DNA from: a virus
Lineage: Duplodnaviria; Heunggongvirae; Uroviricota; Caudoviricetes
Length of the DNA stretch: 64,000 nt
Direction: 5' to 3' (one strand)
Virus record (IMG/VR): IMGVR_UViG_3300049044_000033
Span: 382,796 to 446,795 of that record
Positions 1 through 64,000 of this stretch are shown piece by piece (within the stretch, counting starts at the first letter, position 1; the number at the start of each line of letters is the position of its first letter). The notes beneath the pieces are model-generated. The model was not told where the DNA came from. It ran no database searches and saw nothing but the letters and a program-made list of their open reading frames with translations. Both the position numbers and the translations under genes were made by a program.

Positions 1-168
1 ATTGCTATAAACGCCACAGCTTATATCCAAACTTCTTCGAAATACCGAGATCTTATCCCGCAGGTTGTTTCAGCTAACGCAACTGGCGCTACATTCTACC
101 TGCAGACATCGAGTTCGGATGACCCTAAGGGTTACGGTTTCGACTGGATAGCTTACGGAACAACTTAA
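1..168 (+). CDS. 3' end of a probable tail-fibre/virion protein (partial)
   Basis: Frame 1 is open to TAA at 166-168 and ends ...GYGFDWIAYGTT, resembling the F-x-W-x-A-x-G ending of phage fibre C-terminal domains. Confidence 0.5.
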   Translation: MAINATAYIQTSSKYRDLIPQVVSANATGATFYLQTSSSDDPKGYGFDWIAYGTT

Positions 169-199
169 AAGAAAGCCCCGGATTGCTCCGGGGCTTTTT
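167..199. terminator. Bidirectional intrinsic terminator
   Basis: AAAGCCCCGGA-TTGC-TCCGGGGCTTT hairpin with A and T tracts, between convergent genes. Confidence 0.85.
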
Positions 200-202
200 G
201 TA

Positions 203-1135
203 TTAGAGCTTAAAGGTTGTCTTAAACTCTGTAAGTTCACGCTTACTCATTCGGAAATGATCCAAGAATTCTGCCTCAGTTTCAAACTGGGCTTGAATAT
301 GATCATATGCTTCCGAGAAGCTCAGATCAAATTCATTCGAACGCGTCACTAGAGCCTGAAGAAGCTCAACTTCCATACCCGAGAAGGTCTTGGAATCACG
401 AATGTAATCCTCATAAGCCTCACAAGCAGCAGGGAAGATAGGCTTGATCAGCTTGTAGATTGCACGAGCAAATTCCTGGATTTCCCACTGAGCATGACTA
501 TCTTCACGAAGCTTCAGCATGTGGAAGAGGTTGTGAAGGTTCTGCTTCCAGTAGAGCTCAGTGTAACCAGCTACTGGCATAACAGTGCGAGCTAGTTCAC
601 GAGTCATACCCTCGTATTCGTCAGTGAAGCCGAAATGTTCCTCAAGAGTTCCTTCACCGAGAAGATTCTTGTAGATCGTATAGCTATCTTGGGTTGCTTT
701 ACGAAGCAACTTCTGTGCTGCTAACTGGTCGCTAGCTTCCATAACACCGCCACGACCCTGCTTGTTTAGGGTGCTCTGTGGCTGGATGTTCTCGAGATTT
801 GGTACATACATCTCGTCAGTCAGAACCGAGTAGCGACCCGAATATTCATTCAGACTCGAAGTGCGGTGTCGCACCAGCTGACGCATAACAAAGATGGGAA
901 GCTTGAGATGGAGTTTAACTTCTGCCATTTCAAGTGGGCTGGTATGCTTGTGGCGAACCAGGTAGCGGATAAGACCACGGTCTTCACGAACACTCTTAGT
1001 GCCGTCGCCGTAGGATACTCGAGCCGCGCTGACAATTGCGGCATCATCTCCCATTGTGTCAACTAGACCAACGAAACCGTGATCAAGGACTGGGACATAG
1101 CGGTCGTTGCCAGCAACATCGCTCTGAAGGGTCAT
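203..1135 (-). CDS. thyX: Flavin-dependent thymidylate synthase
   Basis: ThyX motif RHRTSSLNEYSGRY; also AARVSY, HTSPLE, ELAR and HAQWEI. Confidence 0.97.
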   Translation of the reverse strand: MTLQSDVAGNDRYVPVLDHGFVGLVDTMGDDAAIVSAARVSYGDGTKSVREDRGLIRYLVRHKHTSPLEMAEVKLHLKLPIFVMRQLVRHRTSSLNEYSGRYSVLTDEMYVPNLENIQPQSTLNKQGRGGVMEASDQLAAQKLLRKATQDSYTIYKNLLGEGTLEEHFGFTDEYEGMTRELARTVMPVAGYTELYWKQNLHNLFHMLKLREDSHAQWEIQEFARAIYKLIKPIFPAACEAYEDYIRDSKTFSGMEVELLQALVTRSNEFDLSFSEAYDHIQAQFETEAEFLDHFRMSKRELTEFKTTFKL

Positions 1136-1195
1136 TCTACACTCCTATTATGTTATTCAGGATTGAGTGTTTGTTTCTCAATCCTGAATATACAC

Positions 1196-1477
1196 TCAGA
1201 GCGCAATATCCTTCAATATGATTTCGGCGAAATGTCGGATTGTTTCCTTCACTTCGGCGAGATTTAGGATAAGACCAATCTCGTCAATACCTTGATCTTC
1301 TAGGCTCTCATCATCCATCATGATCTCATTGAGTTCTTCACGAGAAATGATGTAAGTCTCACCCTCAAGGTCAGTAACACAAGCCCCAGAAACAAATTCC
1401 TCAGGCACGTGATCAGGTTCAATTTCAGCTAGGATCTTATCCAGGTCCTCAAACTCCGGTGTCGCCATTGTCGTCAC
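1196..1477 (-). CDS. Hypothetical acidic protein
   Basis: Tightly packed ORF in the operon. Confidence 0.7.
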   Translation of the reverse strand: MTTMATPEFEDLDKILAEIEPDHVPEEFVSGACVTDLEGETYIISREELNEIMMDDESLEDQGIDEIGLILNLAEVKETIRHFAEIILKDIAL

Positions 1478-1913
1478 TCCTAACGAGTTTGACCGCTACT
1501 TGGTAGCGCTCATACATTGTGCGAACAGCTTCATTTTCTTGAATGAGCTTTCGTTCACTAATGTATTTAATCAATTCCTCGCGAGTGACACTTTCTTGGC
1601 TACCGTTATCCATGTGAACCTCAATCTTCACATCATACTTTCCTACACTCGGATTGATGTGGAGAGAAGGATATTCGGTTAGAATCTTCCAATTGATGTT
1701 TTTGATATTACTGATGGAAGTGTTGATTGTACTGGGAACATTGTTGTAGGTGATAGATTGCTTAGGCACCATAGCAACCTGCATCTTCTCATACATCTTA
1801 TCAAGTGCCTGAGTTGAGAAGTAATCATCAGAATACAAGCTAGAGTTGTAGATTGGAAGAGTATTGTCTTCCTTTTCATCCTTGTCTGGATCAACTTTAG
1901 GATACTGGGTCAT
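1449..1913 (-). CDS. Hypothetical protein, tandem family A
   Basis: GGAGG RBS before ATG at 1913; C-terminal IQENEAVRTMYERYQVAVKL motif. Confidence 0.7.
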   Translation of the reverse strand: MTQYPKVDPDKDEKEDNTLPIYNSSLYSDDYFSTQALDKMYEKMQVAMVPKQSITYNNVPSTINTSISNIKNINWKILTEYPSLHINPSVGKYDVKIEVHMDNGSQESVTREELIKYISERKLIQENEAVRTMYERYQVAVKLVRSDDNGDTGV

Positions 1914-2247
1914 TTTTATCACCTCCGACTAAACGGATAGTCATAACAAGCTTATCCCACTGTGATGATAGGGTCTCGTTACTTTGAATCAAGTCGAGCA
2001 TCTTCTTGATCTTCTGATATTCAAGCAGCTGGGTGTCGAGGTTGTCTAGGACTTTATCCAAATCAGGTTCAACATCTATGATACTAGTAAGGTTGTGAAG
2101 GCGATGATGAATCCTAGCCCATTTAAGTTCTTTATTCGTTACTGTGTTTTCCCGCTGACGAAGCTGCTCATAGGCTTGCTCATACTCTTCACGAGCAATT
2201 TTATCAGCTTGTTCCTGGATTGCCCAGATGTCAATGTCATTACTCAT
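1897..2247 (-). CDS. Hypothetical protein, tandem family A
   Basis: C-terminal IQSNETLSSQWDKLVMTIRLVG. Confidence 0.75.
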   Translation of the reverse strand: MSNDIDIWAIQEQADKIAREEYEQAYEQLRQRENTVTNKELKWARIHHRLHNLTSIIDVEPDLDKVLDNLDTQLLEYQKIKKMLDLIQSNETLSSQWDKLVMTIRLVGGDKNDPVS

Positions 2248-2708
2248 TCAGTCATCCTCATCATAACAAGAAGTTTATCCCACTGGGCTTTGACCATTGG
2301 ATTTGTCTCGAAGGCATCAAGTAGAATCTGAAAGTCAGTGGCCTTAGTTATAACTTGTAAAAAGGCATGGACAAACTCGGTCATATCCTCAGGTAGATGC
2401 ATGTGATGACCTATACCATCTATTCGAAATGTCTCATGGCCAAATAAAAGCTGGTAGCAGTATCTGTCCTTAGTCTCATCTCTCCACTGGGCAGGTTGAT
2501 TAGACATCTTTGCCCATTCGTCTCGAATGCGACTTACAGCTTTGTTCCAGGAACTAACCGCATGAGATATTTGTGCTTTGCCTTCATCAATTTCAGCCAA
2601 CCTTTCTTGAATGTCTGAAATAGCCGCTTGATAGCCTTCATGACGAGCTTGAGCTTTCATCACTTCTAGCTCTTCGCTCATGGATTTCCAATCATTTGGA
2701 TTTGTCAT
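2244..2708 (-). CDS. Hypothetical protein, tandem family A
   Basis: C-terminal FETNPMVKAQWDKLLVMMRM; ATGA overlap. Confidence 0.75.
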   Translation of the reverse strand: MTNPNDWKSMSEELEVMKAQARHEGYQAAISDIQERLAEIDEGKAQISHAVSSWNKAVSRIRDEWAKMSNQPAQWRDETKDRYCYQLLFGHETFRIDGIGHHMHLPEDMTEFVHAFLQVITKATDFQILLDAFETNPMVKAQWDKLLVMMRMTE

Positions 2709-2949
2709 AACCTGCTAACCTCAAAGCCATCATAAATTTGTCCCAAGTTCCCCTCACGACGTCATTCTCATTGATGGCTTTTATGATAATATTAAAGTGC
2801 TCTGCTTTGACTTCGCAATCGGCTAGCTTTTTATTCAAGCGAGCAATCTCTTTGCGATACTCATAACAGTTGGTATTCAGCTGGCTGACGAGTTCCTGGC
2901 TTCTCTGTAATTTACTCTCTACGGAGCGCCAGTTGAAATCATCAGACAT
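2692..2949 (-). CDS. Hypothetical protein, tandem family A
   Basis: C-terminal INENDVVRGTWDKFMMALRLAG. Confidence 0.75.
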   Translation of the reverse strand: MSDDFNWRSVESKLQRSQELVSQLNTNCYEYRKEIARLNKKLADCEVKAEHFNIIIKAINENDVVRGTWDKFMMALRLAGYDKSK

Positions 2950-3385
2950 TTTGAGAACCAGATAGTTTCCTCATCAGTTGGAGATCATCAAACATCTTCT
3001 TTATCTGAGGATTGTTTTCAATGTCCTGTGAGAGATAGAACCACTTCAAGGCATGATGAGCCATCCTCTGGTGAGCGACCCTGAACTTACGCTTGATGTG
3101 ACGAAGGTTCTCTGCCAGCTCTTGAGGTGTCTCAATATCAAGTTCTTCCTGATATCGGAAGTGGTAGCTGTGAAGCTCGCCATTGAATAGATCCTCTGGA
3201 TCTAGCTTTTCTTCACGTTCTCCATAATAGTCAGATGCCTCAACAGCACAATCATCATCGCCGTAGTCGTAGGCGTCAAAAATGTGAGCGGCCATTTCGG
3301 GACCAAAGGGGTCGCTTACTTTTGGAATGACACTGCCATTTGAATAAGCAGGCGTAACGGCGTATGCTTTGCGGTATTTGCTCAT
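2942..3385 (-). CDS. Hypothetical protein, tandem family A
   Basis: C-terminal IENNPQIKKMFDDLQLMRKLSG. Confidence 0.75.
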   Translation of the reverse strand: MSKYRKAYAVTPAYSNGSVIPKVSDPFGPEMAAHIFDAYDYGDDDCAVEASDYYGEREEKLDPEDLFNGELHSYHFRYQEELDIETPQELAENLRHIKRKFRVAHQRMAHHALKWFYLSQDIENNPQIKKMFDDLQLMRKLSGSQNV

Positions 3386-3388
3386 AAG

Positions 3389-3420
3389 AAAATCCTGGAA
3401 AATTGCTTTTCCAGGATTTT
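3389..3420. promoter_or_regulatory. 14-bp hairpin just upstream of the start codon at 3385
   Basis: AAAATCCTGGAAAA-TTGC-TTTTCCAGGATTTT. Confidence 0.55.
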
Positions 3421-3443
3421 ACACAATTAGGTGAAAAAACTCA

Positions 3444-3704
3444 CTAAAGAAGTTCACCTCTTTGTTTCATAGCAGGAAGATTTTCTAGAGCTGCTAAGAT
3501 GACAGCCGCAGCTTTAACAAAGTTATCCTCAAACTCTGACGCTTCTGGATTGATACCATTGCGACGAACTTCAGAACTCACATAGTGGCTGATAATAGCC
3601 ACCCAGTCACCTGGGGTATTCTTAGCATCCCATTCGCTTCCGGGGAGGTCAGCTTGACGCTGACGCTCCGCACGGATTCGTTCCAAGAGAGTATCTAGGT
3701 TCAC
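3444..3704 (-). CDS. Small helical protein, possibly MazG-like
   Basis: AERQRQ...W...VKAAAVILAALE pattern; ends in TAG followed directly by TGA. Confidence 0.55.
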   Translation of the reverse strand: MNLDTLLERIRAERQRQADLPGSEWDAKNTPGDWVAIISHYVSSEVRRNGINPEASEFEDNFVKAAAVILAALENLPAMKQRGELL

Positions 3705-4693
3705 TTCTTAGCCTTTGGCGGACGACCGCGCCTCTTAGGAGCCTGTGGAGTAGCTACCAAGGCATCCTTGTTTCCAGCCGGCTGACCATCCTTACGAGGA
3801 CGACCTACTGGATTCTTAGGCTGCATTGCGGCCCACTTTTCCTTGTCTTCCTTGTCTTCACGCAGAGCAGCGCGATCCAGGAATTCCTGAATAGCTGAAT
3901 CAGAGGTATCTACCTGATTGCCTTCTACGTCGCCTTCTTCGATGACAGGAACAAAGCTTGCCTGCGCCGCAGCTAGAGCCGCCTTAACATCATCGGGGAG
4001 AGTAGGATCAATAGCTTCTACGACGACCTCTGGCTGCGAGTTCTCAGCTACGTTAAGCTGGACAGCCTCAGTTACTTCTACCTGTTCTACAGGAGCCACA
4101 GGGGCTTCTAGGGCAGTAACCGATGCCTCGATTACTTCAGGACTATCCGTCACCTGTGGACGTAGTTCAGGAACCATGCGATAAGCCTGCTCGCGCTTAC
4201 GCGAAGCTTCAGCTTCCAAATCTTCAGCCTGGCGGATGATGTTCTGGGCAATGTCTACCTGTGCCTGAACCGTTTCGGATTTCTGATTCTCAAGAATCCT
4301 GTTCTCAAGCTGAACTTCTGCTTCCTTAGGTGCTTCTTCGCCGTTCATGAAATCTACGATCGTGCGTAGAGGACATGGTGCGTTAGGAGCAGGATACATG
4401 ACGATTTCGTCAATCCCTACAGCACGAAGCAAGCCATAGGTGTGAAGTGCGTTCATAACATCTAGGCCTAGATCAGGCAAGATGCGGCGCGACAGAAGGG
4501 TATGTAGGTGTGGAGTCTGCTGGCCTTCAGTTGAATCAACAATATCCATGAGAGCGTCATGGAAACGATCCGGCAGAGCATCAGTATCTACGATCAGGGC
4601 GTTCTGTTCGTTACCAGGAATCTGCATGTAAACTACCACGCAGCGGCGGTCAGTATTCTTGATACGACCTACGTGCTTTTTGAATGTGCTCAT
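3701..4693 (-). CDS. Hypothetical protein with coiled coil and AT-hook-like C-terminus
   Basis: Long ORF with PVGRPRK and KRRGRPPK motifs. Confidence 0.75.
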   Translation of the reverse strand: MSTFKKHVGRIKNTDRRCVVVYMQIPGNEQNALIVDTDALPDRFHDALMDIVDSTEGQQTPHLHTLLSRRILPDLGLDVMNALHTYGLLRAVGIDEIVMYPAPNAPCPLRTIVDFMNGEEAPKEAEVQLENRILENQKSETVQAQVDIAQNIIRQAEDLEAEASRKREQAYRMVPELRPQVTDSPEVIEASVTALEAPVAPVEQVEVTEAVQLNVAENSQPEVVVEAIDPTLPDDVKAALAAAQASFVPVIEEGDVEGNQVDTSDSAIQEFLDRAALREDKEDKEKWAAMQPKNPVGRPRKDGQPAGNKDALVATPQAPKRRGRPPKAKK

Positions 4694-4707
4694 TTTTTGA
4701 GTTCTCC

Positions 4708-4992
4708 TTATTGGACGATCGAGAAGGTTCTAGTTCCTACTGGCTTCAGCTGGTCTTCCCTAACTAATGCCAAGCCTTGACCTTCCTTTACATCAATCTT
4801 TGCTCTCTCCATTGGAACCACTAAATGGTTCTTAGAGAAAACCTCCTGGTTACCTATCACGATATACCAGGGTGTTGCAGAATTGCCGCCATTCTTGCGA
4901 ACTATTTCAACAAAACTGGAACGGTTATTGCCATGCTCGTCAGTGTAGACAAGCATGGCAGAAGTGCCCGGCAGATAATTGATATCTGCCAC
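4708..4992 (-). CDS. Hypothetical protein
   Basis: Packed ORF. Confidence 0.6.
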   Translation of the reverse strand: MADINYLPGTSAMLVYTDEHGNNRSSFVEIVRKNGGNSATPWYIVIGNQEVFSKNHLVVPMERAKIDVKEGQGLALVREDQLKPVGTRTFSIVQ

Positions 4993-4997
4993 TGCTA

Positions 4998-5207
4998 TTA
5001 ACCTTCAGCTTTTTCTTCAGCAGCTGGCTCTTCCTTGGGAAGAACCGACTCGAGGAAGGTAGCAATCTTGTCGCGAACTGATCCCACGCTCGAGAGTTCG
5101 CCGCCCTTGAACGCACCGCGTTCGGCAGCAAAATCGATAATGCGAAGGGCATTCTGCAGGTCAACCAGAGTAATCTGTGGGGCTTCCTGCGGGGTCTCTT
5201 CAGCCAT
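4998..5207 (-). CDS. Small hypothetical protein
   Basis: AGGAG RBS; upstream TAAATA. Confidence 0.75.
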   Translation of the reverse strand: MAEETPQEAPQITLVDLQNALRIIDFAAERGAFKGGELSSVGSVRDKIATFLESVLPKEEPAAEEKAEG

Positions 5208-5322
5208 GAGTTATTCTCCTTAATGCGGCTTATTCGATCTCTGGAGAATACTAGAAGATAGCCAAATATTCAATATTCTGGCGGCACCCAACCATATTTA
5301 GTCGAGAGCCGCCAGTCTATTT

Positions 5323-5898
5323 TTACAGGCTGATCTTACGACGCTTCTTGGGCTTCACAGTCACAAGGTCAGGGTTCCAACCAGTGAACTGTGCCCAGGA
5401 TTCGTGCGGAACATCAATGGGCAAGTTCTGCGCCTTGGCCACTAGCTGGTAGTAGTCAGGACGCTTCGGAGCACCACAGTTGGGCTTCATGCTCATGAAG
5501 TGTGCCTTTTCGAGGTTACACTTGCTACATGCCGCCACAACGTTTTCCCAACGAGTCTTACCACCGTGGAAGCGAGGAACAACGTGGTCAAGCGTCAGCA
5601 GGTTCTTGTCATGCTTTGCATCCAGACCACAGTATTGACACTTGTAATCGTCACGAAGCAGAACGTTAGAGCGGCTGAACTTAACTCCACGGTTGACCTT
5701 CACATACTCACGCAGGAGAAGAACAGCTGGCACTTCGATGGTTGTCGAAGGGCTGTGAACGTCCCAATCCTCATAGGTCGCCAGAACTTCGGCGTTCTCG
5801 AGGAACATGAGCTTTATGGACTGTTGCCACGGAAGTGTGCTCAGGGGCACTACGCTCAGTGGCAAACCGTCCGCATTCAGAATTAGAGTGTCAGACAT
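5323..5898 (-). CDS. HNH endonuclease (McrA-like)
   Basis: RDDYKCQYCG...TLDHVVPRFHGG...WENVVAACSKCNLEK. Confidence 0.92.
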   Translation of the reverse strand: MSDTLILNADGLPLSVVPLSTLPWQQSIKLMFLENAEVLATYEDWDVHSPSTTIEVPAVLLLREYVKVNRGVKFSRSNVLLRDDYKCQYCGLDAKHDKNLLTLDHVVPRFHGGKTRWENVVAACSKCNLEKAHFMSMKPNCGAPKRPDYYQLVAKAQNLPIDVPHESWAQFTGWNPDLVTVKPKKRRKISL

Positions 5899-6004
5899 GA
5901 TTCACCAGATTTCTACGTTTGTTTGTACCCCTACAGTTCTACTTATACAGGACGACAACACAGAGTCAACCTATGAGTGGAGTAAGCGTCACTTTCCTCA
6001 TAAC

Positions 6005-7276
6005 TTAATGATACTTAAAGTTTTTAATGGAGAGCTTATCACCCTCAAATAAGATATCTGCCGAGGTCAAACGACCACCTTTGCCCGAACCAGTATCCAT
6101 GAAATAGGCTTCGCCACCCATGGCTCCTTGGACAACTAGTGGCTTGAAGGTATTCCTTATGTCGTGACCTACCATGACGCGTTTTCCCTGAGGAATCCTA
6201 TCTACCCATTCGTAGATGCGTGTAGGGTATCCATCAGCTCTCGGAGGAGCATTATTATCCACTTCTCCGAATAGCGCCATCGTCTCAAAACGACCATGTA
6301 GACGTGGGCTATTGATACTGAACATTTCAGGTTCAGCAGCGCCATGAGTGAAGAGTGTTTCTCCAATAATCCAGTGATGCCGAGAGAAACCCATCAGGGA
6401 CTTGAACTTGACTTCAAACTTCCTACGTGCATCCAGGCTCAATGACTCGATAGCATTGGTAGTAACCTTGTTACCATCTGACAGCCTAACCCTAACATCA
6501 TTAAAACGGACCTGTTCTAACCAGCGTTCAATCTTACGTTCATGGTTACCTATTAGACAGATACCACGACCGCGAGTAACAATATTGTAGACGTGATCAA
6601 CACAATCGAGGCTATTGGGCCCGTAATCCACAACATCACCCAGGAATACACAGAACAGATTCCTCTGAGTTGCCCACTCGGTAGCGTTCTTGAGAGGTTC
6701 AACCATTCCATGAACGTCTCCTACTACCATCACGCCTCGATAACCTTTTGCCTCAATGGCTTCTTTCAGCTGGAAGTTGGTCAGCTTTTCAACAACGTCG
6801 AAGTCTTCCTGTCTTGTGTCAATCACGTTAGCAACGTGGTCACCGCGTATAATATCTCTCTCGTTGGCGCGGAAGATCTGATCATGCTTTGTAATAGCAC
6901 CAGTGGCTCCTGCCCTCCAGCTTGTCTTACTCGATTGGAGTTTATTATCTAACTCTTGATTACAGACCACGTAGAAGATAGGCACTCCTACCCTTAAAGC
7001 AATATCAGCTAGGCCGAGACGATCTTTCTTTCGCAAGTTAGTAGCATCTACGACTACCCTCTCACCTAACTCAAGCTTCATTTGAGTTCTTCGGTGTATT
7101 TCCTTGAACACAATATCGTTGATATCAAGGCGCTGATAGTCTCCCAAGATCTCGAATCGAATTTCTTCACTCCCTAGGATCTCGTAGGAAGAAAACTTCT
7201 GATTTGCCCAGTAGGTTTTACCGCCATTGGCAGGACCGACCATGATAACCAGACTGTGGAGTGGAATTTTTTTCAT
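6005..7276 (-). CDS. Polynucleotide kinase-phosphatase (Pnkp-like; P-loop kinase plus calcineurin-like phosphoesterase)
   Basis: GPANGGKT, VVDATNL, GDVHG, GDVVDYG, GNHE, GH and DTG motifs; no ligase domain. Confidence 0.9.
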   Translation of the reverse strand: MKKIPLHSLVIMVGPANGGKTYWANQKFSSYEILGSEEIRFEILGDYQRLDINDIVFKEIHRRTQMKLELGERVVVDATNLRKKDRLGLADIALRVGVPIFYVVCNQELDNKLQSSKTSWRAGATGAITKHDQIFRANERDIIRGDHVANVIDTRQEDFDVVEKLTNFQLKEAIEAKGYRGVMVVGDVHGMVEPLKNATEWATQRNLFCVFLGDVVDYGPNSLDCVDHVYNIVTRGRGICLIGNHERKIERWLEQVRFNDVRVRLSDGNKVTTNAIESLSLDARRKFEVKFKSLMGFSRHHWIIGETLFTHGAAEPEMFSINSPRLHGRFETMALFGEVDNNAPPRADGYPTRIYEWVDRIPQGKRVMVGHDIRNTFKPLVVQGAMGGEAYFMDTGSGKGGRLTSADILFEGDKLSIKNFKYH

Positions 7277-7347
7277 ATTTCAGCTTACTTGGTATTTGAC
7301 TTCGCTGTCAATTTTGCTACATAATAGAACTATAGGTGAGGGTCCGT

Positions 7348-7797
7348 ATGCGTCGAGCAATTTTAATGACGGGTATTGCTGCTGGAACAGCAATCCTATT
7401 TACTGTCGGTCTATTTGCTTCCCCTAATAAGGAAGAAAAGATCAAAACGCATATGGACAAGGTTCGCGCCATTGCTCTGTGCCAAAAAGGGTATGAGATT
7501 GCAAGCTCGTTCCCTTCTTATGCAAGCCGAAATGTTAAGGACGACTCAGTTCGAACCGAATTGATTGATCAAGCTGATACACTTGAGGCAAAGAGTAAGG
7601 CGCTTGAGGAACTTTTAACCGTAGAGTTTAAGGAAGAAGCCAAAAAGCTTGGCTTGGACGATACAACTTATGACGCCCGTCTTGCGTCTATCATTTCCGA
7701 AGCAGAATTCCAGGCCGTTATGGCTTTCCAGCAGACTGAGGAACCCCTAGAAGTTCTCAGCCAGCTGGATGAAGTCTGCCAATCCATTACCGAATAA
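7348..7797 (+). CDS. Exported/membrane-anchored hypothetical protein
   Basis: N-terminal hydrophobic segment; divergent TTGACT promoter upstream. Confidence 0.7.
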   Translation: MRRAILMTGIAAGTAILFTVGLFASPNKEEKIKTHMDKVRAIALCQKGYEIASSFPSYASRNVKDDSVRTELIDQADTLEAKSKALEELLTVEFKEEAKKLGLDDTTYDARLASIISEAEFQAVMAFQQTEEPLEVLSQLDEVCQSITE

Positions 7798-8365
7798 CCG
7801 CGTTACCCTCAGCATCGATGACCAGGGTGCCACGCTTTACCCTAAGCGAACCCTTGGTCTTTGGGTTATCGGGCGTCTCGCGAGTAGTGAATCCTGCCAA
7901 ACATTCCATGTGATGGACATAGTAGGTTTTACCCTTAGCCTTCACAACCCACATAGGGATGAATTCGTGTTCCATTGACTTCTTGTTGAAGTGGAAGTCG
8001 ATGTTCTTGGATTCAACTTCCAGGGGATATTCTTTGAACTGTTCCTTGATGCCCTTCTTCATATTCTTGATGTTCTGCCAATGGATCTTGGCTTCCTCGA
8101 GGACGGTCAGAAGCTTGCGAGCAGTTACCTTCTTGTAGGGATGCTCCCTCTGTTGACGCCTGAGTTCCTGAGCAATCTCAGCATAACCCTCATAAGGACC
8201 ATCTTCGTCCTGATGCTCTTCGAGTTCCTTGGATAGACTCTTGATCTTGGCTCGGCTTTGACGAATGTCCAGGCTGGCGTAAGCATAGAGCTTACGCCAT
8301 TCTGAACGCCACGCTATATAGCCCTCGTAGTCTTTGAACTGCGGCTTCATACCATGAACGCTCAT
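7787..8365 (-). CDS. Hypothetical protein (paralog of next gene plus C-terminal domain)
   Basis: AAGGAGG RBS before ATG at 8365; YIAWRSEWRKLY motif. Confidence 0.75.
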   Translation of the reverse strand: MSVHGMKPQFKDYEGYIAWRSEWRKLYAYASLDIRQSRAKIKSLSKELEEHQDEDGPYEGYAEIAQELRRQQREHPYKKVTARKLLTVLEEAKIHWQNIKNMKKGIKEQFKEYPLEVESKNIDFHFNKKSMEHEFIPMWVVKAKGKTYYVHHMECLAGFTTRETPDNPKTKGSLRVKRGTLVIDAEGNAVIR

Positions 8366-8375
8366 CTGGACCTCC

Positions 8376-8627
8376 TTACGCTTCGACGGTTGCGTTGAGC
8401 TGTTCATTCTTGAACAACTTCGCAGCTTCGAGTTGGGTCATCATGGCCGCAGCCTTGTTGCGCTTGCGCTGGAGAACGTCCTGCTGGGTTCCCTTACCGG
8501 AACGCTGCTCATCCTTGACCACAATCTTGAGGTCTCGGATTTCCTGCGAGAGAGCCTTATACTGAGTGCGCCATTCTGCACGGTAGGCCAGGTAGGTTTC
8601 ACGCGAGTTGAAGTTAAAAGTAGTCAT
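8376..8627 (-). CDS. Hypothetical coiled-coil protein
   Basis: YLAYRAEWRTQY motif. Confidence 0.75.
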   Translation of the reverse strand: MTTFNFNSRETYLAYRAEWRTQYKALSQEIRDLKIVVKDEQRSGKGTQQDVLQRKRNKAAAMMTQLEAAKLFKNEQLNATVEA

Positions 8628-8929
8628 TAGATTGATCCTCCAAAAGTCAGTTTGAAAAGTAGTGCGGTGTCATGGTTCTCAAAATACCATTTGTCACCAC
8701 CGCCATTGTGCCAAAAGCTTCCATGTTGTTCATCGCACCACGGCATCATTTCGGGAGTTTTACCCTTAACCGTTACTGTGGTGCATTCTGGCCAAGCTTC
8801 ACGAAGTCGTTTGCTCCAGTGTTTGTCTCGGGTTGAGTTGCCTACTGGCGGGCAAAATTTCATACCGCATTCTCTCCAAGCCTTGATATAGGCCTGAGTA
8901 GCGATACCTTGTGCTTCATTGAAGTCCAT
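8627..8929 (-). CDS. Hypothetical protein, LFKLxW family
   Basis: C-terminal YFENHDTALLFKLTFG. Confidence 0.75.
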   Translation of the reverse strand: MDFNEAQGIATQAYIKAWRECGMKFCPPVGNSTRDKHWSKRLREAWPECTTVTVKGKTPEMMPWCDEQHGSFWHNGGGDKWYFENHDTALLFKLTFGGSI

Positions 8930-8932
8930 CGG

Positions 8933-9391
8933 TCACTCCACTGCGCTAAAACGCTTGGTGATCTGATGTGCCTCTTCTCTGGTACAAGGACCAATACCGA
9001 GGGCAGTGACGATGGGTTGACCATCGAACGCCGTTCCAGGGATAACGTGGTTCTTGTCTTCGATGAGGGAGGTGATCAGACCCGCAGCCTCAGCTTCTTC
9101 GAACGCACGCCTGAGGGCGTTTTCGTTCTTAGCTTTGAGGATAACTTGGGTGCCGATGAAGTCTGGGCCCTGATAAACACGCAGGAGTTCAGGATCGCGC
9201 CGACTTGCTAGGAGGACACAATTCTTGGCCGCATGACAAGCCTGGCTTGCCAACTTACCTGGCTTCATATCCAGGTCGCCACGAATTATGCTATAAACGC
9301 GAAGCTTTTCAGAGGCAGCTTCGAAGGCCTCATAGTCGTTGTCGTTATCAAAACGAGCAGCGGCTTCCTACAAGAACGAGTTACTGAGCAT
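8933..9391 (-). CDS. pth2: Peptidyl-tRNA hydrolase type 2 with in-frame TAG at codon 8 (9368-9370)
   Basis: Pth2 motif RVYSIIRGDLDMKPGKLASQACHA...TALGIGP; the ORF-track start at 9268 cuts the motif; ATG at 9391 with AAGGA RBS is in frame through one TAG. Confidence 0.85.
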
Positions 9392-9431
9392 TTGCTTTCC
9401 TTTCTATTTGCGTCCAACATCGGACGTCCTC

Positions 9432-9459
9432 AACATATGACACATCTAGGATGTGTCAA
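9432..9459 (-). promoter_or_regulatory. Sigma70-like promoter for pth2, overlapped by a palindrome
   Basis: TTGACA-N16-TATGTT; TGACACATC-TAG-GATGTGTCA at 9438-9458. Confidence 0.6.
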
Positions 9460-9467
9460 CACTTTTC

Positions 9468-9800
9468 TTATCTCCACCTCAATTTAAACATCATCGCATC
9501 TCGGGGAGATTCAAAAACCACGCCAACACTATAAGAACAACCGGTTTCCCAACCTACCTTCTTCCAAACGCCGTGCTTGACATTCTCAGAACACCATTCC
9601 TCAACAGGAATAAAGGTGTTCCAAGTAAAACCTAGCATCTTTACAAGATACCAGCCTGGGAATTGGTTGTTGATGGTGGCCACGAAATCACCGTCTTCCC
9701 ATTCGTCTTCTTCGAATAGGGCAGAGTTTTCGGGTTCTTCGGAAATTTGGCCGTCATGGGAATCGAAATCATCCCACAGCCATGTTACTTCACTTGTCAT
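9468..9800 (-). CDS. Hypothetical protein, LFKLxW family
   Basis: C-terminal VFESPRDAMMFKLRWR. Confidence 0.75.
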   Translation of the reverse strand: MTSEVTWLWDDFDSHDGQISEEPENSALFEEDEWEDGDFVATINNQFPGWYLVKMLGFTWNTFIPVEEWCSENVKHGVWKKVGWETGCSYSVGVVFESPRDAMMFKLRWR

Positions 9801-9890
9801 ATAATCCTACTGTCTATTAAGCTTTGATTGCCTAACAGTGGAGGAGGGCCTCTTTGGACCTAGTGATGCTTATTCGTGTTCATGTAACTA

Positions 9891-9919
9891 CTTATAAGGC
9901 ACTAGGTCCCTAGAGTCAA
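9891..9919 (-). promoter_or_regulatory. Sigma70-like promoter
   Basis: TTGACT-N17-TATAAG. Confidence 0.65.
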
Positions 9920-9921
9920 AA

Positions 9922-10572
9922 TTAAAGTTTGCTGCCCATTCGAGCATAAATCCAGTTCTTTTCCTCAGTGGTAATATCGAACTTCACGTTGGGATATTTT
10001 GCCTGGATCTTGCTAACGATCTGCTTTATCTGCTGACCGCTCTCATGAGTCAAAACCTGCCAGTCGTAATCTTCTTCATCTTCTTCACCTTCGGGATTCT
10101 CCCATGAACCCCAATCTCGAACTTCGAATGAATCAGATGATGAACGAAACTCTGAATACCTATTCGCAGTCTGTTTGAACGCTGACAATAGTTCAGAAGT
10201 TGCCTTGGAAATTTCTTCCGGAGTAGCTTTAGCAGTAGGCTCACCTGCACGAACCGGTTCTTCTTGCTTATTAGCAGATGTGCCTTTAGGCTTTTCAGCA
10301 ACCTTGCCGAAGCCATAAGTGACTGCACCACGACCCGCAACGTTACTAGCATCGGTGGTTTCCCACATGCCAACAACATTACCCTGTTGATCAATGATGT
10401 GGTAGACCCCAAGAGTAAAGCCCATCTTGGAACCCTTACTTTGAACTAGCTTGGATTCATGGTCTGATTCACCCCAAACACTATATATGGCTTTCTTCAA
10501 GCTTGGGCGATCAGTATAGGTTGCGTTAATGAACTTTGGTTCATTCGCCTCGAAAATTTCATGAGCTCGCAT
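9922..10572 (-). CDS. Hypothetical late protein, possibly an internal head protein
   Basis: AGGAG RBS; TAAATA upstream; MRAHEIFEA N-terminus. Confidence 0.7.
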   Translation of the reverse strand: MRAHEIFEANEPKFINATYTDRPSLKKAIYSVWGESDHESKLVQSKGSKMGFTLGVYHIIDQQGNVVGMWETTDASNVAGRGAVTYGFGKVAEKPKGTSANKQEEPVRAGEPTAKATPEEISKATSELLSAFKQTANRYSEFRSSSDSFEVRDWGSWENPEGEEDEEDYDWQVLTHESGQQIKQIVSKIQAKYPNVKFDITTEEKNWIYARMGSKL

Positions 10573-10596
10573 ATTAGGCTCCTTTCTCTGGCCTAT

Positions 10597-11040
10597 TTAT
10601 TCAAGCAATCCACGGTCAAAGCATTCATTCAAAACGCCTCGATAAACGCGCATATTTGGCCGATAGGGACCGCGCCCGAAATACTTTGCGTCGTCCCCGT
10701 TAAGGGCCTTCTCAAGCGCCGCAGCAACCGCCGCGCTCCGACATTGCCCCATAAGACAATGAACGTATATGACGCTCGTTCCCGCTTTATTCATGTCTTC
10801 ATAGAAGTCCAAAATAGTCTTCGCATGGGAATCGTCAAACAAGATTCGAGTCTCATTCTCCGGCTCGCCGTTCTTGTATGCATCAATATCGTGGAACTTG
10901 AGATTGAGACGACCCTGAAGGAATTCATTCTCATGAACCTCAGGGAAGTCACCTTTCTCACAGATGCTGATCAGCGCCCAAGGCTTCTCTGGTGGATTAG
11001 CGGCCATCATAGTGGCCCGGCTATAGACTACAAACTTCAT
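10597..11040 (-). CDS. Protein-tyrosine/dual-specificity phosphatase-like protein
   Basis: CX5R motif HCLMGQCRS; FHDID; PN-x-x-V; likely start MKFVVYSR. Confidence 0.85.
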   Translation of the reverse strand: MKFVVYSRATMMAANPPEKPWALISICEKGDFPEVHENEFLQGRLNLKFHDIDAYKNGEPENETRILFDDSHAKTILDFYEDMNKAGTSVIYVHCLMGQCRSAAVAAALEKALNGDDAKYFGRGPYRPNMRVYRGVLNECFDRGLLE

Positions 11041-11071
11041 ATCCAGAGCTTTACTGGTTATTAGGCCTGTG

Positions 11072-11887
11072 TCAAGCTTCGGACCAAATATCCAGGGCAA
11101 GATCTTCGCGTTGCGCTTGCTGCCAGTTATAGACGCAACGGTCAAGACCAAGGGCAATTTCGAGCACAAGTGCGTCTTTCTCGATTAGACCTTTCTTGCC
11201 CTGGAAGCGAAGCTTCTCGGGGAAATCAGTCCGCTTGCTGATGCTGCAGACTTCCATCCACTTGTCGCCATTGTAGACTTCAACGTCCATCGTGCGAAGT
11301 GAATAAGCGGGAAGGCGGTCTGACTCTACTAGACGAGTGGGCAGGTGAACCATGCTAGCAATCATCTTGCGAACCGGTTCAAGCATTGCTTCCTGATAAT
11401 CATCAGCGGTATCTGCACTGTAGACGCACTGGAATTCCTGCTGGTAGAACTCCTTAAGGCGCATGTGCTTCGTGGGCTGCACGATTTCCCGACGGAAGCT
11501 CTTGCCCGCCTGCCAAACCACGAAGGGCGGCTGAACGCCCGTATGACTATTGAGCAGGTATTGCGCGTAGGAGTAGCTGCCAGGTGTGGTCTCAGGACGC
11601 AGGGCGAGGGCACGAGGAGCAGGACGAGTGCCAGCTTGGATCTCTGTCAGTTCTTCCAACGGCACAACAGAGTTCTGTTCCCAGATATCCTGACCGGTAT
11701 AGTTGACGTTCAGAAGATCTCGCGGTGTAAGCAGCGGTGCTTCGATGAAGTGGAAAGCCCAACGAGGATTGATAGCCAGCAATTGGCTTTGAACCTCACG
11801 AGCAAAGAAATCCCGGAAGGTTTCACGAAGCCTGATCTCCTGCTCATTCCAAAAGACCAAGCCATTAATTTCGTAGGGATTCTGCAT
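11072..11887 (-). CDS. Class II aminoacyl-tRNA synthetase catalytic domain, alpha2-GlyRS-like, without anticodon-binding domain
   Basis: LRPETT; motif 2 QAGKSFRRE...RLKEFYQQEFQ; WMEVCSISKRTDF; motif 3 LEIALGLDR; only 271 aa. Confidence 0.85.
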   Translation of the reverse strand: MQNPYEINGLVFWNEQEIRLRETFRDFFAREVQSQLLAINPRWAFHFIEAPLLTPRDLLNVNYTGQDIWEQNSVVPLEELTEIQAGTRPAPRALALRPETTPGSYSYAQYLLNSHTGVQPPFVVWQAGKSFRREIVQPTKHMRLKEFYQQEFQCVYSADTADDYQEAMLEPVRKMIASMVHLPTRLVESDRLPAYSLRTMDVEVYNGDKWMEVCSISKRTDFPEKLRFQGKKGLIEKDALVLEIALGLDRCVYNWQQAQREDLALDIWSEA

Positions 11888-12024
11888 CAGACATAGCCTT
11901 TAAGCAATGAGGTGAAAAGAAGAGACAACATGGCAACTACAAAGAGCAGGAAGAGTGCTCCGGCCCAAGGAAGACCTTTAGTTTCAGTTCTTAACTTAGG
12001 CGGTTCAGGTCTTTCGGGCATCAT
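11887..12024 (-). CDS. 45-aa single-TM peptide
   Basis: MMPERPEPPKLRTETKGLPWAGALFLLFVVAMLSLLFTSLLKGYV; its TGA overlaps the ATG of the aaRS-like gene. Confidence 0.6.
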   Translation of the reverse strand: MMPERPEPPKLRTETKGLPWAGALFLLFVVAMLSLLFTSLLKGYV

Positions 12025-12037
12025 GTTTTCTCGTATT

Positions 12038-12113
12038 TGGCGCGCCTAGCGAGGCTCGAACTCGCGACCCGCAGATTTAGAGTCTGCTGCTCTACCAACT
12101 GAGCTATAAGCGC
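12038..12113 (-). tRNA. Amber suppressor tRNA (anticodon CUA)
   Basis: GCGCTTA-TAGCTCAGTTGGTAGAGCA-GCAGA-CTCTAAA-TCTGC-GGGTC-GCGAG-TTCGAGC-CTCGC-TAGGCGC-G-CCA: full 76-nt cloverleaf with encoded CCA. Confidence 0.95.
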
Positions 12114-12124
12114 ATTCAACCTTT

Positions 12125-12583
12125 TTAGGACTTATTTTCCAGCTTGTCAAGTCGCTCGACGATTTGACGAAGCAATTCTGTTTGCTCCCGATCGTTTTCT
12201 TTGAGGTGTTCCTGCTCTTCATGTGTGAAGGCGTCGCTGTTAACGATCAGCTGAGCAGAGAACTTGGCGACCAGAAGTGGCTGGATATAGAATACACTGA
12301 AGAACATAAATGCCCCGCCAACGAGCTTGCTGATCAACTTTGTGGGATAGAGGTCACCATATCCAACAGTAGTCGAGGTAACAGTTGCCCACCAGAAGCT
12401 ATTGGTGAGGTCCTTGTCTTCAACAATACTGAAGGTCACTGCCGCGACGGTCATAGCAGAGATAAAGGTTAGAATGAGCGGGAGGGCTTTATTGGCCATC
12501 TTCTGTATGAAGTTAAGTTCCTGGCCTGCCCCTGCAGCGGCCTTTAGAAAGTCGTTACCTGCCCGTTCGATCTGTTTACGCAT
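12125..12583 (-). CDS. KcsA-like two-TM potassium channel
   Basis: SFWWATVTSTTVGYGDLYP filter between two TM helices; AAGGAGG RBS. Confidence 0.92.
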   Translation of the reverse strand: MRKQIERAGNDFLKAAAGAGQELNFIQKMANKALPLILTFISAMTVAAVTFSIVEDKDLTNSFWWATVTSTTVGYGDLYPTKLISKLVGGAFMFFSVFYIQPLLVAKFSAQLIVNSDAFTHEEQEHLKENDREQTELLRQIVERLDKLENKS

Positions 12584-12603
12584 GAATGTTCCTCCTTGCA
12601 CTC

Positions 12604-12631
12604 TCGATAACACAGGAGAACAATTTGTCAA
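12604..12631 (-). promoter_or_regulatory. Sigma70-like promoter heading the channel-tRNA-aaRS operon
   Basis: TTGACA at 12626-12631 with TATCGA 16 nt downstream; preceded by a hairpin at 12636-12661. Confidence 0.5.
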
Positions 12632-12681
12632 GCGAATAGGTGCTAGTTTCCTAGCACCTATCTCTCTAAGCTACTTCGCTA

Positions 12682-13290
12682 TTAGGAGAGTTCGCTATAC
12701 TTGCTTGCCATGCGATCCGACATCGCCTGGAGCATACCGGAGATGTTCCGATAAATCGTCGCAAACACACGGCTGAGGAAATCACCGAAGAACGTGCCGA
12801 CGATTGAGAACGGCCAATAAACCATCCAGGTCGTGATACGAGCCTTGTTATTGCGGGCCATACGCTTTACCTGAATGTTCAGGACCTGGACTTCTCGAAC
12901 GTTATTGAACCGGTCACGAACCGTTGGATCTGCTGGAAAATCCTTGAGCGTTTCGCCATTCGGACCAGCAGTTTTGAGGAACTTGGTCCGAATCATATCG
13001 TAGCTCTTAAACAAATCAGGCAAGAAGAAAACTCGCCACTTGATTGTAGCCCAGATTCCGGCCATGCCTAGATAACCTAACAGCCCGTAGACTACATAGA
13101 TTGGGTGAGCCTTGACCGTGGCAACAATCGGGAGATTGCTGAATAGGACGAGGATCAGGACACTTATAAGGAAGGTGAGAGTTGCCTGACCGGCCTTATC
13201 CTGGCTAACCTGAGACGAGAGGATGAGAGTAACGAGGCCGAGGAAGGTCCAAAACAGGATGCCCCCGACGACAAGAAAACTAAAAAGCAT
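12682..13290 (-). CDS. Multi-pass membrane protein
   Basis: 3-4 hydrophobic segments; likely start MLFSF. Confidence 0.75.
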   Translation of the reverse strand: MLFSFLVVGGILFWTFLGLVTLILSSQVSQDKAGQATLTFLISVLILVLFSNLPIVATVKAHPIYVVYGLLGYLGMAGIWATIKWRVFFLPDLFKSYDMIRTKFLKTAGPNGETLKDFPADPTVRDRFNNVREVQVLNIQVKRMARNNKARITTWMVYWPFSIVGTFFGDFLSRVFATIYRNISGMLQAMSDRMASKYSELS

Positions 13291-13291
13291 T

Positions 13292-14635
13292 TTACGCCTT
13301 CTTCCATTCTGTGCCGTGGATTCCATCGGCAAGTGTGATACCAGCGTCTGCAAGTTGCTGGCGAATTTCATCTGCTCGTGCGTAGTCTTTGTTCCTACGC
13401 GCTGCTTGACGTTCGCTTATTAGTTGTTCAACCCACTCTTTGTCAACACCAAAGGTGCGCCATTGGTGAGGAGTTTGGTTAAACAATCCGAGAAGCTGCC
13501 CACCCCTAATAAACTTTGCCTTCGCTGGCGCCCCTCCGCCATGCTCAAGATCATCAGCTAACTCATGCAGAGCAGAGAGTGCAGCCGTGGTATTGAGGTC
13601 GTTGGATAGAGCTTCTAAGACATTCTCTGGTGCATCAACGGCTTCTGGGTAGTTGAGTTCGTCGAACCTCCACAAGACATTATAGAGACGATCTAGCGCA
13701 CGATGAGCACTAGCAAGCTTCTCCATAGTAAAGTCCATAGGACTGCGATAGTGTGATTGCAGGAAGAGATAGCGAACCGATTCGCCAGGATATTGGTCCA
13801 ATAGGTCTCGGAGCAAAATCACGTTGCCTCGACTCTTGCTCATCTTCTCACTGCCTACAGTCAAGAGACCATTGTGGAGCCAATATTTGGCCAGAGGTTG
13901 ACCAGTCACGCACTGACTTTGGGCACATTCTGCATCGTGGTGTGGGAACCTGAGATCCTGTCCACCTCCATGAATATCAATAGTAGATCCACCATAAAGG
14001 CTGTAGATCATAGCTGAACATTCAATGTGCCATCCGGGACGTCCGTGACCCCAAGGTGAAAACCATTTAGGCTCTCCTTCCTTAGCGGGCTTCCAGAGAA
14101 CAAAGTCCCTTGGATCCTTTTTCTTTGGATTCACCTCCACCCGAGCGCCACTATTCCAATGAGTATGGTTAGCCAGACCAGGATGAGGATTACTGGGAAC
14201 GTGGAAGAACACCTCTCCGTCGACTTCATAAGCGTGACCATCGTCTATGAGTTTATGGATGAGAATGATCATACTCGAGACATAATCCGTGGCTTTAGGC
14301 TCCATGTAGGGAGACAAGCAGCACAAATCTTCGAGATCCTGATGATAAGCAATCGTTGCAGTATCAGTGATCTGACTGATCGGTACACCTCGCTCAATCG
14401 AGGCAGTAATAATCTTATCATCAATATCAGTGATATTGCGGGCGTATCGAACCGACTCAGGATAGGTGTATTCGAGAAGCCTATAAAGCTGGTCAAACAC
14501 GATAGCCGGACGAGCATTCCCTATGTGGGCTGGACCATACACAGTTGGTCCGCAGACATACATTGTGATAAGACGATCATCACGAGGGATGAACTCTTCA
14601 AGGCTTCGTGTCTGACTATTGTGTAGCTTGATCAT
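13292..14635 (-). CDS. cysS: Cysteinyl-tRNA synthetase
   Basis: MYVCGPTVY, HIGN, DFVLWK, GRPGWHIECS, DIHGGG, KMSKS and DALR-type C-terminus. Confidence 0.97.
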   Translation of the reverse strand: MIKLHNSQTRSLEEFIPRDDRLITMYVCGPTVYGPAHIGNARPAIVFDQLYRLLEYTYPESVRYARNITDIDDKIITASIERGVPISQITDTATIAYHQDLEDLCCLSPYMEPKATDYVSSMIILIHKLIDDGHAYEVDGEVFFHVPSNPHPGLANHTHWNSGARVEVNPKKKDPRDFVLWKPAKEGEPKWFSPWGHGRPGWHIECSAMIYSLYGGSTIDIHGGGQDLRFPHHDAECAQSQCVTGQPLAKYWLHNGLLTVGSEKMSKSRGNVILLRDLLDQYPGESVRYLFLQSHYRSPMDFTMEKLASAHRALDRLYNVLWRFDELNYPEAVDAPENVLEALSNDLNTTAALSALHELADDLEHGGGAPAKAKFIRGGQLLGLFNQTPHQWRTFGVDKEWVEQLISERQAARRNKDYARADEIRQQLADAGITLADGIHGTEWKKA

Positions 14636-14665
14636 CCGACCAATTTAAGGTGGAATGACTAGATG

Positions 14666-15061
14666 TCAACCAAAAGTCAGCTTGAAGAGACTAGCAAGAC
14701 CTTTATTGGAGAATTTTGCCCTCAAGACACACTTAGGAGGCAGCTTCCGCAATACGTCGTCAAAGGGATCACCAGCATCAACAATAAAGGTAAATTCAAC
14801 CTTGCCTGTGATAGTCATAGAACGAACCCATTCCATGACATTTGAACCTCTGATGCAGAAATCAGGATTCTTCAATACCGCGTTGTGACCTAATATACAA
14901 CCACGGGTATTCAGTTCAATGGTAGAGAATGGAAGATTGAGTTCCACCCGATATGGTGTGAAAACTCTAGTCCATTTATCTTTGAAACGATAGCGATAGA
15001 CTCGACGATCCTGGTACGGAACATCTCCGCCACCCCTATAGAATGTCTCTTCATTCCACAT
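14666..15061 (-). CDS. Hypothetical protein, LFKLxW family
   Basis: C-terminal KFSNKGLASLFKLTFG. Confidence 0.7.
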   Translation of the reverse strand: MWNEETFYRGGGDVPYQDRRVYRYRFKDKWTRVFTPYRVELNLPFSTIELNTRGCILGHNAVLKNPDFCIRGSNVMEWVRSMTITGKVEFTFIVDAGDPFDDVLRKLPPKCVLRAKFSNKGLASLFKLTFG

Positions 15062-15495
15062 TACCGACCACCCATTTGAAGCTTACACAGGACGGCAACC
15101 TTAGAATCAGTGAAACCGATCTCTACTGGAATTTTGGCCCCGATGAGATTGTCTCGAGTTGGGTGACAAGTAAACCGCATCAATCCCTTACCATGCTGCT
15201 TAAACCATGTCTCGAGGTTGATTCCACCAGCTTCAACCTTCCAATCCATTCCTCGGTATTTTAAGAAGAGTCGGACGTCAGCTTCATGCAGGACGACACG
15301 GTAATAATAGCTAGGTCGCCATTGCCAACGACGCCACCGACCCATTACCCGAATGTGAGCATTGTCTCTTCCACGAGTCTTAGACCAAGTCCAAACCGGC
15401 CCACTCTCTAGCAGCCGCTCGACTAACTCCCTCAACGACTTTCGCAAGGTCACAAGCATAGAGTCCCGCGCAGCTAAATCCGTTGAGTTCGACAA
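15061..15495 (-). CDS. Hypothetical protein, LFKLxW family (start uncertain)
   Basis: C-terminal GFTDSKVAVLCKLQMG; true start probably downstream of 15380. Confidence 0.55.
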   Translation of the reverse strand: MSNSTDLAARDSMLVTLRKSLRELVERLLESGPVWTWSKTRGRDNAHIRVMGRWRRWQWRPSYYYRVVLHEADVRLFLKYRGMDWKVEAGGINLETWFKQHGKGLMRFTCHPTRDNLIGAKIPVEIGFTDSKVAVLCKLQMGGR

Positions 15496-16216
15496 TCTTC
15501 GGCCCTTCTTCTGTCAACGCAACGTCGCAGGTGTATGCGACGTCTACTTGCCATCCCTGTTTAGCTACTTTCTCGGCTAGAGTAAAGCACTCTTCTGGCC
15601 AGTCGCGTCGGATATCCAGCTTGCCGTCCCAGCGGTATTCTGAACCTGTAATCACTTCCTTGTCAGCGATCACAAAACGAAACTCGCCTTGTATATCCTG
15701 GCACTGGTTGACCAGAATCAAAGTATCATCGACCACACTACTGGTCTGATCCAGAGAGGATATGTCATGATCAATCGTACCAAACTTGACCTTATGACCC
15801 GCGAAGGTTTTGAGGCCACTATTAGGGCGAATGAATAGCTCTCCTGCATCGAAATTGTAGAACAACTCTCGGGCACGATGCTTAAACATCGCCCAGGTCA
15901 TCATATTGGCATTTCGATTCATGAACCAATCGAGTGGGAGATTGCTCATGTAGGAAGAGGCTTGGGTTCTAGCATTCACACCTAAGGCACCAGGCTGATA
16001 CTGGTGGGATTCTACATATCGGGTGAATTCATGTGACCCGTAGAGAACCACACATTTGTCGTTGGCAACCAGGGGATCACTGTAGGTGCCGTCAGGGTGA
16101 CGATCAACAAAGATTGCTTCGTGACCGGCCTCGCGGACGTAGTGGTCAATGGTATGGCGATCATATGAGAGTTTCTCAAGAATGCCGCGGTCTAAGAGCC
16201 AGATAATAGGAACCAT
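15380..16216 (-). CDS. ATP-grasp domain protein (R2K/DUF4343-like)
   Basis: LFIRP...KTFAG, EFRFVI...ITGSEY, DVALTEEGPKIVELNGFSCAGLY. Confidence 0.8.
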   Translation of the reverse strand: MVPIIWLLDRGILEKLSYDRHTIDHYVREAGHEAIFVDRHPDGTYSDPLVANDKCVVLYGSHEFTRYVESHQYQPGALGVNARTQASSYMSNLPLDWFMNRNANMMTWAMFKHRARELFYNFDAGELFIRPNSGLKTFAGHKVKFGTIDHDISSLDQTSSVVDDTLILVNQCQDIQGEFRFVIADKEVITGSEYRWDGKLDIRRDWPEECFTLAEKVAKQGWQVDVAYTCDVALTEEGPKIVELNGFSCAGLYACDLAKVVEGVSRAAAREWAGLDLV

Positions 16217-16256
16217 CCCTCCTTTGTAAAGAGGGATGGTTTTTAAGTCAACCTAT

Positions 16257-16619
16257 TCAAGCAGCGTAACGCTGCTCAAACGGCAATTCGGTTTGAATTG
16301 GTGTGGACTCTGCAATTGGCGTGACCGTCATATTACATTCGGCCATCATGCTGAACATGATCTTTCGAAGCTGCTCAGCCATTTTAATTGCCTTGACGTC
16401 CGAATCCAAGACAGCATCGCGCCGAATATTATGTAATTCGGCCTTGGCATGCTGTCTAGCTTCGTTGAGGATCATCGTGCTAAACGCTTCCTCAACTTGC
16501 TCCGGAGAAACGGCCTTACCCTCAGCTAGGAGTTCAGGCGCAATATTCTCGATATCTACATTCAACGAAATGTTAAATTTTGGCACGTCGATCTCCACTG
16601 AGAAAGTGTTTCGACTCAA
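16257..16619 (-). CDS. Hypothetical protein
   Basis: ORF with TTG start; coding-like composition. Confidence 0.6.
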   Translation of the reverse strand: MSRNTFSVEIDVPKFNISLNVDIENIAPELLAEGKAVSPEQVEEAFSTMILNEARQHAKAELHNIRRDAVLDSDVKAIKMAEQLRKIMFSMMAECNMTVTPIAESTPIQTELPFEQRYAA

Positions 16620-16752
16620 AACACGAACCCATATTAACTAATACTTTTTAGTTCTAAGTCGATCTCTTGCCAGCGGTTATCCACCGTAGCAATCTCGATT
16701 TAACTGATTACAGGATAGAGTCAAGGAAAATATGACTAAGTTTAAAATTAAT

Positions 16753-17070
16753 CTATAAAGTATTAACTAGTAGATTAAGAAACAGGGGAATCTGCGGTTT
16801 GTCATATAGGAGATAGGGGCCTAGCTTGAAATACAGGGCCTCCTTAACATCACTGAACTGGATGCGAATATATACATGATTTTCATGGTCTTTTGGTTGA
16901 ATCTCTTCAATCTGCTCAAGCGTCCATTCGCTCTTACAGTTCTTCAAAAGCCAGATTTCAATAAAGCTGTATAGGAGATCAACCTTAAGTTTTGCCAGGT
17001 GCGTAACTTCGAGAACAACGGCAGCTCTGCTATCTAGAGCTTGAGGGTGAGTTGTCCTTAATAGGTTCAT
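16753..17070 (-). CDS. Hypothetical protein, LFKLxW family
   Basis: IQFSDVKEALYFKL; ends in TAG. Confidence 0.65.
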   Translation of the reverse strand: MNLLRTTHPQALDSRAAVVLEVTHLAKLKVDLLYSFIEIWLLKNCKSEWTLEQIEEIQPKDHENHVYIRIQFSDVKEALYFKLGPYLLYDKPQIPLFLNLLVNTL

Positions 17071-17127
17071 ACTATATTTATGAGCATAACATAGCCCACA
17101 AATATAGTCATGCCTTAAGGCAGGATG

Positions 17128-18330
17128 TTACTCCTGCCCCTTAGCATCCCTCAAGTCATACCAGGACAACCCGCCCCATAGATGCCTCACAGAATCTACT
17201 CGGCTTTGGCTTGCCAGTTTGTTACCCACGAACTTGACAAGGTATTCATAGAGAGCAGCCTCTCCCTCTTCTAAGCGATCCCACATCCAGAACTTGATGC
17301 CATTCAGAATATCATCCTTGCCCTGCAGGTTCTTTTCGGCGAACTTCTTCTTGCTTCCGTTGAAGTTGTCGAAATCGGCTTGAACTTCCCAGTAGAGATC
17401 ACTTGCGAGCTTCTTCAAACCTGTGAAGATAGTCATGCCAAACTCGTCAGCCTTGGCAACTAGATCTTCAGGTAAGAAAGGCTTGGCATCATCAAGTTTC
17501 TCGTCAATGATCAACCGGATGACATCCTTCTCAAGAGTCATGTGCTCCAGAGTCTTGTGGATCTGGCAATACCATTCACCCTTGAGCTTGCGAGCATGTC
17601 CGTTAATGTCACGCCATACATCGCCTTCTGCACCCTCGAGGGCACGGATTTCCTCAAGGAGTTCCTGGTCAAAACCAGTCATCTCATAGCTGGCATAGAC
17701 TAGAGGGATATCATAGGCTTCTGCCTCTTCCTTCATTTCCTCATAGGTCTTATATTCACCGGTGATGTTTTCACGAATAGCCGTTAAGATCAACTTGGAA
17801 TCAGGATAGTCGATAACAATCCTCTGCTCGCGAGAGCACCATTCAAAGATAGGTGTCCAGCCCTGGCTCATCCAATACTTTGCGAACTCGTGATAGTTGA
17901 CCTTGTCCTTAGTGAATCGGTCAACAGGCTTTGCCACATCAGTCAAACCCATCTTCGTAGCCCAACGAACTTCTCCATTGATCAACAGAGGAGTGATCAT
18001 TGAACCATCAAGCTTTTCGAAGCGACGATAAGGGATTGACCAGTCAATGTTCTGCGGCAAAGTCTCGGGGCGTTCTCCCAAGTTGAAGAACTTGTGATAC
18101 TTGCGTGAGATGATCTCACCCGTCGATGTGCGGAACGTAACACCACGACACTCGCGCAGAATTGCCGTGCGCTCATCGGTCACCGGAGGGAAGGTATCAT
18201 CAAAGTTTACCGCATAGTTGATGATTGTGTAGTCGTGCTCTTCATTGACACGAATCACAAACTCTTCATGACCTTCGATGGCTTTGAGCACTTGGTCGAT
18301 ATGAGTGATGCGAGGAAACTGGTAAGTCAT
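17128..18330 (-). CDS. RNA ligase 1 (T4 Rnl1 family)
   Basis: RECRG, KFFNLGE, motif I EKLDGS, TPIFEW, EG and KLKGEWY. Confidence 0.92.
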   Translation of the reverse strand: MTYQFPRITHIDQVLKAIEGHEEFVIRVNEEHDYTIINYAVNFDDTFPPVTDERTAILRECRGVTFRTSTGEIISRKYHKFFNLGERPETLPQNIDWSIPYRRFEKLDGSMITPLLINGEVRWATKMGLTDVAKPVDRFTKDKVNYHEFAKYWMSQGWTPIFEWCSREQRIVIDYPDSKLILTAIRENITGEYKTYEEMKEEAEAYDIPLVYASYEMTGFDQELLEEIRALEGAEGDVWRDINGHARKLKGEWYCQIHKTLEHMTLEKDVIRLIIDEKLDDAKPFLPEDLVAKADEFGMTIFTGLKKLASDLYWEVQADFDNFNGSKKKFAEKNLQGKDDILNGIKFWMWDRLEEGEAALYEYLVKFVGNKLASQSRVDSVRHLWGGLSWYDLRDAKGQE

Positions 18331-18360
18331 ACGTGGCCCCTAGGCAGTAAATCGATCTGC

Positions 18361-18391
18361 TAAAAAGTAGGGAGCCCGAAGGCTCCCTACT
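18361..18391 (-). terminator. Intrinsic terminator with cUUCGg loop
   Basis: GTAGGGAGCC-TTCG-GGCTCCCTAC-TTTTT. Confidence 0.85.
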
Positions 18392-18414
18392 GGGACCACA
18401 ACCAGTGGGTTTAA

Positions 18415-19035
18415 TTAGGGACGATGCTCAATGACCTGATCGCCCAGACCCATAGCAACAGCTTCTTCGGCCGAGAGGAAGGTGTCGAACTTCATGTTCT
18501 CAAACATTTCCTCATAGGTCTTGCCAGCAGTGTTGTGGCGAACATAAAGTTCAGTGAGGCGCTGGTTGATGCGCTCCGACTCTTCGAACGAACGCTTGGC
18601 ATCTTCGAACTGAAGGGCCTGAACGTGAACCGAACCCGAAGTGCCACGAGTGCCCGACGACACACGATGGATCATAGTGCGCGACTCGGGAAGCAGATAA
18701 CGCTTACCGCCAGCACCGGCCTGAGCCAAGAAGGAACCCATGGAGCAAGCCTGACCCATAACGAGAGTGCAGACGTCTGGCTTGATGAAACGCATCGTGT
18801 CGTAGATGGCCAGACCAGCCGTTACGGCACCACCTGGCGAGTTGATGTAAAGCCAGATATCCTTGGTCAGATCTTCTGATTCAAGAAAGAGAAGCTGGGC
18901 GCAAACAATCTGCGCCATGTGGTCTTCAACTTCGCCATTGAGGAACACAATGCGTTCCTTCAGCAGACGGGAGTAGATGTCGTATGCGCGTTCGCCACGA
19001 TTGGTAGATTCAATGACTGTTGGAACCAGAGGCAT
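18415..19035 (-). CDS. clpP: ATP-dependent Clp protease proteolytic subunit
   Basis: [29 protein letters not shown]. Confidence 0.97.
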
Positions 19036-19099
19036 TTCTTGAAAACTCCTTATTGCTAGACCGGTTTATTGCCTAGCTGACCTTATTATCAATATTCTT

Positions 19100-19414
19100 T
19101 TACGAAATTTGCCACGCCTGGTGACCACCTCGAAGTTTAAACATCAAGGCATCGTTATTGTCCTCAAAGCGAACAACCATAGTGTATTCGCCTGACTTCT
19201 TGGACTTTGGATGTTGGAAATTATACGAGGACCACTCGCCGGGGCAGTTCTCTTTAAGCCACTCTTGGACCTTCTTTACAGCATCCCAGCTATCGGGAAC
19301 TATAAACTGAACGCGAGTCCAAGATAGGTTCATTGGACCCTGTTGGTTCAGGCGTAGAAGTTCTCTGGTCGAGACTTCTAAGTCAGTAAATCGGATAACT
19401 TCTGGCTGTTTCAT
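19100..19414 (-). CDS. Hypothetical protein, LFKLxW family
   Basis: WLKENCPGEW...VRFEDNNDALMFKLRG. Confidence 0.75.
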   Translation of the reverse strand: MKQPEVIRFTDLEVSTRELLRLNQQGPMNLSWTRVQFIVPDSWDAVKKVQEWLKENCPGEWSSYNFQHPKSKKSGEYTMVVRFEDNNDALMFKLRGGHQAWQIS

Positions 19415-19527
19415 ATCCCCATATTAGTGGTCTGGGGATCTTAGAGTCTATATTGAAGTGCAGGTGCTAGGGCGGGAGAACCATGTCCTATGGGCTTCGT
19501 AGGGCACTCATGATATAGTTGATATGT

Positions 19528-19559
19528 GAACGAGCAGGGAGGCGCCTCCCTGCTCGTTC
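19528..19559. repeat. 32-bp perfect palindrome
   Basis: GAACGAGCAGGGAGGC|GCCTCCCTGCTCGTTC. Confidence 0.9.
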
Positions 19560-19618
19560 TTTACTTCGCCCCGTAGGGCGAGTGAGGAAGGCGCCGAGTT
19601 ACCGGCGACAACCATCCC

Positions 19619-20908
19619 TTATGCGGCGCGCTTTGCCTCGTCCTTGACGTAGTAGGCAGTCATGCCCCACGGAGCAACAATCGAGGTGTTGCCGTGGACG
19701 ATGAACAGCGTATCGCAATATTCCTCTTCACCCCAAGTACCACAGGGGTAGCCGTCAGTGAACATCACGAACTTCTTGGGTTCGATTGCGTCGCCCAGAC
19801 CTTCAACGTTGGGGAAGCCGTAGCCGGCTGGATCGCGCATGAACTCCCAGTTACATTCGAACATGGTGCCACCACCGCCTTGCGGATTGTAGTCCATGAT
19901 CTCGTCGATGTTCGCCGAAGTGAAGACCTTCGGGTTATAAACGCGAGTATCGAAAGTCCACAGGGTCAGCTTGAACTCGTCGAACGTTTCCATGATGCCC
20001 TTGGTTTCCGAGAGGAAGTCCCGCAGCATTTCGTCCGTCATCGAGCCCGAGGTATCGATGCAGACCGCAACGTCAACAGTGTCCTTGAAGTTCTGACCCG
20101 GCAGGATGACCGAAGCACCACCGTCAATCGACCACGACCGCTTCGAAGGACGCGCAAACGTATAGTCGTCCTTGATCGAGGACTGAATGTGCATCTCGAG
20201 AAGCGAGCGCCAGTCCATGATGGGGTTCGTGAAGTCTTCGATGAGGCGCTTAACACCAGCAGGGACCTTGCCAGCGCCAACAGCCTGTGCGGCGTTAATG
20301 GTAGCTGCCTTGATCTCGTTGCGGATCTTTTGCTTGTCTTCCTCAGTCAGCTGCGGAGGACCATCGGGACCACCCTGAACCGTAACAGTGACTTGCTTGC
20401 CGCCGTTGCCGTCGCCGTCCTGCTCGTCGCCATCGCTGCCGTCCATTTCCAAGTGCTCGTCCAGCGTCATCTGGAACTTGGTCTGGTTCTGCTCAAGCAA
20501 ACGGTAGACTTCTTCCGAAGTCATCTCGTCGGTGTAGCGGTCATCATAGAGGCCGCCCTTGGGCATGGCGCCCAGCTTTTCCTTAACCAGCGTATAGTTG
20601 ACGATGTAGTCGTTGGCCATGTTCCACAGCTTGTGCTCGCGTGAGCCCTTACGACCAAGATGGTCATAGACGCAGTGGAGGACTTCGTGGCCAATAAGGA
20701 ACAGCAGCTCGTCGGGAGTCAGTGCCTTAATGAACTCGCGGTTGTAATAGAGCTTGCGACCGTCAGTGGCCGCAGTCTTGCACCACTTAGAAGCGTCCAC
20801 GAGCTCCATCCGGGTAGCAAGGTTGCCGAAGAACGGCTGATTGAAGAGGAGACCCACGCGCGCCTGCACAATCGCCTGCACCACTGGATCCGACATATTA
20901 GCTGCCAT
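19619..20908 (-). CDS. Metallopeptidase-vWA protein (DUF2201-like)
   Basis: TAATDG, HEVLH, WNMANDY; vWA DTSGS, GGGT, FTDG. Confidence 0.9.
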   Translation of the reverse strand: MAANMSDPVVQAIVQARVGLLFNQPFFGNLATRMELVDASKWCKTAATDGRKLYYNREFIKALTPDELLFLIGHEVLHCVYDHLGRKGSREHKLWNMANDYIVNYTLVKEKLGAMPKGGLYDDRYTDEMTSEEVYRLLEQNQTKFQMTLDEHLEMDGSDGDEQDGDGNGGKQVTVTVQGGPDGPPQLTEEDKQKIRNEIKAATINAAQAVGAGKVPAGVKRLIEDFTNPIMDWRSLLEMHIQSSIKDDYTFARPSKRSWSIDGGASVILPGQNFKDTVDVAVCIDTSGSMTDEMLRDFLSETKGIMETFDEFKLTLWTFDTRVYNPKVFTSANIDEIMDYNPQGGGGTMFECNWEFMRDPAGYGFPNVEGLGDAIEPKKFVMFTDGYPCGTWGEEEYCDTLFIVHGNTSIVAPWGMTAYYVKDEAKRAA

Positions 20909-20935
20909 GGGAGCCTTCCTTTCTTGTTCTTACTC

Positions 20936-20963
20936 AATATAGCAGGAGCAGAACTAGTGTCAA
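20936..20963 (-). promoter_or_regulatory. Sigma70-like promoter
   Basis: TTGACA-N16-TATATT with GCTATA extended element. Confidence 0.65.
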
Positions 20964-20975
20964 CCTATTTGCCAT

Positions 20976-21009
20976 AAAAACGGGGTGGAACGTTGCCATT
21001 CCACCCCGT
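20976..21009 (-). terminator. Intrinsic terminator
   Basis: ACGGGGTGGAA...TTCCACCCCGT-TTTT. Confidence 0.75.
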
Positions 21010-21036
21010 CCCGTTAGGCCACGGGAACCGCTTGGA

Positions 21037-22230
21037 TCAAGCGCCCAGGATCAGGTCCTGGTACTTGTCCGAGAAGTCGTCCCAGTTCTTCATGCCCGAA
21101 GGATCGAACTGGATCTTGAAGATCGCCAGTGCGGTGCGCGCACCCATGATCACCATTTCCGACTGGAAGTTGGCCATCATGAAGCCCAGGAAGTTGTCAA
21201 CGTTGACGTTGAACTTCTTCTTGTCTTCGGCCTTGCCCTTGGCTGCAGAATCGAAGCGATCCTTCAGTTCGTAGCAGAGAGCGGTCGTCAGCGCATACAT
21301 CAGCGAAACGTCGGCGCCCTTCTTCAGGTCAGTGACCTTGCCCTCGAGGATGTCGCTCGCAGCCGGCAGATTCGCAGCATTCTTGCGGTATTCGAGGAAC
21401 TTGACCGCAATACCGTCACCAACAGCGCCGGCGATCAGAGCCATCTGAACCGTCTCAGGAATGTTCGGGTCACCGCGCAGGATATCCGAAACGCTTTCCC
21501 ACGAACGAGGAGTCGGGAAGCCGCGCGATGCGCTGGTCGCTTCGAACTGGAACAGTTCGTGCTTGAACGCAGTCAGGTAGCCAACCACTGCCTGGTGGAA
21601 CTGAGTGTTGAGTGCGAAGTTCTGGAAGTCTTCGAAGTCAACCCGCATTTCAATGTGGGTGAAACGATTCTGCAGGGGCGTCGGCATCTTAAACGTTGCG
21701 CCCTTGTCAGTGTCGCGGTTACCGGCTGCCATCACGATCACGTTCGTGGGGCACAGCCATTCACCGAGCGCACCGTCGAGAACAATCTGGTAAGAACCAG
21801 CCTGGACTGAAGGAGCAGCGTTGGGCAGCTCGTCGAGCAGGATGATGGCGCCATCATACTTGTGACCGAAATCGTCTTCGATGGTTGCAGTGCCGTTGGC
21901 GTTGCCGACGTCGCGCTTGGGAAGCAGTGCCGGGATAGCCCATTCGACGTAGGCCTTGCCCTCGTCGTTCTTGAAGGGAACCGGAATACCGCGAAGGTCG
22001 GTCGGTTCCATCTGCGTCAGTCGAATATCGATGAGCTTGAAGTTCAGTTCGTCGGCGACCTGCTCGACAACCGAGGACTTAGCAATACCTGGGGCACCCC
22101 AAATAAACAGACCGCGGCGCTTCTTGCCACGCTTTGCGTTTTCGAGGTTGACTTCGACCATGTGCTTGATCGCAATGGACGCTTCCGACGGCTTCACCGT
22201 CAACGTATCGATACGAGCCTTCTTAGACAT
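21037..22230 (-). CDS. MoxR-like AAA+ ATPase
   Basis: Walker A GAPGIAKS, DLRGIP, Walker B ILLDE, AAGN, NRF, TPRSW. Confidence 0.92.
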   Translation of the reverse strand: MSKKARIDTLTVKPSEASIAIKHMVEVNLENAKRGKKRRGLFIWGAPGIAKSSVVEQVADELNFKLIDIRLTQMEPTDLRGIPVPFKNDEGKAYVEWAIPALLPKRDVGNANGTATIEDDFGHKYDGAIILLDELPNAAPSVQAGSYQIVLDGALGEWLCPTNVIVMAAGNRDTDKGATFKMPTPLQNRFTHIEMRVDFEDFQNFALNTQFHQAVVGYLTAFKHELFQFEATSASRGFPTPRSWESVSDILRGDPNIPETVQMALIAGAVGDGIAVKFLEYRKNAANLPAASDILEGKVTDLKKGADVSLMYALTTALCYELKDRFDSAAKGKAEDKKKFNVNVDNFLGFMMANFQSEMVIMGARTALAIFKIQFDPSGMKNWDDFSDKYQDLILGA

Positions 22231-22278
22231 TTGAACTCCTTGTGGGTGGCCTAACGGTTACAAACTAACCTGCCCTCA

Positions 22279-22306
22279 CCTATACTACTAAAAAGTGGTA
22301 TGTCAA
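22279..22306 (-). promoter_or_regulatory. Sigma70-like promoter
   Basis: TTGACA-N16-TATAGG within an imperfect inverted repeat. Confidence 0.55.
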
Positions 22307-22415
22307 CCTACTTTTTGGTTTCTAGGGGAGGAAGTTGTTTGTCCCCGCCGCTGTTTGCTGGTTAGCGGCACCTTATCAGAAGCGCAATAAGAAAATCACC
22401 ATGTGGTGAAATTTT

Positions 22416-22811
22416 TCAACTCACAAAGGCTTGAAGGAGAGTATCGAGATTGCCAACCAGCTTTGCCTTCATGGCAAGGTCGGCTTCGAAGAGTATGATC
22501 GTGATAGGGAGATATGCAGTGGCATACCAGGGCATACGACATATACGATCCAAATACAGTATATGGCGACTGCTGAAAATCTGTTGCTCAGGGAAGACTA
22601 TTTCATACTTCTTAAAATAGCTGGTCATGATTGCCAGCCCGCCTTGGCTCAATTGGAGCCCGTGCTTATTGTCGTTCCCTCCACGGAAGTTCACAAACAT
22701 CAAGCGGATAATCTCATCATCAGTCATGCCAGGTAGCTGCGATACAGCAGCAACAGGTTTTTCAACCATTGCTTTCTTTATCGCAGCTATTATGGCGTAA
22801 TGGATACTCAC
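22416..22811 (-). CDS. Hypothetical protein
   Basis: Packed ORF; ends FEADLAMKAKLVG, weakly like the LFKL family. Confidence 0.7.
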   Translation of the reverse strand: MSIHYAIIAAIKKAMVEKPVAAVSQLPGMTDDEIIRLMFVNFRGGNDNKHGLQLSQGGLAIMTSYFKKYEIVFPEQQIFSSRHILYLDRICRMPWYATAYLPITIILFEADLAMKAKLVGNLDTLLQAFVS

Positions 22812-23095
22812 TCTGAGATCGGCTTACCACCGGTTAGCTCATAGACCTTGAACTTGTCGGTCTTGAAGAGCTTGTTGAGTTTCTCAGCCAAATTAAAAGC
22901 ATGTCCAGGGTTGCTGAAGCTTACTTTCTTATACTTTGGACCGGGATAGTTGATCAAACTGTTGATCGATCTTAGGTTAATTGGTTTACCATCATAGAAT
23001 ACAGCGTAGATCGCCTCAGCCTCGAGAACCTGTTCGGCCTTGTAGGTCTTGGGATCCGTGTAATCCAAAAGGATCTTTGGCTTTGGCCTGCTCAT
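22808..23095 (-). CDS. Hypothetical protein
   Basis: MSRPKPKILL...KYKKVSFSNPGHA; overlapping start and stop codons. Confidence 0.75.
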   Translation of the reverse strand: MSRPKPKILLDYTDPKTYKAEQVLEAEAIYAVFYDGKPINLRSINSLINYPGPKYKKVSFSNPGHAFNLAEKLNKLFKTDKFKVYELTGGKPISE

Positions 23096-23634
23096 TTGTT
23101 TTCTCCCTTTAGAGCTTTCTTTGCTTCATGAGCACGACGTCTAGCTTCTGGCCAAGGCTTGCCTTTTAGGGCATCGATAGCTGCCTGTCGAATTTCAGGA
23201 CGATGAAACGCATTGTTTTTACTAATTAATTTCTTAGTTTCATCAGAATGCTTCTTACCATAAAAGGGGTTTCCCTCTCCTTGGTATTTGGCCTTTTTAT
23301 CCAAGCTCATTTGGCGTTTTGTTTCTTCAGAATGTTTTCCGAAGGAACCACCAGACATTTTGTTATAACCTTTTGATGGATCGCATGAATTCATTTTAGA
23401 AATCCAATAAATCTCTCGGTCATTTAGAACGCTCTGATCGGAAGCAGTTTGCTCAAGAATTTCAAATTTGAAATTCTCTAGCCCATCCCTGGCTATAGCA
23501 TTTCGAAGATGCAGACTTGTTGACTTGCTACGGTGCTGAGCCCAACGACCTTCAATGCTATGACTTTGGCCTATATAGACTTTATTATCTAGCAGATTAG
23601 TGATCATATAGATCCCAGGGGTGTGGCGAGACAT
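23092..23634 (-). CDS. GIY-YIG homing endonuclease with NUMOD3-like repeats
   Basis: GIYMITN...VYIGQS...RW; GYN; HSEETKRQMS; GNPFYGKKHSDETK; AT-rich. Confidence 0.92.
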   Translation of the reverse strand: MSRHTPGIYMITNLLDNKVYIGQSHSIEGRWAQHRSKSTSLHLRNAIARDGLENFKFEILEQTASDQSVLNDREIYWISKMNSCDPSKGYNKMSGGSFGKHSEETKRQMSLDKKAKYQGEGNPFYGKKHSDETKKLISKNNAFHRPEIRQAAIDALKGKPWPEARRRAHEAKKALKGENK

Positions 23635-23704
23635 TTGCGACCTCTCTTTTAAGCACACGATATTTATCCGTTGACATTTGGATAAAGGGTGTTAGACCCA
23701 ATGT

Positions 23705-24295
23705 ATGAGCGAATATACGAAAATCGTAGGCATGACAGGCGGCATGGGTGCTGGAAAGAGCACTATGATCAATGTTGCGCTGGAAATGGGTATCCCAATC
23801 TTCGATTACGACTACCATGTTCGTAAAGCTTACGAAGACCAAGAATTCGCAAATTTTGTTGGTCGTGCGATCTACCTCAATGAGGAGACCGTCACAAAAG
23901 CTATGGTCGCTGAGGCTATCGTGGCAGACCCCACTAAACTTCCAGTAGTGGAACGGTGCGTGATGGCCAAGATTGAGAAAGAGTTTGCAGAGGTCAAAGC
24001 AACTAACCCTGCGCCGTTCCTCCTCGTCGACGCGCCTATGCTATTTGAAATGGGCTGGGACCAAGAATGCGATTTTGTTATTGCTATTCAGTGTCCTAGA
24101 GAGATTCGCGAAGAACGGGTTATGAAACGACCTGGCATGACAGCCGAAAAGATGAAGCTGCTCATGGATAAACAAATGTCCGAAGAGGATCGTCTCCTCA
24201 AAGGACAATTCATCATCCACACAAATCAGCCAGTTGAAAAGTCCATCCGATCAATGGGTGGCATACTAGATCATTTACGGGAATTTTACGCATGA
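23705..24295 (+). CDS. coaE: Dephospho-CoA kinase
   Basis: GMTGGMGAGKST, DAPMLFE, ERVMKR, QM; reads on + (ATGAGCGAATATACG at 23705). Confidence 0.9.
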   Translation: MSEYTKIVGMTGGMGAGKSTMINVALEMGIPIFDYDYHVRKAYEDQEFANFVGRAIYLNEETVTKAMVAEAIVADPTKLPVVERCVMAKIEKEFAEVKATNPAPFLLVDAPMLFEMGWDQECDFVIAIQCPREIREERVMKRPGMTAEKMKLLMDKQMSEEDRLLKGQFIIHTNQPVEKSIRSMGGILDHLREFYA

Positions 24296-24813
24296 GCACG
24301 TTTGGCCTATATGCTGGATCATTTGATCCATTGACACGTGGTCATCTTGACATCATCAGCAAGGCAGCTCAGACGTTTGATGGGCTTCATGTTGGTATCG
24401 GAAAGAATGCTGCTAAAAAGGGCTTCTTCGATACTCAGAAGAGAATCGAACTCATCTATAGCGCGATTGAGGAGTGGGAAAATCCCATACTTCAACAGGC
24501 GGTCCAGCAAGGTCGCTTAACTGTTGGTGAATATTCCAGCATCTCGGTTATCAAATATGCCAACCAAATTGGCGCCACGCATATTGTCCGAGGGCTTCGA
24601 CAAGCCGGTGACTTCAATGATGAATTCGCGCTCACAGGTATTGCGGGGCAATTGGATTCAACCCTGATATTCACTCACTTCATCTGCAAAGAGAAGTATC
24701 TCCATGTCTCGAGTTCAACTGCTCGAGAATTGGCTAAGTTGGATGAAGACGTGAACTGGCTTGTCACTCCTAGTGTTGCTGCTGCGTTAAAGGACGAATT
24801 CAAGAATTCGTAA
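24292..24813 (+). CDS. coaD: Phosphopantetheine adenylyltransferase
   Basis: YAGSFDPLTRGHLDII, VRGLR..DF..E, VSSS; reads on +. Confidence 0.93.
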   Translation: MSTFGLYAGSFDPLTRGHLDIISKAAQTFDGLHVGIGKNAAKKGFFDTQKRIELIYSAIEEWENPILQQAVQQGRLTVGEYSSISVIKYANQIGATHIVRGLRQAGDFNDEFALTGIAGQLDSTLIFTHFICKEKYLHVSSSTARELAKLDEDVNWLVTPSVAAALKDEFKNS

Positions 24814-24843
24814 ATACTAGATCGATCGAGAGAAACTCGACGA

Positions 24844-25068
24844 TTGGAGAGTGACATGGATGCTAGCTATCTTTTGACATTTGGATTGTGGCTATTTCTG
24901 CTATTCGCAATCCCATCAGCTTGCTATTCTACCTACACGGAAATTAAGGGAAGAACGATGTGTTCTTCCCTTATGATTTCAATGATGATCGCTATCTCGT
25001 TCATGGGATACGCATTCTACGTATTCACGAAGGTCTGCTTCCCAGAGGTCAGCACGTCCTTCCTGTAA
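24844..25068 (+). CDS. Small two-TM membrane protein
   Basis: Two hydrophobic segments; GGAG RBS; TAAATA upstream. Confidence 0.55.
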   Translation: MESDMDASYLLTFGLWLFLLFAIPSACYSTYTEIKGRTMCSSLMISMMIAISFMGYAFYVFTKVCFPEVSTSFL

Positions 25069-25257
25069 CGTAGATTCCCCAAACCACTTGCGGGGATTAC
25101 CGCAGCAATAACTGGAACAAGGAGTAGGAGTTACGGCTGACCGCCTGATCCATTTAACTTGATTCCTGTGACCGCACCAACCGGATGCACTCGCACGTTG
25201 TTCTGCCCGAGCAATTGAACGCGCCCTCTGAGCGCGTCTCCAAGACCTATCTCGCAT
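24979..25257 (-). CDS. Small basic protein with C-S-x-x-C-C-G-N-P-R motif
   Basis: GGAGG RBS; TPTPCSSYCCGNPRKWFG..TLQE. Confidence 0.65.
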   Translation of the reverse strand: MRDRSWRRAQRARSIARAEQRASASGWCGHRNQVKWIRRSAVTPTPCSSYCCGNPRKWFGESTLQEGRADLWEADLREYVECVSHERDSDHH

Positions 25258-25341
25258 GTTAACCTCCACACGCCTAGGCCCCAGCTTGATTGCCAGGGTC
25301 AGGGTGTGAAGGGTGGTCCAGAAGTGTAGAAATCCATAACG

Positions 25342-26214
25342 TTACTTACTGGAAATTTCCAATTGAGTCAAGGTAAAGGGTGGATTTTCCCTCGGATAGC
25401 CCCTGGCATTGTTGGCATACACGACACCATCCTTCTCTACCATTTGCCTCTGGTGAGTATGGCCATATATCCAACCTTTGATCTTCTTGTTTGTGTCGGC
25501 CTTGATGACCTGATCCAAACAAGTATTCACATAAGAGGGAGTAAGGGCATTCCAGACTGGATTGTTGTCCTTCCACTCCATGAGATCAGCTCTCGGACTC
25601 ATATGGGTGACCATAACGATGGATTCTACGTTTGCGTCATTTTGAGCGCCACGCACTTGATCAGCAAGATTGAGACTTTGTGTCATAGCCAAGCGAAGTG
25701 GCGAATCCTTCCCGAAGTCAGGGTAACGAGAGTCATTGGAATAGGAGTTCCAAGCTCGCTGCGCCATAAAGCTTGAGATACCACGATCCGCATAAGCCTC
25801 AAAGTCATACCAAGCAGTGGCACCAAAGAATGCCACCCCATCTAGGATGAGGCTATTCTGTGAATCCAAATAGTAGACGTTTGGCAACCTAGATAGCTCT
25901 TCGGCTAAGAACTGCATCGCATTCTCGACCGTCATCTCGTCACTATAATGCTCATGGTTCCCATCGACAACAATCACATACTCATATTCGGCTGCGGCTG
26001 CTTCAATGACTTCCTTGGTGGTCATCATGCTATTCGAGGTGTCACCGGCAATGACAAGAACCCTACTATCGGGATTCCTATACTGCGCCCAATCCAAATA
26101 CAAGAACGTAGACTCATGAGGCTCACCCATCCAGCGACGGTGAGTTGGATCATGAAGTTGAGTAGTCCCGTGCCATGCATCAACATGGAGATCTGAACAG
26201 AAATCAATCTTCAC
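25342..26214 (-). CDS. Calcineurin-like metallophosphoesterase
   Basis: SDLH, AGD, GNHE, TH, YGHTH, NARGY. Confidence 0.92.
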   Translation of the reverse strand: MKIDFCSDLHVDAWHGTTQLHDPTHRRWMGEPHESTFLYLDWAQYRNPDSRVLVIAGDTSNSMMTTKEVIEAAAAEYEYVIVVDGNHEHYSDEMTVENAMQFLAEELSRLPNVYYLDSQNSLILDGVAFFGATAWYDFEAYADRGISSFMAQRAWNSYSNDSRYPDFGKDSPLRLAMTQSLNLADQVRGAQNDANVESIVMVTHMSPRADLMEWKDNNPVWNALTPSYVNTCLDQVIKADTNKKIKGWIYGHTHQRQMVEKDGVVYANNARGYPRENPPFTLTQLEISSK

Positions 26215-26429
26215 TTGAACGATCCTCCATTGACTACAATCTCAGTCATGGTAGATTGGCTCTTCAATTGGCTAATCTCTTGGAGGAGTTCGTTCTCACG
26301 TAGGAGGAGTAAAGCCAAGCTATTCGAGAGATCATTGGCTTCGTCGATAGACATATTGAATGTCTTACTCTGGCTTCTGGATTGCTGCCTCACCCGATCG
26401 ATGAAACGCTGAATAGCACTAACGCTCAT
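26211..26429 (-). CDS. Hypothetical protein
   Basis: Overlapping start/stop; ends VNGGSFK. Confidence 0.7.
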   Translation of the reverse strand: MSVSAIQRFIDRVRQQSRSQSKTFNMSIDEANDLSNSLALLLLRENELLQEISQLKSQSTMTEIVVNGGSFK

Positions 26430-26893
26430 GACTTATTACTCGACTGAATGGCTTCTTGAGTAGTCAACATAGTGACATGATTGGCTAGCTCTAACTTGCT
26501 TCGGAATGGACCCACTGATTCATAGTCCTGAGTTGTCTTCAGCTTAGGGCAGAGAACCAACGTCCAACCCTTGGGGAATTTGAGACCCCAGTAGCCGGCG
26601 GCAAAGATTACCTTACCACCAATTGTGTAATGGGCAGGGCTTTCGCTCTTGACCATGATATGCTCGTGGCGAACGGGATAACCCGCAATGGCGCTGACTT
26701 CTACTTCTTCCTGACGTTCTTCAAGCTTGAGCTTGCCGAACTTCTTTTCAACATCAGCATAAGACTCGAATTCAATTCTCGACTGAGGGCTCATAAAGAG
26801 ATAACCCTCGTCGATTTTGAATAACAGACCTGATGTGCCAGTGTTTGCGCGAATGAGCCAGCTATTGCTGGTCAGTTGGAGCATTTTGCTCAT
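26426..26893 (-). CDS. Hypothetical protein
   Basis: GGAGG RBS; AAGYW...CPK...GPF motif. Confidence 0.75.
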   Translation of the reverse strand: MSKMLQLTSNSWLIRANTGTSGLLFKIDEGYLFMSPQSRIEFESYADVEKKFGKLKLEERQEEVEVSAIAGYPVRHEHIMVKSESPAHYTIGGKVIFAAGYWGLKFPKGWTLVLCPKLKTTQDYESVGPFRSKLELANHVTMLTTQEAIQSSNKS

Positions 26894-26951
26894 TACGACC
26901 TCCAGTTAATAGAACTACCATAGCAGAACTATTAACCAGAGTTCAATAAAC

Positions 26952-27290
26952 TCAGTCGGTTTTGCGATCGAGCGTTTCGGGCTTCTTCCAACCCATCGCC
27001 ACATAGGCTTCATGGAAAAACGGGCGGGTTCTATCCCGTTCCTTGCTAGGATCCATAATACCACGGCAGGTCAATACGCCCTGAACGTAGCCGATCCACC
27101 GGCTGATCTTATCAGCCGGCCATTCGTTGAGGTGAGCAATACACTGGTCAATCATCCAGTGGAGATGCTCATAGCACGTGTCGTCCCCTTCGAAGCCCTG
27201 CGCATACTCTTGGTCAAATGTGGGGAACTGCGTCTTAAGACCAGTCAACGTCTGCTCTAAGGCTACTCGAAGGGGCTTGTCGTCAATCAC
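26952..27290 (-). CDS. Hypothetical protein
   Basis: HLHWM...DKISRWIGYVQGVL...ERDRTRP. Confidence 0.75.
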   Translation of the reverse strand: MIDDKPLRVALEQTLTGLKTQFPTFDQEYAQGFEGDDTCYEHLHWMIDQCIAHLNEWPADKISRWIGYVQGVLTCRGIMDPSKERDRTRPFFHEAYVAMGWKKPETLDRKTD

Positions 27291-27718
27291 TCTGCGGCTT
27301 CCGTAACTGACGGGCGATAATAGTCACTGGAAGAGCGACTATCCAGACGATGATCATCATTCTTGTCGTTGGCCCAGGCACTCACAATGTAGCCTTCACG
27401 CGCCAGCACATAAGAGAAGTCATAGTCCTCATGTAAATTGTGGACACGAATAAGCATCTTCTGGATGCGATTCATTGACTCACCATACTCGTTGAGCAAT
27501 TCATAATACTCAACAAGAGTGTTGGAGGAGTGGAAGATCTCTTCCCTCGTGGGCAAAACAATGATGCAACGCTTGTCTTCCATCAACTGCTCAGCAGCGT
27601 GGTAGGTTACATCAACATCTTTGATCTGACCCAAAAACTCCATACACATTTCGCCAGTGTTTTCGGGGAAATAAATTTTATGGTGGTAACGACGAAGGTT
27701 AAGGCGTTCACGTGCCAT
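27287..27718 (-). CDS. Hypothetical protein
   Basis: Packed ORF. Confidence 0.7.
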   Translation of the reverse strand: MARERLNLRRYHHKIYFPENTGEMCMEFLGQIKDVDVTYHAAEQLMEDKRCIIVLPTREEIFHSSNTLVEYYELLNEYGESMNRIQKMLIRVHNLHEDYDFSYVLAREGYIVSAWANDKNDDHRLDSRSSSDYYRPSVTEAAE

Positions 27719-28293
27719 TACTGTGCGATCTCCTTGAGAAGCTCTTCGACCTTTTTACGTTCGCAGAGCCTGCGGTTTTTAAAGCGGCTATCATCTTCAG
27801 GGACAGAAAAAACTAGGTAGTCCCTGACAAGCGGATGTAGCCGATCCGGTGGTCCTGCTTCTGCGGGGACCTCAAATTCCGCCATTGCCAAGTAGATGCC
27901 TTGTTCGTCTTTGAAGAAGTCGATTTCCCAAACACCTGCGGTATTTGTGCAGGGCAGTAGAAAACGTGTTTTCGAAATCCTGTGATCTGCTTCGCTCCAC
28001 GCGAGCCAATAGTCCTCCTCTGACATTGCGGTTTCGATCTCTAAACAGCCGGGTTGGCTGGTCAGATCATACTTGTATGTAAAAATGTTCTCAGTGAGGT
28101 TCTCACTAAGAACTTCCCCCTTATGGACAGACCAAACTCGACGACGAATCCGGCCTCCCTTGCCCAAATACGCTTGCGCGATTTCGGCCCTCCCCACAAT
28201 TAACCCGGAAGTCGTAGCAGCTGAAAGCCTCTCCCATAGCTCATCGGGCGAGCGAAGGACATATTTAAATTCACGTTCAATTGGCATTTGCAA
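27718..28293 (-). CDS. CYTH (triphosphate tunnel) domain protein
   Basis: IEREFKY (ExExK), QAYL, RIR, EIE, KTR, WEIDFF, AEFE. Confidence 0.85.
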   Translation of the reverse strand: MQMPIEREFKYVLRSPDELWERLSAATTSGLIVGRAEIAQAYLGKGGRIRRRVWSVHKGEVLSENLTENIFTYKYDLTSQPGCLEIETAMSEEDYWLAWSEADHRISKTRFLLPCTNTAGVWEIDFFKDEQGIYLAMAEFEVPAEAGPPDRLHPLVRDYLVFSVPEDDSRFKNRRLCERKKVEELLKEIAQ

Positions 28294-28387
28294 CTTTCCC
28301 CTACGCTCATGCGTTGTATTGCGTCACAGGGGCGGGGTGTCAACACCTTTATTAACTTCTAACACCACCGCCTCTGTTAACTCTAAT

Positions 28388-29437
28388 TCAAACCTGACTG
28401 TAGCCTGCTTGTAGTAAAGTAGCGTAGTCGTTGGGGTTTTTTGCCAAATTGTGCAGAGCCATCTCTTCACAGAACTTCAAGAAGTAAATACCCACGCCCT
28501 GTTTCCTGGGTTGCTGACAGGCTTGAATAATCACAGAATCCATGAGTTCTTTGACTTCGTCGGGCTGTTGCCTGAGGTCGATGAGCTGCTGATTGCGCTT
28601 GTAGGCATCGAGGACTTTGACCATATTGCCTTCATGATCCTCCCACTCATCCTGCATAAACATCGTCCAGTCATAGCCACGACCCTGTCTATCATCGAAC
28701 GCCTCCTTGATTCCCGGCTTCTTCGAACTTCCGTTCTCACGAACTCCAGGCTTGGCCGACATGATGTTGTCAGTTGCGTCGCCTCTGATGATCTTCTTGA
28801 AGAGTTCATACTCTGGGTTAGGAGGTAGAATCTCTTCCTTGATCTTCTTCTTGACCTCGCGAACCTTGCCAGTCTTACCGATGATCTTCTCTATAACGGT
28901 CTTTTCCTTAACAGCAGGTTTACCGTTCTCATCCAAGACTGAATCAACGGTAAAGGTCACAGACTTCACACCGTCGTAGATCTTGACGTTTGGAGCAAGT
29001 AGCTGGTAGAAGTCCGAGTCACTAGACATGATGATATGCTGGTCATCGGGATGAAGATCAATCCAGCGAGCAATGAAATCATCAGCTTCGCATCCAGGCG
29101 ATTCGAGGATGGTTACGTTGGTGCGCTTTTTGAGGAACTCGATAAAGAGCTTCATCGTGTCAAAGTAGAGTTCATCTTCTTCGCGCTCTGCCTTAGTCTT
29201 AAGAGCGTCTTGAACTCGGCGATGTGCCTTATATTCGGGATAGATTTCTTTGCGCCACGAGCTCTTATCTAGAGCCACAACAATGTGAGTGGCTTTGTAA
29301 TCACGCCACAGTTTCCTGAGGCTGTTGAAGCAGATGTGAAGCGCCATTCCTGCCTTCGTCACAGCGTCGCCCATAGTGGCGTGCTTACAACGGTGGAACA
29401 AATTGCTGACATCTACGATTGCGTAGGTTGCAGTCAT
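28388..29437 (-). CDS. RNase H / 5'-3' flap exonuclease (T4 Rnh-like)
   Basis: VDVSN, WRKEIYPEYKAHR, EADD, SSDSDFYQL, GDATDNI. Confidence 0.92.
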   Translation of the reverse strand: MTATYAIVDVSNLFHRCKHATMGDAVTKAGMALHICFNSLRKLWRDYKATHIVVALDKSSWRKEIYPEYKAHRRVQDALKTKAEREEDELYFDTMKLFIEFLKKRTNVTILESPGCEADDFIARWIDLHPDDQHIIMSSDSDFYQLLAPNVKIYDGVKSVTFTVDSVLDENGKPAVKEKTVIEKIIGKTGKVREVKKKIKEEILPPNPEYELFKKIIRGDATDNIMSAKPGVRENGSSKKPGIKEAFDDRQGRGYDWTMFMQDEWEDHEGNMVKVLDAYKRNQQLIDLRQQPDEVKELMDSVIIQACQQPRKQGVGIYFLKFCEEMALHNLAKNPNDYATLLQAGYSQV

Positions 29438-29493
29438 AAAAACTCCTGAGTGTCACCTAATGTAACACCCAGGAGTCTAGAAAATCATTATTC

Positions 29494-30348
29494 TTAACGG
29501 TATTCTGTCAGACCATCATCCCGTCTCGTCCTCTGACTACCGGCTAGTGGCATGGGATCATCCGATCCATCATCAATAGAATCTAAGTCTTCTAAGTGAA
29601 GCATTTGCCTCATCGCACCTTCGAACCATTTGTCAATGATATCATCAGCCGATACACCAGTGTAGCCTAGCTTTTCGAGGAACTGAATGAAATACTCATT
29701 CCAATCGAGTTCAATAGCCATCTGGACGTTATCGCCCTTTATGGACTGATCCCCTCCGACCATGGTCCACCAAGGTTCACGAAGCAAAGTAGCTACTTCT
29801 TTATCGTGCTGATTTTGAGAAATGTTTCCCCATTTGAGTTCAAGACCCAGTTGGTCGACCTGATAATCAATTGAGGTCTTGTCCTCAAACTTCATATCAA
29901 GCAAGTCGTGATCAGCTTCCTCTTCGGTCTTCTTACCAAAGCGAACATCTAGCTTGAGCTTTTCTTTCTTATAATGCTCAGTATCCTTGGTAGCATACTG
30001 AAGCTCAAAAAGCTTATATTCTAGTTCTTCATCAGTTATTCGACCAAAACGCTTTAGGTAATGCGCAATCTTACGTTCACGATCAACATCAGCACTGGTT
30101 GGATCATTCTCAATCAAGCCAAGACCGTAATCAAATTCGCCAACCTTATGGTAGCGATAATCCAGCTTTAGCTTGTCGAGACGATACTCTTTGGACTCTT
30201 TGTCATCATGGTTGATTTCTAGGAGTTTATAGGCGAGGTCTTCGCCATCCCAGTGATACTCCGCGAGGGCAATCTCTCGACGCTTGCCTGCCATGCCCCA
30301 ATTTGCGGGCCACCAACTAAATGGGATAACTCTATTAATCTTTGCCAT
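29494..30348 (-). CDS. Hypothetical protein with internal helical repeats
   Basis: Repeated K/L-L-D/E-x-x-x-G-x-I-x-x-x-E units; EPW...ELDWN. Confidence 0.75.
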   Translation of the reverse strand: MAKINRVIPFSWWPANWGMAGKRREIALAEYHWDGEDLAYKLLEINHDDKESKEYRLDKLKLDYRYHKVGEFDYGLGLIENDPTSADVDRERKIAHYLKRFGRITDEELEYKLFELQYATKDTEHYKKEKLKLDVRFGKKTEEEADHDLLDMKFEDKTSIDYQVDQLGLELKWGNISQNQHDKEVATLLREPWWTMVGGDQSIKGDNVQMAIELDWNEYFIQFLEKLGYTGVSADDIIDKWFEGAMRQMLHLEDLDSIDDGSDDPMPLAGSQRTRRDDGLTEYR

Positions 30349-30360
30349 GATTCACCTCTT

Positions 30361-30885
30361 TTACTGTGTATTTAACCCGACAAAGTTGAGTATCTGAGTT
30401 ATGCGATCCACCTTTGGATCATTCGTGACCTTAGTGTAAGGAGTCGAAGTTGAATCAAGAAGGTTCTTGATCTGATCGTCTAAGTGGACAGCTTGCTCAG
30501 CAGTCTGATTCCTACCAGCAGCCTTATACTCAAAGTCTCGACCAATGAGGAAGTTGTGATTCTCATAAGAGTTGAACACTTCCAAGGAGAGCGGCTTGAA
30601 GTTAGAGAAGTAGGGTTCAGGCATATAGCAGAGACCTAGGATCAACGGGCTATCAGTGACAACCCATTCGACTTGTCCCTTGAGACGAGAAAGTCGACGA
30701 TTCTGCTTTGCTAGGATGTAGAGCTGGTCCTGGAGAACATTGTGACGTGCTTCCCAGGTCAAGTCCTTGGCATACTCGGTTACTAGCTCAACTTCAAGCT
30801 GCTGCTTCTTCATCTCAAAGAATAAGCCTGCCGCTGTGGTAGACTTACCTGCCCCTGGTCCGCCGAAAACATTTATGATTTTCAT
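30361..30885 (-). CDS. P-loop kinase (AAA_28/NadR-like)
   Basis: GGPGAGKST, EYAK, TDSP, GRNQ. Confidence 0.8.
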   Translation of the reverse strand: MKIINVFGGPGAGKSTTAAGLFFEMKKQQLEVELVTEYAKDLTWEARHNVLQDQLYILAKQNRRLSRLKGQVEWVVTDSPLILGLCYMPEPYFSNFKPLSLEVFNSYENHNFLIGRDFEYKAAGRNQTAEQAVHLDDQIKNLLDSTSTPYTKVTNDPKVDRITQILNFVGLNTQ

Positions 30886-31016
30886 TTGCTAGATACCCTG
30901 TCTTCCATCTTCTTGATCTGTGCTTCGATCACTCGTAGGCGTCTCTGGAGAGTATCCCGTAATTCGAGAAGACTCTCCAGATCCAAGAACTCAACATGAA
31001 AGCGTTCGTTCTTCAC
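30882..31016 (-). CDS. 44-aa coiled-coil peptide
   Basis: GTG start with AAGGA RBS; ATGA overlap with the kinase gene. Confidence 0.5.
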   Translation of the reverse strand: MKNERFHVEFLDLESLLELRDTLQRRLRVIEAQIKKMEDRVSSK

Positions 31017-31025
31017 TTCTAGTCC

Positions 31026-31277
31026 TTAGATGGACGTCACGTCAGTGACTGTGCCCCACAGGTGAGCCGCCACGTTATCACGCTTTGCTTCAATGATGCT
31101 GCGGTTTGTAGAATCGTCGGGAAGTTCAGCAATGATGAAACGTTCGCCGATATTGCTCTGAACTACGAGCTGGAGAATGATTCCAGTGCTGTCTTCGGTT
31201 GGGGTTTCCCAAATCTCGAGGTCGATTAGTTCGCTCGAGTTCACGATAGAACCGCTGGGAAAGAGTAGTGCTGCCAT
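31026..31277 (-). CDS. Hypothetical protein
   Basis: AAGGA RBS; packed ORF. Confidence 0.65.
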   Translation of the reverse strand: MAALLFPSGSIVNSSELIDLEIWETPTEDSTGIILQLVVQSNIGERFIIAELPDDSTNRSIIEAKRDNVAAHLWGTVTDVTSI

Positions 31278-31289
31278 TTTATTTTGTCC

Positions 31290-32177
31290 TTATTTGCCAA
31301 TAACGTTGCCAAAGACCCAGGTATGAACTCGGGCACTCACAGAGTATCCACGTTCAACTGCCTGTTCGGCAATCTTAGCCTGATGGCTTTCCTGCATTTC
31401 GCGATCAGCACCAACAGGCATAATCCATACGTCCCAGTTGATACCAGCTTCGCGATAAGCCTCAGTGGCCCGCTTCACTTCATCCCAGGAACGGTCACTG
31501 CCGTTGCTTACAAACTTCAGCTGCCCGTGATCACTAATTTTCTTGTATTCAGCTAAAACCTCTGGCTTAATAGCGTTAGACCAAAGTTCACCCGACAAGT
31601 AGAGCTTAGGGGAAACCGACCAGAAGAGTTCACCAGCATAGGAACCTGCATGCCAATCAAAATACTTCTGGAATGGCTCACGAGGCTTCTGGGTACCATT
31701 AGTCTCGAAGGTCACAAACTTAGGAGTATTGAGACGCGCTTCAAAGTTCTGCATCACATCAACAACTGCGGTCTGGCTCATCATCGGCTCGCCACCTGTG
31801 AATGCCATATGGTGCCACTGCTTTGATTCAGGATGAAGAAACTTACCACCGGGCAACACTGCTTCAATCTTATCGCAGATTTCTGCTGCCGTGCTCTTGT
31901 GAGCTAAGTGACCAAACTTTTGCGCCCAGCTGTAAGAGCTATCACAGCCACGATGAAAAACTGGAAGAGCTTCCATGGACTTGTATTCCGATGGATCAAT
32001 CTTCAAGTAATCTAGGTCATAGGTCTCTGGCTTATCAGGCTGTTCTTGGCCGAATCCTGCACATTCAAAGTTACAGCCCCATACTCGCAACCATGCGGTT
32101 GGTCGACCTGTATAAGCACCTTCGCCCTGAAAGGTCTGTCCGAAGATTTCGGAGTAACGGTATTTCTTTTCTGTCAT
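31290..32177 (-). CDS. queE: 7-carboxy-7-deazaguanine synthase (radical SAM)
   Basis: EIFGQTFQGEG..TG.P..WLR..GCNFEC...CDS; FTGGEP; ETNG; SVSPK; RVH. Confidence 0.92.
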   Translation of the reverse strand: MTEKKYRYSEIFGQTFQGEGAYTGRPTAWLRVWGCNFECAGFGQEQPDKPETYDLDYLKIDPSEYKSMEALPVFHRGCDSSYSWAQKFGHLAHKSTAAEICDKIEAVLPGGKFLHPESKQWHHMAFTGGEPMMSQTAVVDVMQNFEARLNTPKFVTFETNGTQKPREPFQKYFDWHAGSYAGELFWSVSPKLYLSGELWSNAIKPEVLAEYKKISDHGQLKFVSNGSDRSWDEVKRATEAYREAGINWDVWIMPVGADREMQESHQAKIAEQAVERGYSVSARVHTWVFGNVIGK

Positions 32178-32180
32178 AAA

Positions 32181-32741
32181 TCACCACTTGAATAGGTCGG
32201 ATTGTATCCGAACGGCTTCTCTCGGCTTCGCCTTCATAATATCATCCATAGAATCAGTAAGAATATGCCGGTGCTCAGTTATTCCGAGGTCATCTAGTCT
32301 TTTAATCAAATCTTCTAATTCAGAATAGGTCATCTTTTTATAGCGGGTTTCCCACTCACTTACCGCTTCTTTAACAATCTGAATTGCAACATCCTTCGGA
32401 ACTTTATACCATTCTCCGTGACCAGTAAGATCAGTTTCTGATTTTCGAGAGGTGTAGCCTCTAATTCGTAATAAACTATGAGCTATTGATTCAATCTCTC
32501 TCGCAGACTCGGATGCTTTCTGCCAATCAAATTCAGTTTCTACTTTGTGGGTAAAATAGAACTCTAAAACCCTGATATTTCCTTGCTGTAATGCTCGGCG
32601 TCTTTGATAGTATGGATCAGTATGATCACTCTCAGTTAGTATGCCAACTTTGAAATAATCTGAAGATATTGCAATATCTTCAGGCTGAACTTCTGATTCA
32701 CCTAAGACATACACAAATGCTTTGCTCTGGATTGTGCTCAT
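32181..32741 (-). CDS. GIY-YIG-like T5orf172/MUG113 domain protein
   Basis: FVYVLG..FKVGI...RRALQQGN...IE..AH...GEWY; AT-rich. Confidence 0.7.
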   Translation of the reverse strand: MSTIQSKAFVYVLGESEVQPEDIAISSDYFKVGILTESDHTDPYYQRRRALQQGNIRVLEFYFTHKVETEFDWQKASESAREIESIAHSLLRIRGYTSRKSETDLTGHGEWYKVPKDVAIQIVKEAVSEWETRYKKMTYSELEDLIKRLDDLGITEHRHILTDSMDDIMKAKPREAVRIQSDLFKW

Positions 32742-33241
32742 GCCTTCCACCATTCTTCATAGGGGAATACAACCCAGGAGTCATTTTCACTTCGGTTAAT
32801 CTCTCGACCCACATAGTTGGGATCAAAGAGATCCTGTCCAATGTTGTTCCAAAGAACCGCTGTCTTGAGATCATTTGAGAAATCATACTCTTCAACATCA
32901 TCAAGGTTACACAGGATCTCATCCAATGTATCTACTACATTACGGAGAGTATCTCCGCCATCGCAAATATCATCTACAAGGAGGACCTTTTTCTTTTCCT
33001 TGATCTTCAGAGCCACGTCATTCATTTCAGATGCCTGGCTGACCTTGCGATCACGAAGAGAGTAGTTGATAACCTCAAGAGGTTTGCCGAGATAGTGACT
33101 CAACATCGTAGCGGGCACTAATCCCCCGCGAGCAATACCAACGATGATATCAGGAGCGAAGCCCTCAAGAGTCATCTGGCGCAGGATCTCTTGGAGATCG
33201 CCGCGCAGTTGGGTATTAGTGTAGATAATCTTTTCGGGCAT
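32738..33241 (-). CDS. Purine phosphoribosyltransferase (Gpt-like)
   Basis: IVGIARGGLVPA, VLLVDDICDGGDT, WVVFPYE. Confidence 0.9.
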   Translation of the reverse strand: MPEKIIYTNTQLRGDLQEILRQMTLEGFAPDIIVGIARGGLVPATMLSHYLGKPLEVINYSLRDRKVSQASEMNDVALKIKEKKKVLLVDDICDGGDTLRNVVDTLDEILCNLDDVEEYDFSNDLKTAVLWNNIGQDLFDPNYVGREINRSENDSWVVFPYEEWWKA

Positions 33242-33544
33242 TTAACACCACTTCAATATACACCAAATGGCAAGTTTGCGGTCCAACTCTACTACCACAT
33301 ATTCATGAACTGTGATACACTGGAACTCAGGACAAACTTGCCAGATCCAATCCATGGCCTCACTTCCTTCCACTACGGCAAAGAACTTTTGACCAAGATG
33401 TAAAACCGAGCGCCGCTTTTCATGACTCCGTTCAAAGAAAAAGTTATCACCTAGTAGCTCAGTGGCTTCTTTGGCTTCTTCTTCTGTTAACCCAAATTCC
33501 AACATAGCTGGAATGTGGCGATCATAGAGGGCGCTCGGTAGCAC
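33242..33544 (-). CDS. Hypothetical protein, divergent LFKLxW family
   Basis: C-terminal LDRKLAIWCILKW. Confidence 0.6.
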   Translation of the reverse strand: MLPSALYDRHIPAMLEFGLTEEEAKEATELLGDNFFFERSHEKRRSVLHLGQKFFAVVEGSEAMDWIWQVCPEFQCITVHEYVVVELDRKLAIWCILKWC

Positions 33545-33547
33545 AGA

Positions 33548-34282
33548 TCAGCCGTGACCCTTCATGCTCAGCATGATCTTGTAGAACTCATCCTTGAGGG
33601 ACTGGTCTTCACGGAACTTGCCACGCATAATTGCGGTGGTCATGTCGCTCTCATGTTCCTTGACACCGCGGTGAGTCATACAGTGATGCTCTGCCTTCAG
33701 GACAACCGCAACGTTTGGCGTCTCAGCATAGGTGACCAATTCGTCAGCAATCTGACTGGTCATCTCTTCCTGAATCTGAGGACGTTCAGCAATCCAGTGA
33801 ACTAGACGGTTGAACTTCGACAGGCCGATGACCTTGTCTTCTGGGAAGATACCAACCCAGCAGTTACCCACAATGTTCTGGAAGTGGTGAGCACAAGTTG
33901 AACGAATCGAAATAGGACCAGCACAATAGAGATCCTGGTAACCGATGTTGGGGAAGCTTGTGATCTTAGGTGCTGGCGTATAGCGACCACCATAAGTTTC
34001 ATTGACATACATCTTGGCCACGCGACGAGCAGTATCCTGCGTATTGTGGTCATTGTCGATGTCAATGACGAGGCTACGAAGAACCTCTTCCATCTTGGCT
34101 GCTACTTCGTCGACTAGTGCCGCGCGATCGCCTTCCTCAAGGTAAGCCGAGATGTTGTGATTGCAGGAAAACTTTGCTCCTGCTTCAAGGAGGCGCTCAC
34201 GAATCTTTTCAGAAACTGGAACCTCTTGCCCATGGATGCAGTCATTGGAACCGCAACCGGCGGTAAGTTTGGTATCGGACAT
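33548..34282 (-). CDS. folE: GTP cyclohydrolase I
   Basis: TARRVAKMY, STCAHH, GLSKFNR, RPQIQE, HHCMTHRG. Confidence 0.97.
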   Translation of the reverse strand: MSDTKLTAGCGSNDCIHGQEVPVSEKIRERLLEAGAKFSCNHNISAYLEEGDRAALVDEVAAKMEEVLRSLVIDIDNDHNTQDTARRVAKMYVNETYGGRYTPAPKITSFPNIGYQDLYCAGPISIRSTCAHHFQNIVGNCWVGIFPEDKVIGLSKFNRLVHWIAERPQIQEEMTSQIADELVTYAETPNVAVVLKAEHHCMTHRGVKEHESDMTTAIMRGKFREDQSLKDEFYKIMLSMKGHG

Positions 34283-34349
34283 TTACTGTCTCTCCTTATT
34301 GTTATTCAGCATTGTATTTAGAAAGGCGCCAAAGTGTCAATATCTGGCT

Positions 34350-34724
34350 TTAATTGCTCAGCTTGTAGAGCACCAGAAAATTGTTGTGGAATTTATCTGC
34401 GTCTTCTTGGAATTCAAAGTAGAACTTTATTATCGCCTCGCAGAGAACAGCATCGCTGTCATCCTCATCTTTGATGAGAAAGCCCTCTTCATCAAGCCAT
34501 GTAGAGGTGTATTCGTAAGTCCAAATACCTTGATTATTAGTTTCACAAAAATCCACGACTTCTTCGACATAGGTATAGACTTGGTCACGGTGATAGCTCT
34601 CGATATCCCCATGTAGCTTAATCCTGATCCTATTGGCCGACATTTGGGTGAGGACTTCTGGTTGCTTCTTAATAACCTTGAAATCAACATACTTAGACGA
34701 CCTTTTTGTTTCGATGAGTTTCAT
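34350..34724 (-). CDS. Hypothetical protein, divergent LFKLxW family
   Basis: FCETNNQGIWT...FYFEFQEDA...VLYKLS. Confidence 0.65.
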   Translation of the reverse strand: MKLIETKRSSKYVDFKVIKKQPEVLTQMSANRIRIKLHGDIESYHRDQVYTYVEEVVDFCETNNQGIWTYEYTSTWLDEEGFLIKDEDDSDAVLCEAIIKFYFEFQEDADKFHNNFLVLYKLSN

Positions 34725-35161
34725 TAGGTACTCAGTTTCAAAACTGTGGCACAGTTCTTGAGGAAAGGTTCAATGTCTTCCTCATTCTCAAAGTGGATAG
34801 TGACCTGACCTGTCCCTGTGCCAAGATCTCTTGGACGTCCCGAAGCAGAGTCCCATTCAGTTTCCCGGCGATATGACTTAGTGAGGGTCCAGAAGCCGGT
34901 GCAGTTATCATCGCAATAGGTATGCAGATCTTCTAGAACCTTATCGATATCAGCGTGATCCGCATTACTGCTCCCCAGATTGGATGTTGTGAGCCTCATC
35001 AAAACCTTATTGCGATGAAAGGCCATCACGAGATCTCGAAAGCCTTCTTTCGGCTTCCAAGTTGGCCAGGATGATAGACGACCGTCTTTGTCAACATCCT
35101 CAAAGACATCACGCTCAATGAACCGCGACCTACGAATTACACCGAAAGTGATATCAACCAT
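34724..35161 (-). CDS. Hypothetical protein, divergent LFKLxW family
   Basis: YCDDNCTGFWT...IHFENEED...VLKLS. Confidence 0.65.
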   Translation of the reverse strand: MVDITFGVIRRSRFIERDVFEDVDKDGRLSSWPTWKPKEGFRDLVMAFHRNKVLMRLTTSNLGSSNADHADIDKVLEDLHTYCDDNCTGFWTLTKSYRRETEWDSASGRPRDLGTGTGQVTIHFENEEDIEPFLKNCATVLKLST

Positions 35162-36245
35162 TGATCAACTTGTCCAACATAGGAGTGCAGGTCAGATACT
35201 GATCAAGAAGCTTTTGCTTCTGTAGACCCATAATATCCTGATATAAGGTGTGATTCACCACTAAGTGACGAAGCGCCTTAACCATAGGGTAACGATGAGC
35301 CACATAGCAGTCCCAATCAATCGACCATTCACTCGGGTAGAGCAGATCACTGTGGTACATCTCACTGTAGGAGAGACGATTTGGCAAGAAGGGAATTGCT
35401 CCCACGAGTGTGCCTTCCATGGCCGAAATGCCTAGAGTTTCCTGCAAGTTAGCAGAGAAGACAACTTTGGCTTCTCCCAACAGCTTGTGGTATTCATCCT
35501 TGGACAGTTTCGTATCCTGACAAACCACAAACTCAATATCAGGCAACTGCTCTGCAAGGTCGCGGAAGATATCCACTTGCTTCTCGGGTGCTATGCGATG
35601 AGGGAAGAGAACAAGGTCACGCTTAGGCATGCCCTCAAACTCCCTCAGAGCGTCAACGAGTGCGTTATGGGGCTGTCCACTAATCACGCAACGCTTGAGT
35701 TCTGCCTCGCGGTCAAGGGGCGATAAATGCCCAAAAAGCACATTGAAGAACAAGTCCCTATGAAACTCAGTTGCGAAATAGTTGAAGTGGCTAGCATAAA
35801 ACAGACCACGCTCGGTATTGTAGGTCCAGCTCTTATCCTTGATCAAACGACCTAGGAAGTCCTGTGGATCATAGGAGCCTGCATGCCACATGCTGTGGAT
35901 CTCAACTGGAATACCCATCAGCTCACTCATGTAGCGAACTTGCGTGATACCAGTATGCCATGCATCTGTGAACAGAACTTTATCGCCTGGTTTCACTAGA
36001 CCAGCTTGGAAGAATTCCACAAGCTTATTGACCTGTGAGTTCTTCCAAATGTTGGTCGCGAAGAAGTCTAAGAAGGCACCCTCAGTGACCTCAGTTGAAG
36101 TCTGCTCGCCCGCGATGTTGTGAACACAAACCTGGACACCACGCTCTTGAGCAGTCTGTTGGATCAGCCTTGGAAGTCCATTATACCACTGACCGGTATA
36201 GCGGGTATCTAGTGGCTCAAGAGCCATGATGAAAATGTTTGTCAT
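35154..36245 (-). CDS. GT-B (GT4-like) glycosyltransferase
   Basis: HRIAPEKQ; QETLGISAMEG (EX7E); LSYSEMY. Confidence 0.85.
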   Translation of the reverse strand: MTNIFIMALEPLDTRYTGQWYNGLPRLIQQTAQERGVQVCVHNIAGEQTSTEVTEGAFLDFFATNIWKNSQVNKLVEFFQAGLVKPGDKVLFTDAWHTGITQVRYMSELMGIPVEIHSMWHAGSYDPQDFLGRLIKDKSWTYNTERGLFYASHFNYFATEFHRDLFFNVLFGHLSPLDREAELKRCVISGQPHNALVDALREFEGMPKRDLVLFPHRIAPEKQVDIFRDLAEQLPDIEFVVCQDTKLSKDEYHKLLGEAKVVFSANLQETLGISAMEGTLVGAIPFLPNRLSYSEMYHSDLLYPSEWSIDWDCYVAHRYPMVKALRHLVVNHTLYQDIMGLQKQKLLDQYLTCTPMLDKLING

Positions 36246-36246
36246 A

Positions 36247-36501
36247 TCACATCCATGTTAGTTTAAACAACATTGCTGCCTTAGGGTCCTCGATATCAAG
36301 ATAGAATATCAAGTAGGTGCATTCTCCGTCACCCTTGCCTAGGTCACGTCTTTCCTGCATTGGATAGGCGTCATACTCGAGAGACCTAGAATCTAGCCAT
36401 TCCTTAACCTCATCACTGAGGACCAGGTCAAAATCTGCCGGGTCATCAGGATGGGATAAGTTACGCCACTCATATAGAGGTTTGTAGAGCTCGAAGATCA
36501 C
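36247..36501 (-). CDS. Hypothetical protein, LFKLxW family
   Basis: EVKEWL...IEDPKAAMLFKLTWM. Confidence 0.75.
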   Translation of the reverse strand: MIFELYKPLYEWRNLSHPDDPADFDLVLSDEVKEWLDSRSLEYDAYPMQERRDLGKGDGECTYLIFYLDIEDPKAAMLFKLTWM

Positions 36502-36869
36502 GCCTTGACCGGATACTCAGCAAAGCTACCATTCTCGCCATCCTCAGATACCTCAATGGTAATGTGACGACCAGGATACTTGTTGGTGATCTGCCCATAA
36601 AGATCATCGCTGATCATCTCGCAAGACTTATAGTCGAGTTCGAGAGTACCAGTACCGTAGAGGCTTTCGAGCCAACGCTTGAACTGGATGAATTCAAGAT
36701 CACGGTCATCGTGGAACACTTCGATCCACACCTTGAACTTGAACATGTGGCGATGATCATAACCTAGGAACTGAACATCTGCTAGGTTGGGATCAGTAAG
36801 GGCTGCGGGGTATTTGTGGACACCCTCTTTTTGGAAAGTGACCCATATCATCTTAAAGTCTTCTGTCAT
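36498..36869 (-). CDS. QueD-like T-fold enzyme (6-carboxytetrahydropterin synthase)
   Basis: EGVH...HRHMF...DRDLEF...SCE...VSEDGENG; His-rich Zn site; context with folE and queE. Confidence 0.75.
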   Translation of the reverse strand: MTEDFKMIWVTFQKEGVHKYPAALTDPNLADVQFLGYDHRHMFKFKVWIEVFHDDRDLEFIQFKRWLESLYGTGTLELDYKSCEMISDDLYGQITNKYPGRHITIEVSEDGENGSFAEYPVKA

Positions 36870-36905
36870 ACCTATTTGTAACAGAATAGGTGAACAGGAG
36901 CAATA

Positions 36906-37235
36906 TTATCTGGAGAGCTTCCTAATCAAAGCAGCACTGCGAAGCTTTCGATAAACTGAGAACTTCGCTAACTCAGGATTGACGAAGATACGGATACCAT
37001 AGAAATACTCGTGGCGACCTCGAGCTAATTTCTGGTAGAACGGATTCTCTTTTATATCATGATCAGAGAGGACCCGCTGTTTTACTCCTGGTTCACCTAC
37101 GACTAGGAATCCGTCAGGGATGAAGCGTTCCATCATTTTGCGGATACGCTGGTAGTCTTCAAGGTTAGTTTGAAGCTTGATATACAGATGGTCAGGATGA
37201 CTACCCTTAGAATAGTTTGTAACTTCTCTGATCAT
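36906..37235 (-). CDS. Hypothetical protein
   Basis: Packed ORF. Confidence 0.65.
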   Translation of the reverse strand: MIREVTNYSKGSHPDHLYIKLQTNLEDYQRIRKMMERFIPDGFLVVGEPGVKQRVLSDHDIKENPFYQKLARGRHEYFYGIRIFVNPELAKFSVYRKLRSAALIRKLSR

Positions 37236-37471
37236 AGCCAGGTCAACTTAAACAAAAGAGCTTTAGCGTCATCATTAAACGTGAACTCGCCCCATCGGTA
37301 TGACGACACGCGAACGGAGAATGATGCCTTGTTATCTTCACACCATTGCTGAACCTTTGGATACAAGATAGCTGTCCAGGATCGACAGCTCAACTGGTCG
37401 AGGTAGCACAGAGGTTCTATACCAACTCTACGATTGGTATCGCACTTTGTAGGGACAAGCAATGTAGTCAT
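37232..37471 (-). CDS. Hypothetical protein, LFKLxW family
   Basis: VQQWCEDN...FNDDAKALLFKLTWL. Confidence 0.75.
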   Translation of the reverse strand: MTTLLVPTKCDTNRRVGIEPLCYLDQLSCRSWTAILYPKVQQWCEDNKASFSVRVSSYRWGEFTFNDDAKALLFKLTWL

Positions 37472-37782
37472 GGCCGATAGACTAGTCGCTTATTAGCAAT
37501 CATCTCATTGAACTCGCCTACAAAGATATGCTCTCTTGGAATGTTCCATTCCAAGGCAAAGTGTCTTGCCTCTTTGATATCATAGAACCTCACATAGGAT
37601 TCTTGAAGAGCCCGTTTGTAGTGGATCTTTACCGACTTAGGTCGGAAGGATTTCTGACGGATGGCAAACCAATAGATCAGTAAGGGATCATACTCACGAT
37701 ACCAGCGCTTCATATCAACATCGAAATCTCTGGATTCCCAGACCCAATGCTCCCTGCGGTTGAGGATGACACTAACTTCCAT
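37468..37782 (-). CDS. Hypothetical protein, LFKLxW family (paralog of next gene)
   Basis: ILNRREHWVWES...DPLL..W...RFYDIKEARHFALEW. Confidence 0.7.
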   Translation of the reverse strand: MEVSVILNRREHWVWESRDFDVDMKRWYREYDPLLIYWFAIRQKSFRPKSVKIHYKRALQESYVRFYDIKEARHFALEWNIPREHIFVGEFNEMIANKRLVYRP

Positions 37783-37816
37783 AGCCCTAGCTAGCAGGGT
37801 ATGGATCCTAACGTCA

Positions 37817-38227
37817 TTATTCGAGAATGAATAGATGGTTTATAGGATACCGACTAAGGACGAAGTCAGTTGCAAACTGGATCTTCGCGGTAACCTTAGG
37901 AAGTTCCTTGTCGACTACCTTTAGCCACCACTTCTCATCAGTCCTGATACAAATCTCTGGGATATCAAAGATCAGGGCAAAGAGTCGAGCAGCCTTAAGA
38001 TCGTCGAACCGCAGAGAGACGACCTTCTTGTTACGCTGGCGGTTCTTGGTCCGGTTATTATAGATGGAAGAGACTTTGAACTGAGGCTTATTCTTCTGCG
38101 CATTCAACCATTCGTATAAGATGGGATCCATGATCCTATGATAGCTTCCACGATGAACGCTATTAACGTTTGAATCCCACATCCAATGTAGATTTCGGGT
38201 TAGGATGATATCTACGCTCATAAGCAC
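37817..38227 (-). CDS. Hypothetical protein, LFKLxW family
   Basis: ILTRNLHWMWDS...DPILYEW...RFDDLKAARLFALIF. Confidence 0.7.
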   Translation of the reverse strand: MLMSVDIILTRNLHWMWDSNVNSVHRGSYHRIMDPILYEWLNAQKNKPQFKVSSIYNNRTKNRQRNKKVVSLRFDDLKAARLFALIFDIPEICIRTDEKWWLKVVDKELPKVTAKIQFATDFVLSRYPINHLFILE

Positions 38228-38345
38228 CTCAAGTCTGCCGTATATCCATTATACAACAAACCTAATCTAAAATCAAGCTAAACCCTTGAGAAGTCGCTTG
38301 ATTCCGCGGTTTTCTGAGGTGAAAGGTGAACTAAAAAGTCACCTT

Positions 38346-38597
38346 TCAGAGCCAAGTGAGCTTAAACAAGGTAGCGTGTCGGGGATTCTCAAAATAGATC
38401 GTTCGATGACGGTGATCAGGTGATTCGCCGTATTGGAATGGAATATTTTGAGAAGTTAGCCATTCCTGAATCATATCCTTTAGACGGAATCGACTATTGT
38501 AATAGGGGTCGGCAGAACTTTTCCAGAGACGTTTATCCAAGATAACATGTCGATGGTCTAATCCAAGAAGCTGAGGGTTTGAATAAATCACAACCAC
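38346..38597 (-). CDS. Hypothetical protein, LFKLxW family
   Basis: IQEWL...YFENPRHATLFKLTWL. Confidence 0.75.
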   Translation of the reverse strand: MVVIYSNPQLLGLDHRHVILDKRLWKSSADPYYNSRFRLKDMIQEWLTSQNIPFQYGESPDHRHRTIYFENPRHATLFKLTWL

Positions 38598-38806
38598 CTC
38601 ATCTTAAACAACATCGCGGACTTACGATCTGGTATGTGTATGATACCTTGTTGGTGAGATAATACACGAAAGGAAAATTCCACCTTATGCTCGATTAACC
38701 ACAAGGTAACCTTACGGGACAAACCTACACGGGTGATAGCATGATTGCTGCTACTATCGACAAACTCTAAAAAGGAGCGATCCAAATCAAAGGCGTTATC
38801 AAACAT
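38588..38806 (-). CDS. Hypothetical protein, LFKLxW family
   Basis: VTLWL...IPDRKSAMLFKMRWL. Confidence 0.7.
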   Translation of the reverse strand: MFDNAFDLDRSFLEFVDSSSNHAITRVGLSRKVTLWLIEHKVEFSFRVLSHQQGIIHIPDRKSAMLFKMRWL

Positions 38807-39368
38807 CTTTGGCCTTCTTTGCGTAGGTATTCCAGATCATAAGATCAAAATCTGCGACACTCATTCCTGATTGATCGGCTAGGTTGAGGAAGACTTTTTC
38901 TAACTCGGCATACTTCTTTCCTCCTGGAGTGCCCTTCTGGTCAGTTAGACCAAGGTCTCGCATGTGACGAATCACGTGAGTATCTAAGCAGGCAATGCGC
39001 TGATTGGGACGAGTATGAAGCATGAAGTAGCGAGCAGTCTTTGCCCCGGCTCCGTGGATTGCTTCAAGGTCTGCAATCGCACAAGTTTTGAGATTTAAGC
39101 TCAGGCTTTGGCTGAATGCCTTTGTGAGCTTGGTATATTGACCCAATCGAGCATTTTTGATTGCATCGAGGAGACCGCCGTTGAGATCTAGCTTTGCTGT
39201 CATTTCAAACGGGGTCTGATCTCCAATGTGATTATCTTGGAAATATGCCTCAAGGTGCTTGGCTTGTGTGACCGCTGTTTTACCTGCCACACTGAGGCAG
39301 AAGAGCCAGAATTCCTGCAGCTCTGCTTCAGTGCGGTCAAACTTTGTAACGTCAGTTGGATCAATCAT
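38799..39368 (-). CDS. HhH DNA glycosylase (Ogg2-like)
   Basis: LFCLSVA; HhH IHGAGAKTARYF; LDTHVIR; Y..LE..F; DLMIW. Confidence 0.75.
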   Translation of the reverse strand: MIDPTDVTKFDRTEAELQEFWLFCLSVAGKTAVTQAKHLEAYFQDNHIGDQTPFEMTAKLDLNGGLLDAIKNARLGQYTKLTKAFSQSLSLNLKTCAIADLEAIHGAGAKTARYFMLHTRPNQRIACLDTHVIRHMRDLGLTDQKGTPGGKKYAELEKVFLNLADQSGMSVADFDLMIWNTYAKKAKDV

Positions 39369-39402
39369 AAACCCTCTTAGCAGGGTCGGTGATCAGCTGT
39401 CA

Positions 39403-39651
39403 CTAGTCTTGTGAATGAGGGGAGGCTACTCTGAGCCGATTAAGGGGAACCAAAGTTTCGCCCCTATATGTCTTTGGTTGTCTGATCCAAGCTGTTGGAC
39501 CTTCGATGAAGATGATCTCGTAGACTGGTCCTTGGTTCATCCCCAAGTAAACTAGAGTTCCACGTTCTTTAGGTTCTTGGCACCCGGTCTCAAAGGAATA
39601 ACCAGGGCACAACACATCTGCGTAGGTAGGAAAGCTCATAAGATTTTCCAC
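39403..39651 (-). CDS. Small SH3-like hypothetical protein
   Basis: Beta-rich pattern; ends in TAG followed directly by TGA. Confidence 0.55.
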   Translation of the reverse strand: MENLMSFPTYADVLCPGYSFETGCQEPKERGTLVYLGMNQGPVYEIIFIEGPTAWIRQPKTYRGETLVPLNRLRVASPHSQD

Positions 39652-39762
39652 TATTGTTCGATCTTGGGGGCCACGCCCGCCCCCACCAAGCTGCTCTGGA
39701 ACTGCCGTTCCTGCGCGAAGAAAGGAATCACCTCCTCAAGAGTAAAGTTTGGCAGCTTGGTT

Positions 39763-39784
39763 TGTAGGGCCCGAAGGCCCTACA
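39763..39784 (-). terminator. cUUCGg hairpin after the clamp gene
   Basis: TGTAGGGCC-TTCG-GGCCCTACA; no U-tract. Confidence 0.55.
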
Positions 39785-39786
39785 CA

Positions 39787-40548
39787 TCACTTCTTGCGAG
39801 CAGGAAGGATGAACTTGTATTCGGCCTGGCCGCTGGCCATGGTGATCTGAAGAGCACCACGCGACGAGAACTGAAGCTTGGGATTCTCATCAGCGCCCAG
39901 CTTGAGGATTGCCATCACAGGAGCAATACCCCAGTGAAGATCGCCGCCCAGCTCGCCAGAGACGTTGTCGTCAATGGTCAGGTAAGCACGGTGCATGGAC
40001 GAACCTTCGTCACCGATGTAGAAGCGCAGCTCATTGTTGCCTTCGTCGTTCTTGACGGTCTTGACCATGAAGAAGTTCTCGAAAGTGCTGTAAAGACCAG
40101 CTAGAGCCTGCAGTTCCTTGAGCTTGGAAGCCGAAGGATCAACTTCAACGTCCCACTGAGTGCCCAGGAACTTTGCCTGATCAGGAATCAGGTCCTTGGA
40201 CATCAAACGGTAGGCAGCCGAAGACTTGGTATTCTTGTTTGAGAATACGATTTCCTCAGGAGTCTGAACGCCATTACGGTCACGACGCTTGACTTCAACC
40301 TTAACGGTGTCTTCGTCACCCTTAAACAGAGCGCTGGTAACCAGACCCTGTAGAAGACCAAGCTGGGACAGACCGAACTCGCCCTTCAGAGCAGGTTCAA
40401 CATTGAGCAGCTTGCCCTTGACGATAACGGTACGCTCGTTATCCATTGCTTCGACGAGAGTTTCCTCGTCGCTGCCGGTGATCTTCACAGTGTCGATGAA
40501 GCCAAGGCCACCGGTGTGCCTTACGATGTCCTGAAATGTTTCACGCAT
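39787..40548 (-). CDS. Probable sliding clamp (gp45-like)
   Basis: 253 aa, clamp-like alpha/beta pattern ending Y.FILP; next to PolB. Confidence 0.7.
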   Translation of the reverse strand: MRETFQDIVRHTGGLGFIDTVKITGSDEETLVEAMDNERTVIVKGKLLNVEPALKGEFGLSQLGLLQGLVTSALFKGDEDTVKVEVKRRDRNGVQTPEEIVFSNKNTKSSAAYRLMSKDLIPDQAKFLGTQWDVEVDPSASKLKELQALAGLYSTFENFFMVKTVKNDEGNNELRFYIGDEGSSMHRAYLTIDDNVSGELGGDLHWGIAPVMAILKLGADENPKLQFSSRGALQITMASGQAEYKFILPARKK

Positions 40549-40585
40549 TTGGGAGTTTATCCTCTTGTTTTTGGATGTTTACTCT

Positions 40586-40614
40586 ATAATATAGAACAGG
40601 TGAGTAAACGTCAA
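40586..40614 (-). promoter_or_regulatory. Sigma70-like promoter
   Basis: TTGACG-N17-TATTAT. Confidence 0.6.
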
Positions 40615-40619
40615 TTTGT

Positions 40620-40925
40620 TTAGACTATTTTGACTTCGCATTGGCCACCAAAGCGACCCGTACCATCAGTGAAGACCTCAACCGCGTAGTTGTCAGAATC
40701 CAGCTGAGACGCGAATTTAGTAAATGCTTCCATGTCTTCAGTGGGGATGATCCAGTTGACACCCTTCTTGCCATGAGTCTGGGAGATCAAATAACCACCC
40801 CAGCGCAAGTTAGGAAAGTCAGCGAATAGAAGTTCTCCCGTCCGCCGTTCGCACCTAGATAGTTCCTCCCGGCTAGGAGTATTCTTACGGTTAATTAGGA
40901 GAACTCTATTCATTTCATTCCTCAA
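40620..40925 (-). CDS. Hypothetical protein
   Basis: Overlaps the PolB stop. Confidence 0.6.
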   Translation of the reverse strand: MRNEMNRVLLINRKNTPSREELSRCERRTGELLFADFPNLRWGGYLISQTHGKKGVNWIIPTEDMEAFTKFASQLDSDNYAVEVFTDGTGRFGGQCEVKIV

Positions 40926-43909
40926 AAGCTAAAGAGATCATTAAACGTGGTGTCTTCTCGAGTCTCACTCAAGTCCCACTTCAACACACCAATCAGGTTG
41001 TTGATCTTCTTGTCGATGATCGTGTCTTCCATCAACTCAGAGTCGAAAGGAAGTTCCTTATACCACTCTGGCAAGTTGTGCTCGTCAATTGGATAAGCAA
41101 CGCTATCCATCTTCAGAGGGTTTGGCCTCAGCTTACAAACAATAACCTTCTGACCATCTTGAATTTCCATCGCATAATGGTCATTGTAGAGCTTGCGAAG
41201 CGTGTTCCAATGGATCGCTGCTTGAACGTGTCCGGGAACCCTGACCTTCTCCTTTGGACCAGACTTCATGATATCCTTCTTGCCGTCTCCGGCAGTCATG
41301 CGGCTAACATAGCCCGTAATACCATTAACCTTCTTAGGGGTGCCCTGCTGGTACCCAGGGAGAGCTCGGAAGTCCTTGCGGAACTCACGAATCATATCGA
41401 AAATCAATTCCTTACTACCACCATCTAGCAGAGTGGTGATAATTTTTTCAAGAAATTCCTGCATAATTTTTGGCGTATCGGCGCGCTTGAGATCTAGACC
41501 AACGGCCTTAATCTTACCTGGCTTACCGTTAACGTCAAGACGCACGTTGTCCTTGTCATACATTAGGAGCGCATAACGCTTCTTAGTGATGAAGAGACCA
41601 CGACTTGCAATTAGTTCTCGACCTGCCTTAATGATTGCACCGCGCTCAAGACCAGTATTGAAAGCAGTATCCATGAAGGGTGGGAAGCTTTCATTGACTG
41701 CATTACCAATACCATCATAAAGCTCAATCATCGCATCACGATCATTAAGCATGAAGGACAGTTCTGGATCATTCTTCAACATGTGGTATGCTGTGAAGTA
41801 AACCGAGTCAGTGTCGTTATAGAGAATTGCATCTCCACGAACGTCATAGACGCCAGTGATGATCTCATTAGTCTTGCTGCTCATGTGCTTGGTAATAGAG
41901 CGACCTGTCAGCGTAACCGACTGACCAATGCGAGCGTCGTAGAAGCGACAACCTTCGTTGAGGAGCGCACCATAGAGGGAGTTCAGAAGAATCTTACGAG
42001 CCTGCTGCCTCTGGTTCCAGAACACTTCATGTTCCTTGGCTTCCTTCTTGTGAGCATCCTCAATAATAATGAGGTTGTTCTCGATGCGAATAAAGCCATC
42101 GCCGACGAGGAAGTCAATTGCATCCTTGTCGCCTGCCTTGATGAAATCAGCTAGGTCGGCAAACTCAACTTTATTCCTACCATGTTCAACACCGGTCTTG
42201 AACTTGTCCCAGTCGACTTCAAAGCCCTTACCAGTAGCTGCCGCTTCACTGAATACAGTTTCCTTGAACTGCATTGCCTTACGTTCAGAATACCAGCGAG
42301 CCAGTAGACCCGGGATGATTGCTTCTACGTCGGTCCTGAAGATAGTACCATTAGCCGTGATACAGTAGGGGTTGCCCTGAAGGAAGATGTATTCGTATAG
42401 CTGATCACCAGTTACCTGAATCGAGTTACCATCTTCAAAGTCAACGGTCATTACTTCGTTGGACTTATCAGCAACCATCTGATATTCTAAAGTGCTAAAC
42501 AGACCTTCCCAACATTCCGGACCGGGAATACCCTGAGCCAATCGACTGTCAATGAGCGCGTTGGTGCGCTGAAGTCTGATCTGCCCCACAAGAGTCTCTG
42601 GACCCATGTTGAGAGCACGAAGTGCTGATGGATACAGGGAGTTGATGTCGCAGCAAGCAATCTCGTCATGCAGACCAATCTTAGGCTTAGCCACATAGGC
42701 ACCGACCACAGGTCGCTTACCGTCTGCGAACTTGAAACTACTTTCTTCGCCATCCTCATCGTCTTCATCGATATCTTCCTCGATATCAACTTCCCAATCA
42801 GGCTTTTTGCGATTAGGCACACATACACCACGCGAGTGAGCCTCGTTGATGATTGCCTGTTCAATCAGTGCCACAGATCCCATTGTTGTAGGAAGCAGAA
42901 CTGTATTCGTGTGAGCAATCTGATTAGCCAGTTCGATGAAGCGCTTCTTCTGGTCAATCTTGTAGAGCAGAAGAGTGTCCTGGCGGTTGTATTCTAGGAA
43001 CTTGAGAAAGTCCCTCTTATACAAGTTGTCTAGGCTTCCCTCGTAGGGAATCTTGTTTTCCTTGACCTCAATCTCACCCACATAGTCAAGACGATAGCTG
43101 TGGAGTTCCTGAGGATTGTGCTTCTTATAAAGTTCCAAATAGTCAAGGTGGATCCTGCCGATTAGATCGTAGGTGTTATGTTCCTTCTTGAATTGGATAT
43201 ACTTCTTCTTACGTGGACGCTGGTTCCACAAACACATCCTCTTGCTATGATCCTTACCCATCAGCCGCTCAATGCGATTGACCACGTAGGGAATATCGAA
43301 GCCTTTGGAGTTCCAGCCACTCAATACGTCCGAGTCCTCAATGAGGTCTAGAAAGATGTCAAGCATCTGAACTTCGTCATTACACAAAATTGTATTAGGC
43401 AAGCTCTTACAGATTGCTTCAGCGGCTTCCCAAGTCAGATGATCCTTATCACTTTCTGGCAAGTTTGGCTTCAAGCAGAGAGTGAAGAGTTCATTGTCTT
43501 GACTGCGATGGACTGAGATTGCCGTGATTGCGCTGAACGGATCATCCGGACGAGCAAAGCCACGCATTGGATCAAAGTCCACCTCAATATCGAAGAAAGC
43601 TAAGTTGAGAACCGGAGTATCTGCACCAAGGTAGTTTTCTTCAAGACATCGAAAGACAGGATTGATATCGCTTTCATGAATCTTACGACTACCCTGCATC
43701 CTCAGTTCATTTTGGAACTTCTTGTGCGAGGTAAACGTGCTCTTAGCGACTGGGCGGCCCCACATATCTTTGTAGCGACCAGCACGAGGATCTTCATAGT
43801 AGAAAACGTAGGAGGCCGGAATAGAGCGATAAACCCTCTGGCCTTCAACTCGTTCTACAACGAGAATCTCGTCCTTTTCTTTGTCATGGATAGCATCCAC
43901 GTAGGCCAT
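40922..43909 (-). CDS. Family B DNA polymerase
   Basis: Exonuclease FDIE, GWNSKGFD, YNRQD; polymerase DINSLYP, KILLNSLYG, YNDTDS, KKRY. Confidence 0.97.
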   Translation of the reverse strand: MAYVDAIHDKEKDEILVVERVEGQRVYRSIPASYVFYYEDPRAGRYKDMWGRPVAKSTFTSHKKFQNELRMQGSRKIHESDINPVFRCLEENYLGADTPVLNLAFFDIEVDFDPMRGFARPDDPFSAITAISVHRSQDNELFTLCLKPNLPESDKDHLTWEAAEAICKSLPNTILCNDEVQMLDIFLDLIEDSDVLSGWNSKGFDIPYVVNRIERLMGKDHSKRMCLWNQRPRKKKYIQFKKEHNTYDLIGRIHLDYLELYKKHNPQELHSYRLDYVGEIEVKENKIPYEGSLDNLYKRDFLKFLEYNRQDTLLLYKIDQKKRFIELANQIAHTNTVLLPTTMGSVALIEQAIINEAHSRGVCVPNRKKPDWEVDIEEDIDEDDEDGEESSFKFADGKRPVVGAYVAKPKIGLHDEIACCDINSLYPSALRALNMGPETLVGQIRLQRTNALIDSRLAQGIPGPECWEGLFSTLEYQMVADKSNEVMTVDFEDGNSIQVTGDQLYEYIFLQGNPYCITANGTIFRTDVEAIIPGLLARWYSERKAMQFKETVFSEAAATGKGFEVDWDKFKTGVEHGRNKVEFADLADFIKAGDKDAIDFLVGDGFIRIENNLIIIEDAHKKEAKEHEVFWNQRQQARKILLNSLYGALLNEGCRFYDARIGQSVTLTGRSITKHMSSKTNEIITGVYDVRGDAILYNDTDSVYFTAYHMLKNDPELSFMLNDRDAMIELYDGIGNAVNESFPPFMDTAFNTGLERGAIIKAGRELIASRGLFITKKRYALLMYDKDNVRLDVNGKPGKIKAVGLDLKRADTPKIMQEFLEKIITTLLDGGSKELIFDMIREFRKDFRALPGYQQGTPKKVNGITGYVSRMTAGDGKKDIMKSGPKEKVRVPGHVQAAIHWNTLRKLYNDHYAMEIQDGQKVIVCKLRPNPLKMDSVAYPIDEHNLPEWYKELPFDSELMEDTIIDKKINNLIGVLKWDLSETREDTTFNDLFSF

Positions 43910-43999
43910 TAGATTCTCCTTCTATTATGTTCTTGGGTGCATATTTATCATAGCACCAGTTCGATCTAATGTGCGATATTCAGGTGAATTTGAGATAAG

Positions 44000-44025
44000 A
44001 ATGGACGCCCCGAAGGGCGTCCATT
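44000..44025 (-). terminator. Intrinsic terminator with cUUCGg loop
   Basis: ATGGACGCCC-TTCG-GGGCGTCCAT-TCTT. Confidence 0.75.
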
Positions 44026-44034
44026 TAAGTGCGC

Positions 44035-44289
44035 TTAGGCGCGACCAACGGCAGCGAGGATTTCCTCAACTTCGTTGACGGCTTCCTTATCAGCTTCCAA
44101 GGAAGCCTTGTGAGCAGCGCGAATAGCCTTGCTGATTGCAGCTGGCTTGAGGTTCAGTTCTTCAGCAACAGCCTTAACGACTTCGCGGAAGCCACCCTTC
44201 AGGTCTTCAACTTCCTGGGTGATCTTCAGACCTTCGTCAATGACGCGCTTTAGCTTCTTGGCGTCTTCGGCGGTAAGAGTAGTGCTCAT
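44035..44289 (-). CDS. Small dsDNA-binding protein (T4 DsbA/GapR-like)
   Basis: LKRVIDEG...EVEDLK...VAEELNLKPAAISKAIRAAHK; GGAG RBS. Confidence 0.7.
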   Translation of the reverse strand: MSTTLTAEDAKKLKRVIDEGLKITQEVEDLKGGFREVVKAVAEELNLKPAAISKAIRAAHKASLEADKEAVNEVEEILAAVGRA

Positions 44290-44352
44290 TTGTGTTCTCC
44301 ATGCGAGCGTTTGTTTACCCACATTACAGAACACTACTCTCCTATGTCACTA

Positions 44353-45108
44353 TTATTTCCACCTTTTCACAACGCGCAGACAACGCGCTGAGTCGTCATA
44401 CAGAACGTCTAAAGACTTTGCGTCCAGGATAGCATCCTTGTGTACCGCATTGTAACTCATGTTCTTAGAGGGCGCCTCAGGGTCCGGAAGCCCTGCTTCC
44501 TTGGCTGCTTTCTTCGCCTTCTTGTAATCTGCATCTGCGGCAGCTTGAGCCTGATCTGCATCTTCGATGAGTTCATCATTCGAACCCTTGACGACCATCA
44601 TCCTCTTACTAGCGATGAAATCAACAACTTTCGCATAATCGTCCAAGTTATCAAACTCGATAACCGCAACAGTGCGCTCATCATTGTTGACGAAATCCCA
44701 ACGACGCTTGAGGGCTTCATGTGCTTCGCGAACGTGGTCAGGAGTCATAAAGGTCACAGAAGTAGCATCACGGCTAACCCAAGGAATGCCCTTATACATC
44801 AAAACGCCAAGAGCAGATTCGAGCTCTTCATCGTTTGCGAAGCAGATCGTATTATCAGGTGTCTCGCTAGTTGACTCTTCGTCTTCCAAGTCAGCAACCG
44901 CAGCATCAAGATCAACCTCGTCCTCAACGACCTTAGGCTTGGGAGCCTTCTTTGCTCGAGTTTCGAGTTCCTTGACTTCTGGACTGTTGAGCTCCATGTC
45001 TTCGGCTACGAGGGCGATAGCTTCGTTGAGGGATTTTCCCTTGCGGGTTAGCTTGCTCACTCGAGCAGAAGCTTCAATGATCATGGATTCAAAGATTAGA
45101 TCTTTCAT
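44353..45108 (-). CDS. Hypothetical late protein
   Basis: AGGAGG RBS; TAAATA upstream; MKDLIFES..IIEA N-terminus. Confidence 0.75.
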   Translation of the reverse strand: MKDLIFESMIIEASARVSKLTRKGKSLNEAIALVAEDMELNSPEVKELETRAKKAPKPKVVEDEVDLDAAVADLEDEESTSETPDNTICFANDEELESALGVLMYKGIPWVSRDATSVTFMTPDHVREAHEALKRRWDFVNNDERTVAVIEFDNLDDYAKVVDFIASKRMMVVKGSNDELIEDADQAQAAADADYKKAKKAAKEAGLPDPEAPSKNMSYNAVHKDAILDAKSLDVLYDDSARCLRVVKRWK

Positions 45109-45136
45109 GGGAATACCTCCTACAGGTTTCCCGTAT

Positions 45137-45397
45137 TTAATCTTTATGGTATTTGAGCTTGAGGATTAAAGCAATGTTAGGATCGTCAGTCTCAGCATCC
45201 ATGTATTGCTCTTGGCTACCATCTGATAGACTTCTTACCTTTCCAAGCTGAACAAAGACGTTTCCAAGTTCGCGGATTTCCTCAGCAGTGAGCCAGATAG
45301 TTTCTGGATCTAAGACCATGCTGAGAAGCCAATATGGTTTTCCCGTCTTGTCCCGGTAGGAATGGAGTTGTCCACTCAAGGCAGTTGACCATTCCAT
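45137..45397 (-). CDS. Hypothetical protein, divergent LFKLxW family
   Basis: TDDPNIALILKLKY. Confidence 0.6.
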   Translation of the reverse strand: MEWSTALSGQLHSYRDKTGKPYWLLSMVLDPETIWLTAEEIRELGNVFVQLGKVRSLSDGSQEQYMDAETDDPNIALILKLKYHKD

Positions 45398-45624
45398 CGG
45401 GTTAAAAACAAAGCAGCATCTCGGGGTTCAGCGAACCATACCCCATCGGTATGCGGATTGTAGTGACCTTTGATCGCAACATTGATCCAAGGCTGGACTT
45501 CTTCATCCCACCAAACTGCGAGCTTATCATGGCGGGATAGATCGGTATTCTTAACCATACCCAATTGGGTCCAGAATATCGTAACACTACGAAGAACCAA
45601 ACGGTGGTCGTCGAACTCTTCCAT
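45376..45624 (-). CDS. Hypothetical protein, LFKLxW family
   Basis: VQPWI...WFAEPRDAALFLTRW. Confidence 0.7.
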   Translation of the reverse strand: MEEFDDHRLVLRSVTIFWTQLGMVKNTDLSRHDKLAVWWDEEVQPWINVAIKGHYNPHTDGVWFAEPRDAALFLTRWNGQLP

Positions 45625-46070
45625 TAGCCCCAGACCAACTTAAAAATTGCAGCATCGCGCTTGCGACGGAACTTATATCGGAAAGGATTGATCTTGATAT
45701 AGCCGCTCTTTGAGCATTTATTCACCCAATCGGCGATCTCATGTTTGACCTCATCCGAGCCCTTAAGGCGTTCTTGATCAACGAGCTTCTTAGTATCAAC
45801 GGTGATGGTAGTCCCGCCGAAGATAGACCACCACTTCATTGGATTTTTCTGCTTTAGAAACAAAGCAGTGAAGAACATCAGGAAGGGGAAAGCGAAGATA
45901 AAAGAATCGTTCAAAGTAAAGGGCTTACCTTGAACGAAATGCCCGACCAAAAGCGCAGGCCATCCGCCAATAATACAAGCCAGCACGACCATGATAGTTG
46001 GCCCGGCCTCGCTGATCATTAGCCAGTCGATAGATCTACCGAATAACCCCCGTCTGTCTTGCTCGTTCAT
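45624..46070 (-). CDS. Membrane-anchored LFKLxW family protein
   Basis: Two TM segments, then IADWV...KFRRKRDAAIFKLVWG. Confidence 0.75.
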   Translation of the reverse strand: MNEQDRRGLFGRSIDWLMISEAGPTIMVVLACIIGGWPALLVGHFVQGKPFTLNDSFIFAFPFLMFFTALFLKQKNPMKWWSIFGGTTITVDTKKLVDQERLKGSDEVKHEIADWVNKCSKSGYIKINPFRYKFRRKRDAAIFKLVWG

Positions 46071-47082
46071 AAAGTTGTCTCGATGCTACCTGTTTGCCCT
46101 TTGCCTCAACTTCAAGATCAGTCCAAGCCAAGTGACTCAACGCCCAATCGTTGCTGGCAGAATTCCAACAACCATAGGAGTGAGCACGAAGCTTGCTGGG
46201 CTTAAAGCCTTCTGCATTCAAGCTTATAAAGTCAGGTAGGGTAGAAGAGCAAGCACCTTTTAGCAGTTCTTCTGAACTTGTGGAAAAATGTCCCAGGGGG
46301 CGATTACCTCGCCAGCTTTCTTTGAAGAATTCAATCCTTGAGTCAGAGGGTTCGATATATTGACCGCCTGATTCAACCCAATGATGATGGATATCGAGGA
46401 CGAGTGCCACATGTTTGTGAAGGTCACTGGAGATCATTTCATCAACTGAGCAACCAAACTCATCATTCTCAATCGTGAGAAGATTCCTCAACGTGGGACT
46501 CAGTTTATTCGCTATTGTGTCTTTGAGTTGAACCAAACCTGGATCTAAATTGTTATTTGCGTGGATATTGATAGCAAAACCGTTTGAGTGCCAAGTGTCG
46601 CCGTAACCCATAGATTCGGCTATATAGGCGTGATAGTTCAAGTCGTCGATTGAATTTTCGACCACATCAGGCTTCTGACTACAAAGTGTGGTAAACTGGC
46701 CAGGGTGAGTGCAGAGTCGGATACGATTCGCATCAGCAATATGACGAACGCCAGATAGCCCTTCATCGATCAAGTTCTGCATATCAAGTTCAGCATAGAC
46801 CCAATCAAAATCCACAACCGTGTAGGCAGGGAGAAAATCACTAGTAATGCGAAAGAGTCGCATCTCTTCTGGCTGCGCTGATATCCAAGCCAGCTGTTTT
46901 CTGAGGGTGACGATATTGTGTCGAACTAAATCGACTAGCTTCTCATAAGCAGCATTTCTGCTCATCTTGCGCAAAGCTGTAAGGGTAGTCGACGATTGGT
47001 TCATCGACTTTGCTAGGGCTTTATCATCAGTCTGAAACTTACAACAAAAGCCAATACGGGGAGGACCATTCATCCTCCCCAT
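46036..47082 (-). CDS. uvsE: UV-damage endonuclease
   Basis: RIGFCC, LFRITS, HPGQF, INIH, TIEND, VLDIHH, RAHS, EVEAK. Confidence 0.93.
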   Translation of the reverse strand: MGRMNGPPRIGFCCKFQTDDKALAKSMNQSSTTLTALRKMSRNAAYEKLVDLVRHNIVTLRKQLAWISAQPEEMRLFRITSDFLPAYTVVDFDWVYAELDMQNLIDEGLSGVRHIADANRIRLCTHPGQFTTLCSQKPDVVENSIDDLNYHAYIAESMGYGDTWHSNGFAINIHANNNLDPGLVQLKDTIANKLSPTLRNLLTIENDEFGCSVDEMISSDLHKHVALVLDIHHHWVESGGQYIEPSDSRIEFFKESWRGNRPLGHFSTSSEELLKGACSSTLPDFISLNAEGFKPSKLRAHSYGCWNSASNDWALSHLAWTDLEVEAKGKQVASRQLYERARQTGVIR

Positions 47083-47114
47083 ATAGTTAATCTCTAGCAG
47101 ATATCAACCACAAG

Positions 47115-47525
47115 TTACCACTGAGCAACAACCTGAATGTCGATGATCTCGCCATATTCAGTAGTAACCTTGCCCTTGAGGGTCTTGCGATTGTCGGCCC
47201 AGAAATCGTTTTCATATTCACGAACTTCGCGATCCGTACCGAAAAGCTTTTCGCCTTCATCGTCTTCTGTGGGACGATGCGTGGACAGACGAGTCCAATT
47301 TGCCGCATCAAAGATAGCAGGCCAGAACGTAGTCTGCATCTCGCCACTTTGCTCTTTAGACACAATGTTGAACTGATTCCGAACGATCGAGGGATCATCC
47401 TGAATCTTGTCCATCAGAGCCTGGAGACATTCCTGACTGCTGAACTTGTGAACTTTCTCTTCAGGACCTACTCCCGGATGGGAGAGGCCGATTCCTGCGA
47501 GAGGATTAAAACCACCGGTGCTCAT
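47115..47525 (-). CDS. Hypothetical protein
   Basis: GAGGAG RBS. Confidence 0.7.
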   Translation of the reverse strand: MSTGGFNPLAGIGLSHPGVGPEEKVHKFSSQECLQALMDKIQDDPSIVRNQFNIVSKEQSGEMQTTFWPAIFDAANWTRLSTHRPTEDDEGEKLFGTDREVREYENDFWADNRKTLKGKVTTEYGEIIDIQVVAQW

Positions 47526-47746
47526 ATTGTCTCCTCGGGTTTGAAGGTGTTAATAGCCATTTTCGTGTCGTCCAGTATCTGCGGCAAGAATAGGATACTA
47601 GAGAATATAGCTGCCGCAAACACTAGCCAATGCTGGACACCAGTGAGGTTAAGACTCAGAAAAACAATTCCTGCGCTGAAGAACACCACGATGATAGCGT
47701 TTGCTAGAATTCGTAGAAGGGCTTGTTTCTTATTCATTAACGCCAC
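47522..47746 (-). CDS. Small two-TM protein
   Basis: Two hydrophobic helices. Confidence 0.65.
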   Translation of the reverse strand: MALMNKKQALLRILANAIIVVFFSAGIVFLSLNLTGVQHWLVFAAAIFSSILFLPQILDDTKMAINTFKPEETI

Positions 47747-47982
47747 TCCTCATTCCAAAATTCGATGAGTTCCTCCTCACCCATTGCCAGATACTGTGTG
47801 ATCCTAACAATTTGCGCAATAGCAAACGCTATGGTCATAATATTGAACAGAGCCATGATGAACGTGGACTCGTCGTCTTTGACCGGGAAGACAAATACCA
47901 TGAGGTAGATACACAATGCGAACGCCGCTAGTCGGTTTGCGAGTGCCTTCAGCAATGTCTTTTTATAAAGGGTCATCCCCAC
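47737..47982 (-). CDS. Small two-TM protein
   Basis: Two hydrophobic helices; layout like the preceding gene. Confidence 0.6.
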   Translation of the reverse strand: MGMTLYKKTLLKALANRLAAFALCIYLMVFVFPVKDDESTFIMALFNIMTIAFAIAQIVRITQYLAMGEEELIEFWNEEWR

Positions 47983-49982
47983 TTGGCCTTTGCTTCAACG
48001 ATGCTGATCACATTGTCGTCGCCAATAAGCTGACGAGCCTTGACCAGCTTTGAACTGTTGCCCTTGGGATCCTTGGCGACCAAGTAAGTCGTGTCCTTGT
48101 TTACCGAAGAACCGATGCGACCCGAACGAGCCTCAATCTTCGCTTCCAGTTCCTTGTCACGGATACCAGTAAACACTACGACCACGCCGTCGAGATCACC
48201 ACCGACTACTTTTTCCTTGGGAGCAACCAAAGTGTAGTGACCGTCGATTTCCTTGAGGAAATCACGGAAGGCAGGCAGATTGTCAACGATGGTCGTCGCA
48301 ATGATCTGACCAAAGCCCTCAACAGCAGCGATCCTTTTGACCAGTTCAGGACCGGGGAAGTCAGCGAGCACAACATCGTTGCCAAGTGCCTCAATGAGCT
48401 TCGTCATCTTACGACGTCCGATGCCGCGACCGAGCAAGTTGGAAGAACCGGCCAGGATACCAAGCTCAACATTTGCGAGCTTTGCGCGCAGACCTTCGTA
48501 GATTTTCCGACCCGCGCTATCACCGGCAGCGGCCTTCAGTTCTGCTTCAGTAGCCTTGATGATCTGAGCCGGAGTCTTGAACCCTGCATCATAGAGCTTC
48601 TCAATGCTACCCTCACGCAGATGAGGAGCATCAAGACCGCCGGCGCCAAAAGTAGCAGCAATGATTTCCAGAGCCACTGCCTTATTGTTAGACGTATCGG
48701 TCATGACCAGATCGACCTGACCATCTGTCCATTCCATTGGACCGAACTCATCTTCGCTAGGTTCCTGCCAGTTAGCCGCTGGTTCAACGACCTTCTGGAT
48801 GAAGGGAATCACATCACCCGAACGAGTGATCTGAATCTTGGCGCCCGGACCAATCATCTTGTCCCGAATGAACTTAGCGTTAAAGCCAGTCGCATAGGTG
48901 ATCGTTACACCGACGAGGTCGACGGGCTTGATTTCTACACGCGGCTTGAGATAACCGGCCTTACTGGGATTCCAGTGGACCTTCACAACCTCGGCAATAG
49001 CCACATTGTCTTCGCTACCAAGTTTGAACTTGCGCGAATACATCGGATTAATGCTGCTGGAATTACGACGCAAACTATCACGGAGTTCTGCGTTGTCGAG
49101 ATCAATGACCAGGCCATCAATTGCGGTCTTCGTCTTTGCCCGACACTTCTCCAGCAACGCTGTCAGGAATTCATCGGTCAGTTCGCGACCATAAGCAGTT
49201 GTGTATGGAGTAACTTCGTAGCCAGCAGCTTCGAGAACTTTGAACTGTTCCAGCTTGCCCATCTTCGGGCTTACGATCGAGGTCGCAATCACTTTGACCT
49301 TATCGTAAAATTCCTGCGGGCTCTCGCTGGCGTTCATCCGACCCGCTACATAGTTGCGCGCATTCTTATAAACGCGACCGCCATCTGCTTCGGCCTGTGA
49401 CTTCATTGCTGCGAAAACATCATCTTCCATGATGACTTCGAGACGCACATCAGTCTTAGAGAGGGAAGTCAACCCGCCGACAGGCACAGCCTTAATACGC
49501 TTCATGTGACGCGTAATATCCGCACCCTGGAAGCCATTACCACGCGAATAGCTGATCTGAAGAGGTCCGCCATGACCATGGCAGTTGAGAGCCGAAGTGC
49601 CGTCCTGTTTGTCGGAGATTACGAAGAGTTCGTCTTCCCAGCCGTTGGCCTGGATCCACTTAATAGTGTCGCCCTCATAGACCTGGTCCAGAGAGCCCAT
49701 TGGATGAGGGAGGTCAATTTTTCCGCCACGAACGTCACTACCCACAGTAGTGAGGAACTTGTTCTGAGGATCAATGCTGCGGAGCATCTTCTCGAGCTCG
49801 TCATACTGTGCGTCAGTGAGGAAGCTTTCGCCATCATCGTTATAATACTGATCAGAGGCTATGCTTAGGATAGCAACAAGGTCACTGGACTGAGGATCAT
49901 ACTCTCCAGAGAGGATTTCCTGAGCCTGATCCACAACGCTGGTTCTGGTCAGTTCATCATCTTCTTGCGCGCTCAAAAACAT
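47973..49982 (-). CDS. ligA: NAD-dependent DNA ligase
   Basis: YY..G...LTDAQYD, MGSL, motif I KQDG, SRGNGFQGADIT, ARNYVAG, IDGLVI, RSGDVIP, C-terminal BRCT. Confidence 0.95.
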   Translation of the reverse strand: MFLSAQEDDELTRTSVVDQAQEILSGEYDPQSSDLVAILSIASDQYYNDDGESFLTDAQYDELEKMLRSIDPQNKFLTTVGSDVRGGKIDLPHPMGSLDQVYEGDTIKWIQANGWEDELFVISDKQDGTSALNCHGHGGPLQISYSRGNGFQGADITRHMKRIKAVPVGGLTSLSKTDVRLEVIMEDDVFAAMKSQAEADGGRVYKNARNYVAGRMNASESPQEFYDKVKVIATSIVSPKMGKLEQFKVLEAAGYEVTPYTTAYGRELTDEFLTALLEKCRAKTKTAIDGLVIDLDNAELRDSLRRNSSSINPMYSRKFKLGSEDNVAIAEVVKVHWNPSKAGYLKPRVEIKPVDLVGVTITYATGFNAKFIRDKMIGPGAKIQITRSGDVIPFIQKVVEPAANWQEPSEDEFGPMEWTDGQVDLVMTDTSNNKAVALEIIAATFGAGGLDAPHLREGSIEKLYDAGFKTPAQIIKATEAELKAAAGDSAGRKIYEGLRAKLANVELGILAGSSNLLGRGIGRRKMTKLIEALGNDVVLADFPGPELVKRIAAVEGFGQIIATTIVDNLPAFRDFLKEIDGHYTLVAPKEKVVGGDLDGVVVVFTGIRDKELEAKIEARSGRIGSSVNKDTTYLVAKDPKGNSSKLVKARQLIGDDNVISIVEAKAKWG

Positions 49983-50027
49983 TTGATCTCCCTTTAAACC
50001 GATCTACTGCCCATGTTGTAACACAGG

Positions 50028-50429
50028 CTATTCAGCTGTCAAGCGAATTAGCTCAGTTCGGATGGTTTCCATGGGGAGATATTTGTGGAGGCTTTTTAGG
50101 AGGATTCGGCGATACCAGAAGTTCCATTCCTTAGCATCAGCTATTAGAGCAGCTTGCTCGACTGCTTCGTCAGCCGCTTGCCCTTGTAGGTTACCACTAG
50201 CTAGTTGCATCGCAAGAGCAAAGAAGTCTCGGAAAGATAGACTGCCTGGTTCTTCATCCTCTAAGTCAAGAGCTGGAACACTGGATAGATTAAATTGCTG
50301 GTCGGGAGAAGTAGCTAGATCCAAACCGATCCAGAAGTCCTCACAATCAAGTTCCCAGGCTTGTTGGAGGACTTCTTTATGATCAGCATTTGGGTCCATG
50401 AGACTAACAATGATATCTAAGGGTCTCAC
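50028..50429 (-). CDS. Stand-alone N-terminal DNA-binding domain resembling phage ATP-dependent DNA ligases
   Basis: LASGNLQGQAADEAV...EWNFWYRRILLKSL resembles the LTG.AA...W..WYRRIL.KDL segment of such ligases; ends in TAG. Confidence 0.6.
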   Translation of the reverse strand: MRPLDIIVSLMDPNADHKEVLQQAWELDCEDFWIGLDLATSPDQQFNLSSVPALDLEDEEPGSLSFRDFFALAMQLASGNLQGQAADEAVEQAALIADAKEWNFWYRRILLKSLHKYLPMETIRTELIRLTAE

Positions 50430-50432
50430 TTG

Positions 50433-51035
50433 TTACCTCTTGAGCCACTTATTCAAATCTTCTCTACCTACCACAACATAGCCTTGCTCGGCAAGCATAT
50501 TCATAAAAAGGTGTGGTAGTTCATAATCAACATTGCGATATTGTTCCGGTAAGTCTTCCCACGGGCGCATTAGTGGATGTTGTTTATTTTTCTCATCTAC
50601 CTTCAAACCAAATGACCAACCTCTGGCAGATCTTTCTTCATACCAGCGTTGATGTTGGTGTTTAGCCAGCGTTACACAAAGGTTGTTGTAATCTTCCTCT
50701 TCCATTACAACTGCGTCAGCTGGACCTTGACGCGCGGTCGTTATATCGTTTGAACTTGTTTCAATTTCGCCCTCGGGATATGCTTCTTCAATTACAACCG
50801 TTTCATCTTCAGTGAGGTCACGGGTCAGAGGAATTTCATAATAGTGGGTGCCTCCTTTGGTTTCCTTGTGGACCATAAAGACCACATCAGGTTCGCCTTG
50901 GAGATTAGTTGTCTGCACGCTGGATAATAGACCAGAGGGCAGATTGTTCTTTACGCAATGATACCACGCGATAGCCTCCTCCTTAGAAAGAGGCTCGCTT
51001 GTTTTTAGTCGGATGAAGAGTGGGATCTCTGTCAT
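50433..51035 (-). CDS. RyR-repeat domain protein
   Basis: LAKHQHQRWYEERSARGWSFG...KQHPLMRPWEDLPEQYRNVD. Confidence 0.8.
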   Translation of the reverse strand: MTEIPLFIRLKTSEPLSKEEAIAWYHCVKNNLPSGLLSSVQTTNLQGEPDVVFMVHKETKGGTHYYEIPLTRDLTEDETVVIEEAYPEGEIETSSNDITTARQGPADAVVMEEEDYNNLCVTLAKHQHQRWYEERSARGWSFGLKVDEKNKQHPLMRPWEDLPEQYRNVDYELPHLFMNMLAEQGYVVVGREDLNKWLKR

Positions 51036-51036
51036 G

Positions 51037-51555
51037 TTAATACTTATCAGGTTCAGCATCTGGGTTATCCACACCAGTGCCCATATCAGGCTGTGGTGCT
51101 ACTTGAGCAGGCATATAGGGCTGGTATGGCTGAGGATATGGCTGTGGATATGCTGGTTGGTAGTAAGCAGGGGCTGGAGGAGGAGTTGGAGTTGAATCGA
51201 CTGCGCCCTGCTGTTTGACCTGTTCAATCTGAGCCGCACCACGGGTCCAAGCTGCGACACCTAGGATGGCACCAAACGCAACGTGGAAAAGACCACTACC
51301 CTGAAGGGTTAGAGGTTCCCAAGGCGTTCTAGCAGCAATCAAAGCAGATGCAACAGTAGGTTCGAGATCCTTAACGGCTACGGCCATTTGCGCGATAGAA
51401 GCGCTCTTGAAGCCCATAAAGGCTGGAGCAATGATAAAATCAAAGAGACAGATAAGCAGGTAGACAACTGCGGCTGCCGGGCGCCAGGTCCTATTGAGCC
51501 AAGTCTCGCCACCTTCTAGTTCGAATACATCTCTCTTGCGAGACTTCTTAGTCAT
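51037..51555 (-). CDS. Putative holin (GTA 3TM-like)
   Basis: WRPAAAVVYLLICLFDF...FHVAFGAILGVAAWTR; Pro/Gln-rich tail; late motif upstream. Confidence 0.65.
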   Translation of the reverse strand: MTKKSRKRDVFELEGGETWLNRTWRPAAAVVYLLICLFDFIIAPAFMGFKSASIAQMAVAVKDLEPTVASALIAARTPWEPLTLQGSGLFHVAFGAILGVAAWTRGAAQIEQVKQQGAVDSTPTPPPAPAYYQPAYPQPYPQPYQPYMPAQVAPQPDMGTGVDNPDAEPDKY

Positions 51556-51635
51556 AATACCGATCTCCCATTAGGGTTTTTGGTATTTAGTCATGGTTAG
51601 AGCGTGAGAAGGAATACCTCCCCACGCCCTGACTT

Positions 51636-52418
51636 TTAGCTTGCGAAAGCGTAACGTGCCGAAACAACGTCGCCTGGATCTAGGTCGTAAGGCAACATGT
51701 CAAGGTCAATGACCAAGTTACGAGTTGCTACAGACCACTGATCATCTTCGATACGCTGACCGTTGATCTCGACCGAAACCGAGTTCGCCTGTGGCACGTA
51801 GTCAAAGAAGTTCAAGAACGAGTAGGTTCCAGTCGATACAGTGTTACCAGTGTATTCTACTGCTTTGGAACGAAGGTTCACACCTGCGCCGTTTAGACCA
51901 GTAGCACCAATGTAACGGTGACCAACAAGATAGAGACTACCAGTGGTAGTATTCACACCGGCTGGCAAGGAGTTAACAAAACGCAGGACACCTGCGCTGT
52001 AGTCAAACACCCATTCAAAACCGCTGCTACCGCCGTTCAGCTTTACGCCGCCGGAAGTTGGATTACCACGATACACTTCAACGAGATAACCTGCGTCAAT
52101 TGCTGGTGGAATCCAGTTAGTTAGACGCGAAGTCAAGTCGCCCTGGGTTGAGGTAGCAACCCAAGCCAAGTTACCAGAAACTGTTGGATCAACAGTCATC
52201 TGGATTGGAGCCGAAGTGGTGTAGTATTGAACAACACTTCCCGAGGCCATTGGAGCAGGAACAGGAACATTCTCTGCCATAATGGTATTACCATAGACAG
52301 GTGTACCCGAGCCAATGGTTTCTTCAAAACCCTGCTTGCCCGAACCACCGGTGTTGGTCACACCGTAGATTGTCTTCTTCCAGAGGAAGTCGACCTTTTG
52401 GGTATCAGAAATAGCCAT
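51636..52418 (-). CDS. Virion structural protein
   Basis: S/T/G-rich; WVFDYSAGVL; C-terminal SVEING module. Confidence 0.75.
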   Translation of the reverse strand: MAISDTQKVDFLWKKTIYGVTNTGGSGKQGFEETIGSGTPVYGNTIMAENVPVPAPMASGSVVQYYTTSAPIQMTVDPTVSGNLAWVATSTQGDLTSRLTNWIPPAIDAGYLVEVYRGNPTSGGVKLNGGSSGFEWVFDYSAGVLRFVNSLPAGVNTTTGSLYLVGHRYIGATGLNGAGVNLRSKAVEYTGNTVSTGTYSFLNFFDYVPQANSVSVEINGQRIEDDQWSVATRNLVIDLDMLPYDLDPGDVVSARYAFAS

Positions 52419-52431
52419 GTCTTATTCCTCC

Positions 52432-54123
52432 TTACGAGATAGTCAGAGCAGTGATTGCTTGACCGGCGTTGAGCTTAAAGCGAACCAATACTTCGTTCAG
52501 AGTTGAATTCGAAGACGATTCGGTACCAAAGGTCAAGGTGTAGGTCTGAGTACCGGATCCAGTTGGAAGAGTACCAGCCGCACAACCTGCCGCAGTATCA
52601 TTAGTACGTCCTGGAATACCTGCACCACTGTAAAGTGCGAAGCCATTCCACCAAGCGCCACCTAGAGCTGCTGGGCTCTTAGTCACGTTGGTCGAAACAC
52701 CTGGAAGAGCAACCCAAACACCTGCGTAGGTACCAGTTACTGTGACGCTGATCGAGCTCTTACCTGCAACCTTAAAGCTGTAGGTAACATACTGCGAGGC
52801 ATCCTTAGTAGAGTAGTCTGGACCAACTGGCAAGTAACCAGTCGACAAGTTAGTGCGCAAGTTGCGGATCTGACCACCTGCGATAACTGCTTCATGCTCG
52901 TAACCAGATGCATTCAGCAGCTGAGTAGAGCTCCAAGTTGCAGTAGTGATATCCGAAGGAGTATCACCGGTTCCTGCCATACGCACACGCGAAGGAGCAA
53001 CACCACCAGTTAGGCTTGGTTCACGAACACCGCCAGTTCCCGAAAGAACGATCAGGTTGCTAGAAGCCTGAGTAGAAGCACCAGTACCATTTGGGTTAAC
53101 GCCTAGAACTGCAACCTTAGCTGCGATATCCTGGAAGTTACCGCTAACAGTGAAAGTCTGTGAGGTTAGGTCAAACGACAAGGTGTCCTTGTTAAGGATG
53201 CTTGGAAGACCACCCTGACCAGCAGCAAAGTTAGAAGCAGAACCTGGACCAGTGACCGAAATGATGGTACCTGCAACGTAGGTTTCACCAGCAAGGTTGG
53301 TTAGGTTTGCGCTAACGCTGAGGGTCGAAGTACCAGCATAGTGCTCAATACCCGAAGAGAAAGTTCCGACCTTAGTGCCCTGAACTACAGTAACGTTCGA
53401 GGATACTGGAAGAGCGGTCAAGCTATCACGGATATAGGTGAGGTTGTTGGTATTACCACTGATCGAGTGCTTGAGCTGCATGGTGTTCAGACCAGTTAGA
53501 GCAGTAGCACCAACGACTTGAGAGTCGAAGGTCTGGAAGAAACCATCAGGAGCAGCACCGCCGCCCTGTGCTGTACCGCCCCACTTGTTATCGGAAATGC
53601 GAAGAACACCAGTGCTCTTAACGTCGCCGATAGTGTCAGTGAAGGCAAAGCTTTCGCCCTGTACCGCAGCATTGTTGAGCCATAGCGCAACAGTACCTGC
53701 ATCACCGGTACCTAGATCCTGAAGGATCGTCGAGTTAACCGAAGAAGCAGTTGTGCGAGCAACGTCGGAACCAGCCGATGGACCACCGGCAATCGAGTTG
53801 CTAGTGTAACCCTGAGCTGCCTTGTGAGTTGCGCTAGCCGAGAGAGCCAACACGCCAGTGTTGAGACCCGCAGGAGCATTTGGAAGAAGAAGACCGAGGA
53901 CTTCGTTGATCGAGTCGATCGCAGTCGAGACTTTAGTGGTTGGTTCGAGGGAAACCGCTGGAGCCTTACCACCTTCGTAACGCGAACCAGTATAGGTACC
54001 ATCTTCGGCGTCGCCGAGAGTTGGAACTACCCACTGGTTGTTGCCTTCACCGTCAGTTGTAAGAATGGCGCCTGCTGGCTGACCGTCGGAGTTGATTTGC
54101 TTGATTTTAATCTTGGACATCAA
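52432..54123 (-). CDS. Virion structural (fibre/decoration) protein
   Basis: 563 aa, G/S/T/A-rich beta protein; TLGDAEDG; AIDSINE. Confidence 0.75.
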   Translation of the reverse strand: MMSKIKIKQINSDGQPAGAILTTDGEGNNQWVVPTLGDAEDGTYTGSRYEGGKAPAVSLEPTTKVSTAIDSINEVLGLLLPNAPAGLNTGVLALSASATHKAAQGYTSNSIAGGPSAGSDVARTTASSVNSTILQDLGTGDAGTVALWLNNAAVQGESFAFTDTIGDVKSTGVLRISDNKWGGTAQGGGAAPDGFFQTFDSQVVGATALTGLNTMQLKHSISGNTNNLTYIRDSLTALPVSSNVTVVQGTKVGTFSSGIEHYAGTSTLSVSANLTNLAGETYVAGTIISVTGPGSASNFAAGQGGLPSILNKDTLSFDLTSQTFTVSGNFQDIAAKVAVLGVNPNGTGASTQASSNLIVLSGTGGVREPSLTGGVAPSRVRMAGTGDTPSDITTATWSSTQLLNASGYEHEAVIAGGQIRNLRTNLSTGYLPVGPDYSTKDASQYVTYSFKVAGKSSISVTVTGTYAGVWVALPGVSTNVTKSPAALGGAWWNGFALYSGAGIPGRTNDTAAGCAAGTLPTGSGTQTYTLTFGTESSSNSTLNEVLVRFKLNAGQAITALTIS

Positions 54124-54145
54124 GAGAACTCCTTATAGATGAGGA

Positions 54146-54172
54146 TAGGGGAGGATAGAATCCTCCCCTAGT
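54146..54172. terminator. Hairpin between fibre genes
   Basis: TAGGGGAGGAT-AGA-ATCCTCCCCTA, with a second hairpin at about 54178-54208. Confidence 0.5.
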
Positions 54173-54214
54173 TCTAAAGAGGAGGAGCCCTAAGACCCCT
54201 CCCCTCTATTTCAA

Positions 54215-56161
54215 TTAAGCTGCGTAGCTGTAGCTTACCGAGATGGTGTCGCTTTCGTCAGCAGCATAGCCGTTGACCGAGTCAACCAGAGCCACAACCG
54301 AACCAGTAACCGAGAAACCAGTCTTCTTCAGCTTAACGCCGTTGATGAAGACCGAAACCGAACCAGCAACTGGAGCGTTAGCTAGGGTGACTTCTGCGTT
54401 AGCAGTTGCCGCGCCAGCCGACTCTTCTTCTGCGTGGATGGTAACGCCGAGAAGGGTCTTGAGCGAAGCAGCCGAAACATACTCAATGCCAGTGCCAGCA
54501 GTGTTCCAACGTAGGAAGCCGTCAGCCGCTGGGGTGCCGGTTTCTGCTAGGTCAGAGAAGTTAACGTTGCCAGCATTGAAGGTTAGTTCAAGACCGTCAC
54601 CGAAAACTGCTGCGGTGCCACCGGTGAGGGTGATTGCATCGTTAGCCGAAGTAACGTCGTTCTTGGTGATCGACAGTTCGAAACCAGCGTAGGAGTTACC
54701 GGAAACTACCAGAGCAGTTTCACCAGCAGCTGCCTCGATAGCAGGATCGGTATTGTCGAACTTGACCCACAGGCCAGTGCCGATGTAAGCAACGAAGTCG
54801 CCGATGTTAACGTCGAAAGCCTGATCAGCGAAGACAGCCGCGCCAGCAGTAGCGATACGATAAACGTCGCCCTCTTCAGCGGTTGCTTCCATAGTTGCCA
54901 GGTCTTCAGCAGTGATAGTGCCGTCGACAACACCCTTGAACACAAGTGCGTCCAGGTTAGTGATGCCCTGAATCTGGGTTACCAGATCAGCAATGTCATC
55001 AGTGTTGGTCTTGGTCTGAACGTCCAGAGCCTCAACTGCTGCCTTGAAAGTGGTCTTACCGACAACATAGTCACCGGTGAAAGCAGCAATGGTGCCATCG
55101 CTGTTTAGACCAACTGCGGTTTCAATTGCGTTGACTTCGTCTGCTAGCGAGCTGTCACCAGCAATAGCAGCAACCTGGTCAGCAACAGTCTTGATTGCTG
55201 CATCGAGAAGCTTGTCTGCGCTCTTCAGAGTGGTTGCACCGCTGATGTAGTGAACACCCGATGGAGCAGTTTCTGAGTTGTAGAGAGTTTCAGCTTCGTA
55301 AGCGCCAGTAACAGCAAGACCTGCGCCAGCCTGGGTTGCGTCTAGTTCCGAACCGAGTGCCGAAACTGCGGTAGTGCGAGCAGTTTCTTCAGCCTTCAGA
55401 GCAGCGTCCAGCTTACCAATAGCAACGCGATGGTTGTCTGGAGTAACTGCAGGAACTGCTGGGATGACGTTTTCTGGATCAGAAGCATCTTCTGGAATCT
55501 CAGCCGCACCCTGAACAATGAAATTACCGTTTGCGTAGAAGCTTGGGGTACCGTCAGTTGCCGAACCAACAGTTGCTTCTAGAGCATCTAGTTCGTCCTG
55601 AAGACCTTCCTCAACGCCAGTAGCGCGAGTAACTTCAGCAGCTAGATCGCTTTCCAGGGTGTCGATATCAGTCTTAGCAGTTGCCAAGTCAGTCTCAACG
55701 GTGTCAAGACGACCGTCAAGAGCAGTATCAGCTGCCGCATATGCGGTTTCTGCTGCTGCCAGTGCTGCGTCAACAGCAACGATTGCTGCCTTGACCGAAG
55801 CTGCTTCGTTAACAGCGGTGTGAGTTGAACCAGTGATAGCAGTGAAGGTACCGTCGGCGTTCAAGCCAACTGCGGTTTCAACTGCATCTAGTTCGTCCTG
55901 AACGCCCTGAGTACCAGTGCCAGCTAGATCTGCCAGTTCAGCCAGTGCCGACTGAACGTCAGTAGCAGTCAGACCGTCAATTGCCGAAACGGTGGTGTCA
56001 GCTGCGGCGGCCTTTTCGTAACCAAGTGCGCCACCTGCCAGAACCTTAAGGACCTGACCTGCGGTACCCTTGGAGAGAACGGTGCCATTACCGTTAGCGC
56101 CACCAATTAGCAGATCGTCTGCTGCTACGAGCTTAATCTGCTTTGCGCGTAATTGTGCCAT
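54215..56161 (-). CDS. Coiled-coil virion fibre protein
   Basis: Ala/Asp-rich heptads; repeated ELDA.E.AVGL..DGT; C-terminal VSVFINGV module. Confidence 0.8.
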   Translation of the reverse strand: MAQLRAKQIKLVAADDLLIGGANGNGTVLSKGTAGQVLKVLAGGALGYEKAAAADTTVSAIDGLTATDVQSALAELADLAGTGTQGVQDELDAVETAVGLNADGTFTAITGSTHTAVNEAASVKAAIVAVDAALAAAETAYAAADTALDGRLDTVETDLATAKTDIDTLESDLAAEVTRATGVEEGLQDELDALEATVGSATDGTPSFYANGNFIVQGAAEIPEDASDPENVIPAVPAVTPDNHRVAIGKLDAALKAEETARTTAVSALGSELDATQAGAGLAVTGAYEAETLYNSETAPSGVHYISGATTLKSADKLLDAAIKTVADQVAAIAGDSSLADEVNAIETAVGLNSDGTIAAFTGDYVVGKTTFKAAVEALDVQTKTNTDDIADLVTQIQGITNLDALVFKGVVDGTITAEDLATMEATAEEGDVYRIATAGAAVFADQAFDVNIGDFVAYIGTGLWVKFDNTDPAIEAAAGETALVVSGNSYAGFELSITKNDVTSANDAITLTGGTAAVFGDGLELTFNAGNVNFSDLAETGTPAADGFLRWNTAGTGIEYVSAASLKTLLGVTIHAEEESAGAATANAEVTLANAPVAGSVSVFINGVKLKKTGFSVTGSVVALVDSVNGYAADESDTISVSYSYAA

Positions 56162-56187
56162 ATATGTTTTCTCCTAGTTGATCAACT

Positions 56188-57264
56188 TTAGGATTTGTAG
56201 ATGAAGAACACTTCGTCATCTACGTCGACACCATAACCGGTTTCTACGGGGTCGAATATCAACACTTTTGAATCAGTATCAAAAGTGTAGTTTTCATTTT
56301 CAATACCATTGATTGACATGTAGAGAACTTCACGACAATCATCTGGTAATGTGAACGTAGTCTGTCCGGAAGCTACGTCTTCTACATCATATTTATGCGT
56401 TTCTGCGCCGGAATTAGTGTTACTTTCTGCCGGACGACCAATTAAAATGGCTCGATCTGGGCGGTCTAGACGCATGTAAATCGGACGAGGATTTACTAAA
56501 GGTTTTGAACTAGTTAGCTTGCCTGCATTCTCAGGATCAGCATAGAAGATAGTTCCATGGACGCCTGCTAGTGGTGGCTTTACTCTAGTTACAAGACTTC
56601 CAAGTGGTCTGTAGTTGAAGTAATCCAAACCTGGAACGTTGATTCGAGTCACTATACCAACAGCATTAGATATGTTTGCTGCATCAGTTTTTAGGTATCC
56701 GCCTAAATTCACTGGATCAGCATAAATGAGATCGCCTAATTCCATACCATGGCTAGACTGTTTTACTAGGACGAATTCGTCCGCGTTCATAGCTAGAAAT
56801 CGGGCTTCAAGGTCATTGATGCTATTTGTTGATATAAAACCATCAGGAACTGGACCCAACATTGGGAGGCCATCATCGCCAATCTTAAAGATAATACAAT
56901 TACCTTCAGGGAAGATGCCTAGACCATTCTGTTCTGGATTTGAGAATAGGTTAAATCGCTCAGTATCTTCAACAACGCAGGTTACCGAAGACGCGGAAGA
57001 TGAAAGAATCTCCACGACCTGGACTGACATGCCACCGCCTCCACCAGCAACCCAATCGTCAACTTCGATGTCATTCCCATTGAATTCAAACGGAGTAGGG
57101 GTGCTAGGGCTTGAATGCATCTGGGGTTGTAGGTTGAGAGTGACTTCCCAACGATATGGATAACCGATGAATGGATCTCCGGATCCGTCATCCTCGTTCC
57201 AATATGCGTTTTCCTGGTTAATGACAAAAGTGCCAAACAACAGGAGGTTCGGTGTAATAGCCAT
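56188..57264 (-). CDS. Virion structural protein
   Basis: In fibre block; C-terminal GQTTFTL..MSING module. Confidence 0.7.
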   Translation of the reverse strand: MAITPNLLLFGTFVINQENAYWNEDDGSGDPFIGYPYRWEVTLNLQPQMHSSPSTPTPFEFNGNDIEVDDWVAGGGGGMSVQVVEILSSSASSVTCVVEDTERFNLFSNPEQNGLGIFPEGNCIIFKIGDDGLPMLGPVPDGFISTNSINDLEARFLAMNADEFVLVKQSSHGMELGDLIYADPVNLGGYLKTDAANISNAVGIVTRINVPGLDYFNYRPLGSLVTRVKPPLAGVHGTIFYADPENAGKLTSSKPLVNPRPIYMRLDRPDRAILIGRPAESNTNSGAETHKYDVEDVASGQTTFTLPDDCREVLYMSINGIENENYTFDTDSKVLIFDPVETGYGVDVDDEVFFIYKS

Positions 57265-57272
57265 GTTACTCC

Positions 57273-60155
57273 TTAAAACATCATAATTCTAATGTAGGCA
57301 TGACCACCAGCAGTGGTACCGACGTTAGAGGTTGTTGCACTCTTGAAATAGAGCTTAGTTTCATTTAGGTAGTATTCGACTTCAAATAACGCACTAGGTG
57401 AACGTTGCTGGTAGTTGGCACCTTTAGTTGGATCTGTTGCAACATAGCCGTAAGCAAAGAAACCAGCTACTGTACCAATGCCCGCAGGATGAGTTAGTTC
57501 AAAGCTGTTTGTACCTGACGAAGTATTGATGTTCGAAACTGACCACCCTGCAGGTAGTCCGGTAATTGTTGAAATGATAGGAGTAGAAGCAGTGTCATAA
57601 TCAATACGGAAGGTATAGATAGTTGGACCACTAGAAGCACCACCGCCTGGGATATTTACCGTGACTGTGCCACTATTATGTGTTGCAGTAACACCAGCAC
57701 CAGTAAAGTTCAGAGCTGTTGGAGCGGCGGCAATTTGCGAGCCTTCGTCCTGAACTGCCACGATATTGCCATTGGTGCCGTTCGTACCTGCAGGACCGGT
57801 AGCACCAGTATCACCCTTTGGACCAGTTGCACCAGCGGGACCAACTAGACTTACTCCTGCACCCGGCCAAGCACCACTTGCCTTTGGACCAAACAAAGTG
57901 TTGGTCGATGTGTTGATGTAGAAATCACCATTATTACCTAGGCCGTTGCTTGGCGCAGTGGTGCCGTTGAGAACTGTCTTACCATCTGCACCAGCAGGAC
58001 CAGTTGCACCGGTCGCTCCCTGTGGGCCAACATCACCAGTGTCCCCCTTTGGACCAGTGGGACCGGCTGGACCAGTTTCACCGATTGGTCCTTGAGGACC
58101 CGTGGCACCGGTTGCGCCAGTATCACCCTTGTCCCCTTTGACTTGGCCAACATCCACTGGAGTTGCATTATCGGAATATGTGATAAGCAGATGGCCACTA
58201 CCATCGATCGAGGTAGTGACAATACCTCGTCCATCGTCACCATCTACGCCAGCTGGACCTTGAGGACCAGTTGAACCCGCAGGACCCTGTGGACCAGTGG
58301 CACCAGTTTCACCAGTATCACCTTTGTCGCCCTTAGGTCCCAGGATGCTACCGGAGACATTAACAACAGAGCTATCGCTCATTGTGAGGGTTAGAGTTGA
58401 ACCTGAGACCGAAGCACTAGAGATGCTCGTTCCCTGAGGACCAATTGGACCCTGGCTACCTGTGTCGCCCTTGTCTCCCTTAACCAATCCAGCATCGGTG
58501 GAAGAGGTATCAGTGTAGGTAACAATTAGATGGCCACTGCCGTCAATAGTAACTGAGGCTACGCCCTTACCTGCTGCACCAGTAGCGCCGGTTGGTCCAG
58601 TTGCACCAGTTTCACCGGTTGGTCCAACTGGGCCTTGTGGACCAGCAGGACCAGTAATGTCACCAGCATCGATTTGGGTGCTGTCTGACATTCCGAGAAT
58701 TAAGTGGGCATTAGTGACAGACGCGCTTGTTACATGACGTCCTGCAGGACCAGTTAAACCTTGTGGACCTTGGCTACCAGTCTCGCCAGTATCACCCTTA
58801 TCACCCTTCGGGCCTCTAACACTTCCTGTAACAACAATCTCATTGCTGTTGCTCATAGTCAGTGTAAGGGTATCACCAGTTACTGAGGCACTAGCAATGC
58901 TTGGACCTGTAGGACCGGTAGCACCGGTAGAACCAGCAGGGCCCTGTGGACCAACTTCGCCTTGAATACCTTGAGGGCCTTGTGGACCAGTAGCGCCAGT
59001 GGCGCCGGTAGCACCTTTAACTAGACCTAAATCAACGGGGCTACCTAGAGCATCTGTGTAGGTAACTTGAAGATGACCACTGCCGTCAATCGACATTGAG
59101 GAGACTTCGCGTCCACCGCTGCTGCCCGTAGCCGAAAACTTAATGCGACGATGACCGTTGCCGTCATCATCTGCCATTGAGATTTCAATACCAGCGCCTT
59201 GTTCGAAAATCAAACGTGATTGCGCGCCATAAGATGGAGCATATTGTCCATCTGGATCCCAAATTCCAACATCGGGTCCAAGAGCTCGCAAGGTAAAATT
59301 CGAGCCATCTAGATCGGCCGAAGCTGCTAGTCCATCTCCAACATTAACAGTTGAAGGTGTCCAAGCATTGAGTTGCTCGTCTGCGGTATAGGTAAACTCA
59401 AGTGGACTGCTTGAATTCCCACCTGCTACATCAACAGTAACTGAATTGAAATTATCACTTGTGACTACTAGCCCAGGTCCGAAATTAAAATTTACGATAC
59501 CAGAGAGATCTACGTTTTCACCAGTAACTGCTAAGTTGACCGATACAACTCTACCATTTGGGCCTTCGCTGCCCTCGAGTAGAATACCGTTTCCAAACTC
59601 AATAAAGTTCGTGTAACCGAAATCTACATTAGAGGAACCAGTAATCAGTCCAGGAACGTGAATGATTGCAGTATCAGTGGAATCATCATCTACTAATAAT
59701 TCAACACCTGCACCAGTGACAACTAGATTAGATACTGCTTCAATAGGAGTACCGTCTGTTGCTTCGTTATTTTCATCATAGAAACGTTCGACTACTGAAA
59801 GAGGACTACCGTCGCCGGCTGGACCTTGAGGGCCTTGTGGGCCTTGTGGACCAGTAGGTCCGGCAGGACCTTGTGGACCGGTATCGCCTTTATCACCCTT
59901 GTTGCCTTTATCGCCCTTTTCTCCCTTAGCACCGTTCCCTACTACTGGGACAATACTATTAGGATGAGTGGGACCAGATGAAGGTACCTGAGCCGTGGGA
60001 GCCTTTACATAGAGCTTGCCATCACCAGCGCCGATTTCAACACGAACGTCATCAAACGATTCGCCAGGATCTTCGCTACTTGGATTTGGGCTAATTGCTA
60101 CTTTTCCAGGAACTGGAAGATAGGTACCTGGTTTATCAGGAGTGGGTCCGGCCAT
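57273..60155 (-). CDS. Collagen-like fibre protein
   Basis: Many G-X-Y runs (GPQGPTG, KGDKGD) separated by repeated beta modules. Confidence 0.9.
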
Positions 60156-60206
60156 GATCGATCAATCCTCTATTCTGTAGTTCCGATATTTAGCCACACA
60201 AAGAGG

Positions 60207-60632
60207 TCAGCGAGCGAGAATAATCTTCACCACATTGCCATATTGGGCTATAAGACTTGGGTCGTTTTCGAACAGAACATCTTCAAGATAAGTGCGATCC
60301 ATACGGGCACGAACCCAGAGCGCATTGACCTTAAAAGTCCTGCCTACAACTAAAGTATCACCTCCGGTTTCCATGCTACCGGTTGGCTTATTGGGATTTA
60401 GGGGGAACTCTATATAGGGAGTAGTTCCTAGAGAGATTGGGAACCAATCTGTTGAACTCGGATTGAGGGCGAGACTTCCCTCAATGTGAATTCGACCAGT
60501 GAAGTTTACTACCTGTATCGAGACGGTATGAAGCCCATCACGGTGGCCATACCACCCATCTGCCTTGCAATGAAGACCAGTCAGGTTCGCAAATCCTTGG
60601 CTGCTTGACATCATTTCTACGGTGTTGGGCAT
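60207..60632 (-). CDS. Hypothetical late/virion protein
   Basis: TAAATA upstream; DGLHTV...FTGRI.IEGSL. Confidence 0.7.
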   Translation of the reverse strand: MPNTVEMMSSSQGFANLTGLHCKADGWYGHRDGLHTVSIQVVNFTGRIHIEGSLALNPSSTDWFPISLGTTPYIEFPLNPNKPTGSMETGGDTLVVGRTFKVNALWVRARMDRTYLEDVLFENDPSLIAQYGNVVKIILAR

Positions 60633-60650
60633 ATCGATCTCCCTTTTCCA

Positions 60651-60656
60651 TATTTA
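60651..60656 (-). promoter_or_regulatory. Putative late-promoter core TAAATA (representative copy)
   Basis: Recurs upstream of starts at 5295, 10594, 17075, 23661, 24811(+), 34315, 43942, 45134, 51584, 60187 and 60651. Confidence 0.6.
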
Positions 60657-60698
60657 ACGAATAATGACTTCTACCCAACACTCCAGTTAATTAGGTGA

Positions 60699-61493
60699 AT
60701 GAGCCTTTTTTCTAAACTCGCCCAACTGGGCAAGATGTTCACACTTAAGGATGTGCCGGATCTCATCCCAGTTCCTGAAGAGAATCTGTTCTATAGAAAC
60801 CTTGATATCCCCGATGGTCCAGGGCTAGACACACTCAACTGGATTATTGAGCAACTACCTCCTCTCGATATGAGAAAGGGTCCATGGATTGCCGGTGGGG
60901 CTGTTAGGAGGATTCTTGAGGGCAAGTCATTGGAAGGAGGAGATGTTGACATCTTCTTTGCTTCAAGTGCCCAATATAAGAGGTTCAAACATTGTCTATC
61001 TGGATTTGAAAAAGTAATCGAGACTAGGAGGGCAACTACCTTCTTGGTGCAAGGGATCCAAGTTCAGGTAATCTGTAGGCAATTCTACCTCACAGTGGAA
61101 GACCTATTCAAGGACTTTGATTTCTCAGTTTGTCAGATTGCAACCGATGGAAAGAAGATTGCGGTCTCTAACCAAGGTTATAATGATATTAGGTCTAAGT
61201 CTCTCAGGTTTGCTCCTGGTGGTAAAGTTGCTCGTCAGACTGTAATCAAGCGAATGAACAAGTATTTGGCGCATGGGTTTATTCCCGAACCTGGTCTATA
61301 TGAGACTATGGTTCAGAGCGGTCTCACTTGTGTCTCGAGCTATTCAATCTTTGAAGGATCTGAACGAGAGTTTTCCTCCAACTATGAAATTGAAGAAGGC
61401 AAAGAAGAGCCCCAGATAAATGTTGAGGATATGAGCGCGGAGATTTTGCGCGAAGCAGCCCAACGTCTAGGAATCGAGATACCACATGAATGA
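60699..61493 (+). CDS. Pol-beta superfamily nucleotidyltransferase (CCA/poly(A) polymerase head-like)
   Basis: WIAGGAVRR...DVDIFF; FDFSVCQ; RMNKY. Confidence 0.85.
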   Translation: MSLFSKLAQLGKMFTLKDVPDLIPVPEENLFYRNLDIPDGPGLDTLNWIIEQLPPLDMRKGPWIAGGAVRRILEGKSLEGGDVDIFFASSAQYKRFKHCLSGFEKVIETRRATTFLVQGIQVQVICRQFYLTVEDLFKDFDFSVCQIATDGKKIAVSNQGYNDIRSKSLRFAPGGKVARQTVIKRMNKYLAHGFIPEPGLYETMVQSGLTCVSSYSIFEGSEREFSSNYEIEEGKEEPQINVEDMSAEILREAAQRLGIEIPHE

Positions 61494-61926
61494 TCTTCAG
61501 AACTTTGTTAAGAAGCATTGCGTCCTGAGCAAGCTATCTGAGAAGCCCTTAGTGCGTCAATGGCAGCATCTAGAGCTAGTCTTTGTCCACGGTTACCCTA
61601 TGACCCTTCGGGGCTTCTACATGCTTTGTAACAAAGCTGTATTCGGCAATTCGCTCTACATGAGGGGCAGGATATGGAATGACCTTCATGCAGAAACAAA
61701 ATTGCTTTGCTGGGGACTAGGTCACAAGTTGATTGAGGGACGAGAAGCATTCAGTGTCGTGGATGGGATTAGGGCTGCTATTGGCTGGAATAAAGACGCC
61801 GCAGATCAGGCAACCCGTTGGAATGCTGAGCCAACAGATAATCCAATACATTATTGGCTTGAAGAAGTAGAGCGACAAGTAGCCGCTCTAAAGGGAGTTA
61901 CTCTCCCAGGTCCACAACTTCGATAA
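61486..61926 (+). CDS. Hypothetical protein
   Basis: Overlaps the nucleotidyltransferase stop. Confidence 0.65.
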   Translation: MNDLQNFVKKHCVLSKLSEKPLVRQWQHLELVFVHGYPMTLRGFYMLCNKAVFGNSLYMRGRIWNDLHAETKLLCWGLGHKLIEGREAFSVVDGIRAAIGWNKDAADQATRWNAEPTDNPIHYWLEEVERQVAALKGVTLPGPQLR

Positions 61927-62080
61927 GAAGTTTAGTTCCCTGTGCTTCGAAGAGAAGCTGCTCTGCCATAAGCATGAGGGCTTCCTTCATTTCAGGAGTC
62001 AAGATGATCTCCTGAACTTCGCCGTCCTTGAGCAGTTTGCTAATCTTAACGACGACGATTTCTTCATGTAGCTTGGCCAT
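61898..62080 (-). CDS. Small hypothetical protein
   Basis: AAGGAGG RBS; MAKLHEEIVVVKISKL. Confidence 0.7.
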   Translation of the reverse strand: MAKLHEEIVVVKISKLLKDGEVQEIILTPEMKEALMLMAEQLLFEAQGTKLLIEVVDLGE

Positions 62081-62110
62081 TATAGCCTCCTTGTTTCCTG
62101 GACCAAATAT

Positions 62111-62344
62111 TTAGTCCAAGTTAGGAAGCTTTCCAGCCAAGCTAGTGAGGTTAGTGCGCACCAGTTCCATCTGACCTACTAGGCCACTAAGCTGATCCTG
62201 AAGGTCAAGGATCTGAATCTTGAGCATCTCATTGACACCCTTGACCTTTGACAGCTTTGCTTGGAGGTCTAGACACTCTGCTTCCTTAGCAGTGAGCTCT
62301 TCCCTCAACTGGGCAGGAGTTTTGAAGTCGATAACATTGCTCAC
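62111..62344 (-). CDS. Coiled-coil hypothetical protein
   Basis: GTG start with GGAGG RBS; MSNVIDFK. Confidence 0.65.
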   Translation of the reverse strand: MSNVIDFKTPAQLREELTAKEAECLDLQAKLSKVKGVNEMLKIQILDLQDQLSGLVGQMELVRTNLTSLAGKLPNLD

Positions 62345-62453
62345 GAAAACACCTCCACTACCACAGCAATCATCATGATCACGCATACAATTGCGGCCCC
62401 TAGAATAAAGGCCATGCCGAGCATCATCCGTTCAAGCAAATCACCCACAATCC

Positions 62454-62654
62454 TTACTCCGGCTTATATACCTGGCGAGTCTTAGGATCGACGCAGAGGA
62501 CCTTGTGATCAACTATAAAAGACTCTCGACCAATCCTCGCACAAGCATTCCTCTGCTCTTCTGCCTTCTTAGACAGGGGCACGGGCATGACTATTGCCAG
62601 AACCAATAAACAGATGCTTATCGTGGCACCAAATCCAGCAAGAAAGCCGTCCAT
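62454..62654 (-). CDS. Small membrane-anchored protein
   Basis: N-terminal TM; Cys pair. Confidence 0.6.
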   Translation of the reverse strand: MDGFLAGFGATISICLLVLAIVMPVPLSKKAEEQRNACARIGRESFIVDHKVLCVDPKTRQVYKPE

Positions 62655-63007
62655 TAGAATTCCTCAATCTGACGGTTCTTTGGCTTGCGACCACGGCGCT
62701 TACCAAGCACTGCCTTACCGCCATCAGCAGTTACGTTATAGACATCTGCAAAGCGAATCGGATCCATACCGTCAATAGTCTCAATGGCTTCTGCCATCAC
62801 GCTAGTGGGCTTACCAGAGCGCAGGTCAGCAAGCCTAAATACAACCTTACCATCTTCGCGCACAATCGTCTGAGCAATTGAAAAATCACCGGTCACCAAA
62901 ACTGTGTTGACACTGCAGAGCCCCTTACCCTGATACTTTGCGCGGACTTCAGTCCCTGCTGGCAAAACACCCTTAGCGACCAGAGCTTCAGCTAACTTGT
63001 TATCCAT
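62654..63007 (-). CDS. Hypothetical protein with basic C-terminus
   Basis: IDGMDP..FA; KRRGRKPK; likely start MDNKL. Confidence 0.7.
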   Translation of the reverse strand: MDNKLAEALVAKGVLPAGTEVRAKYQGKGLCSVNTVLVTGDFSIAQTIVREDGKVVFRLADLRSGKPTSVMAEAIETIDGMDPIRFADVYNVTADGGKAVLGKRRGRKPKNRQIEEF

Positions 63008-63120
63008 ATTTGAAACGACTCCACAACGTACCGATCTAAGGGTGCGCCGTTCCGATCTATTGGTCGTTTCTGTATGCTTGATGTTTAGCAGTTCTAGAGG
63101 GTAAATCAAGCGTCAAGGTG

Positions 63121-63152
63121 ATCACCAGGTGAGAAAAATCCCACCTGGTGAT
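63121..63152. terminator. Hairpin after the clpA-like gene
   Basis: ATCACCAGGTG...CACCTGGTGAT. Confidence 0.55.
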
Positions 63153-63160
63153 CTTAGTTC

Positions 63161-64000
63161 TTACGCGATTTCAGTGAGTTCCAGGACTTCAGCCTCAGGA
63201 AGAGGAGTAGCCTGGATATCTAGCACCAAAGCATCATCAGCTACGCTGACTAGCACCATGCCACCACGCTTGAGGTCACTGAACAACATTGCCCGGCTAA
63301 GAGGCTGTGAGAGTTCATTCTGAATCAAACGAGCCAGAGGACGCGCACCCATCTTGGGATCATAACCCTTACGAGCCAGATATTCAAATGCATCGTCACC
63401 AAGAGCAATTGTTACACCCTTGCTATTAGCCATCTTGTTCAGCTGGGCAATGAACTTCTTCACGATGCGGATCATGTTCTCGCTCTTGAGAGCGTTGAAC
63501 TTCACGATTGCATCCAGTCGGTTACGGAACTCAGGAGCAAACATCTTTTCAATGACCTTGTCATCGTTGCCTGCAACCGAATTGTCACCAAAGCCCAAGG
63601 TGTTCTTCGCAAGCTCACTTGCACCAGCATTGCTGGTCATGATCAGGATCACGTTGCGGAAGTTCACCGTCTTGCCTGCGCTGTTGGTCAACTGGCCATT
63701 ATCCATGACCTGCAGGAAGATGTTGAAAATGTCCGGGTGAGCCTTCTCAAGTTCGTCGATGAGAAGGACGCAATGAGGACTATTCTCAACCGCGTTGGTC
63801 AGAAGACCCGAACCCGACGCACCATCACCAAATCCAACATAACCCGGAGGGCTACCAATGAACTTAGAGACACTGTGCTTCTCCATGTATTCGCTCATAT
63901 CGAAACGATGTAGAGGAATATTCAGAGTGGCAGCAAGCTGCTTCGCAAGCTCAGTCTTACCTACGCCCGTAGGACCAGCAAAGAGGTAGCTACCCTGTGG
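63161..64000 (-). CDS. clpA: ClpA/ClpB-family ATPase, C-terminal AAA+ domain (5' partial)
   Basis: GPTGVGKTELAK, FDMSEY, IGSPPGYVG, DELEKAH, PEFRNRLD, MGARPL. Confidence 0.9.
   Translation of the reverse strand, partial: PQGSYLFAGPTGVGKTELAKQLAATLNIPLHRFDMSEYMEKHSVSKFIGSPPGYVGFGDGASGSGLLTNAVENSPHCVLLIDELEKAHPDIFNIFLQVMDNGQLTNSAGKTVNFRNVILIMTSNAGASELAKNTLGFGDNSVAGNDDKVIEKMFAPEFRNRLDAIVKFNALKSENMIRIVKKFIAQLNKMANSKGVTIALGDDAFEYLARKGYDPKMGARPLARLIQNELSQPLSRAMLFSDLKRGGMVLVSVADDALVLDIQATPLPEAEVLELTEIA

Follow-up and report, generated by a model that had tools for sequence, protein, structure and literature searches.

The pth2 gene of the analysed phage is, with high probability, under the lock of a codon readable only by a tRNA that the same genetic element encodes, and it would be opened when the phage's charged CUA tRNA outcompetes release factor 1. 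Comparative genomics revealed both the lock (the stop and its frame) and the key (a matching tRNA with a single apparent target). The readthrough itself, the inserted amino acid and the input signal are inferred.

The studied DNA (the window, 64,000 nucleotides) corresponds to positions 382796-446795 of a complete phage genome of 462,455 bp. Its source is a standard-code jumbo phage (~462 kb) with 62 tRNA genes, three of which have a CUA anticodon. Judged by pth2, its nearest cultured relatives are Sinorhizobium phage Phosso and Agrobacterium phage Atu_ph07. The relevant features of the window, all on the minus strand, are as follows:

9432..9459, minus strand: predicted sigma70-type promoter TTGACA-16 nt-TATGTT (10/12 match)
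9411..9426, minus strand: small 5′ hairpin, kept in close relatives and, at such length, unique in the genome
9398..9402, minus strand: Shine-Dalgarno sequence AAGGA, 6 nt before the ATG at 9391; SD-like in relatives
9371..9391, minus strand: 7-codon leader MLSNSFL, the putative true N-terminus
9368..9370, minus strand: in-frame TAG (the gate) at codon 8, next base G; conserved in relatives
8933..9367, minus strand: Pth2-fold coding region past the gate, 144 aa, ending with TGA at 8935-8933
11072..11887, minus strand: minimal class II (GlyRS-like) synthetase core without an anticodon-binding domain, a neighbour in this phage group only
12038..12113, minus strand: tRNA with a CUA anticodon, G73, a short variable loop and an encoded CCA, the candidate key, ~2.7 kb from pth2

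The original prediction placed a promoter and an AAGGA motif before the ATG at 9391, with MLSNSFL running into the TAG, and this arrangement was confirmed on the minus strand. The promoter (9459-9432) is the best site in 8300-12800, a region with 5 sites against 4.4 expected by chance, and its -35 box is identical and in the same place in most close relatives. Overlapping it is a 9-bp inverted repeat (9438-9458) that is unique in the genome but poorly kept, most relatives not conserving it; it is a possible operator or terminator. From the TAG (9370-9368) the frame stays open to the TGA (8935-8933) and, as predicted, no in-frame ATG, GTG or TTG was found between the TAG and Met at 9268. Neither did we find a stable, readthrough-stimulating structure 3′ of the TAG (z 0.53).

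The TAG proved to be invariant in 11 out of 11 close relatives (76–97% nucleotide identity). Codon changes in these relatives are mostly synonymous both in the leader (8 synonymous, 3 nonsynonymous) and between the TAG and Met (29 and 16, respectively). Because the TAG is conserved while its flanks change in this manner, a sequencing error or a private nonsense mutation, which the original prediction had named as a possible refutation, is excluded. Genome-wide recoding of TAG (code 15) would be favoured by the three CUA tRNAs in the genome. However, coding density is 0.831 with TAG read as sense and 0.832 with TGA read as sense, so there is no TAG-specific gain, and 23 of the 452 modelled genes (~5%) still stop at TAG. 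Code-15 phages combine many genes carrying an in-frame TAG with a TAG-specific gain in density, and we found neither here. We therefore consider code 15, as well as an error or a pseudogene, extremely improbable.

The product of the post-TAG frame has a Pth2 fold. The Pfam PTH2 profile (PF01981) matches its residues 24-141 (E 1.6e-20, 73.9 bits, cut-off 23), and since Met 9268 is residue 34, the match begins 10 residues upstream of it. In the AlphaFold model (pLDDT 90.8), beta-1 comprises residues 23-29 (~9301-9281), which bears out the claim that the first Pth2 strand lies upstream of this Met. Foldseek aligned the model to solved Pth2s (1q7s, 1wn2, 2zv3, 3erj, 1xty) with E 1.7e-9 and a target TM of 0.84–0.91. 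K38 (the lysine of the G-K motif), H45 and D104 are kept, and we take K38 and D104 to be the catalytic Lys and Asp (Lys18 and Asp86 in S. solfataricus). The D-x-G-x-T loop, on the other hand, is replaced by D-x-x-H-V/I-x-P in gated proteins. Its threonine, presumably Thr90 of the proposed Pth2 catalytic triad, is present in 28 of 28 canonical ungated rows and in the five PDB alignments shown, whereas it is missing throughout the gated clade with the exception of the outlier L064. Gated proteins form a separate Pth2 branch (support 96/91). A second Pth2-like gene with the canonical D-x-G-x-T occurs in this genome (~118,300, minus strand), in the gp680 region of Atu_ph07 and in Phosso (~17,800), and it is apparently ungated in all three. 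Thus, compared with canonical Pth2, which has the same fold, G-K lysine, His and Asp, the gated protein differs in its loop, its own subfamily, its N-terminal gate and the ungated paralogue in the same genome. Due to the lost threonine and the paralogue, we describe it as a Pth2-fold protein and not as a proven peptidyl-tRNA hydrolase.

It could also be argued that no readthrough takes place, that translation from Met 9268 yields the genuine product, a 111-aa protein, and that the minigene is a mere leader. This shorter form is the one given in GenBank and in most gene calls, and AlphaFold folds it confidently, but model confidence fails to discriminate between the two (pLDDT 90 for the 111-aa form and 90.8 for the full one). 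The sequence upstream of the Met is conserved and shows purifying selection, and Met 9268 itself is a conserved internal Pth2 residue without an SD sequence. Loss of the upstream part reduces the modelled sheet from four strands to two, which is suggestive, and codon-anticodon covariation (described below) would be left unexplained. This makes the short product very improbable.

The early stop is also found beyond close relatives. An ATG followed by 2–7 codons and an in-frame stop opens 37 distinct phage homologues (down to ~40% identity); the stop is TAG in 34 and TGA in 3, and as the loci are related, such counts do not represent independent events. The gate lies 7–41 codons upstream of beta-1 and the leaders are mutually unrelated, therefore the stop tracks the start codon rather than a position in the protein. 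In Phosso the leader reads M-K-Y-stop, and in Atu_ph07 gp256 a TGA at codon 7 matches the UCA tRNA of that phage. The last sense codon ahead of the gate is not conserved. The base 3′ of the stop (n=37) is G in 22 cases, A in 11, C in 4 and T in none, whereas T follows 26 of 125 ordinary TAG stops, although the gated loci are not independent. Amber suppression is favoured by a purine or CUG 3′ context, and the absence of T after gates agrees with the established influence of context on amber suppression.

Four loci (L055, L060, L062 and L078) have two TAG gates, which would steepen the response. At L055 the CUA tRNA gene (2897-2971) sits within the pth2 frame, between the two TAG codons. Because the gene is inside the reading frame, excision of this tRNA would destroy the pth2 message. 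TAG-gate leaders of L059 and L267 are longer (14–21 codons) and cysteine-rich. An ungated Variovorax/Achromobacter branch is nested within the gated subfamily. Most database homologues are called from an internal Met (105–111 aa), and all five checked full-length entries that span the gate are either translations with TAG=Q or start past the gate.

The candidate key (12038-12113) is a canonical tRNA of 76 nt, syntenic in relatives and in Phosso. Two further CUA tRNAs of this genome (153582-153658 and 185829-185902 in genome coordinates) have A73 and different acceptor stems, and the first one has its own promoter-like site; we found no target for these two. The original prediction held that full-length Pth2 needs UAG readthrough, plausibly by the CUA tRNA ~2.7 kb away. 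The need for readthrough is supported, and covariation of gate and anticodon makes a phage CUA tRNA the likely key; of the three CUA tRNAs in the genome, the 12038 copy is the syntenic candidate.

A CUA tRNA is present in ~30 TAG-gated records, mostly within a few kb of pth2, often within 100–300 nt and often just upstream of the leader. A UCA tRNA is present in all three TGA-gated phages (Atu_ph07, G001 and G002), ~4.3 kb from pth2 in both G001 and G002, and TGA gates have two separate origins in the tree. Whole-genome tRNA scans found CUA but no UCA in this phage, Phosso, G033 and G034; Atu_ph07 showed the opposite, with UCA as its only suppressor (PMC6102473) and no CUA. The CUA search pattern also picks up tRNA-Arg(UCU), and every match was verified by ARAGORN. 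A narrow pattern returned no CUA tRNA in the complete TAG-gated genome G009, and none was found in several fragments either. Xoo-sp13 (L194, 36.8 kb) has a CUA tRNA, yet its only detected Pth2 is intact and canonical. The discriminator base is G in 21 tRNAs, A in 19 and U in 4. Acceptor stems vary freely even between close relatives, among which G73 and the loop are kept. In several relatives the tRNA and pth2 are on one transcript. Pyrrolysine or selenocysteine decoding, which relies on tRNA-Pyl with PylRS or on tRNA-Sec with SelB and SECIS and places the residue at a fixed functional site, does not fit the features of tRNA and gate: the tRNA is a canonical 76-mer, the stop occupies variable sites in an unconserved N-terminal tail and no stable structure follows it.

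A genome-wide codon-model scan for an RBS, an ATG, a short leader, a stop and a startless coding frame returned pth2 alone in this genome and in Phosso under strict settings. Under loose settings it was the sole convincing case in Atu_ph07 and G033 as well; the scan is not exhaustive, since it missed the gate of G034. It replaced a six-frame BLAST (Phosso, Atu_ph07, part of G022) that was swamped by antisense shadows. Further candidate gates at TAG junctions (330109 and 123024 in the genome, 50030 in the window) were rejected: each has a downstream ATG, and the matches in relatives, where found, are split. At window 50028-50030 two TAGs precede ligA, a gene with an SD and an ATG of its own; both parts of this junction match separately in Phosso and Atu_ph07.

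In megaplasmid and marine homologues of the same subfamily, a short leader is followed by a four-base word, where a +1 shift leads into the domain. A tRNA lies directly upstream, and its bases 34–37 are the reverse complement of the gate word:

TAGC gate, GCUA tRNA: six loci, including pMPPla107; the Vibrio call is weak
TGAC gate, GUCA tRNA: pBASL58
CATT gate, AAUG tRNA: two Bosea plasmids
CGAT gate, AUCG tRNA: a marine element

These upstream tRNAs (L075, L076, L268-L273, L276 and L263-L266, from Pseudomonas, Bosea and Vibrio megaplasmids and marine contigs) are odd, many of them having 9-nt or mismatched anticodon loops, and those that match four-base gates are candidate natural quadruplet decoders. 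No tRNA was found within 1.2 kb of the TAGC gates of L073 and L274, and no matching one in the fetched flanks of L042 (2940-2970, TAGG, +1). Right after the gate, an S-C-x-R stretch is conserved in the shifted frame of L073, L075, L076, L268-L271, L274 and L276; it may be an RNA signal or a nascent peptide. With six codon-anticodon pairings within one gene family, a tRNA-dependent gate is the only economical reading.

According to the proposed mechanism, ribosomes would start at ATG 9391 and reach codon 8, where termination would yield a cheap 8-codon minigene. Where the charged phage CUA tRNA beats release factor 1, an amino acid would be inserted and the 152-aa Pth2-fold protein made. Because the tRNA looks dedicated, with apparently one target, enzyme output would mirror how much charged key tRNA is available relative to release factor. 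TGA terminates a third of all Atu_ph07 genes, so suppression can only be weak or conditional. The idea that minigene drop-off supplies the Pth substrate is consistent with the leader length of 2–7 codons but found no other support, and conservation does not extend to the last sense codon. Recycling of the suppressor tRNA by Pth would constitute a positive rather than a corrective feedback.

As for the input of the gate, we see the charging or availability of the key tRNA as a serious possibility that falls short of probable, a shortage of release factor as rather doubtful, a fixed low dose or timing as unlikely and anything else as having a slim chance. The drifting anticodon, acceptor stem and discriminator suit a tRNA whose charging state would be the signal. 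Alternatively, the gate might be a prfB-like sensor of release factors: the tRNA, charged at all times, would do no more than set the gain, and the output would rise upon a shortage or block of RF1 or RF2. A stop codon lies within or next to every gate word, CAU-UGA and CGA-UAA among them, and a hydrolase would be useful when termination fails. Gates drift, however, among stops read by RF1, RF2 or both factors, and we found no RF-1-family gene (nor a Pth1 gene) in this genome. Freely drifting acceptor stems are also unexpected if one host enzyme must charge the tRNA steadily, yet G73 and the loop are kept. On balance, release-factor sensing is conceivable, though doubtful. The original prediction tied the switch to suppressor charging or RF1 activity; its switch-like character is supported by double TAG gates and the shared transcript, but specificity for RF1 is not, since gates move to UGA (RF2), CAU-UGA and CGA-UAA.

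Weak suppression might instead serve as a fixed dose limiter or timer that holds a harmful enzyme low or late. An early stop is cheap, suppression must indeed be weak and the separate Pth2-like gene could cover housekeeping; in work by Fromant from 2003, archaeal Pth2 is said to be able to cleave formyl-Met initiator tRNA. A weak RBS would suffice for such a purpose without any tRNA, and double gates argue against it. Neither can the timing of transcription separate the tRNA from pth2, because one transcript carries both in several relatives. We consider such a limiter unlikely; a post-transcriptional switch accords better than plain dosing with the shared transcripts and the double gates. Still less probable is a three-part orthogonal system, in which charging of the CUA tRNA by the GlyRS-like enzyme would control pth2. 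Its gene adjoins the tRNA in 7 close relatives and Phosso, and the enzyme has no anticodon-binding domain. Against this, no more than 11 of 45 records contain the gene (among complete viral records, 6 of 14), searches of Atu_ph07, G002, G003, G033 and G034 did not find it, and 24 of 31 GlyRS-like loci have neither a suppressor tRNA nor pth2 in the fetched flanks (up to 6 kb). As the synthetase does not always travel with the tRNA, an orthogonal aaRS-tRNA pair was rejected; the enzyme may charge the CUA tRNA in this lineage, but its gene, judged by this distribution, is not a core part of the pth2 system. The GlyRS-like core belongs to a large family (1367 matches), often found amid phage tRNA clusters. 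Nearby, the CUA tRNA is immediately preceded by a potassium-channel-like gene (window 12125-12631), and a full CysRS gene is at 13292-14635; L260 shows the same order.

The gate is real and conserved, its lock mechanism is well supported by sequence comparison, and it is unlike any natural system that we can name. RF2 (prfB) is autoregulated at an early in-frame UGA, where a host tRNA slips +1 with the help of an internal SD. Both cases have an early in-frame stop conserved across the family, a gene of translation rescue or termination and release-factor competition. Here, in contrast, a dedicated co-encoded tRNA is used whose anticodon tracks the gate, the phage frame is continuous and the codon before the stop varies, which rules out a prfB-type +1 slip on a conserved slippery codon. 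In Streptomyces, bldA tRNA-Leu(UUA) reads a sense codon in many genes; expression depends on one special tRNA in both systems, but the bldA codon is a sense one and has many targets. Stop-recoded code-15 phages also encode suppressor tRNAs (PMC9523058, PMC13037316), so that in both cases a phage CUA tRNA serves a phage UAG; there TAG occurs in many genes, whereas here it is apparently one codon in one gene. A recoding survey links suppressor tRNAs to genome-wide recoding (PMC13037316). Suppressor tRNAs were reported in XacN1, whose target genes could not be identified (PMC5852040), and in Atu_ph07, with no target named (PMC6102473). Like our phage, both combine such a tRNA with a peptidyl-tRNA hydrolase gene under the standard code, XacN1 according to its published description. 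Suppressor-tRNA logic gates (PMC7969014, PMC11669171) and quadruplet tRNAs, sufD/SufB2-type or engineered (PMC8481270), are engineered or laboratory mutants, in contrast to the natural conserved pairs described here. In the literature searched, mostly papers outside subscription journals, we found no description of the pth2 gate.

Pth can reverse tRNA-acetylating toxins (PMC9241777), and Pth2 of jumbo phages has been interpreted as a ribosome rescue factor (PMC7824862). By analogy with these reports, translation conflict seems the likeliest use of gated Pth2. Altered specificity is plausible, and the product is probably a tRNA deacylase of this kind, made during host translation conflict. More tentatively, and with considerable doubt, we propose that large phages and megaplasmids carry a natural one-codon, one-tRNA sensor circuit. 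In it, an orphan tRNA that reads an amber, an opal or a four-base codon would gain its function solely under an attack on, or a disturbance of, host translation, and would then turn on a Pth2-fold deacylase with a new specificity that counters the attack. If true, such a circuit would account for the orphan suppressor tRNAs of phages and be a source of natural quadruplet decoders.

The pth2 gate provides a concrete candidate target for an orphan suppressor tRNA in phages that are available in culture (Phosso on S. meliloti, and Atu_ph07). It also corrects the annotation of Atu_ph07 gp256 and Phosso gp267, both of which are truncated. If the gate is indeed a switch, it would be a natural counterpart to engineered suppressor-tRNA logic gates, and its megaplasmid members may offer natural four-base decoders for genetic-code expansion. 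Finally, the Pth2 subfamily with the remodelled active-site loop is a candidate counter-defence enzyme.

Follow-up and report, generated by a model that had tools for sequence, protein, structure and literature searches.

The window, i.e. the whole stretch of 64,000 nucleotides analysed here, is a part of a complete 462-kb phage genome (G000), which carries at least 62 tRNA genes, three of them with the anticodon CUA, and encodes full-length SerRS, GluRS and CysRS. The genes of the locus described here all lie on the minus strand and follow an order shared by a clade of related loci: RNA ligase, R2K ATP-grasp protein, CysRS, membrane protein, channel, tRNA, variable cargo, a small synthetase-like protein (hereafter mini-synthetase), phosphatase, Pth2 and a Pnkp-like protein. 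In the window, they are represented by a T4 Rnl1-type RNA ligase (17128..18330), an R2K-clade ATP-grasp protein (15380..16216), a full-length cysteinyl-tRNA synthetase (13292..14635; TIGR00435, 451 bits, above the cut-off), a conserved membrane protein of the block that belongs to no family (12682..13371), a potassium-channel-type membrane protein, whose stop codon is located 11 nt before the start of the tRNA (12125..12631), an amber suppressor tRNA (12038..12113), a 45-aa ORF with a hydrophobic stretch (11887..12024), the mini-synthetase (11072..11887), a tyrosine/dual-specificity-phosphatase-like protein, whose start was set by comparing relatives (10597..11040), the peptidyl-tRNA hydrolase Pth2 (8933..9391) and a Pnkp-like RNA end-healing enzyme, which combines a kinase (AAA_33) and a metallophosphoesterase (6005..7276). 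Comparison with relatives identifies the 45-aa ORF as the variable cargo between the tRNA and the synthetase, and it is similar to the C-terminal part of a 172-aa cargo gene found in one relative. The full-length Pth2 gene comprises 152 codons, of which codon 8 is a UAG that would have to be read through. The gene for the potassium-channel-type protein, which adjoins the tRNA, is present in most of the clade, and in one relative the CysRS gene is interrupted by a stop (L141:2922-4271).

Judged by gene neighbourhood, the cultured phages nearest to this one are Phosso of Sinorhizobium and Atu_ph07 of Agrobacterium, and the phage GluRS is closest to that of Sphingomonas among the plasmid records; the host is therefore probably an alphaproteobacterium. 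Phosso grows on Sinorhizobium, which also points to alphaproteobacterial hosts.

The tRNA gene, which runs from 12113 to 12038, is 76 nt long including an encoded CCA end. ARAGORN reports the anticodon CUA, the Rfam tRNA model matches with 69.6 bits, and the minimum free energy fold is a short-arm cloverleaf, with the acceptor pairs G1-C72, C2-G71, G3-C70, C4-G69, U5-G68, U6-A67 and A7-U66 and the discriminator G73. The preliminary description of this DNA had reported just such a complete tRNA, separated from the synthetase gene by a gap of 150 nt that holds a 45-codon ORF, and the coordinates match. It had also placed both genes in the same apparent transcript, of which a common orientation is what the sequence shows; promoter and terminator scans around them gave results at the chance level, and their co-transcription is plausible. 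The structure characteristic of tRNA-Pyl is absent (the anticodon stem has 5 bp, the variable loop 5 nt, and the D and T loops are ordinary), and the pyrrolysine label assigned by ARAGORN rests on the anticodon only. Absent as well is the identity set of bacterial tRNA-Gly, U73 and C35/C36 (taken from PMC9976931), in place of which the tRNA has G73, U35 and A36.

Among the 19 orthologous tRNAs of the clade, the discriminator G73 and the CUA-AA loop never change, while the acceptor stem varies: G-C and C-G occur as pair 1, C-G, U-A and G-C as pair 2, and any of the four as pair 3. Pairs 2 and 3 have the pyrimidine-purine orientation in 17/19 and 16/19 cases, respectively, and the glycine-like set G1-C72, C2-G71, G3-C70 occurs in 2/19. 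This variation is not a matter of general drift, because the genuine tRNA-Gly genes of these phages retain the set, together with U73, in 14/16 cases. CUA/G73 tRNAs constitute a common class in phages; we scanned 96 distinct unrelated ones, 13 of which exhibit the glycine-like acceptor, so that this feature of the window tRNA is no commoner than chance within its class. In this survey, matches of the CUA pattern that start with TTCTAA turned out to be mostly tRNA-Arg(UCU) and were dropped after ARAGORN analysis; the pattern can miss tRNAs, and its looser version gave pure noise.

The 271-aa mini-synthetase is a stand-alone class IIa core that matches the Pfam tRNA-synt_2b family, its best sequence matches in the PDB are α2 GlyRS enzymes, and its predicted structure (pLDDT 94.7) superposes best on α2 GlyRS. 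These comparisons agree with the earlier description of an α2-GlyRS-type class II core that ends after motif 3. With the structures from M. tuberculosis (8t5n), T. thermophilus (1ati) and N. equitans (5z5e) it shares the class IIa fold (Foldseek E-value 7.6e-16; Z 23.8, rmsd 4.4 with 251 aligned residues by VIA), the RPET motif, the motif-2 arginines, the three acidic residues of the glycine site and the motif-3 arginine. It differs from them in a short insertion, another motif-2 loop, the substitution of Gln for Glu at position 153 and of Ala for the motif-3 Ser, and above all in the lack of the anticodon-binding domain; its score against the GlyRS family profile is 60.9 bits, far below the cut-off of 312. 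To judge from its sequence, it is like the catalytic half of α2 GlyRS but lies outside that family. The anticodon-binding domain PF03129 was not found anywhere in the phage genome, and a search for a longer, fused form of the mini-synthetase, a weak test, revealed none.

Proteins of this kind form a large jumbo-phage family with 1,367 clusters of similar length and 20 GenBank phage records, and beyond motif 3 its members have a median of 11 further residues (110 members). The Atlas clusters are mostly viral, and a few cellular copies occur in rhizobial isolates; PHROGs contains no family for these proteins, and our literature search retrieved no description of them. In 102 distant members, the near-invariant residues are E99, R132, E134, R143, F147, Q149, E151, E212, E243 and R250, i.e. 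those whose GlyRS counterparts bind ATP and the amino group; among them, the glycine-site glutamates of the RPET motif, motif 2 and motif 3 (E99, E151 and E243) are kept in 98-100 of the 102. Because of this conservation, the mini-synthetase is most likely active, and by analogy with GlyRS its substrate is most likely glycine or an amino acid of very small size. The Ser that closes the pocket in motif 3 is replaced by A245 in the window protein, and the distant members have Ala in 83/102 and Ser in 14/102 cases. The changed pocket residues (QQEFQ, LEIA) had been noted in the preliminary description as leaving the amino acid open, but these segments, together with Q153 and A245, are found throughout the family, also in members unlinked to the tRNA. 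Likewise, we could not define a pocket or motif-2 signature private to the clade with the CUA tRNA: EI[VI]Q is typical of it, yet QP-KH occurs also in unlinked members. Among the variants of the family, a subgroup of 331-355 aa (L113, L114, L116, L118, L130) carries extra sequence: a long insertion separates motif 1 from motif 2, at the site of the acceptor-binding insertion of GlyRS; one member (L020:10001-10738) has the motif-3 arginine replaced by cysteine, and the genes in L035, L125 and L132 appear broken or frameshifted.

The relationship between the tRNA and the mini-synthetase was examined in 74 distinct loci whose sequence extends at least 2.5 kb upstream of the mini-synthetase gene. 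A CUA tRNA was found upstream in 20 of them, all of which share one gene order and belong to the single syntenic clade; within that clade it is present in all 20 loci with enough flanking sequence, across 62-100% protein identity. Among the remaining 54 loci, no CUA tRNA was found within 2.5 kb upstream, and one within 3 kb. A lack of linkage between synthetase homologues and CUA tRNAs, which the preliminary description had named as refuting its idea, is thus seen outside the clade and not inside it. The reciprocal search gave a similar result: no mini-synthetase was found in the loci of the 96 scanned CUA/G73 tRNAs, and one is present in 1/28 complete genomes with CUA tRNAs. Phage XacN1 and genome G094 possess the same type of CUA/G73 tRNA without the mini-synthetase, while CcrSC and Domovoi possess the mini-synthetase and about 30 tRNAs each, none with the CUA anticodon. 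Since the tRNA and the mini-synthetase largely occur apart across genomes, a dedicated partnership is a property of neither family, and their adjacency in the clade most likely reflects shared descent. We also searched for clade members that keep the tRNA at the locus but have no mini-synthetase and found none, so that the independence of the tRNA is demonstrated in more distant phages only.

What the mini-synthetase acts upon is a separate matter. Its fold and residues suggest that it may glycylate tRNA, and we consider a tRNA of some kind a slightly favoured acceptor. However, no tRNA isotype, Gly included, is enriched beside its gene (the raw values of 20% vs 9% are not significant under within-locus shuffles), and which tRNA it would charge is therefore a guess. 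Alternatively, it might charge no tRNA and transfer glycine to a protein or a small acceptor, like EpmA or the carrier-protein ligases, or synthesize dinucleoside polyphosphates. The lack of an anticodon domain in all members, the mostly short insertion and the motif-2 loop unlike that of GlyRS are consistent with such a role, as are the presence among the fold matches of the amino acid:carrier-protein ligase Bll0957 (Z 20.5), the 28 of the 54 loci outside the clade that have no tRNA within 3 kb, and the rhizobial cellular copies, which lie among accessory genes without a tRNA. On the other hand, 19 of the same 54 loci have an ordinary tRNA within 1 kb, often only 15-50 nt away, no conserved carrier or substrate gene adjoins the mini-synthetase, and the closest matches in both sequence and fold are true GlyRS enzymes. 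No neighbour was seen to recur from one clade to another. Bll0957 and EpmA/GenX (Z 13.8) resemble the mini-synthetase as stand-alone class II cores without an anticodon domain, but they are derived from SerRS and LysRS, respectively, and have fixed protein acceptors. On balance, a role outside tRNA charging seems unlikely, although it fares better than the other alternatives considered below. One of the rhizobial copies (L137:4995-5744, in a 7.5-Mb isolate genome) was seen by eye to lie near an extra TyrRS-like ORF and NUDIX-like and HIT-like ORFs.

According to another possibility, the mini-synthetase charges the CUA/G73 tRNA of the clade, probably with glycine and independently of the host, and the two together open the Pth2 gene. 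Several observations speak for it: the tRNA is kept in all 20 clade loci, 200 kb from the main tRNA array, and stays where CysRS or the channel gene has been lost; pairs 2 and 3 of its acceptor stem are mostly of one orientation, as noted above; and a precedent exists in PylRS, an enzyme blind to the anticodon of its CUA tRNA, which likewise has G73 (PMC9976931). Moreover, in a survey of 61 Alphaproteobacteria, to which the hosts are likely to belong, GlnRS, the usual charger of such tRNAs, was found in 7 and DTD, a deacylase that strips glycine from G73 tRNAs (PMC6097841), in 4. An argument from DTD against glycine on a G73 tRNA is valid for E. coli-like hosts and was dropped here in view of these counts. 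Because both enzymes were mostly not found in the likely host class and no clade member was found with the tRNA alone, the pair retains some probability within the clade, though a low one. Against it stand the rarity of the glycine-like pairs among the orthologues compared with the true tRNA-Gly of the same phages, the occurrence of G73 also in Asn, Asp, Trp and Ser tRNAs, the same motif-2 loop in enzymes whose partners begin with C1-G72 and G1-C72, the existence of the tRNA type without the enzyme and of the enzyme without the tRNA (besides the phages listed above, also on a rhizobial chromosome), and the spacing of the genes: in most clade loci the tRNA lies about 10-35 nt from the preceding gene, whereas its distance to the mini-synthetase ranges from less than 30 to 1,874 nt. 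The mode of recognition proposed in the preliminary description, via glycine-like pairs of the acceptor arm, is not supported, as pairs 2 and 3 vary freely and conservation is confined to G73 and the anticodon loop. The dedicated pair is weakly supported, and it is doubtful that an anticodon-blind GlyRS core of ~270 residues and its own amber tRNA would form a minimal orthogonal switch for a UAG-locked Pth2; if the amber tRNA were in fact charged by the mini-synthetase, code expansion would gain an orthogonal pair of very small size.

We consider it rather likely that the tRNA is charged independently of the mini-synthetase, probably by a synthetase of the host for which U35 and G73 are recognition elements. 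Of 29 non-orthogonal phage CUA tRNAs tested in E. coli extract, 28 inserted glutamine (PMC12636597). The candidate host enzymes would be GlnRS, where present, and otherwise TrpRS, LysRS or a non-discriminating GluRS. In discriminating GluRS enzymes, one residue reads C36; the phage GluRS is an unlikely charger, because it keeps an arginine at the position aligned with that residue.

The tRNA appears to have a target in the Pth2 gene, which lies 2.6 kb further downstream. This target, a UAG as the eighth codon, had been overlooked in the preliminary description. The ORF called at this site starts at 9268, and its match to the Pfam PTH2 model begins only at model position 13, so that the first β-strand of Pth2 is missing. 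In frame upstream of 9268 lie 33 codons, a TAG (9368..9370), seven codons, an ATG at 9391 and a ribosome-binding site (AAGGA, 9398..9402), the AAGG core of which is present in 15/15 loci compared. When the TAG is read through, the PTH2 match starts at position 3 and its score rises from 61.6 to 73.6 bits (+12). Among 22 Pth2 loci, which are related to each other, the stop is TAG in 21 and TGA in Atu_ph07, while the ordinary gene ends of the same block have TAG in 8/227 cases. TAG also terminates leaders that differ in sequence and in length (7, 6, 3 and 3 codons), each of them with a ribosome-binding site, and among stop-led genes of this type in the phage genome Pth2 alone has a positive coding score; TAGs upstream of the CysRS, R2K, Pnkp and ligase genes were considered as similar gates and found to be intergenic. 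The ratio of synonymous to non-synonymous changes is 174:23 in the leader and 556:173 after the TAG, which indicates that the leader and the 33-codon spacer evolve in the manner of coding sequence.

The exception in the above comparison is informative. Atu_ph07 has TGA at codon 7 of Pth2 (L501 near 14690) and encodes a tRNA with the anticodon UCA (opal; L719:1471-1545), while neither a CUA tRNA nor a mini-synthetase was found in it; codon and anticodon have changed together (TAG/CUA vs TGA/UCA), in this single switch. In GenBank, the Pth2 gene of this phage starts downstream of the stop. TAG-led Pth2-like genes occur also in the more distant phages G023, G031, G061, G068 and G011, and a Pth2-like gene with an internal TAG in G034. 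The complete genomes G061 and G068 combine such a gene with a CUA/G73 tRNA in the absence of a mini-synthetase, and in G061 the tRNA lies 1.5 kb before the gene. In the complete genome G007 (L707), Pth2 is TAG-led and no CUA tRNA was detected, which could be explained by a TTG restart or an overlooked tRNA. In the window genome, two more CUA tRNAs exist, so that the copy at the locus need not be the sole key.

Together, these comparisons make a UAG gate on Pth2 highly probable, with the read-through product as its predicted outcome. The converse, that the TAG is the ordinary stop of a tiny upstream ORF, that Pth2 starts at ATG 9268 and that the tRNA is a bystander without a target, would agree with all gene callers, which place the start at the inner ATG, and with scans for read-through at gene ends, which were empty here as in the published analysis of XacN1 (PMC5852040). 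However, it is very improbable, given that the 33 codons from the TAG to 9268 are under purifying selection and contain Pfam positions 3-12, that no ATG, GTG or TTG lies between the TAG and 9268 in ten loci examined, and that the stop is always TAG despite the differing leaders, except for the TGA in the phage with the UCA tRNA. Even less credible is genome-wide recoding of TAG (code 15), with the tRNA serving many genes: it would fit the three CUA tRNAs and the few TAG stops (49/655 crude gene calls), but the genes are intact under table 11, frames extend past TAG no longer than past TAA or TGA, and no release factor gene was found in the phage genome.

We therefore favour, with a probability of about 0.6, the explanation in which Pth2 is gated by a suppressor tRNA inside a tRNA-rescue block and the mini-synthetase is a neighbour. 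The phage amber suppressor tRNA would serve as a key rather than as a change of the code: ribosomes would start Pth2 at 9391 and halt by default at the UAG of codon 8, unless a charged CUA tRNA outcompetes host RF1, which would yield the whole hydrolase, including its first β-strand. Since the leader that contains the UAG varies in length between phages, any amino acid inserted there would do, and if the inserted residue does not matter, drifting acceptor pairs combined with a constant G73 and anticodon loop would be expected. A likely purpose of the gate would be to delay Pth2 until the phage tRNA accumulates or termination weakens; a motive based on cleavage of initiator fMet-tRNA by Pth2 was also considered, found no support in the papers searched and was left out. 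The RNA ligase, the Pnkp-like enzyme, CysRS, Pth2 and the mini-synthetase would make up the rescue block, which resembles a toolkit by which tRNA could be repaired, set free and charged anew. The mini-synthetase, with its observed fold and residues, would be a core that forms glycyl-adenylate, glycine being suggested by these features, and as an inherited item of the block it would most likely recharge tRNA without reading anticodons. One known type of tRNA damage is the acetylation of Gly-tRNA by host toxins (PMC9976931), which a hydrolase acting together with a glycine-charging core could conceivably undo.

Several known systems resemble parts of this arrangement. PylRS of the N-terminally short class is also a class II core of 270-280 aa; the mini-synthetase is, however, GlyRS-like, with PylRS as a weaker fold match (Z 17.0), and the tRNA differs from tRNA-Pyl in its canonical cloverleaf and in occurring without an obligate enzyme. 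The TrpRS and tRNA(UCA) of phage AP1 have been shown experimentally to be an orthogonal pair (PMC12636597), and there too a phage synthetase gene adjoins a suppressor tRNA. The AP1 enzyme, in contrast, belongs to class I and is described there as part of code-change operons, while the phage studied here is not recoded and its tRNA and mini-synthetase are at most a candidate pair. A tRNA of the same type is that of XacN1, a jumbo phage with the standard code, which shares G1-C72, C2-G71, a pyrimidine-rich 5' strand and G73, often accompanied by an A73 twin in this class. No CUA target was found past the gene ends of XacN1, where its authors looked (PMC5852040); the UAG at a gene start supplies a target for suppressor tRNAs that have been reported without one in standard-code jumbo phages.

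The competition between suppression and release-factor action at an early stop of a translation-factor gene is reminiscent of programmed stop-codon read-through, of recoded phages and of RF2 autoregulation. The Pth2 gate differs from them in that it concerns one gene and would be opened by a phage tRNA, not by a frameshift or by recoding of the genome; our literature search found no paper on a suppressor-gated Pth2 in phages. The annotation of Pth2 as a shorter gene hides the UAG. The switch from TAG/CUA to TGA/UCA is testable in cultured phages (Phosso and Atu_ph07), and the mini-synthetase family, as a natural synthetase core free of an anticodon domain, is of interest for studies of minimal synthetases.

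Finally, the tRNA searches revealed several unusual genes. CUA tRNAs often occur as tandem twins with A73 and G73, as in XacN1 (L664), G094 (L680), G024 (L186), L146 and L147; in the phage genome studied here the copy with A73 is found at G000 153582, and the one with G73 is that of the window. The third CUA tRNA of this genome (L150:18830-18903; G000 185829) has A1-U72 and A73, and it shares its 5' end and position with the tRNA-Trp(CCA) of the relative G001 (L721:440-511); it is, by this resemblance, a recent Trp-to-amber change. The same genome contains short-arm 'Ser(UGA)' tRNAs that have an unusual loop (CGUGAAG) and lack a long variable arm (G000 169327-169402 and 182686-182759; L150), as well as an odd tRNA called Gly(UCC), with G73, at G000 189738. 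Elsewhere, five Leu-like tRNAs form a run (L084:9455-9842), several of them with possible four-base anticodon loops, and the clade member G005 has a low-scoring UCA tRNA (L722:1490-1566) in its array, beside its CUA tRNAs.
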